Source of the DNA: Sphyrna mokarran
Taxonomy: Eukaryota
Assembly: GCA_024679065.1 (NCBI GenBank)
Contig: JAGIQG010000012.1
Location: 55,180,001 to 55,244,000 of the forward strand
Reading direction: 5' to 3'
Length of the DNA: 64,000 bases
Below the pieces are notes generated by a model. The model was not told the DNA's origin. It made no database searches and saw only the letters and a program-made list of their open reading frames with translations. Both the position numbers and the translations under genes were made by a program. Below, piece after piece: positions 1-64,000 of this stretch. The first letter of the stretch is position 1, and each line of letters opens with the position of its first letter.

Positions 1-530
1 TGTAAAAAACTTGCCTCGTACATCTCCTTTAAACTTTGCCTCTCAATCTTAAACCTATGTCCCCTTGTAAGTGATTCTTCCACCCTGGAAAAAAGCTTTT
101 GAATATCCAGTTTGTTTATGCCCCTCAATCTTGCAGACTTCTATCAGGTCGCCCTTCAACCTCCATCACTCCAGTGAGAACAAACCAAATTTCTTCAATC
201 TCTCCTTATAGCTAATGTCTCCATATTAGGCAACCCCCTGATAAACCTTTTCTGTTCCACTCCAAAGCCTCCACATCCTTTTAGTAGTGTGGCGACCAAA
301 ATTGAACACTATATTCCAAGTGTGGCTTAACTAAGGTTCTACAAAGCTTGTCAATTTTTAAACTCAGTGTCCCGGCCGATGAAGGCAAGCATGACCAATG
401 CCTTCTTGACTACCTTCTCCACCTACATTGCCACCTTCAGTGACCTGTGTAACTGTACATGCAGATCCCTTTGCCTACCAATACTGTTAAAGGTTCTGTC
501 ATTTACTGTATATTTCAGAAGAATTCATAG
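1..530 (-). mobile_element. CR1 LINE 3' ORF2 fragment (decayed)
   Basis: Reverse complement matches the typical elasmobranch CR1 3' region (e.g. attccaagtgtggcttaac, acttctatcaggtcgcccttcaacctcc); no intact ORF. Confidence 0.75.
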
Positions 531-829
531 TTTCTCTACCCTCATCTAGACATGTGAGGAGCTATGGATTTGTTTCCACCAAGAATGATACCTCCAATCA
601 GCTGCCTTTGCCACTGTCCACCTTTCCCATAGCCCACCAAGCTGAGCTTTTCCTAAAGCTTCCCCAACCGTGTTTTAGCCCTAAATCTTTCCTTCTCTAT
701 TTTTTTTTCTCCAAGCTCCCTCATGTCGCTCTAAATTCATTTGTCTATTCTCTTGGGTATCAGTAGGAACAGGGCTCTCTTGGCCCTATTCCTACTGAAA
801 CCCAACTTCTCTTCCTGGCACCATGTAGG

Positions 830-1790
830 CAGACAGTAAATGCTCTTTTCTTTCAGGTTCTGTCCCCCTCTCCTTCAAGTCTGCTGTCATCATTTCCCCT
901 CCTCAAAAAAACTATCCTTCACCTTCCTCTGTCCAAGCAAATAACTACCCCATTTTCAACCTTCCTTTCTTTTCCAGAGCCCATGAATATGTTATCCCAA
1001 ACAGTGCCATTTTCCACAGAACTCTATGTCTGAATCCTTCCAATCAGGTACTGCCCTGTCACTGTACCTAAAAACACTTATCAAAGTCAGAAATAACATC
1101 CTGTGTGACTATGACAAACTATCCCTTTTGTAGCTGTCTGCAGCGTTTAACCTAGTCAATAATACCATCTTTCTCCAACAGCTATCCACTGTCATTTAAC
1201 AGATTGGAACAGCACTTGCATATCTGGTTCTATTTTTATCTATCTAATCAAAGCCAGGAAATTACCACCAATGATTTCTTTTTCTATTCCTGCAACCTTT
1301 TTCTATTCCTTCATGTGTCCCCTGAGGACATGTCCATGTCATCCTCCTCCTATTTCTCATCCGCATATTTTCTCTTCAAAAATCATCCATAAACACACCA
1401 GCTCCACACGTATACTGACGGCATACAGCTTCACCTCAACACCAACTCTTTGACCTTCTCACTGTTTCTAAATTGTCTGACTGCCAGTACTAAATAAGCA
1501 GCAATTTCCTTCAATTAAATATTCCAAAGATTGAAGCCACTGCTCTTGGTTCCTGCTACAAAATCCACTTCCTCACCACTAATTCCATCCTTGTCCCTAA
1601 CAATTGTTTCAGGTCGAACCAGATTGTTTGCAACCTTGGTGTCATAATTCAACCACATACCTGTGGCATTGCTCAGACTGCTCATTTCCATCTCGGTAGC
1701 ATCGCCTGATCTGGTCCCACCTCAGCTCTTCTGATGTTGAAACCTCCCTACAGCATTTGTTACTCCAAATTCAACTATAGTTAACAGGCT
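830..1790 (+). mobile_element. L2 LINE RT fragment (decayed)
   Basis: cctcctcaaaaaa...aactaccccattttcaaccttcctttc resembles PLLKK...NYRPISNLPFLSK; also gaatccttccaatcagg (ESFQSG) and caaccttggtgtcata; many frameshifts. Confidence 0.75.
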
Positions 1791-2796
1791 TTTATCCAGT
1801 CTTCCACCTATTTGTTGTTGTCAATTTTTGTAGATTAGCAGCTGCTTGGTTGCTCTGCTTAGGAAATGATCAGGTTGATAAAACTAGGAGCTGAAAGCAT
1901 GGAGATGGAGAAATTAGTTTGTGTTGTACTACTAGCAGGTTGTGTTGATTCCTGGGGGGCAGGCAGTACTGTGGTCCACAACCTGTACTGCCCTTGCATC
2001 ATTCTTCAATGATAATGAATTTCCTCCCTTTAGGAGGAACAAAGGACAATATGTTCCTCTTAAAAATAACAGTGAGGTTAATGGTGTTTGCAATTTATTA
2101 TTTATCTGTCAATGGTACTGCAATTTTAGCTGAGGATGGATGCAATGGTTAAACCCAAATATCTGAATAGTTGTTGTATGATTTGTGGTGCTAAATCATT
2201 AATTTATGACTACTTTTATAACAAATAAATCCAGAAAATCTTTATTTGTAGAATTAAATGGATAGTATCTCTGCCTCAAAGTGCCACCTCAGGACTTGAT
2301 AGCTAAAAAAAGCTGCATTCATAAACAAATGCAAAACAAAACAAAAAATTTTTCTAATGGTCATATATGGCAGGCAGTAAATATGGGAGAGATTCCTGGT
2401 CAGCCACTTGATGGAAAAAAAGTTGAAGCCTCCACCATCACTATCCATAACTCCAGACTATAACATGCTTGTAAAATGTGCATGTCACTCCAGTGACTCC
2501 CTGACTGATCTGTAACACCAGATGTTTTAAGAATCTTTCTTAGCATTGCACCTTTTCATTTCTCCCATTTTTCTCAATCCTTTGCTCACGCATTTTCTTT
2601 TTTTATATTATTCCTTCGTAGTTATTATTCTTAGAGTCTTCTTTTCACATTGAAGGTTATTTTTTTGTTACACACTCTCTTAAATGGCTTACTCCTAATG
2701 CAATGATGTACAGATGCCAGCGCTGGACTGGGGTAAACACAGTAAGAAGTCCAACAACATCAGGTTTAAATCCAACCCATTTATTTGATAGTAAAC

Positions 2797-2832
2797 TCAC
2801 AAGCTTTCGATCCTATGGTCTTCATCAGGTGA
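2797..2832 (-). ncRNA. Minimal type I hammerhead ribozyme motif
   Basis: Minus strand reads TCAC CTGATGA A GACC ATAG GATC GAAA GC TT GTGA: core CUGAUGA/GAAA, stem I TCAC/GTGA, stem II with one mismatch. Confidence 0.7.
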
Positions 2833-2875
2833 ATGAGGTGTTCTGGTCTCCAACCTCGAGATCAGAACACCTCAT

Positions 2876-2911
2876 TCACCTGACGAAGAGCATACGGTCG
2901 AAAGCTTGTGA
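2876..2911 (+). ncRNA. Minimal type I hammerhead ribozyme motif
   Basis: TCAC CTGACGA A GAGC ATAC GGTC GAAA GC TT GTGA: core intact, palindromic AAGCTT at stem III, stem II with one mismatch. Confidence 0.7.
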
Positions 2912-4154
2912 GTCTACTATCAAATAAATCGGTTGGATTTAAACCTGGTGTTGTCAGACTTCTTACTGTGTTTACTCCTAATGCAATACATCGATCACAG
3001 CAATAGAAGAAGTAGGTGATGGCAAGATTGCTACCAACAAAATTGTAATTGCCCACAAGAGGTATCTAAGGTTGACCATGGGCTGGAGAACCCCATGTTG
3101 CTTCTTTTAGGAAGGCCCACCACAACCTGTTCCATTTAGGCACTTCATAAGCCAAGATTGGTTTGTGCTTCTCGTTCTACCACAATGCTCAGGAAAAAAA
3201 AAAATTCCCTTTGCTTGGCAGTTCAGAAATCAATAATTTACCAAGTCAGCAAACATAGATTTTCTGTATACTGCACTGAAATATCACTATATTGTGTAGA
3301 TACTACAGAAAGTATTTTTCTGTGTTATATATCTCAAATGCTTAAAAAAGATAAAATTCATGCAAAACTGATTTTGTCATATGACAATGCATGTACAAAT
3401 GGACTCTGAACATAGTTTGACATAAATAAACAGCCTAAGAGGAGTTTTGTTTAAAATCAATTGCAAAAAGTTTTGCTGCATTTATAAGCATTTTATTTTA
3501 AATGTGGAGGCTGAATGTACAGGTAGTATTTTAAAAGCATTCCGTAATCTACCTTTCAGTTTCGTGAAGCACATCCTGAGGCATAAAAGTGAACAGATAT
3601 GTTGTAATTGCTGTGGTCTGTGATCATTAAACTTTGCAATTTGTTACTGACAATGGAGCTGTCTGGAGTGGAGGGAGAAGCTTTTGCCTGGGGGAAAAAA
3701 CTGCACAAAATCTGTGACTAACCTCAGTCAGCTTTATTTATAAAATTATTTGTTTTGGTAGCATCAACATTTGTTACTTGCACTGGTTATCATTACGAGA
3801 TTCATAGTTTTCAGCTCACTTGTAAACTTTCAGCATTAAAAACTAAGTGTAAATCTAGCTTTGCATTTTACCCTTCTGTTTTAAAAAGATCCATGTCAAT
3901 TTTTTTTAAATGCAATTTGTAATGTACAATAACATCTAATATTGAAAAAGGGAAGGGTGAAAAAGGTTAAGAAATCAATAGGGTTTAAGCCTTTTTTTCA
4001 AGCTGGCAGGAAGCATGCTATTCATCACAAATCATTCACTTCAAAATTAGCTAAGATGGAAAATGAACTGAAATAGAAAACATTACAACATCATAAAAAT
4101 GCTTTAAAAATCCATCAGCATCATTATCATTTTAAAAATGTAGAAGAATATTGT

Positions 4155-4792
4155 GGGTGAAATCTTGTAAACGCAGTGGGGGTTTTCACCACTGGAAAAC
4201 CCTATGTTGCTTCTTTTAAGAAGGCCCACCACAACGTGTTTCATTTAGGCACTTCATAGAAAAATTGTGGGCTTTCCCCAGGATCAAGGACTACAGTGTC
4301 AGAAGTTCTGCCACTGGATGAGAGGTCAGTAGCTCCATCGAACAACAGCATTGCTAGGAAGGTAGTGTCTGCTATCGATACACATCTGCCTATATCTAGG
4401 ATCTGAATCCCCATCCTAAGATGTGTGATGATGGATCAAGGGTCACTGTGGATGGGTCAATGGCAGTGGGGGGATGACTTCCCAATGTCAGTTTTCTTAA
4501 TTAGGCACTGAGTGCCTTTGAACAATGGATCACCCCCTGGGAGCCAGCAGGCAAACACTCATTGGTTTGCTTGTCATGCTTTGCTGCCTCCAACACAAAT
4601 GGCAGCAGATTCAGCTTTATTAATTGCTTATTTATGAGCCTCAATTGGCAGCAAGATAGGAAAGCTATTCAAGGGCCTTCCCAACATGGACCTAATCGAG
4701 GTGGAGGCAAGAAGGTGGGGAGGTCCTTACATGCCACCCTCTCACTTGAAAAAAATGCTATCCACTAGTAAACTTGCCATGGGATTCTACCC
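4155..4792. mobile_element. PIF/Harbinger-type MITE
   Basis: Termini gggtgaaatc / gattctaccc form an imperfect TIR; 3-bp TSD tgt at 4152-4154 and 4793-4795. Confidence 0.7.
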
Positions 4793-6891
4793 TGTGTTAT
4801 TTATTATGACAGAAACCACAGGTCAAATTATTTTTAGAAGTATTAAATACAAGGCTTGAATTTAACATTATCTGACATGCAAACTGTGTGGAGTTTTGTT
4901 TCATGAGTCAGCATTTCATGGTGCTGCAGTTTTAGTCACATCACACCCCCATATATTAATTTTCTAGGATTCAGGCCTTATTTTACCAAGTCGTCATCAG
5001 TCTCACTTAGGTTCAAATTGGTTTTGCTAGTTGAGAAGAAAACATCACATGACAATTTGATCCTAACACAAAAATGCACCTTTAACATACACAAAAGAAC
5101 AAAACCAAGAACTGAGTTATATAAGGGTTACAAATGCACATTTTTTGTAGTGTCAAAATAGATTGAATACTTTTTTGAATGTTGAGACCAAATACTTCTG
5201 AAGCACAATGAAAAGCAAGAACTGTGATATTATTTGGCTTTTTCTCAGTCACATAATCAAAGAGAAGTAATCTAAACATTTGTTTGTTACACGTAAACTG
5301 ATCATGCAATATTTATGATGTTTCTACATTTTTAAATACACACTAAATAGATGCTCGATTTCAAATAATATGCTTTATGGATTTAAATTATATCAAGATT
5401 TTACAATTTATATTTACCTTTCCAAATGAATCATTTAACTGAGTTTGTCATTTTTTGCCTTAACACACTGCAAAATTGTTCAGTTTGACTAATAATTAAA
5501 CTAACAATTAAATATTACAATAGATGATTTTTCCAATTCAAAATGGTAAAATATTGCTGTCAATAAAAATAATACTTTCTTAGTTTCATGATTGAATTAA
5601 ATGATAGAATTAAACGGGTCAAACTCATATGGCATTTTCGAAATTATGCACTTTAAATTTTAAAGAGGTCACAAATAGAGTGTGGACAATGTGAAATAAA
5701 TTCTTGTTAGAAATTATCATTCAAAATTTGAATTGTTACTAGTGAATTTCAGTGTTTTACGGTTTAGATTATGTGCTTAAATTCTAACTTCCTTCAAAAA
5801 CAAATTGCACAATTTGTTTCATACTCTCACAAATTTTAGGCATGTCCAAACCTAGTCATGGAATTCTCTGGCAAACTTGCAAGAAAACCTCTCATCCCAT
5901 CACTGGGATATGACATCCCTGACTCAAAATAAGCTCTTGTTATTTGCCTAAAAAATTGCAGTAGCTAACTTAGTTAACGATCATGAAACAATAATACTGA
6001 AGATTCTGCATTTTTTTTCTGTTTTCTCCTAAACAGAACATGCATTGTAAAAAAAAACTTCTACATTTCCATTTTACTTTAAATGCTAAGACAATTCCTC
6101 CTAATAGAGCATCACTTTTCATTCTTCTGCTAAAACAGTCATGTCATACTCTTAGAAGGTCTTAGGAATTCTTGTCCAACGAAAATTGGTCTAGAAATAC
6201 TATTTAAAATGGTTCAATTACCACATAACCAAACACACAGAGCATAAGTTATATACAAACACAGATGAGTTAAAATACTCCTGGAGAATCTTGAAGTGGG
6301 ATCTTCTGGACCTTCATAACATTTTAAATGCTACTAGATATTGAATGACAAGCTCAATATTTCAACTCATTACTTGATAAAAAAAAGCAAGTTAGTTCAA
6401 AGCTCCTGCTTTTCTTTCCACAAAATACCAACTGCCTGGATATACCTGCTATAACATGGAGATGAAATACGCCAGGTGGATTTAAAAAAATGCTGGGCAG
6501 AACCCGAATCTGGGATTCCTGCCTATACTTCCAACATCAGTGATTTTCAATAGTGTGGAATAAGGGAACAGGTCATAAGCCTGCAGGCTGATGTTCATAA
6601 CAGGCACTAGCATTTTAAACTACCTGCAGTTTTCATGGAGTCAGGCAAGCTTTGGAAGGCAACATGAATCACAACAGCACTGAGGCACTGTGAACCATGG
6701 GAAAATCTTGGTTTGGAGTCAGAAACCAAATGAAAGATAAGTTCAAAAAGTGTTGCCAATTTTATATATAATTACGAAATGCTATGTCATAAGTATGTTT
6801 TAATATAGTGAGTGATATTTATTTTGGAGAGATAAGTGTTCTTTAAATAATGTGTTTGCCAGGTTGTTACTTCTGACAATTGGCAAGCTGT

Positions 6892-7700
6892 TGTTACAAT
6901 TCAGTTAAGGACTGTAAACCTTTATTTAAAATAGACCAAGTTTGAAATCCTAGTTGCTCTTAGGAGAATAAAACCACATGATTTCATAGTTTGCAACAAA
7001 TAAGATAAACTTTAGAGTCAAAAGCAAAATAATTTACAATATTTATCTTACACTCTTAACATTCAGAAATAACACAAGGTGCATATGAATCAACAGGAAA
7101 ACTGTGGTCGAAATACCAACAGCACATTAAATGGTAGATGTGATCAATATAGATAAAACAAATTTCCCAGCAACCTACCCAGATATTAGTGACTACTGAG
7201 AGTCACAGAATCTCATTAACTCTCTCCCTCATGTGGGCTTCCAATTCTTCATCTTCCAAGATCTACTCTCTGAACCCTCTCAAAAGTTGCTCGGACTCCA
7301 ACTACCTCAATGACTGCTCAGCTTCTGATGGTTCAATCCCCCTCTCATAAGAATACATTCCATGAAATTCACAAATTACTAGTACACTTCTAACTCTGCT
7401 AGCTTCATTAAGATGGCCTTGCCCCTGGGTTTCTCTGAATGTCAGTTTCCCAAATGCACCAAACTAGGTTGTTCCCAGGGCTTCATTGAGCCCTGACTGC
7501 CTGGTATGGAACCTGTGACCTTCCACCACCTTCTCAACTCCCCAGCATTTTTCTGACCCCTAATAGCCCAAGGGCTGCTAACAACTGCAACTTTTCATTA
7601 TCCTCTTCCCCTGCTGTAAAACATCCAGATAAATTTAACCCAGATAGTCTTCTGATGGTCCATCCATTTTCATGGTGATGCAGCCTTTCAGCATTCACTA
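6892..7700 (-). mobile_element. Probable decayed LTR fragment
   Basis: Starts tgttacaattcagttaagg, matching the reverse complement of the terminus at 58995 (tgttacaattctgttgagg); far end uncertain. Confidence 0.4.
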
Positions 7701-8481
7701 AATGCTATTAAATTAATTTATTTCTAACTCCCAAAAGAAAACATCTCTCTGGATTGTACGTATTTGCAAGCAGTTTAGACAGCACTTTTCCAGTTCTCCA
7801 GATAAGTCAGCCCATCTGCTGTTTTATGATCTTACCTTTCTAGCTGCTAATCTCTTAAGCCAACATGGCACCAATGTTTTATATGTAATAGACTCCAAGC
7901 TGCTTTAATTGCATTTATCTTTTTTTTTTAAAACATTGAAACCTTAGTCTTCTGAGAATTAAATATTATCTCTACAATATTAACATGAATCAATAACTAG
8001 AAGTCCAATATATTTTGAAAACATTCAGCAACATTGCCAAAATGGAAAAGTTATCACATACATTATGGCACATTAGCCAACAGAAGATATTATTTTCTGC
8101 ATTGTCCAATAATGAAAACCAGATCTAATGATATGAAAAGAGCCTAGAGCTTTGATTTCTACCTTGAAATTCAGCCCAGCCTTCTGTTTGGCTGCTTCAA
8201 AGGTTGGCAGATGGCTGAGCTTTCATCTGTGTTCAAGAGCTTTGATGGATACTGCTCAGGCGAATTTATTTACAAATTAGTTCAACTGAATTTCATTATA
8301 AATGCTTGGCTGACTTTCAAGCCTACTAAAGGATTCTGCTAAGCTATTTTGTTTCTCCAACTTGATTAGTAGAAAACATTCCCTCGCTGTTTGATAGAGC
8401 ACATGTTGAGATTTAGTGAGGAAAAAGAAAAAAAATTCTGCACAATTGATTACGTAGCTATTTAAATATATGAATAAACAA

Positions 8482-9215
8482 GGTCTGTATTTTACTGTTT
8501 GCAGCTAAATTTTACAATTTGCTGACTTCAAAGCAAACTGTTCACAAGTGTCTTACAAGCTCTGCGACGTCAATTTCACCTTTCTCATTAATTTCATTCT
8601 GGTACCAGCTATTTGACATCCCTGCTGTCCAGCAATAGTGAAGTCATCAAACAGAAGAAGCAGCCAATCACGTTGAAGAATTTCCACAGATAACAAACCA
8701 GAAAGTGATAAACAAATTTTTACAATTTTATTTTTTACTGTTTTATAGAAAGTAAAACAAAAATAGATTTGGACATATACAGAGGGGTTGAGCAGAAAAT
8801 AAAATATCATAAGCAATCATTAAATATATTATTTTAAAAATCTGTGGAATTATCATGGAAAAATTTGACAATCCACAAATAAATAGCTAAAGAGATCGTT
8901 CGGCAGTAATTATGATTTAATAGTTGCTAAAAACTCAGCTATACTATATTCAGCAAGCTACAACTGTTTTAAGCATTTTGACAATTAAATTAATAGTGTA
9001 AGAAGCGGAAACCAGTGTCAATTCAGTGATTTCCAACTGACTTCCATCTATACGGACTTCAGCAGCGTACTCCGTGAAGGTGCTGAAAATTACTAATCGC
9101 AACTTCTAGATTTCAGCACTTAGCTGCGCATGTGTGAAATCTAGAACTTGCTGTCAAGTTTCACAAAGTAATGGCTATCAATATTGACAGTCATTCCAAC
9201 CCCAAAATTCATGCC
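8482..9215. mobile_element. Probable non-autonomous DNA transposon with internal hairpin
   Basis: Weak TIRs ggtctgtatttt / aaaattcatgcc; internal 16-bp stem caacttctagatttca / tgaaatctagaacttg at 9100-9150. Confidence 0.4.
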
Positions 9216-9774
9216 TTTAATTAACACAGACCAAAAAAATGGAAATGATAAAAAAGATTAATAACATTTACTCAACAAATATTCACACAAAAAATGAACT
9301 TTTTGGCACGTAGAATTTGGAATTCTGGTTGCATGAACCAGATAGCTAATTTTTGATCCTTGACATAAGCATAAGCATTTTGTAACTGCAATTTTGTATA
9401 AATCAAATACGAAAGAACTTTTCTCAATGCATTAGAAAATTGCTTTTAGTCTGCAAGTATTCCTACTGTACGTAAAATGATAACGTGATATTAGATAAAG
9501 ACAGGAAACTTGCAGAGTAGTCAGGTCAAATAAGGAAATTGTGCCACAACACACACTGAATCTGTAAAAATTTGATGCTGGGGAACAACAAAAAGATCTT
9601 AAAGAAAAAAAAGTCAGCAAATAAGGAAGGCTGCAAGAACTAATAAGGGTTATTCAATTGATTCCTAAACTAGCAGTTTAACCTGGTTACTGATCTGAAA
9701 TGCATATTGTGACTGTAGGAAAGGAATCAGCAAAAAGTTAAAGGTATGAAGTCGACCTGGGCTGACTGTGAAAA

Positions 9775-9900
9775 CTTGCCTGACGAAGGCTATAGAGTCG
9801 AAAGCTCGCAAATTTACTATCAAATAAATTGGTTGGATTTAAAATTGGTGTTGTAAAACTTTACTGAGTTTACCCCAGTCCAATGCTGGCATCTCTACAT
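9775..9900 (+). mobile_element. Penelope-derived repeat (single arm), same family as 2703-2977
   Basis: Aligns with the arm at 2876-2977; 8-bp direct repeat tgtgaaaa at 9767-9774 and 9901-9908. Confidence 0.85.
9776..9811 (+). ncRNA. Minimal type I hammerhead ribozyme, core intact
   Basis: TTGC CTGACGA A GGCT ATAG AGTC GAAA GC TC GCAA: stem I TTGC/GCAA, stem II fully paired (one G-U), UC at the cleavage position. Confidence 0.75.
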
Positions 9901-10569
9901 TGTGAAAATGAGCTCAGAGTTCCAAGTCACCTCCACGTATTCAGAAAAGCTCATTTCACCCCTAAAATCAAATTCAAATTCAGCTTACTTCTCTCATTAA
10001 ATCAATCATGGATATACCAACTGCTTAAAATAGCCAGTAAATATATGACTGTGTTTACCTTGAGAACTTGATTGCAAAGATGCAGATGGAACGTCAAAAG
10101 TAGAGGAAAAGCTATCCTCTAAAGAAAACTGATCTTTCTCTCCATTGTATTTGCATCAACTGCCAATCGTACAGCTTGGGAGAAATTAACAGTTGGCAAT
10201 AATGAAGTTCATTTCTCTGTTCTAATGTCTTTCATAACTGTAAGCTTCATTTGTTAAGGAAACACTTATCCTGCTTGTGCATATATTCACAAATAAAATA
10301 AATTTAACTTGACTACATGAAAACATCAATTCCCTTCTAAAATTAAAAAGTGTAAACAATGTGCTTTGCTGTAAAAATTGCCGAACTAACTTTAAAAAAA
10401 AACCCGGTTACCTTTAACATGAATTTCATTGCTCAAAAACTTTGTATCAAAAGGGAACAGTGTCAAAATTTAAATTGCCATGAGTTTTATTATTAAAACC
10501 CAAATAATGGCAGGTTTCTAAATGTCTGTGAAGACAGCAGACTTATTTTTGAACCATTCTTAAAGAGAT

Positions 10570-11455
10570 TTGTTACCTCAAATCTAATTAATCTTCTTTC
10601 CAGTTATTCAAAATGTATAGATTTAGATGAGGAAACTAAATGTAATATCTTCAAATTTGCAGATAACACAAAGCTGGATGAGCTGTGAGAAGGATGCAGA
10701 AATGCGAGAGTGTGGTTTGGACAAGTTAAGTGAGTGGGAAATGCATCATAATGTGGATAAATATGAGGTTATTCACTTTGGTAGCAAAAATAGGAAGACA
10801 TTATTATCTGTATGGTTATAGATTGAGAGAGGGAATATGCAATGAGAAATGGATATCCTTGTACATCAATCTCTGTAAATAAGCATGCGATTGGGAATGT
10901 GGTAAAGAAGGCAAAATGGTAAAGAAGGAAGGATGTTTTTGCTTACACAGAAAGTGCAGCAAAGGTTTACCATTCAGATTCTTGGAATGATGGTACTGAC
11001 ACCTCAACTCAGGGACTGCGTTGGTTAAGATTATATTCCTTAGAATTAGAAGAATGAGGCGGGATCTCGCAGAAGCCTATAAAATTTTAACAGGACTACA
11101 TAGGATAGATACAAGAAGGATGTTCCTGACGCAGCGGAGTCCAGAACCAGGGGTCACATTCTAAGGATATGGGATAAACCATTCAGGAGTGAAATGAAAA
11201 TAATGTCTTTATCCAGAGAATACTGAGCCTGTGGAATTACCAACCGCAGAAAGCAGTTGACAACAAAACATTGTATGCTTTCAAGGAGTTATATATAGCT
11301 CTTAGGGCTAATGAGATCGAAGGAAATGGAGGGGGGTGGAGGGGGTAGGGGATAAAGCGAGATAAAGTTACTGAGTTGGATGATCAGCTATGATGAATGG
11401 TTATTCAAAGGGCTAAATGGCTGACTCATGCTCCTACTTTCTATATTTTTATGTT
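10570..11455 (+). mobile_element. CR1 LINE 3' fragment
   Basis: aaatttgcagataacacaaagctg (KFADNTKL) and NVDKYEVIHFG motifs; CR1 tail ...ggctaaatggctgactcatgctcctactttctat. Confidence 0.85.
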
Positions 11456-11729
11456 TCAGAAAAAGGCTTTGTAAATAGTATGAAACTTTGGATGCACATC
11501 ACCTATGTTAAAGTTGTACCGTTGTATCTTAAAGTATTAATTTAATTTTTAAAGATGAATGAAAGTGGGATTGCATCACAGGATGGGAGAGGGTATGGTT
11601 TCAAATAAATTCAAAGGCAACGGTGGTCTTCAATGGCCATCCCTTTGCTGACACCTACAGTTGGGCACAGAATGTTTGACTATGAGAGACCCTCCCTCCT
11701 GGGAGGCTGCTGGCCAATTGTGGAGCTTC

Positions 11730-12240
11730 TCCCATGGCCACCATGTTTCCCACTGTGAAAGGCTACATAAATCAGCTTGAAGCTATACGATAAGTTAACC
11801 AGAGAAGGCCCTTGAAGTGCATAGTATTTTTGGAGAAGAAAGGATTTGATGTAAAAGTAAGCAGAGTAACTGATTATTATTGCATTCAAAGCAGCTGTGA
11901 CAACTCTGGTGTTCATTTCCAGAAATCAGTAGAATTCAGACATCTTGGTTTTTGCTCTTCCAGCTATGCAAGGCTGCGTTGGTGGCTCTTATTCTTGAGT
12001 AACCTTTTCACTCATATTCAGTGTTAGCCTCATGCCTCCCCACTTTGCAAATCTTTATACGAGAGCACGCTAAGTGCACTAGGGGTAAATGGCAACATTA
12101 ACATTTTATGGAAAGAAATTCCTCATTTTTGTGTTGAAGCAGCTATAATGTCCAGTTTAGAAAAAAACTGATGAAGTGTCATCCGTACAAATCTATTCCA
12201 GGTTCATGCAGCAACTGGAAAGCTACAAAGTTAATATGTG
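11730..12240. promoter_or_regulatory. Candidate conserved non-coding element
   Basis: No recognisable repeat, balanced composition, CAGCTG, TGACA and TGATTA motifs; inference only. Confidence 0.3.
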
Positions 12241-12759
12241 GACCTTTCACTCTTGAATTTTGCAAACAATTTACATAAGAATCAATAAAACATAGTTCCT
12301 ACAAATACAGCTTTTACAGAGAACAATAGATATCTGGAAGAAAGATATAAGACTCTAACTTTATTAAGAGGTTTAGATGATACAAAAATTGAGAGTATTA
12401 CACAAACTATTCCTGAGTATCTGCAGAACCTTAAGATTAATTATAGGCACAAATGTATGTTTTTATTTATTTTTTGTGTTTATGTAGGTTAGCTTAAGGA
12501 CCATTTATAGTGTTTTTGTGTAATCTTTACGGCAGTGAGCAATCAACATGCTCCATGCCCTTGATGCATAAGACTGTTTATTGTGACATTGACAAAAGAG
12601 CGTTCATGACATAACAGCTCTCTTGAAATCCATTTCCGAACAGATCACATACTGCAGGCTATTAACAACTAACATTTGTTACCTTTATTTTCATCACCTT
12701 CCTTAGTGAATGAAAATTTTAATGCCCATATAAATAAAAACTGTTATTATACTTTTACA

Positions 12760-13990
12760 GAGGTTGGAGGGGGATGGCTTACAAAAGTGAAATTCTCCCT
12801 CATCTGCTCTAACCTCACTTCAAACACTCAGAGCTAGGAGTTTGTGGGTGTCAAATTCAGGTCTGTGATGTTGAAGCAGTGCATTCTCCCTGTGGGAGGC
12901 ACTGAGCCTCTAGCCACTTCTGCTGACAATGATGTTTAGGCAGGCATCTCCAGTATGACAGAAACCTGAAAACTCTTGGCAAAGCTCCCTACCAAGTTGC
13001 ATCCACACTCCTCCATGTTCCTTGACAGTGACAGGAGACTGTCTGGCAGTCCTGTCAATGTATCAAGCATCTTGGTGTGCATCCTCTTCAATGATCTTTT
13101 AAATGCCATCCCATATTGAAGCCTTCCATAGTCCTCTAATTATCTGTGACTTCGCCCTCCGGTGAGCTGGCACACAGACTATCCTTTTTTCTTGGCTTCA
13201 TTGCAGCCTACGCATGCCTGATGACTCACCATATGCAGAATTCAACTCTAGTTGCCTGTGGGGTATATGCTGTGTTAGTGTCTGAGCGGGTGGTTATAAA
13301 GAGACTCTTCATTGGCCTTATTATTCTCTTGCCTTTTTCTAGGTGTACTATCAGTACTAGGTCAGGCAGCAGTTTTTGGTGTGTGAAATCGGAAAGGGAA
13401 GATGGAGATGAGATGGAAAGCAAGAAGTCCATGGTCACATCATCTGTAGCTTGCTCATCATGTCAGTGAGCAGGATGAGGGTGAGTTTGGGGTGGGAAAG
13501 AGCATAAGTCAGGAATATCATCTTCAGTATTCTCAGTCTCTGTCACAACCGAACCCACAAAGTGAAGAACCATTTTTTCTTTAACACTCTGAATTTAGCC
13601 TCCACCAATTCTACAGGCTCTCTCCCCTAATGTGTGCCACCTTGGCCTGCGAGTCTAAGGGAAAAATGCCAATGATTGTACTATACTTTTGGATGATATG
13701 CCAGCAATAGTTGAGTAGCTGGTCGCATATGGAAGCAGCAGGGACTGGATGTGAGGTGGCAGCGTTATACAGTGTGTGAGATGGTGTGGGATGGAATATC
13801 TGGACATTAGGTTTGAACCTAACTGCTAATGGATGTGATGAGGATATGACACCTTGAGCGCATGAGAAGCTGTTAGCTGTGTGGGGTTAGACCAATTATG
13901 GCTCAAACACTCAAGGGAACGCTCCACTGAAAGCTAAGAATGAAGAAGAGCTCATCATAGACAGAGAAGCAGACTAACAACCACTGGAGG
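12760..13990 (-). mobile_element. Decayed Harbinger transposon, Myb/SANT-like gene remnant
   Basis: Minus strand ~13510-13650 reads AKVAHIR..(frameshift)..RIGGG..EKMVLHFVGSVVTETENTEDDIPD after an acceptor-like cag; resembles the KVAHNRRE..RTGGG segment of Harbinger Myb-like proteins. Confidence 0.6.
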
Positions 13991-14325
13991 AAACATCCTC
14001 GATTGAGAATCTATCTTTCATCCGAGATGGCTTTAATCTTGTACTCTGGAACTTCCTCCCTCAACCTCGACCTCTCCATTGTCAAAATCAATTCAAAACT
14101 GATTTCTTCAATCAAGCCTTTGGTAACTCCACCTAATCTTTCTCAAATATACTTGGGTATCATTATTGGCAGGCTTTTGATGAGTCTAAGCTATAAACTA
14201 GCAATTTACTGATGAGTTTACAAAACAGGAATGCCATAGCAACAGAAAAAATGTGATGAGACATTTTCCAATAACTCCAAGCATATTGATAAGGGCATTA
14301 GCAAGTGCACTTTCCATTCACAGTA

Positions 14326-14447
14326 TGATGTGGAAATTTGGCAATGGATTGGGGTGGGCACAGTAAGAAGTCTCACAATATTAGGTTAAAGACTATCTGG
14401 TTTATTTGGAATCATGTGCTTTTAGAGCTCTACTCCTTCATCAGGCG
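14326..14447 (-). mobile_element. Penelope-derived repeat with degenerate hammerhead
   Basis: cacagtaagaagtctcacaa...ccttcatcagg; minus strand CTGATGA aggagtagagctct AAAA (GAAA mutated). Confidence 0.75.
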
Positions 14448-15399
14448 GGTGCCTTCAGAGTGTGGCAGCCATGTGGCTTAATAAGAATGGAAGTTCCCAA
14501 ATGCATAACAAGGTGATTATTCCAGATACATGTTATTTTGTCGGATGACCAAATAATTTATATTTTCAAGGAGCAAAAAAAAATATTGACCAGTGGAATT
14601 CCAAGCTTACTCAATATTAAGAACTGGATAATTCAACCAAACATTGCTCAGGTCATTTTTCTTCATTCATATACCAGACAAAATGCTGCCATAAGGGTTC
14701 ATCATTTACAGAGAGACAAATGCACTATTATGAACCTACACTTTGTTACAATGAATTGTTTATAATTGTGTCACAGAATGTCAGGCAGCTCCCATTAATC
14801 TGACAAAGACTTCTTGTACATGATTGCAAGACATCAGTGACATATTTTGACTTAGCTAGTAGGTGCCCTGTAGTGTAGTTAATGGGCAGACTTTTTGTTC
14901 AGTAAGTATAATACTACATTTATAATGCATATTAAATATTAAAACTCATCTGTGGTTACTTCATGCTTGTACAACTTATTTTGCCACATGTTTTGATATT
15001 TTTCTTTCATTATAAATTCTTTTGTACACCCAGTAGTTATGGGTTCCCTATGTAAATTCCCATGTGCAAAATATCCACAATCTAGTCACCATAGCATAAT
15101 TAAAATTAATCAGCTCATTTTTTAATGCCTTCAGTGAAGTTGCTCTCCCAAAAGCATGGGCTGGGAGTTAATATTTTTGCACAGAGCTTGATTCTGAGCG
15201 GGTTTGTGCATTGTATTAATTCTTTTTAGGATGCATCTGAACTCTTTATCAATAGGAGTATTTTTCTTCAACTTCTGTTCAATTCATTAAAAGAAAAGAC
15301 AATATTGAAAAGCTCAAGTGAGGCACAGTTTATATTGAAAGTTTTTTTTTAAGAGAGACTGTGTCCATGTATGCCTGGGTGAGTTTTCACATATACAAA

Positions 15400-15955
15400 G
15401 AGTAATCAAAAAAGTTAAAGAAACGTTCTATCTCAAGAGGGTTGGAATACAAAAGAAAAGAAGTTGTACTTCAACTGTGTTGAGGTTATGCCAAAGCCCA
15501 TCTTGAATACGGCATTAATCTTTGGGCGCTATTCTTCAGAAAAAATATATTGCTTTTACAGCTTAGATTTATTAACATTTGTACCAGGGCTGAAGAGGTA
15601 ATATTCATGTTAGTTTTGTAAGCTGATAGGTGAATTATTTGAGAAATTTAAAATGATAAATGATTTCCTGGAGTAAGATACAAGGTTACTTCCCTTGGTG
15701 CGCAATTCCAAAATAAGGGAAGATCATGTTAAAATTAGAACAAGGCTATTTAAGGAGTGAAATCAGCAAGTATCTTTTCATCTGAAAGTACTGAAAATAT
15801 GTGGAAGCTGTGGATGCAACATCAATTGAAATTTACAAGATTAAGAGTATTAGATAATGGTATCAAGGGATATGAGTCTAGGTGGGTAAATGGAACGGAG
15901 GTACAGATTAACCATGATCTAATTAAATGGTGGAACAGGCTCGATGTCTCCTGTT
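15400..15955 (+). mobile_element. CR1 LINE 3' fragment (old)
   Basis: gaggggttggaatacaaaag-like segment and ccatgatctaattaaatggtggaacaggctcga tail. Confidence 0.7.
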
Positions 15956-16019
15956 TCCAGGAAAGAAAGAAAACAATGACTATTTAACTACAAAATTATA
16001 GCTTTCTTAAACTGTACAT

Positions 16020-16380
16020 TTATATTATGCAGGCACGGAGGAGACTGAAAGGGTTTGAAAGAAAGAGAACATATTGAGACACAGAATTTGTGAACTAGGA
16101 CGTGAAAGAAAAGGGGAGCGAGGGGAGTGAGAAAGATGTGTGAAAGAGAAAGGGGTGGAAAAGGCACAATGGGACAGAGTTAGTGGATGCCAGGTTCAGG
16201 GAGTAGGCAATATTGTAAAGAGGTCATTGAGCATCCAGTTGTTAGATAGATATATTGAAAAAAGGAGTTTGTATAGTAAAGAGGAAGTAGCAGATGAATG
16301 CATAGAACGTTCAATTAGAGCAAGGAATTGAGCATACGAGTAAAGCAATAGGGAGATGAGGTGGGAAAGAAGCAGCCACA
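16020..16380 (-). mobile_element. Probable L2 fragment
   Basis: Purine-rich segment resembling antisense L2 ORF2; heavily decayed. Confidence 0.4.
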
Positions 16381-17328
16381 GCATTACTGCAAAACCAGGC
16401 ACAAAGACAATTTGTAACCAATTCTCTACCACTCTGACGAGGGCAGTTTGTGTCATACTTTGGTATCAATTTTTTCTAATTCGCTTACATGCATAATGGC
16501 AGCTTAGAAATTTTCACATAATTATACACTGCCTCCAATGTTAACTCCCTCAGCTTTTTCCTTACTCTGTATGGCAGAGAACCCCCTATGCTACAAGCAA
16601 GAACCACATTTTTGTTCAACAAAATGCCATACATTTTTTCTATTTAACTATACTATTTTTAAAAACACTTTTAAGCTTTACAGTAAAGGACACAATATAT
16701 TACTTTAAAATGTGAATTGAATTAAGATTGTAAGACCTCAACTAGTTTATCCTACCCATTAACTCTACTTCATGCCACAAGTAATATAAACCAAATTTAC
16801 AACTCTAGTAACACACTTTGGGATATAATAGTTAAATGAGTTAAGAGAAAATGCAGGAAAGAGACACAAAATTAACAGTCTTATAACTGTTGCTGACCAA
16901 CGAGATTGTTAAAACGTGACACAAAACAGTTTTGTTCATATATAAATCCTGGATTATTTTATATGAATATTTTGAAACATTTATGCTTTAAAAGTGATGC
17001 CAAACGCTGTGTGATAACATCATAAAACATATTCTTAAAATGATTGCAGTTCAGTACCAATATTCGTGTCTTCATGTTCATTTTTTCAATATGCTTGACC
17101 ACAAAGACTCTTGAAGACAAAACAAAGGATAAATTTTGTAAATTTTTATTTTTGGATCTCCATTTGGATCAACAACTTGGCTAAAAAATGTTTAAAAGAA
17201 ATGCCAATATGACTCTATACGGTAACTGTGTGAACTTTCAGTTTTCCTCGTCCTGCAAACAATTTTCAAGCACACGCTTAATAAATAAATTTGGTCTCTG
17301 CAATCCCAATCAGGTCTTCAAAATCCCT

Positions 17329-17492
17329 NNNNNNNNNNNNNNNNNNNNNNNNNNNNNNNNNNNNNNNNNNNNNNNNNNNNNNNNNNNNNNNNNNNNNNNN
17401 NNNNNNNNNNNNNNNNNNNNNNNNNNNNNNNNNNNNNNNNNNNNNNNNNNNNNNNNNNNNNNNNNNNNNNNNNNNNNNNNNNNNNNNNNNNN
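17329..17492. other. Assembly gap (164 N)
   Basis: Run of N; ORFs spanning it are artefacts. Confidence 1.
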
Positions 17493-18514
17493 TCTGTATG
17501 TGTGGCTGGTAATAAAAATCTTAACGATTAGAACCTTTATGTACTTAGGGAGCATTTTATAGTAATAGCTACTGTGAGGGCCGTGATGTACAGGAATGAC
17601 GACAATAGATTTAACATTGGGGCACGCAACCCGTAAACAAGCATACCCCCTTTACAGAGCCTTATCTGATCTGAATTATAATTAACACTGGACAACGTAC
17701 ACATCTTTTGCTCAAAGCTATGTTTTGAAACAAAACAAGATGGACATCATCTAAACAAATATCATTCATTCACACTTAAGATGCAGTCTCTCCCTGCCTC
17801 CACTCCACCACCCCTCCGCCACCCACACCTCCACCTGCTAACCCCACAAAAAATAAGCTACTTCAACAGAGAATTTCAAAGCTAGATAATCATGAAAAGT
17901 CCATATGTTACAATGATACCATAAATTATGTTAAAACGTATGCTGAGCCACAAAGGGGCTCCAAAAATAGGCTGGAAACTGCTCTGGCTGCCTGGAAACA
18001 AATTGCCCAAATTTCAGCATGAGAAAACAGTGTTCTTGACATACATTTTCCAGTGGTTACAGCAGTCTTGAGCTGAAGCTACACAGATGATCAATGATAC
18101 AATATAACCTTTAATTTGTCAGCTGTTATGGTATGAGAAATACTTTGCCAAAGTTACCAACATCTGCTAATAAGGGTAGTGCAAGGGAACTGTAAGGTTT
18201 ATATTAAAATAAGAGGGGTAAAAAGCTCACCTGAAAGATGGTGTGCCCACCAGTTCTGGCCAGTGGCTAGACAGAAGCTAAGGCAATTTGGCAGACTCAA
18301 TCACAAACTCTTACCTTGGGGAATCTTAGATGTTCAACTTCATGGCATTTAAAAGCAAATATGTCTTGTAATGTTTGTTGCTTGGCCAAAAATTCCAAAG
18401 CCAATGATTTGACATTTTTGAAAGAAAATACTTGCATTTCTCTACCACCTTTCATCCTCAATGCCTTACAGTCAATTAATGCTTTTGAAGTGAAATCACC
18501 GTTGCGGTGTAGGG

Positions 18515-19175
18515 ACATTTAACAGCTAATTTTCGTGTAGCAAGGTCCCTCAAACAGCAATAAGATTAATTAACAAGCGATCTATCTTAGTAATATTAGC
18601 ACCATAAAATAGGCCATTTGGCTCAACAGGCCCATGCCCATATTTATGTTGTATACTGTAATTTCCTCCAACTCTTCACCTAATTCCCTCTATATATCCC
18701 CGCATATGTTTATCCAGCTTCCTTTTAAAGGCATCTATGCACAACTATTCTAAGCGTTTCACAATCAAATGACTCTCTGGGTAAAGAAATTTCTCCTGAA
18801 TTACCTATTAGATTTACTAGTGGCTATCTAGTCCTTAATTTTTGTCTTGCCTACAAGTTGAAATATCTTCTCTGCATGCATCCCATCAAATCCTTTCATC
18901 ATTTTTAAGAATTGTATCAGATCTCTCCTCACTAGAGAGGAGGTACAATCTATTCAATTTTTTCTGAAAGGCATATTCTCTCAATTCTGGCTGAGCGATA
19001 ATTAATTGGTCAGGACACTAGCAGAACTCTTAAATAGTGGCACAGGATCTTTTATGCATAGAAGTGAGCAGGCAGATCCTTGGTTTAATGTCTCATCTGA
19101 AATATGTTATCTCTGATCATTTTCTCAGTGCTGAGCTGAATGGCCAACCTAGACTATGTGTTCAAGTCTCTACAA
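18515..19175 (-). mobile_element. DeuSINE (SacSINE1-like), interrupted by a minus-strand CR1 tail at ~18600-18990
   Basis: caaggtccctcaaacagcaat...; ggatcttttatgc...ggtttaatgtctcatctgaaa matches the antisense Deu domain. Confidence 0.65.
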
Positions 19176-19179
19176 TCAG

Positions 19180-20480
19180 ATGTAAAAAAGGTACTATAAG
19201 AAAAATTACACAGAAATGCACGAAAAAGCACAGATCCTTGTGAATGGGAAAGCTACAAAGAACAACAGACTGACAAAACAGATAATACGAGCTACAAAAG
19301 GGGAGCACGAAAATAAGTTTGCAAGGAATTATCAAATCAACCAAAATATTTTTGCAATTGTCTTGCACACTCAAGTCCAGGTCTTTATTATAATAATAGA
19401 TTTTTAAAAAATTGTGTTCCTTTACTGATATTGGGAAACACCAGTGTCTGCCGACCTTCCTCCAGTCTGAAAAACACATTTCTGTCATTCACTTAATTTA
19501 ATGTCGAAAATATTACCAAAACAACAGTAATAAAGAAAATAATTGTATGAAAAGTGAGAAATCCCCAAGATCAATAGCTTCCTTAACCAGATTATAAAAT
19601 AAGGAGAAACATTGTATAAGTCTTAACCATGATGATCCGAAGATCTCGACTTGGGCACTGTTCTTTCAGACTGGAAAATTGTAATGAGTATGTCATGCCT
19701 GATAAAGCTGATTGAATTTTTTTGAAGAGGTGGTTGAAGTAGTGGACATACCTACAGATGTTATTTATATGGGCTTTAAGTAGGCATTTGATAAAATGCT
19801 TCATAGCTAAAGTTGAAGACAAACTATTGAACTGGTTAGAAAATGGAATGGCTGGAGATAGTCGGGATAAAGAGCAGGTACATCAGCTGGCAAGATATAT
19901 AGCAAGGATCTACATTGGGCTTAACTATTCACCACATTTCTTAACAACTTAGCCACTGGGGTAGAAAGCCATGTATCCCAAATTTGCCAATGACACAAAA
20001 AAAAGTCTGCATTGTAAGCAGTGTAGAAAAATAATAAAATCATAAAATGTACTGTTAGATTAAGTGAATGGACAAAACTGTGACAAATGAATTTTAATGT
20101 AAGTAAATGTGAGATCATCCAATTTGACCCTAAACAGGATAAAAGAGGTATTTTCTGAATGGTGAAAAACGTTGGAAGCAGTGGAGGACCAAGCTGATTT
20201 GTAGGTCTGGGTTCATGGATCATTAAAATGTCATGAAAAGGTACAGCAAATAATCAAAAAGGCAAATAATCAAAAAAAAATCTAGATCTTTATATCTAGA
20301 GGATTAGAACACAAGAGGGTAAAAGCCCTGTTTCAATTATATTAAGCCTTGGTAGAACTTAACCAGGAGCACCAAAAGCAGTTCTGGGCACCTCACCTTA
20401 CCAAGAAAATGTTGGTGTGCATGCAGTGTAGGTTTACTAGACTGAAAGCTAGACTCCAAGATTAAATTACAAGAAAAGGT
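19180..20480 (+). mobile_element. CR1 LINE ORF2 fragments
   Basis: aaatttgccaatgacacaaaa (KFANDTK), tttaatgtaagtaaatgtgagatcatccaatttg (FNVSKCEIIQF); many deletions. Confidence 0.75.
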
Positions 20481-20894
20481 ATGCTGAAATTTGCACGGTT
20501 ACGCTGTTAGAACTCCTGTTCAGGCCATTAACATTTAGAGATAAATTCAAATTCCTGGTGGCCAATTGACAGATATTAAGCCCATAAGATTTCACAATCT
20601 TTAAAATAAAAACAAATATTCCCATTTATAAAACAAAATTAAAGAAACTAAGTACTACTAGCCGAACACTGTCTTAGGAATTATTCATGCTTCACTTTGA
20701 AAAGCAAAATAATACACAACCAAAGCTATTTCAGACTAAAATTCTTAACTCAATCTTCCGATGCACCTGCTGCCATTGCCCACTCAGGGAGGTCATAGAA
20801 ATGGAAGGTGCTTGGTGAGCTGCTGCAGTGCATCTTGTAAATGAGACACACTGCTGGTGGATAGGCTTTGGGCAGTCAGAATGTCACAAGATCA

Positions 20895-21235
20895 TAACAA
20901 ATAAGAGCAGGAATAAGCCACTCAGCCCCTTGAGTCCTCTGTGCCATCTGTGGCCTTAACTCTACTTTCCTGATTCATCTACACAATCCTTGACTAATTT
21001 GTCAAGCAAAAATTTTTCACTTAGCCTTGAATATTTTCAATGATAGACCCTTCATTGCTTTTTATGGAAGAGAATTCAAAGACAAATGATCCCATGCTAT
21101 CATCAAAAAAAAAAAACATCCTCCTTATCTCTGGTGTCTTAATGGGAGACCCCTTATTTTTAAACTGTACCCACTAATTCTGGACTCCACCATGAAGGCA
21201 AACATCCTCCCAGAGTCCAAGCTTCAAATCCCTTC
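20895..21235 (-). mobile_element. CR1 3' tail
   Basis: cataacaaataagagcaggaataagccactcagccccttgag is an antisense CR1 3' end. Confidence 0.75.
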
Positions 21236-21239
21236 AGGA

Positions 21240-21598
21240 ATAATTAATCTGGAATAAAAGGCCATATTCATTAATAATGATTAACAAACTACTGGATTAT
21301 TATAAAATCCCATCCGGTTCACTAATGTCGTACGGGGAGGAAATTTGCCATCCCGTTCTCGTTTGGCCTTCACATAACTCCAGATTCACCACAATATGAC
21401 TGACTCCTCACTGTCCACTGAAATGGTTCAGCAAGTCACAGTACCAAATTTTTACAGAAAAAAGCACCATATGTCTGTCTATCTGTACCACACAGGCTAG
21501 AATACTTCATAATGGCAACTCTTCTCAGGGGCAATTGGGATGTGCAATAAATAGTAGCCTTGCCAGTAATTCTACTGCCAAGGATGAATAAAAAAAAA
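21240..21598 (+). mobile_element. LF-SINE-like element (5'-truncated)
   Basis: ggttcactaatgtc..ggaaatttgccatcc..actccaga..ctgaaatgg body and ggcaattgggatgtgcaataaat..gccttgccag..gaataaaaaaaa tail. Confidence 0.65.
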
Positions 21599-21599
21599 G

Positions 21600-22575
21600 C
21601 CCAGGCAACATCTGTGGAGAGAGAAACAGAATTAATGGGCACGGTCTACCGGCCGTGTTTGCTATGACTGGAAATTCCGCTATGACCACTAAATCTCAGA
21701 CAAGTGCCAAAGCAGGATTTGTGCTAGCAGGATCTTGGTTTAATACCTTCTCCACACCCTGCTGGTGGCGTGATTGAGCATGAACCTGACTTCCATACAT
21801 TAAATATATTTAAATATAATTAATGGGTTTACACTATAGCGTCTGCCCACAATATATCCCTTCCTCCACCAATCCCACCCCTCAGCATTTTCAAAAGTAA
21901 AAAAAACAGTCGCAATTATTAACCTAGGGGCTCAGAGATGCCTAGAAGCCCTGGGACAAGGGCTTGAGGGACAAGGATGGGGATTGCCCTGGCAGGTGGG
22001 AGTGGTCACCCTCCTCCATGTGGTTTTGCTACTGCGTCTTGAGATGGGGGGAGGGGTGAAGTGCCCGATGCCTGCGAGGGTTTGGGGGATGGGTAGGGAA
22101 TGATGGATTCGGAGGGGGAGAATGCCCCTGATATTTCTGTGGTTTGGGGGATGGGGGGTGTGGACTGGCTCCAATGTTGGTGGGTTTGTGGGAGTGAGCC
22201 TATATGTCAGTAAGGGGCGTGGGGGAAGTACTTTTTAAATGCTTCCTTTAGACATGGCTTTCTGATGTCTGTGGAGCCAGCTCACTGGAGTGAGTGACAG
22301 AGCGACACTGGCCCCACCTCACCAGAATGACACTGCCATACCCCCAGAGTATCTGTGCACTAAGTAGCAGAAAATCTGGTCTGAAAATTCAGCTATGTTT
22401 CTGGGGAGAAACTTGCTCATTTTCGATCAGGGCCTGACACTGACGAATTCTGGGAAAATTCCACCGAATGTTTCAGGTCGTTGATTTCTGATGAAAGATT
22501 ATCAGCCTGAAGCATGAACTCCTTTTCTCTCTCCATGGATACCTTTGAGTATTTTGAACATTTCAGATTTGTTGT
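21600..22575. mobile_element. Inverted pair of Penelope 3' ends (second PLE family), interrupted by a MITE
   Basis: gcaacatctgtggagagagaaacagaattaat [insert] gtttcaggtc, then tctgatgaaag..cctgaagcatgaactccttttctctctccatggat. Confidence 0.65.
21637..22466. mobile_element. PIF/Harbinger-type MITE
   Basis: Starts gggc, ends ggaaaattccaccg; 3-bp TSD aat at 21634-21636 and 22467-22469; host PLE sequence resumes on the far side. Confidence 0.7.
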
Positions 22576-23225
22576 AATCTTCTTCTTTAACAACGTTTGC
22601 CATACTTTGTTGATAGTCTCTTCCATAAAACAACAATTGAGACAAAAATAATCTTTTCATCCACAGATTAATTTTTTACTTCTTTCTGTGAGCTCTACAC
22701 TCAAGCTATTTCTTGCATTTTTTACTTTTCTACAAATCTAAATTATGCCCCTAATTCAATTGCATTTTCTTCTGTGAAGATTAGTTGGGTGCTATGAACC
22801 AATCATCAGGGTACAGAATACAAAGTTTTCTTCTCTTAAGGAGAGCTTGCCGAATTACATGCCATTTAAGCATTCAACTGGACTGTGGTGGACATTCCCC
22901 AGGATCACAGGCCCTAGAAATGGAAGTTCTGCTCACTGAGATTATTGCTCAGTGGTCAATTAGAGACTGGAAGCTCTGCTGGAAGCAGCCATGACCTCTG
23001 CAGTGCCATCGCAGAGGTCATGGCTGCTATTGGTTCGAAATACGGCATAGATCATCACTGAAACTCAGGCCAGAGGCGGGGAAGTGTTACAAGGAAGGGG
23101 ACAGGAGTGTTGAAGGCAAAGGTGAGTGGGACGGAGTGTTTGCTGCGAGCCACACCTTTCCATAGATCACGGGTTGCCTTTGATTGACAGACCTGCCCCA
23201 CTATGAACCCTTTAAACAATTCTAA

Positions 23226-23520
23226 ACAGTGGCACAGTGGTTAGCACTACTGTTTCACAGCATCAGAGACCCAGATTCAATTCTGGCCTTGGGCCACTGT
23301 CTGTGTGGAGTTTGCACGTTGTCCCCATTTCAGCTCTGGTTTCCTCCCACAGTCAAAGATGTGTGGGTTAGATTGATTGGCCATGCTAAATTAACTACAG
23401 TGTCAAGGGAATTAGCAGAGTAATTGTGAGGGGTGATGGGAATGGGAGGCCTGGGTGGGATTGTAATTGCTGAGACTTGATGGGCCGAATGACCTCTTTC
23501 TGCACTGTAGGGATTCTATG
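23226..23520 (+). mobile_element. HE1-type tRNA-derived V-SINE
   Basis: A box TGGCACAGTGG, B box-like GATTCAATTC, V domain tgtgtggagtttgcacgtt, CR1-derived tail gatgggccgaatgacctctttctgcactgtagggattctatg. Confidence 0.9.
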
Positions 23521-23639
23521 GTCAGTCTATTCTCAATTATCAGCAAGTGATGAAAGGTGTCATTGACAGTGCTACCACGCGGCACTTACACTGAGTTTCA
23601 GTTTTGCCAAGGTCTATGCTCCTGACCTCACTGTAGTCT

Positions 23640-24795
23640 TGGTCTAAATGTAGACAAAAGAGCGGAATTCCTGAAATGAGACCAAAGTGACTGCATTTGA
23701 CAGCAAACATTTGGTTAAGTGCGGGATTAATGAGCCTTGCAAAATTGAAGTGAATGAGAATCTGGGATAAACTTCCCACTGGCTGGACTCAGATCTTGCA
23801 AAAAGAAAATGGCCATGATGGTTGGAAGTCAATCAACACGGACCCCGGGCATTGCTGCAGGTATTCCTCAGAATAGAGTCCGAGAGCTAACTATCTTCAG
23901 CTGCTTTCTCAGATGACCTTTGCTCCGTACAACGTCAAAAATTGAGATGTTTGCTGACAACTGCATGGTGTTTGGTATCATTCGTAACTCCTCAGGTAAT
24001 GATGCAATATCTGTCCATGTGCAGCAAGATCTGCGTAACGTTCAGGTTTGGGCTGATAAGTGGCAAGTAATATCTGTAACTCATAAGTGCCATGCAATGA
24101 TCATCGCTATTAAGACAGAATCTAACATTTCCCTTTGACATTCAACAGCATTAGCGCTGAATTCCTCATCATCAACATTCTGGGGATAATTATTGACCAG
24201 AAATGTAATCATTGTAGCCATAAAAATACCATGGCCACAATGATAGGTTAAAGACTGGGGATTCTGTGGTGAATAATTTACATCCTGACTCTCCAAAGCT
24301 GGACTACCATCTAGTCAGGGTGGGTGAAATACTCTCCATTTGTGTGTACTAAGTGTACTTAGGAATCTCAACATTGTTCAGGAAAAGCAGCCAGAGGCTG
24401 TCCATTCACAAACTTAAAACATTTACTTCCTTTGTTACCAGCACACATGTGTACCATCTACAACATTCACTATAACAACTTGCCAAGACTCATAACACCA
24501 CTTCCAAACCTGAAACTTCTATCATCTTGAAAGATGAGGACAACAAACATATGGAAACACCACCATCTGCAAGTTCCCTCCAAGAACTACACACCATTCT
24601 AACTATAGTTGTCATTCCTTCACAATTACTGAGTCAAAAACTTGGAATTCTCTCCAAGTAGCACTGAGGTCAACCTAGAGAAGGTGGACATCAGCAGTTC
24701 AAGAACATGACTCACCACCATCTTCTCAAGAGCAATTAAAGATGGGCAAATGCTGGCCTTGCCAGTGATGCTCACATCCCATGATGGAACAAAAA
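23640..24795 (+). mobile_element. CR1-clade LINE 3' fragment sharing its tail with LF-SINE-like elements
   Basis: MFADNC..QQDLRNVQVWADKWQV..KC RT remnant (ORF 23920-24138); tail caccatcttctcaagagcaattaaagatgggcaaatgctggccttgccagtgatgctcacatccc. Confidence 0.8.
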
Positions 24796-25089
24796 TCCTG
24801 ATGGAAATTCCTTTAACAAATTACTTCAGCAGAAATAAAGAAAACATTTCTAATGGAACAGAAAAGCGCTAACATTTTAAAATGATATTATTTCCTATCA
24901 AACAATCTGCAACTAAAAAGAAAATATTTTCAGGAAATACAGAAGACATTAAAAGAAAAGCAAATATTTGAGCTGCATTTTATAAATGCACAAAGTTGAA
25001 GCACCTGCTATTTTTTAAACTGCCATAGAGATTCCATAAATAATTTTACTTTAAATGTACTTTAAATACAATGCGTATGTGACACTGGA

Positions 25090-38958: not shown

Positions 38959-40904
38959 TTTCATTTTTTCATCTTATTAGTTTTGAACCCTCTCTTTTTT
39001 TTTGTTTACCCGCCTTTCTTTTTCATACTCTTGTCACTTTTACCATTTTTCACTCTATAGGCATATATGGACTGATAAAGAGCAGAGTTAAAAATAAGGC
39101 TGCTTTTTGGATGGCTGCATAAGTATTCAGCTGGCGGAAGGAAGAAGGACATTAGTGTACTGAAATGGTTAAGTTCCAAACTATTTTGGCTGATATAAGA
39201 CTATTTGAATCTTATACCTGTTTAATTTACAACGAGTTGCAGCAAAAGTGTTACAAGTAAACATTTAACAGTCTCATAATCAATGGACTCCAGATCATGT
39301 TCCTGAATTTTGGAAATCAAGATCAGTTAAAGAATTAACTGAAATTTAAAAGCCAAAAGACAGCAGATAAAAAGAATTCAACAGATACTTCATTCCTTGT
39401 CTCATTTTTAATAATTTGTCTCAAACCATGATTTATGCTAACAGCATTTAATACACATGGTTAGTGTTTCTATTTATGATGAACAGAATTTGAAATCTAA
39501 TTTTTCCCCAATCATATCAATAATTATTAAATGTAAGCAAAATTAAAAATGGAAATGTAAAAGTCAATTTTTTAAAAACATACTCAATGGGTCTCTTAAC
39601 TACCATTTTATAGATTTAAGTTTCATTTCATGATCTTACTATTTTTAGATGAGATTCAGTCATATAATAAAATCCAGTTTTGATGCAAAATTTAGGTTGT
39701 AACTTAATTTGCGACTTGAATTGAAAAAGCAAGATGTTCAATTATTAAAGTTAACAAAAATCATATTATGACACGAAAGCAAGAATCTTTCATTTGGTAC
39801 CACTGTAATTATAGTGTATGAATTGTCTAGCAAGATAAAAATCTTTAACCTGTACATTACAAAAGAGCCATTCTAGCGAAATCCTGCCTATAGTACCAGA
39901 GGAAGGTAATAAAAAAAGAATGATTGGCTCAGAGATTTGAATCAGGTCATTTGCTAAAGAAAATTAAGATTCTGAAGGAGTTGAAGCTCGCCTGAAGGTC
40001 ATCAATTAAAAAAAACACACTGCATGGAGCTGAGGGTTAACTAGAAACTTAAGAAAAGAATTGTTTCCATAACTTCAGGCAGCACATTCTTTAATCAATA
40101 GCCTTCAAAAATGTTCACAGTTTCTTGTTAAAGCTGGGAGCTAGAAGGTAATGGTTGTTTTATATAGTTATAAGAGCTTAGAAACTTGAGTATTGTGTTT
40201 CACATAGTTTTCAACATCACCGATATAATTTTATAAAGATTGAGTTCAAAAACACATTTGTTTGCTTGAATTTAGCTCAATGGTTAATTAAATTTCATTG
40301 TTCTCTAAGGTTGATAGTTACAGATTCTAGATTGGAAAAACTGGATATTTACTCTTTGAAGCACAAGTGTGGTCCATTTTAACTTAGGACAAAATTTAAC
40401 ATACACTCATAGTCAGTCAGTCAATAGGTTGAAAATCTAGCCATTAGTGAACACAAACTGCTTTAATATGGATTTACTTTCATATACTTAACTGATTATA
40501 ATATAGAATGAATAGTGGGCGAATGGTGGGATTGCAGTATCAACCAGACTGTTATGTAAAGTGCAAAATGGAGATAAGGCCATCTGCCCAAGAAAGAGAA
40601 TCTTCGCAATTAAAAAATTTGAATAACATAAAGAAATATTGAGTATAGTAGATCAATTTTCAAATAAGTTGCTATTACTGATTTTGGGTCCCTGGTTTCA
40701 TTTCTGTGAAATAGGTGAGCAGCAGCAAGACAGGCAACAAGCTCAGCGCAATTGCAAATTGGGTTACTACAATCAATAGCAGATCTCAGATAAATGAGGT
40801 AGGAGGATAGTACGAGCACTCACTGGTTGGAAGTTGGATGGCCAGGCCTTAGACTTGGGACAGAGGATGTGTACGTGTGGGGGTGGGGAACTAAGTAAAG
40901 CAAA

Positions 40905-41445
40905 GAATTACTACATTGCAGGAAGAGACCACTTGGCCCACTGAATCTGCACAGACTATGATCCCATGCAGGCTCTATCCCGGTAGCACCATGTATTTAC
41001 TCTACTGATCTCCCTGACACTAAAAGGCAAAACAGCGTGGCCAATCAACCTAATCTGCACTCCATTGGACAGTAGGGAGAAACTGGAAACCTGGAGGAAA
41101 ACTGAGCAGACACAGGATGAATATGCAAACTCCGCACATGATGTGGAGATGCTGACGTTGGACTGAGGTAAACACAGTAAGAAGTCTCATAACATCAAAT
41201 TAAAGTCCAACAGGTTTATTTGGTAACACAAGCCACTAGCTTTTGGAGCACTGTTCCTTCATCAGGAGTTGAAGGGGCAACACTCTGAAAGCTAGTGACT
41301 TGTGTTACCAAATAAACCTGTTGGACTTTAACCTGGTGTTGTGAGACTTCTTACTATATAAACTTCATACAGACAGCCACTCAAGGCTGGAATTGAATCT
41401 AGGTCCATGGCACTATGATTCAGCAGTACTAACTACTGTGCCATC
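40905..41445 (-). mobile_element. HE1-type V-SINE interrupted by a palindromic PLE
   Basis: SINE body on both sides of 41138-41355; aaactccgcaca / aaacttcataca is a degenerate target duplication. Confidence 0.8.
41138..41355. mobile_element. Palindromic Penelope-derived element with degenerate hammerheads
   Basis: agtaagaagtctcataacatc..aacaggtttatttggtaacacaag / cttgtgttaccaaataaacctgtt..gtgagacttcttact inverted arms. Confidence 0.85.
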
Positions 41446-43499
41446 TTGGGGAGTGACAGATTTGTGTTCTCTAAACGTGGGGAATGGAGGAACATTATTG
41501 TCAGCTTACATTATTTGTCATATCACAATTATGAAAATCAAATTAAAAACACTAGCCAATAACATCACATCTCAAAACTGTTTCACGATATTGGTCTAAA
41601 CAATTTCTATATTTTAGAATAAAACCACAATCTTTCACTTTTGAATTCATTAATTATGCACCCTTGAGAAGTTCAGTGAATCTCATGGTAGGATGGACAG
41701 AAAATGGTCAGTCCCACCATTACTCTCAAGGAGTCAAAAGGTCCTGATGCCATATTAAAGGGACACCTGGACAGACATGCATTCTTGCAGGCCAGAAGCT
41801 ACACATTATTCCTACAGAGTTTTTGTGCCTGTAGCTTGTACTGGAGAAGCTGGCAAAAGTGAGCAACCACATCTCAAATATACCAGGGCGCCTTCAACAG
41901 TGCCTTTCGCTCATTGCTAGTTATAAGCACCACCTGCTAGACCAATGCTTATTGTTGCAGAGTCCCATCTTCACTAGAATCTTCACTTTATAAAGGCCTC
42001 TTGCTACTCAGATGTTTGCTCCTTCTTACCTTATGCCAAACTGCGACAGATGCCTCTCTTCATCTGAATGAGAGCGATTCCTAAGGCACAGTTGCCTGCA
42101 GCCTGTATCATCAATGCCTCAGAGGATGTCTGGAAGTGAGCATGCCCTTTACAGATTTCCCTCTATTTCAAAGCCAACAGGCAAGTGCTAAGGTATTCAT
42201 CTGGCCTCTGTCTAGACAGCACACCCCTCTTCCTTCCAGGTGAAGGATATCCTGGAGGACGGAGTCTGATGTTCCTCCTGTCAATGCATGAATGCATGTG
42301 GAAACATTGCTCTTTGACCAGCGTAATGAAAGCCATGTGCAAGAAGCGTTAAACGGACATTAAATGATAAGTTTCCTTCTTATCTGCACTACCCTTGAAA
42401 ACAGACAGAAACTATTGCCTTGGCAGCATAGGAAAACTAATCTCCTGATCCATGAATCACCCGATGTCTCCAAGGAGAAAGCAACATCTACATACCTCAA
42501 TGTTGTTGATTGAGTGAAGGTGCATGCCACTCATATATTGTGAGGAATCAGACTGTTCTTATTATCCACTGGCAGAGCACCTAATTTGGAGTAGGAATAT
42601 CGGACTCCAGTCTCCAGGATATCCTTCACCTAGAAGGAATGGGGACGTTTAGATGGAGGCCAGTTGGCCATCTAATAAGCATTCATGAGATTCAAACAGA
42701 GAAATTCAGAGTCGGGAGAACAAAATTCCAAACTAATTTTCCACTGGCAGAAAACTGTCTTTTGCCAACACATCAAATATGGTGTCCCTGCTTACCACAA
42801 TTCCCACTGTAGGAATCATTAGATGCGGAATGGAAAATTTGACAGAGCAGCAACAAGTCAACTGATTTTGGGTAGGAATTTCTGGTTCCACGATGAGCAG
42901 GATTAGAAAATCCCACTCTATATCTTCTCAAAGCAAACTATTTAGGTTAATCCTTAACCAGCTTTGGATATCTTCTATTTGAGCTCATTTCATGTCAAAA
43001 TATGCACATTAAGTCATTTTGATATTCATATCATTAATAGTACAAATGATGTACCATTTAACACAGCCCGAGCATGCCATCCTTCTCTGCTTATTCCTGT
43101 ACAACATCATTGCATTGTGTTTTTATTCTACTTGTCTAAATATAGTCAGTCCATTATCAGCACTAAATCATTTTCGTAACTTGCACTGCAGTCTTCAAAT
43201 GTATATTTTTTACTCCTGTTCACTCTTCATCTATTTATTGTTTCTCAATGACAACTTCCACAAGTGTAAAATTAGAACCCAGGGCTAGATCTTACACAGC
43301 CTGTTGCAGTGGAAACCACAGCAGTCAAGCATGATCAATTTTGAGAGAGACCTCACTTTAACCTCCCAGTGGCGGCAAAACCTTTCCTGGTTAAGCTGGA
43401 AGCTGGAATCAACTGACACAAGATTCGCAGCTGCTATTGGCAAGATCAACTCGGCTAATTAATGAACCAATTGATGTCCGTTATCGCTACGCAGTTTAG

Positions 43500-43770
43500 T
43501 AGGGTGAGAATGAAAGAATACGCATTTAAGGTAGCTGATAAAAGAAGGAAGGGAAACTTTTGTGTGGAGTGATTGCTTAAGGTCCAGAATGAACTACTTG
43601 AGATTGTGGAAGAGAACGATTGAACTTTCAAAGGAGAATTGGATGAATACCTGAAGAGAAAATATTTGCAATGTCGCAAAGGTGGAGGAGTGGGACAAAT
43701 TGAGTTGCTCTTGCAGAGAGCTGGCATGGAGACAACAGACCAACTAGTCTCCTTCTGGGCTGTAGACATT
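43500..43770 (+). mobile_element. CR1 3' tail
   Basis: ttcaaaggagaattggatgaatacctgaagag..gagttgctcttgcagagagctggcatgga. Confidence 0.75.
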
Positions 43771-44859
43771 TGCCTATTTTCACTCTCTCCCCATTTGTAG
43801 TACTTTTGGTGTAGTTCCCTGGTCATTTTCCCAATTCAATCTTCTCTTGAAATTTTATACCTATTTCCAGATCAGATAGCATCTTTTAATATCTCTCTTT
43901 GGAAAATGGAAAAGTCAGTTGCATAACACACACAAAATGAACAAAGAGATAATTATAGTAGTGGGATTATATACTTTGCAAAACTCTTTATCTCCTTTTA
44001 TGTAATACTTGTGTGGCATAACTTTGTTGAATAAAGAAAATCAGACTCTGCACTTCATCATGCCTACATAAGTTAGCAGATTTGGTTGAAGATCCTGTTT
44101 AATCATTCTGTTCATGAAACATTCTCTTATCAGTTATTATTTCCACATTTTTTTCATATATGCCATTCTCTTATTTTTGTTCTGTAGAATCCTAATTCAC
44201 TCTTCAACACTGAACTTGTCCCATGTCTGAAAAACTACATTGAGGTTTCTCCAAAAGTATTTTCAAAGTTTTGTAATTTTGTCTGAAGAACTGGGCACAC
44301 ATTATGCCCTAATTATGTATTTGGTTGACTTTATTTAACCATTTTAGTTTGAAACTTGATTAACATTTTCAATTCTTCAAATAATTTTGCAAACTTGTTT
44401 CTACGACTAAACTGACATAATATCCATGTTTAACAATGTATGTTATAAGGCTGATAAGGAGACCTTGTATTTAGATTCAACTGCTTGTAATTATGAATAC
44501 ATTACAATTGAAATGGACTTTGGATTGATTGCTAAGGTTTTAGTTTGTATGCTTTTTTTTTTACATAAAGTGATATAACATTGTTATGGAAGACTTTTCT
44601 TTGCTAGTTGTTAAGGTATCTGTTCTCCAAGGCATTATTACTGAACAGAAGCTAGTCTTGACAGCTGAAGGAAAGCATATACAGGATCTGTAACTTAATT
44701 TGCACACTTAAGCATCTTGTTCTTGTATTTTTTTACTTTGCATGCTCTACAAGTGATAAAGACTGCTTACTCAAAAAAGTGAACATTATTTGCCAAAGGA
44801 TAAAAGTCCTACCATCAGAATATATAATAAGTTGTCACCTTGGAGCTCAATTAGCACTC

Positions 44860-45420
44860 ATGTAAAAACCAGGCGTGTAAGGAGGAATGAGGTGCTGACA
44901 TTATCTCTGCCAGCTAGATAATTACACCACCTTCATTTAGCAGTAGGGCAACACTACTGTAGCAACAAATTAACTCAAGCCCATTTGCAATTCATGGTGT
45001 GCTTTCTCATTTAATGCCATTTGTCTTACCCCAAGTGAACAATTTTCATTTTTTTTTGCTCCAGAAATGTAATAGCTCAGTTTGACTCCGAACATTACAT
45101 CATCAACATCTTCCAGCTTCACTGTAAAACACATTCCAGTACAATTAGATAACTTATTCCTGCTTCCTTTAAATGGAAAGTGATGGCGCATTATCAGCCC
45201 CATCATGCTGAACCCTTATCCGCCAGATGTCCTCTCCTCTCACCCTCTGGCTATTCTTTGTGTGAAAGAGATTAGTGCAATAGCACACTGTTTCACTGTA
45301 TTAGTCGGCCTGTTCTATTTGCAGAGCCCTTTGTTGACACAAACTATGGAAAGTTGCATTTGAAGCAATAAATAATCTTTGTCAGCTAAAAGGGCATTGC
45401 AACAATATTCAGAACCTGGG
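44860..45420. promoter_or_regulatory. Candidate deeply conserved non-coding element / developmental enhancer
   Basis: ~560 bp with no recognisable repeat; dense TAAT/CAATTA, AACAAT, CTTTGT, TGACA and CAGATG motifs; CpGs retained in CpG-poor surroundings. Confidence 0.55.
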
Positions 45421-46239
45421 TTTTCAATGAGGCACTGAATGCAGAGACTAATGAAGTGGCTGAAAAATACTGTTTCTGAAAAGACAGGCTCTGTTGAAAT
45501 CTCTACCCTTTTGCTGGTTTTGAAAAGAAACTCATGAATGCTCGGTTGAAAGTCACCCTTATCTTACGAGACTAGATGACCTGTGATAATCCTTCAGCCA
45601 CTTTGAGATGGCATTTGCTTTTGCTCATTACACTTACACAAAGATCACAGATTTATTGGTAAGTTTTTTGCGATTTTTTTGCAAATTTAATTAAATCAAA
45701 TGACAGACGAAATAGATGAAAGAACACATTGCCTTATCAAGTCTTATTTTACTGGAGTAAATAGCACAATATTAATAGAAGTGTTAAGGAAAAAAATGTG
45801 GGCAGTCTTATGGGGGAACCACCAAATATACAATCTATAGGTAAAGTGAAAAGCCACTTAATATGAAGCCCTGCATAAGTTTATTATTTTAGTATTACTT
45901 GTAAAGTAGTTGACCCAGGAGGTTAGCTGTTACGCCTACCTGTAAAGCTCACTCCAATCAAAGCAGAAAATACATATAGTTTACCAAAATCATACTTTTT
46001 TCACTTCTATGGCTTTGATAAGTTGTTAAGGAGGACTTCTTATGATCAACGATGCAAGGTAGTTGACACGACAAATTATATTCAAACCAGATGTATTTAA
46101 CACCAAAAATTATATACAGTTATTTATTTACAATAAAGGATCTTCACTAAAATGCAGTTGGTTGATGTTAAACTTGAAAATATTTCTATCAATCTACAAT
46201 CAATATCCAACTCGGTAACATTACTTGAATCAATCTGTA

Positions 46240-46836
46240 CTTCAGTTCTTGTGCTGCTGAAACCTCATCCTTTCCTTTGTTAGCTTTAGACTTCACAACT
46301 TCAACACACCCCGGGCTAGCCTCCCATCTGATACTTAATAAACTGGAACCCATCTATAACTCTGCTGCCCCTATCCTAACTCTCACCATGTCCCATTCAC
46401 CCATCATCCTTTGCTTGCTGATCAATTTGCTTGCTGATCAACCTGGCTTCAGGTTGAGCAACATCTCCACTTTAAAATTCCCATTTAGTTTTCAAATTCC
46501 TCTTCCCTTCCCATCTTGTAACCTCCCCCAGCCCTTCAATCCCCTTGGTGCTCCTCCAATTCTGGCCTCTTGCACATACCTGATTTTAAATCACTCCATC
46601 ATTGGTAAGTGTGCCATCAGTTGCCAAGGTCCAAAGAACCAAAATTTCCTTCCTGAACAACTCAACCTCTTTACCTCTCTTTCTTCTTTTATGATGCTCC
46701 TTCAAAATCTACTTCTTTGACTAAACCCTTTGGTTATCTGCCTTAATATCTTCTGAAGAGGCACAGTGCCAAATTGAGCACTCCTGTAAAGGATGCTTGG
46801 ACATTACAGGCACTGTATAAATGCAAGTTGTTGTTG
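46240..46836 (+). mobile_element. L2 LINE 3' end
   Basis: aactctgctgcccctatcctaactc..cccattcacccatc body; tail gcactgtataaatgcaagttgttgttgt; explains ORF 46277-46720. Confidence 0.85.
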
Positions 46837-46989
46837 TAAGGAGCAACTAAAATTTCCCTGTTAATTTAGATCAACTTGCCAGGAAATAACTCTCTGGATT
46901 TGGCAGTGAAAATTTAAGTGTAATAACTACTATTCAGCACGTAATAGTCTCACTGCTGACATAATTTTTTAAATGTTGGTCTAAAAGTA

Positions 46990-47050
46990 CTAGATATATT
47001 CCAAACATATAAAATAGCAAATAGCTATTTTATGTTTGGAATATATCTAG
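46990..47050. repeat. Near-perfect 27-bp hairpin
   Basis: ctagatatattccaaaca(ta)taaaatagc-aaata-gctattttatgtttggaatatatctag. Confidence 0.95.
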
Positions 47051-47635
47051 CTATTTTCTGGCTACTGGTAAAATTATACAAGAATGATCTCTTTCCAATA
47101 ATATTAAACATCACAAAAGAGCTGGGAAACAACTACTGAAGTCAAATGTCTGTGAAATTGTTGCCCAAATGTCTGCCATTGCTTCTTTTGTCAGCCCATG
47201 GACATTTGAGTCAAGTTTTCAGTATATTGAAGGAATAGACACAACAACTGATTATTAATAAAGGAGATCTGAGATGCTGTTCTGTGAGAAATTATAGGCT
47301 TCAAAGAATTAAATAATCAAACTATTAGACTTTCATGCTATTAACAGAAATCAGTCTATACTGTTCTCAAAGTCCAACTCAAACAAGCAATTCCTATGCT
47401 AACCTGTGATAGCTGGCTGTAAAACAATTGTGCTGCTAGGATACTTGTAAATATTTCATATTCTCCCAATTTGCACTAGATACAGAATTCAATTATAATT
47501 TTCTAAAGGAAAGAGCTTATGTTGTACATATTTCAATATCACAACAGACAGAAATCTCCATAATCTCACACTGTCAATGCCATACATCTATTCAAAAATT
47601 AAAGATTCTTTATTGTGTACTGATAGGACATCATA

Positions 47636-47860
47636 TAACATAAGAAACAGGAACAGCAGTAAGCCATGCAGCCCGTCAAGCCTGCTCTATCATTCAGTAT
47701 GATCACAACTGATCTTCACTCCACTCCCCATATCTCTTTAATTCTCTGAGAACATAAAATCTCTCTATATCAGCTTTAACAAATTCAATTATAGAGGATC
47801 CACAGCCCTTTGGAACACAGAATTTCAAAGATTCACAGTCGCTTAAGTGAAGGAATTTCG
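47636..47860 (-). mobile_element. CR1 3' tail
   Basis: taacataagaaacaggaacagcagtaagccatgcagcccgtcaagcctgctc. Confidence 0.8.
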
Positions 47861-49839
47861 TTTTTTTTTAATTCATTCATAGGGTGAGGGTTCGGCCAAT
47901 ATTTTTTGCCCATGCCCAATTTCCTTCGAGAAGCTGAAGGTGTGCTTCCACTATTTCTGTTGTTAAAAGTAACATATTTTCTTTTCACGTGGGAAATCAG
48001 CATAAGATTTGTTGTGTGAGAATCCACTCTACCCCAACAGTCTGTCTTTGATCCTGGTCGATTGGATAATTAAATATTTTAAGTGGCTCAAGGCAGGATT
48101 CTGTTCAATAGCCATCTTGGGAAGGGGTGGGATAAAGGAAAGGAAACTGCTTTAGTGGGCTTGCTGCAGCATTATTGGAGTAGCTGAACAGATGCTTTTA
48201 ATCTTAGTAAAGACTGAAAAAACACAAGTATGATAGAACAAAGTTAATAAATCTGCAAGTATTTGAATTTCTTTGAGGTCATGAAAATTTATATTTTCAC
48301 ACCCCACACTATACTTCTGCAACAAATCAGGAATATTTGCTGTTTGTACAATCCAACTCGACTAAGTGGCAAATTACCAGATTCCTCTTTCTTCAGATCA
48401 TGCAGGATGGTTAACACCTGCAAAAAGCATTGCTCAGTTCACAGCTTTCCCTACATGCAGGCACCATGAGGCAGCAAACCTGGCCTTAGCAACTGAGGAA
48501 GTTAGCTGATCATTGTCCTTTTGATGCTAGCTGCACTTAATCATATTTACTTCTACTTAGTGCTCTTGGCACTTGTGAACTTCCCCATAATGGATGTATT
48601 TGGTGTCTGCACACAGTGCAGTGAACTGCTAGTTTGATGTTATAAGTTAAACCACCTTGGTCTACCAGACGTATAATATAAAGTATGAAAAAAGGTTGTC
48701 CAGTGATCAGATGATGAGTAATTGGACCAATGTTCTCTTGTGGTAGACTCCAAGAACATTTAAACAGTGTCACTGTTATTTTAAATTTGTCATTTTATTC
48801 CACATTGTACTTTGTTTTGCAGTTTTATGTTGTAAGCAATCAAACAAAATTAGAAAGTAAGTAAGGATAATACGTGCCTCAAATTTTAGGAAAACCGGGA
48901 TCTCCTCATTTCTCACTTTCCTTGACTTGATTTTGAAGACTATCAAGCATTGAGTCAAGAGCTAGTAATTGGGATGTTCTCCCAATACCACTACACTTGA
49001 TAAATCTTTGCTCTAGTCTGCTTTGTGTGGTCCCTTTTTCTTTCAAAGCATGTAAAAGGTGCAGATTTTGGAACAGCATATGCAATACTCAAGTCTGCAT
49101 GTTATCTTGTGAAAACCGGTGAAAATTCTGTTTGTGAATGCAGAATACTTTATGGAGGCATAAATGTAAGATTTGTGTATAATTTTATAAGCATATTTCA
49201 ACAACAACTGTCCACCAACAATGACATGAATATATGAAAAAGCTGAAAGGTTGCAAGAGTACTTTGCAGCTACTGGAGTGAGATCTATGGCCATATACTT
49301 TGAGTTGGTGAAATGTATACTTTTAGCTTGACAATCTTTTAGAGGTCTAAAATACATTTTCTTCATTTCCTATGAACATGGAAGACTGAATTCATTTGTT
49401 CAGCCACATCTATTCAGGCATTTTAGACACCGCCTGTTAGAATAATTCCAGTCAGTTTCTAAGAGAACAACCTTCATTTGCTGAATACTGTTTCCGAACC
49501 AAACAATCCTGTTTCTCTCTTCTGTCCAATACTGTTGACAAACCTAATTCATGATTTGCTCCCGTTTTACTTCAAATTAAGCAGCATCTCTTTAAAAGTT
49601 ATTTCACTATTTACAGTTCCTGAAAGATCTGCTAACTTGGCAGGGAGCATATTCGAGCTATTTGACAGTGTATTGGGAGCAGAATTTGCATCCTACAACA
49701 TAAAATTTATTTTCTTTTTCTCAAATCTTGATTTGTACAACCAGTTTATTACTGTTTGTTTCACTCTTAGTGAATGTTCACAAATTGATCTGAACTCTGA
49801 GTTCCGGGGGGAGGGGAAGACTAAATAGCATAATATTTA

Positions 49840-51280
49840 GAAATATAGAAAATATTCAACTCATTGTGTTTATGCTGGCAAAAAAGAGTACCTAACCTAA
49901 GTCCACTTTCCAACTCTTCATCTTTGGTCCTGCAGATTAAGCATACTTTAAAAAAAGTTGCTACAAGGATTTCTGCCTCTACTATCCGTTCAGGCAGTGA
50001 GTTCCACACCTCTACCACTCTTTAGGTGAAAGCATTTCTCAATTTCCTCATAATATTCTACCAATTATTTTAACTAAATTTTCCTACTTATTGACTTTTT
50101 CCTATCCACTCCAAGTGAGCCCTATATAATTTTATACATCTTAATTAAATCTCCCGAGCTTCCTTTGTTCCTAAGAAAACAACTCCAGTCTATTCAGTAC
50201 ATCTTCATAGCTCCAGTGCAGGCAACATCTTTGCAAAGCTCCAGTATACTGTCTCTCCTTCCAATAATGCAGGGATTGTACATGATTGTGGCCTAACTGG
50301 TGTTTTCTACAGTTCTAGCCCAACTTCTCTGTCATTATATTCTATAGCCCAGCTTCTAAGTAAAATATCCCATAAGCCTTTTTAACCACTTTACCTACCA
50401 GCTCTGGAACCTTCAGGGATCTGTGGACTTGAAATCGCAAGATCTCTCTGTTCCTCCACACTTCTCAGTATTCTATCATTTGCTGCAGGTTGTCTTGTTT
50501 GTTCTTCCCAAATGCATTATCTCACACTTCTCCAAATTGAATTTCACGTCACTTTTTTTCACCTGATCAGTCCATTAAACTTTCTTCCACACTATCAAGC
50601 ATACATCCATTTTTTCTATCTGCGAACTTCTTAGTCATTCCATTCTATTGACACCTATTGTAAAAAAAAGATCTAGTGTTGAGTCCTGTGGCACCACACT
50701 AATCACAGCATTCTGGTCAGAAAAACACCCACTATTACCCTTTGCTTCCTGCCACTGAACCAATTTTGGGTCCGATTTGCTATTCTTTCTTGGGTCTGAG
50801 GGGCTTTTGCTTTTCTGGTCAATTTGTCATGTTGTACCTTATCAAAAGTCTTGGTAAAATCCATGTGGACATGAAACACAGGATCCTCGTTGACCTTCCT
50901 TGCTATTTCTTCAAAAATTCAATCAAATTAGTCAGACATGACCTCCCTTTAATAATTCCATGCTGACTGCCCTCGATTAATTCTTGCCTCACCAAATGAC
51001 GATTTGTATTGTCCCTTAGAATGTTTCCAATTATTTGCCTGCTGCTGAGGTTAGGCTGGAGTGGCCTGTAATTACTCAGTCTATCCCACCTTCCCTCTTT
51101 AAGCAATGGTAAAGTGTTAACAGTCTTTCAGTCTTCCAGCATCACACCTGTAGCTAGAGAGGACTGTGAAATGATGATCATTGATTCTGTTCTTTATTTC
51201 CTCACGTTGCATATCAACCTGAGATAAATTACATCCGGGCTTGGCAAATTATCTATTTTCAATGAAGTTAAATCCCTAAT
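49840..51280 (-). mobile_element. CR1 LINE RT and 3' fragment
   Basis: ORF 50903-51106 NYRP...SQHGIIKGRSCLTNLIEF; ORF 49821-50018 VWNSLPERIVEA. Confidence 0.9.
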
Positions 51281-51299
51281 ATTTTATGCCAGGCAAGAT

Positions 51300-52050
51300 C
51301 CATCTCTAAAGTGAGCATCCAAACATCTCCCTTGACATTCAATGGCATCATCATTGTTGAATCCACCCACCCCCCCACCCACTAGCAACTAGCAACATTT
51401 ATCATTGACCAGAAACTGAACTTAATTGGACATAGGAATACAGAGGCTATAAGTCACAGGTTGGAACTTGGATAGTAACTCACCTCCTGATGCCCCACAA
51501 CCTGTCCAAGGCCCAAGTCAAGAATATTGTAAAATGCTCTCTACTTTGCCTGGATAACTGCACCTCCAACAAGCTTGATATTATCTAGCAGAATAAAGCA
51601 ACTTGCTTGACTGGCACCACATCCACCACTTTCATCATTTACTCTCTTTACCAACAGCGTACAATTGCAACATTTTTACTGTCTTGGACTCAGTATTCAG
51701 CAGTTTCAGACTGTAATTTGTCACCATTTATGATTTTTTTTTGCATATTTTGGTCTTAATCTAATGTTTGAACTGAGGTGAGGAGAAGTTTCTTGGTCAC
51801 TTAAAATACCCTGTAACTCCGCTGTAAACATTACTTAGTTTTCCATGCCATACACTCCTTCCAGGTGAAACACTGATTTGCACATACTTCATCAATAATG
51901 TACAATTGCAGTAGTGTGTACCACTTTATAATACACTGCAGCAACTCATCAAGGTTTCTTTGACAGCATCTTCCAAATTCATGGCTTTGGCCACCTAGAG
52001 GACAAGGTAGTAGATACGTGGGAACACTACCACCTGCAAGTCATACGGCA
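51300..52050 (+). mobile_element. CR1-clade LINE fragment (same family as 23640-24795) carrying a foreign insert at 51676-51890
   Basis: cccttgacattcaatggcatc..attgaccagaaactgaa..caccacctgcaagtc aligns with 24130-24575. Confidence 0.75.

Positions 52051-64000: not shown

What the first reader, a model, noticed from the sequence alone, without database searches (positions are those of the whole stretch)
2689..2987. Palindromic mini-element with a hammerhead ribozyme on each strand
Seen: two ~120-bp near-perfect inverted arms around a 7-nt loop, flanked by a 16-bp direct repeat (ttactcctaatgcaat), so it appears to have inserted as one unit. Each arm carries CUGAYGA-stemII-GAAA-GC-UU closed by TCAC/GTGA, and the two copies reconstruct a perfect GACC/GGTC stem II. 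Known: Penelope-like elements carry minimal type I hammerheads with a palindromic stem III that can work as dimers, and often insert with inverted termini. Inference: in either transcription direction the ribozyme lies in the second arm, after its own antisense, so read-through RNA would form a long hairpin that sequesters it (possible ADAR/Dicer substrate). This may be a self-masking, non-coding, ribozyme-bearing mobile unit.
Basis: partly seen in the sequence, partly recalled or inferred. Interest (0 to 1): 0.72.

Follow-up and report, generated by a model that had tools for sequence, protein, structure and literature searches.

The report
Short head-to-head Penelope retrotransposon insertion
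This hairpin is two short, ribozyme-bearing end pieces of an abundant Penelope-type jumping gene joined head to head at one insertion site, an already described layout that is likely rebuilt at each insertion rather than moving as a unit, so it is mostly ordinary.

Summary
The palindrome, the 16-bp direct repeat and a minimal hammerhead on each strand are real. It is not a separate mobile unit. Both arms are the 3' end (pseudo-LTR) of a Penelope-like element (PLE) whose 893-aa RT + GIY-YIG parent lies in this genome. Inverted copy + one-sided tail + TSD is the published PLE insertion layout. The ribozyme covaries across copies, but each arm here has a stem II mismatch, and the hairpin would bury it (about 55 kcal/mol). 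One pattern of interest: 44 of 101 position-ordered young arms end 130-157 nt from the terminus, just upstream of the ribozyme, not at its cut site; copies holding the ORF start rarely do (1 of 21). Likely both target nicks prime on a short RNA and run off its 5' end. The scan noted this layout and this idea before on other DNA.

The parts
2689..2704 (+). Left target-site duplication (16 bp; last 1-2 nt also match the element terminus)
   Evidence: Exact repeat of 2972-2987; TSD-like repeat of 7 nt or more in 38 of 50 sister pairs against 2.3% for mismatched flanks
2704..2738 (-). PLE 'tail': last about 35 nt of the element, ending just before the ORF start codon of a following unit; 2704-2729 has no partner in the right arm
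   Evidence: In full-length L099 this sequence runs directly into the ATG of the 893-aa ORF; 20 of 20 young pairs have the tail on exactly one arm
2704..2854 (-). Left arm: inverted 5'-truncated PLE end, element positions -1 to -151; 9 of 147 positions differ from the subfamily majority
2797..2832 (-). Minimal type I hammerhead of the left arm (core starts 2828; stem II GACC/GATC with one mismatch; predicted cut between 2801 and 2800)
   Evidence: family covariation
2855..2857 (.). Head-to-head junction, 1-3 nt filler, private to this copy
2856..2978 (+). Right arm: direct 5'-truncated PLE end without tail, positions -149 to about -34/-27; 5 of 121 positions differ from the majority
2876..2911 (+). 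Minimal type I hammerhead of the right arm: stem I TCAC 2876-79, core 2880-86, extra A 2887, stem II 2888-99 (GAGC/GGTC, one mismatch), GAAA 2900-03, palindromic AAGCTT 2902-07, predicted cut 2907/2908, GTGA 2908-11
   Evidence: sequence
2972..2987 (+). Right target-site duplication; first 4-7 nt also match the element (microhomology at the priming point)

Best explanation
It is one TSD-bounded insertion made of two 5'-truncated ends of an endonuclease-positive (Neptune/Nematis-type) Penelope-like retroelement joined head to head, likely produced when both nicked target strands primed reverse transcription on a short element RNA and the two products were end-joined. SHOWN: identity with the PLE end; parent ORF; TSD; tail on one arm only; private junctions; arms of a pair end at about the same element position; 5' ends pile up at -130 to -157. 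FROM LITERATURE: PLE protein cuts and extends both target strands and starts at two internal sites that bound the tail (PMC11167929). INFERRED: one nick primes at -1 (tail arm), the other at about -35 (tailless arm); both enzymes run off a common RNA 5' end near -150, probably a pLTR transcription start; host end-joining trims a few bases and adds filler. The ribozyme is inherited cargo of the pLTR; the hairpin that would mask it in read-through RNA is a by-product, and this copy (about 5% from the majority, stem II damaged on both arms) is probably dead.
For: Longer sister copies run from this sequence into GIY-YIG and RT coding sequence in the direction of the right arm. Full-length L099: 893 aa, RVT_1 E 1.4e-6, GIY-YIG E 4.4e-4, both just under Pfam cut-offs, CX4CX2C linker; nearest named proteins are shark proteins at 79-86% identity. 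57 of 87 tail-picked loci have an adjacent inverted arm; 50 canonical, partner ending at median -37; 49 distinct junctions. Arm ends correlate (Spearman 0.50, p 2e-4; 29 of 50 within 20 nt against 11.9 by permutation, maximum 22 in 5000). Arms share subfamily variants (0.197 against 0.454 differences per diagnostic site between loci). Young sister subfamily, position-ordered sample: 44 of 94 arms that reach -130 end by -157, a 13-fold higher rate than -158 to -500; 20 of 20 pairs have one tail and one tailless arm; 15 short pairs have 15 junctions, median offset -1 nt with no side bias (Wilcoxon p 0.75). Only 1 of 21 ORF-start copies ends in that band (Fisher p 1.7e-4), which argues against a polymerase roadblock in the sequence. 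Short arms carry no private variants.
Against: No RNA 5'-end data: the only runs found are contigs of relatives and cannot show starts. The -130 to -157 band was chosen after seeing the data, and the sharp result is from a sister subfamily; in the window's own subfamily the excess is 4-fold. My prediction that ORF-bearing copies would begin near -150 failed (1 of 21), so the short RNA cannot simply be the ordinary mRNA. L360 has both arms sharing a private rearrangement, which looks like self-copying. L048, L052 and L189 have discordant arms (7/19, 8/20, 7/13 diagnostic sites), so one RNA is not always the template. Tail-picked samples are the best-scoring 30 of 40 scored per search, not random.
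Confidence: 0.8

Rival explanations
1. Same PLE identity, but the second arm is made by fold-back self-priming of a cDNA (or of an antisense template, as proposed in PMC3846280), with the tail left on one side by endonuclease resolution.
For: Arms mostly share variants and length. Several junctions use microhomology. One 9-nt microhomology junction recurs in 7 of 30 loci of subfamily C (query-selected). L360.
Against: Fold-back makes the copied arm shorter than the first; in young short pairs the offset has no side (median -1) and several loops are 0-1 nt. In long pairs either arm can be far longer (12 tailless-longer, 9 tail-longer of 50). Discordant arms in L048, L052, L189 need two templates.
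Confidence: 0.15
2. The pile-up at -130 to -157 reflects an RT stall or an RNA processing site at the front of the folded ribozyme rather than a transcription start.
For: The band lies 5-30 nt upstream of hammerhead stem I; ends are spread over about 28 nt.
Against: The same sequence upstream of ORF-start copies is read through in 20 of 21 cases. No spike at the predicted cut site (-101): 1 end at -102, 2 at -97, 2 at -96 of 101.
Confidence: 0.2
3. One reading: a discrete non-coding palindromic element that transposes as a unit and masks its own ribozyme.
For: A short palindrome class is very common (9 short head-to-head pairs in 600 kb of fixed-step sample; 15 of 20 young pairs). Masking is predicted.
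Against: Junctions private in 49 of 50 and 15 of 15 pairs; none of the other 21 best full-length matches aligned has this copy's junction. The one recurrent junction has 28 exact matches genome-wide and its carriers hold both alleles of subfamily variants. Arm lengths run from 82 to over 1,500 nt. RT starts inside the RNA at -1/-35, so a palindromic transcript would present only one sense arm.
Confidence: 0.04

Closest known systems
EN+ Penelope-like element insertion units: pLTR, adjacent inverted 5'-truncated copy, one-sided 30-40-bp tail (PMC8557442 Fig. 2 legend and text; Pen2a_Av in PMC3846280; passages read)
   Same: Inverted 5'-truncated copy, tail on one side, TSD, hammerhead in the pLTR, RT + C-terminal GIY-YIG parent with CX2-5CxxC linker and CCHH-type cysteines
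   Different: Here both copies are cut down to about 150 nt so no ORF is left; tail ends exactly at the ORF start codon; very high copy number of short pairs
Minimal hammerheads (min-HHR) of metazoan PLEs (PMC4209133; parts 1-2 of 4 read)
   Same: Conserved core, extra base between positions 9 and 10.1, G10.1-C11.1, palindromic positions 15.2-16.2, dual motifs on opposite strands 100-700 bp apart already noted
   Different: Stem II is 4 bp, not 7-8; CUU triplet; no Rfam model detects it; activity untested
Poseidon of Anolis carolinensis, PAc (PMC11167929; abstract and main text read)
   Same: Two internal RT start sites bounding the tail; both target strands cut and extended; protein-assisted hammerhead not needed for insertion
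   Different: Penelope/Poseidon clade without the linker finger; its tail and hammerhead overlap the ORF, here both lie upstream of the ATG
Non-LTR retrozymes (bioRxiv 10.64898/2026.07.22.740005, part 1 of 5 and passages read; PMC7229834 search listing only)
   Same: Short, non-coding, type I hammerhead, PLE-derived
   Different: Retrozymes are head-to-tail tandem units bounded by cleavage sites; this is head-to-head and its ends do not match the cut site
L1 twin priming (recalled, not retrieved)
   Same: Second target nick primes an inverted cDNA on the same RNA; junction microhomology
   Different: In L1 the second primer starts upstream of the first cDNA so arms do not overlap; here both start near the 3' end, giving a palindrome

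Membership tests
EN+ Penelope-like element | Single ORF with RT and C-terminal GIY-YIG endonuclease linked to this end sequence | tested here: met
   L099 893 aa, RVT_1 and GIY-YIG (both slightly under cut-off); same-subfamily copies L032, L057 run into the ORF
EN+ Penelope-like element | Pseudo-LTR: the same end sequence upstream and downstream of the ORF | tested here: met
   L099, L089, L091, L096; 29 of 30 ORF-start copies have it upstream
EN+ Penelope-like element | Inverted 5'-truncated copy with 30-40-bp tail at one end and TSD | tested here: met
Neptune/Nematis clades | CX2-5CxxC linker between RT and EN | tested here: met
   CX4CX2C upstream of the GIY-YIG motif in translations; definition from PMC8557442
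Neptune clade (as against Nematis) | RT phylogeny with reference elements | not tested
   No labelled reference sequences were available from the tools
Minimal type I hammerhead | Core CUGANGA / GAAA / UH with covarying stems I and II | tested here: met
   40 copies selected on the core only: 87% of cells paired, 21 double changes against 6.7 in shuffles (0 of 500), slid controls 24-39%; relatedness inflates this
Minimal type I hammerhead | Palindromic stem III allowing a dimer | tested here: met
   AAGCUU; G31 and C32 at least 90% conserved although not selected
Minimal type I hammerhead | Self-cleavage | not testable with these tools
   No assay; no spike of copy ends at the predicted cut
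Rfam hammerhead families | Covariance-model match | tested here: not met
   No hit at E up to 10 in 2000-3800
Non-LTR retrozyme | Head-to-tail tandem units delimited by the ribozyme cut | tested here: not met
   Head-to-head arms; ends at -130 to -157, cut at -97/-101
MITE-like / unit-transposing palindrome | Fixed centre and fixed ends shared among copies, fixed TSD length | tested here: not met
   49 junctions in 50 pairs; TSD-like repeats 3-15 nt; one end varies -19 to -50

The most novel reading that the evidence does not exclude
Tens of thousands of these mini-palindromes are run-off products: two reverse transcriptases primed from the two target nicks (at -1 and -35) copy a short pLTR-initiated RNA to its capped 5' end about 50 nt upstream of the ribozyme cut, and are joined head to head. 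The genome then holds a fossil map of the element's transcription start and shows that Penelope-like elements integrate by symmetric twin priming on mostly uncleaved RNA, from an RNA pool distinct from the one that yields full-length copies.
Probability: 0.5. Interest if true: 0.5.

Novelty: new member of a known kind. Interest (0 to 1): 0.27.

Why it matters
As a locus it is one of roughly 10^5 remnants of this clan (34 loci in 600 kb) and matters little. As a class, short head-to-head copies bear on an open question named in PMC8557442: how PLEs form their tandem/inverted structures and what the hammerhead does. The symmetric stop at -130 to -157, absent from ORF-start copies and from the cut site, gives two cheap tests (5'-end mapping; barcoded two-template in vitro reaction). 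A young sister subfamily with 4,447 exact 34-mer matches and near-intact ORFs offers a Neptune-type system for this. About 4 x 10^4 short palindromes (9 in 600 kb, wide error) would be a large source of potential double-stranded RNA in introns, untested here.

Tried and rejected
Rfam search: no hammerhead, miRNA hits are generic hairpin matches below gathering score. Single-arm folds do not favour the hammerhead (z 0.48, -0.83). Pfam on fragments was weak (1 of 4 proteins, GIY-YIG E 0.003). One own-genome DNA search returned nothing although the query came from the genome (tool skips common words). Idea that the tailless arm is systematically longer (a leading and a trailing RT), suggested by the older subfamily, was rejected in young pairs (median -1, p 0.75). 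Idea that all ORF mRNAs start at -150 was rejected (1 of 21). Idea of a spike of ends at the ribozyme cut: not seen; 7 of 30 ORF-start copies begin between -38 and -105, compatible with cleavage but too spread to count. Idea of splicing at the AG near -150: rejected, upstream sequences of single short copies are unrelated flanks. Idea that the recurrent -82/-94 junction is a transposing clone: rejected. RNA runs: three contig sets of other organisms or metatranscriptomes cover the family but cannot show start, strand or level. No ORF of note within 16 kb, host-gene context not established. Junction calls over-extended across stem II and were redone. Literature searches for a paper describing the 5'-end pile-up or twin priming in PLEs found none in the held library; subscription journals, Repbase/Dfam entries and all supplements were not seen.

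Full report
1. Observation. The arms are at 2730-2850 and 2858-2978 with 110 of 121 positions complementary; the RNA fold is -193.7 kcal/mol, z -24.8. The 16-bp direct repeat is exact. A hammerhead-like motif lies at 2880 (+) and 2828 (-). Rfam finds no hammerhead at E up to 10.

2. It is a high-copy repeat. The whole element gave 4,166 first-look candidates in the 2.77-Gb genome, 40 scored. In 60 fixed-step 10-kb stretches a 65-nt core hit 48 times in 34 loci, 9 of them short head-to-head pairs: about 1.6 x 10^5 loci and 4 x 10^4 short pairs for the whole clan, with wide error. The window itself holds related pieces at 9779, 14345, 41138 and 57315.

3. The parent. Copies picked by the tail alone run, in the sense of the right arm, into a 3' UTR, a GIY-YIG domain and RT. 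A sister-subfamily copy, L099, has an 893-aa frame with RVT_1 (E 1.4e-6) and GIY-YIG (E 4.4e-4), both a little under Pfam's cut-offs, a CX4CX2C linker (Neptune/Nematis mark per PMC8557442), and this same end sequence on both sides; upstream, the tail runs straight into the ATG. Nearest named proteins are from sharks at 79-86% identity. So both arms are pseudo-LTR ends, positions -1 to -151 (left, inverted, with tail) and -149 to about -30 (right).

4. Unit or rebuilt? Of 87 tail-picked loci (three searches, the 30 best of 40 scored each, query loci left out), 57 have an adjacent inverted arm and 50 a canonical one ending at -19 to -50 (median -37). These 50 have 49 distinct junctions; 38 of 50 show a flanking repeat of 7 nt or more against 2.3% for mismatched flanks. 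For a position-ordered sample I took the first 100 of 4,447 exact matches to a 34-mer of a young sister subfamily, fetched all their loci, dropped 6 overlapping duplicates and recovered 101 arms with a pattern shifted by one base. All 20 head-to-head pairs have one tail arm and one tailless arm; the 15 short pairs have 15 junctions. One microhomology junction recurs in subfamily C (7 of 30 loci, favoured by the query), but has only 28 exact matches in the genome and its carriers hold both alleles of subfamily variants. The palindrome does not move as a unit.

5. The ribozyme. In 40 distinct copies chosen on the core only, 87% of stem cells pair, with 21 double changes against 6.7 in shuffles and 24-39% pairing in slid controls; copies are related, so this is support, not a probability. 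The extra A before stem II and the palindromic AAGCUU match the min-HHR of PMC4209133, which reports no monomer cleavage, low dimer cleavage, and dual motifs on opposite strands 100-700 bp apart. This copy is 4-6% from the majority with both stem IIs damaged; selection for masking is not needed to explain it.

6. Mechanism. PMC11167929 shows that a PLE protein cuts and extends both target strands, starts at two internal sites bounding the tail, and does not need hammerhead cleavage. The genomic data fit priming from both nicks: one tail per pair; arm ends correlated (Spearman 0.50; 29 of 50 within 20 nt against 11.9; also at -1045/-1047 and -326/-328); arms sharing subfamily variants (0.197 against 0.454); no side bias in young short pairs. 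Against one simple model: L048, L052, L189 have discordant arms (two templates), and L360 looks self-copied. PMC3846280 proposed self-priming on an antisense template; I rate that lower but not excluded.

7. The one notable pattern. In the young sample 44 of 94 arms that reach -130 end by -157; 7 of 101 end at -93 to -129 and 8 of 50 at -158 to -260: a 13-fold rate excess in a band chosen after looking; the window's subfamily shows 4-fold, and the window's copy (-151/-149) is of this class. There is no spike at the predicted cut (-101). Of 30 copies holding the ORF start, 29 have an upstream pLTR, 21 reach -130 and 1 ends in the band (Fisher p 1.7e-4). This speaks against a roadblock in the sequence, and also against my first idea that the ordinary mRNA starts there. 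The best remaining reading is a separate pool of RNAs starting near -150, for instance from 3' pLTRs firing into flanks; a TSS in the pLTR is known for Penelope and Chlamys-3 (PMC8557442). An initiator-like TGCAGA at -152 is judged against a recalled consensus. RNA data could not test this.

8. Prior knowledge. The layout is described in PMC8557442 (passages) and PMC3846280 (passages). I read parts 1-2 of 4 of PMC4209133 and PMC11167929, and part 1 of 5 plus passages of the 2026 retrozyme preprint, which does not mention sharks or palindromes; no supplements were seen. Searches found no paper in the held library on the 5'-end pile-up or on twin priming in PLEs. The scan's own notes, consulted after my analysis, report the same layout in this genome (29 notes fit the look-up, 8 shown) and the same pile-up and twin-priming idea in other genomes; these are unchecked AI notes and add no independent weight.

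9. Verdict. Real feature, known kind: a short inverted PLE insertion, new member of a known kind. Interest 0.27; the run-off/twin-priming reading has about even odds and would deserve 0.5.

Noticed in passing
window 9779-9900, 14345-14408, 41138-41355, 57315-57363: Four more remnants of the same PLE clan, from other subfamilies; 41138-41355 is a second head-to-head pair
   Followed up: partly
G000, e.g. L099, L083, L095, L251-L280: A very young sister subfamily (99-100% identical copies, 4,447 exact 34-mer matches, frames of 800-900 aa) suggests recent activity
   Followed up: partly
L394-L423 (upstream of ORF start): Copies with near-identical ORF starts carry upstream pLTRs of different subfamilies (80-100% to one reference), suggesting pLTR exchange; upstream lengths mostly -190 to -390
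   Followed up: no
L266 about 1647-1668; L269 about 2097-2115 (oriented coordinates): Junction filler made of repeats of the last 9-13 nt of the arm, as from reiterative copying or templated end-joining
   Followed up: no
L048, L052, L189: The two arms of one insertion carry different stem II variants; L048 and L052 still have near-equal arm lengths
   Followed up: partly
L290 (oriented about 1575-1610): The loop of the small GATTTA hairpin downstream of the ribozyme is inverted within a long arm; the same hairpin gives the recurrent -82/-94 junction
   Followed up: partly
L360 1445-1700: Perfect palindrome whose two arms share a private rearrangement around a re-folded centre
   Followed up: no
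random set, e.g. L120, L146, L154: Older subfamilies show a TATA-like TATATA/TTTATA word about 30 nt upstream of the ribozyme's 5' strand
   Followed up: no
window 17329-17492: One run of 164 N, far from the finding
   Followed up: no
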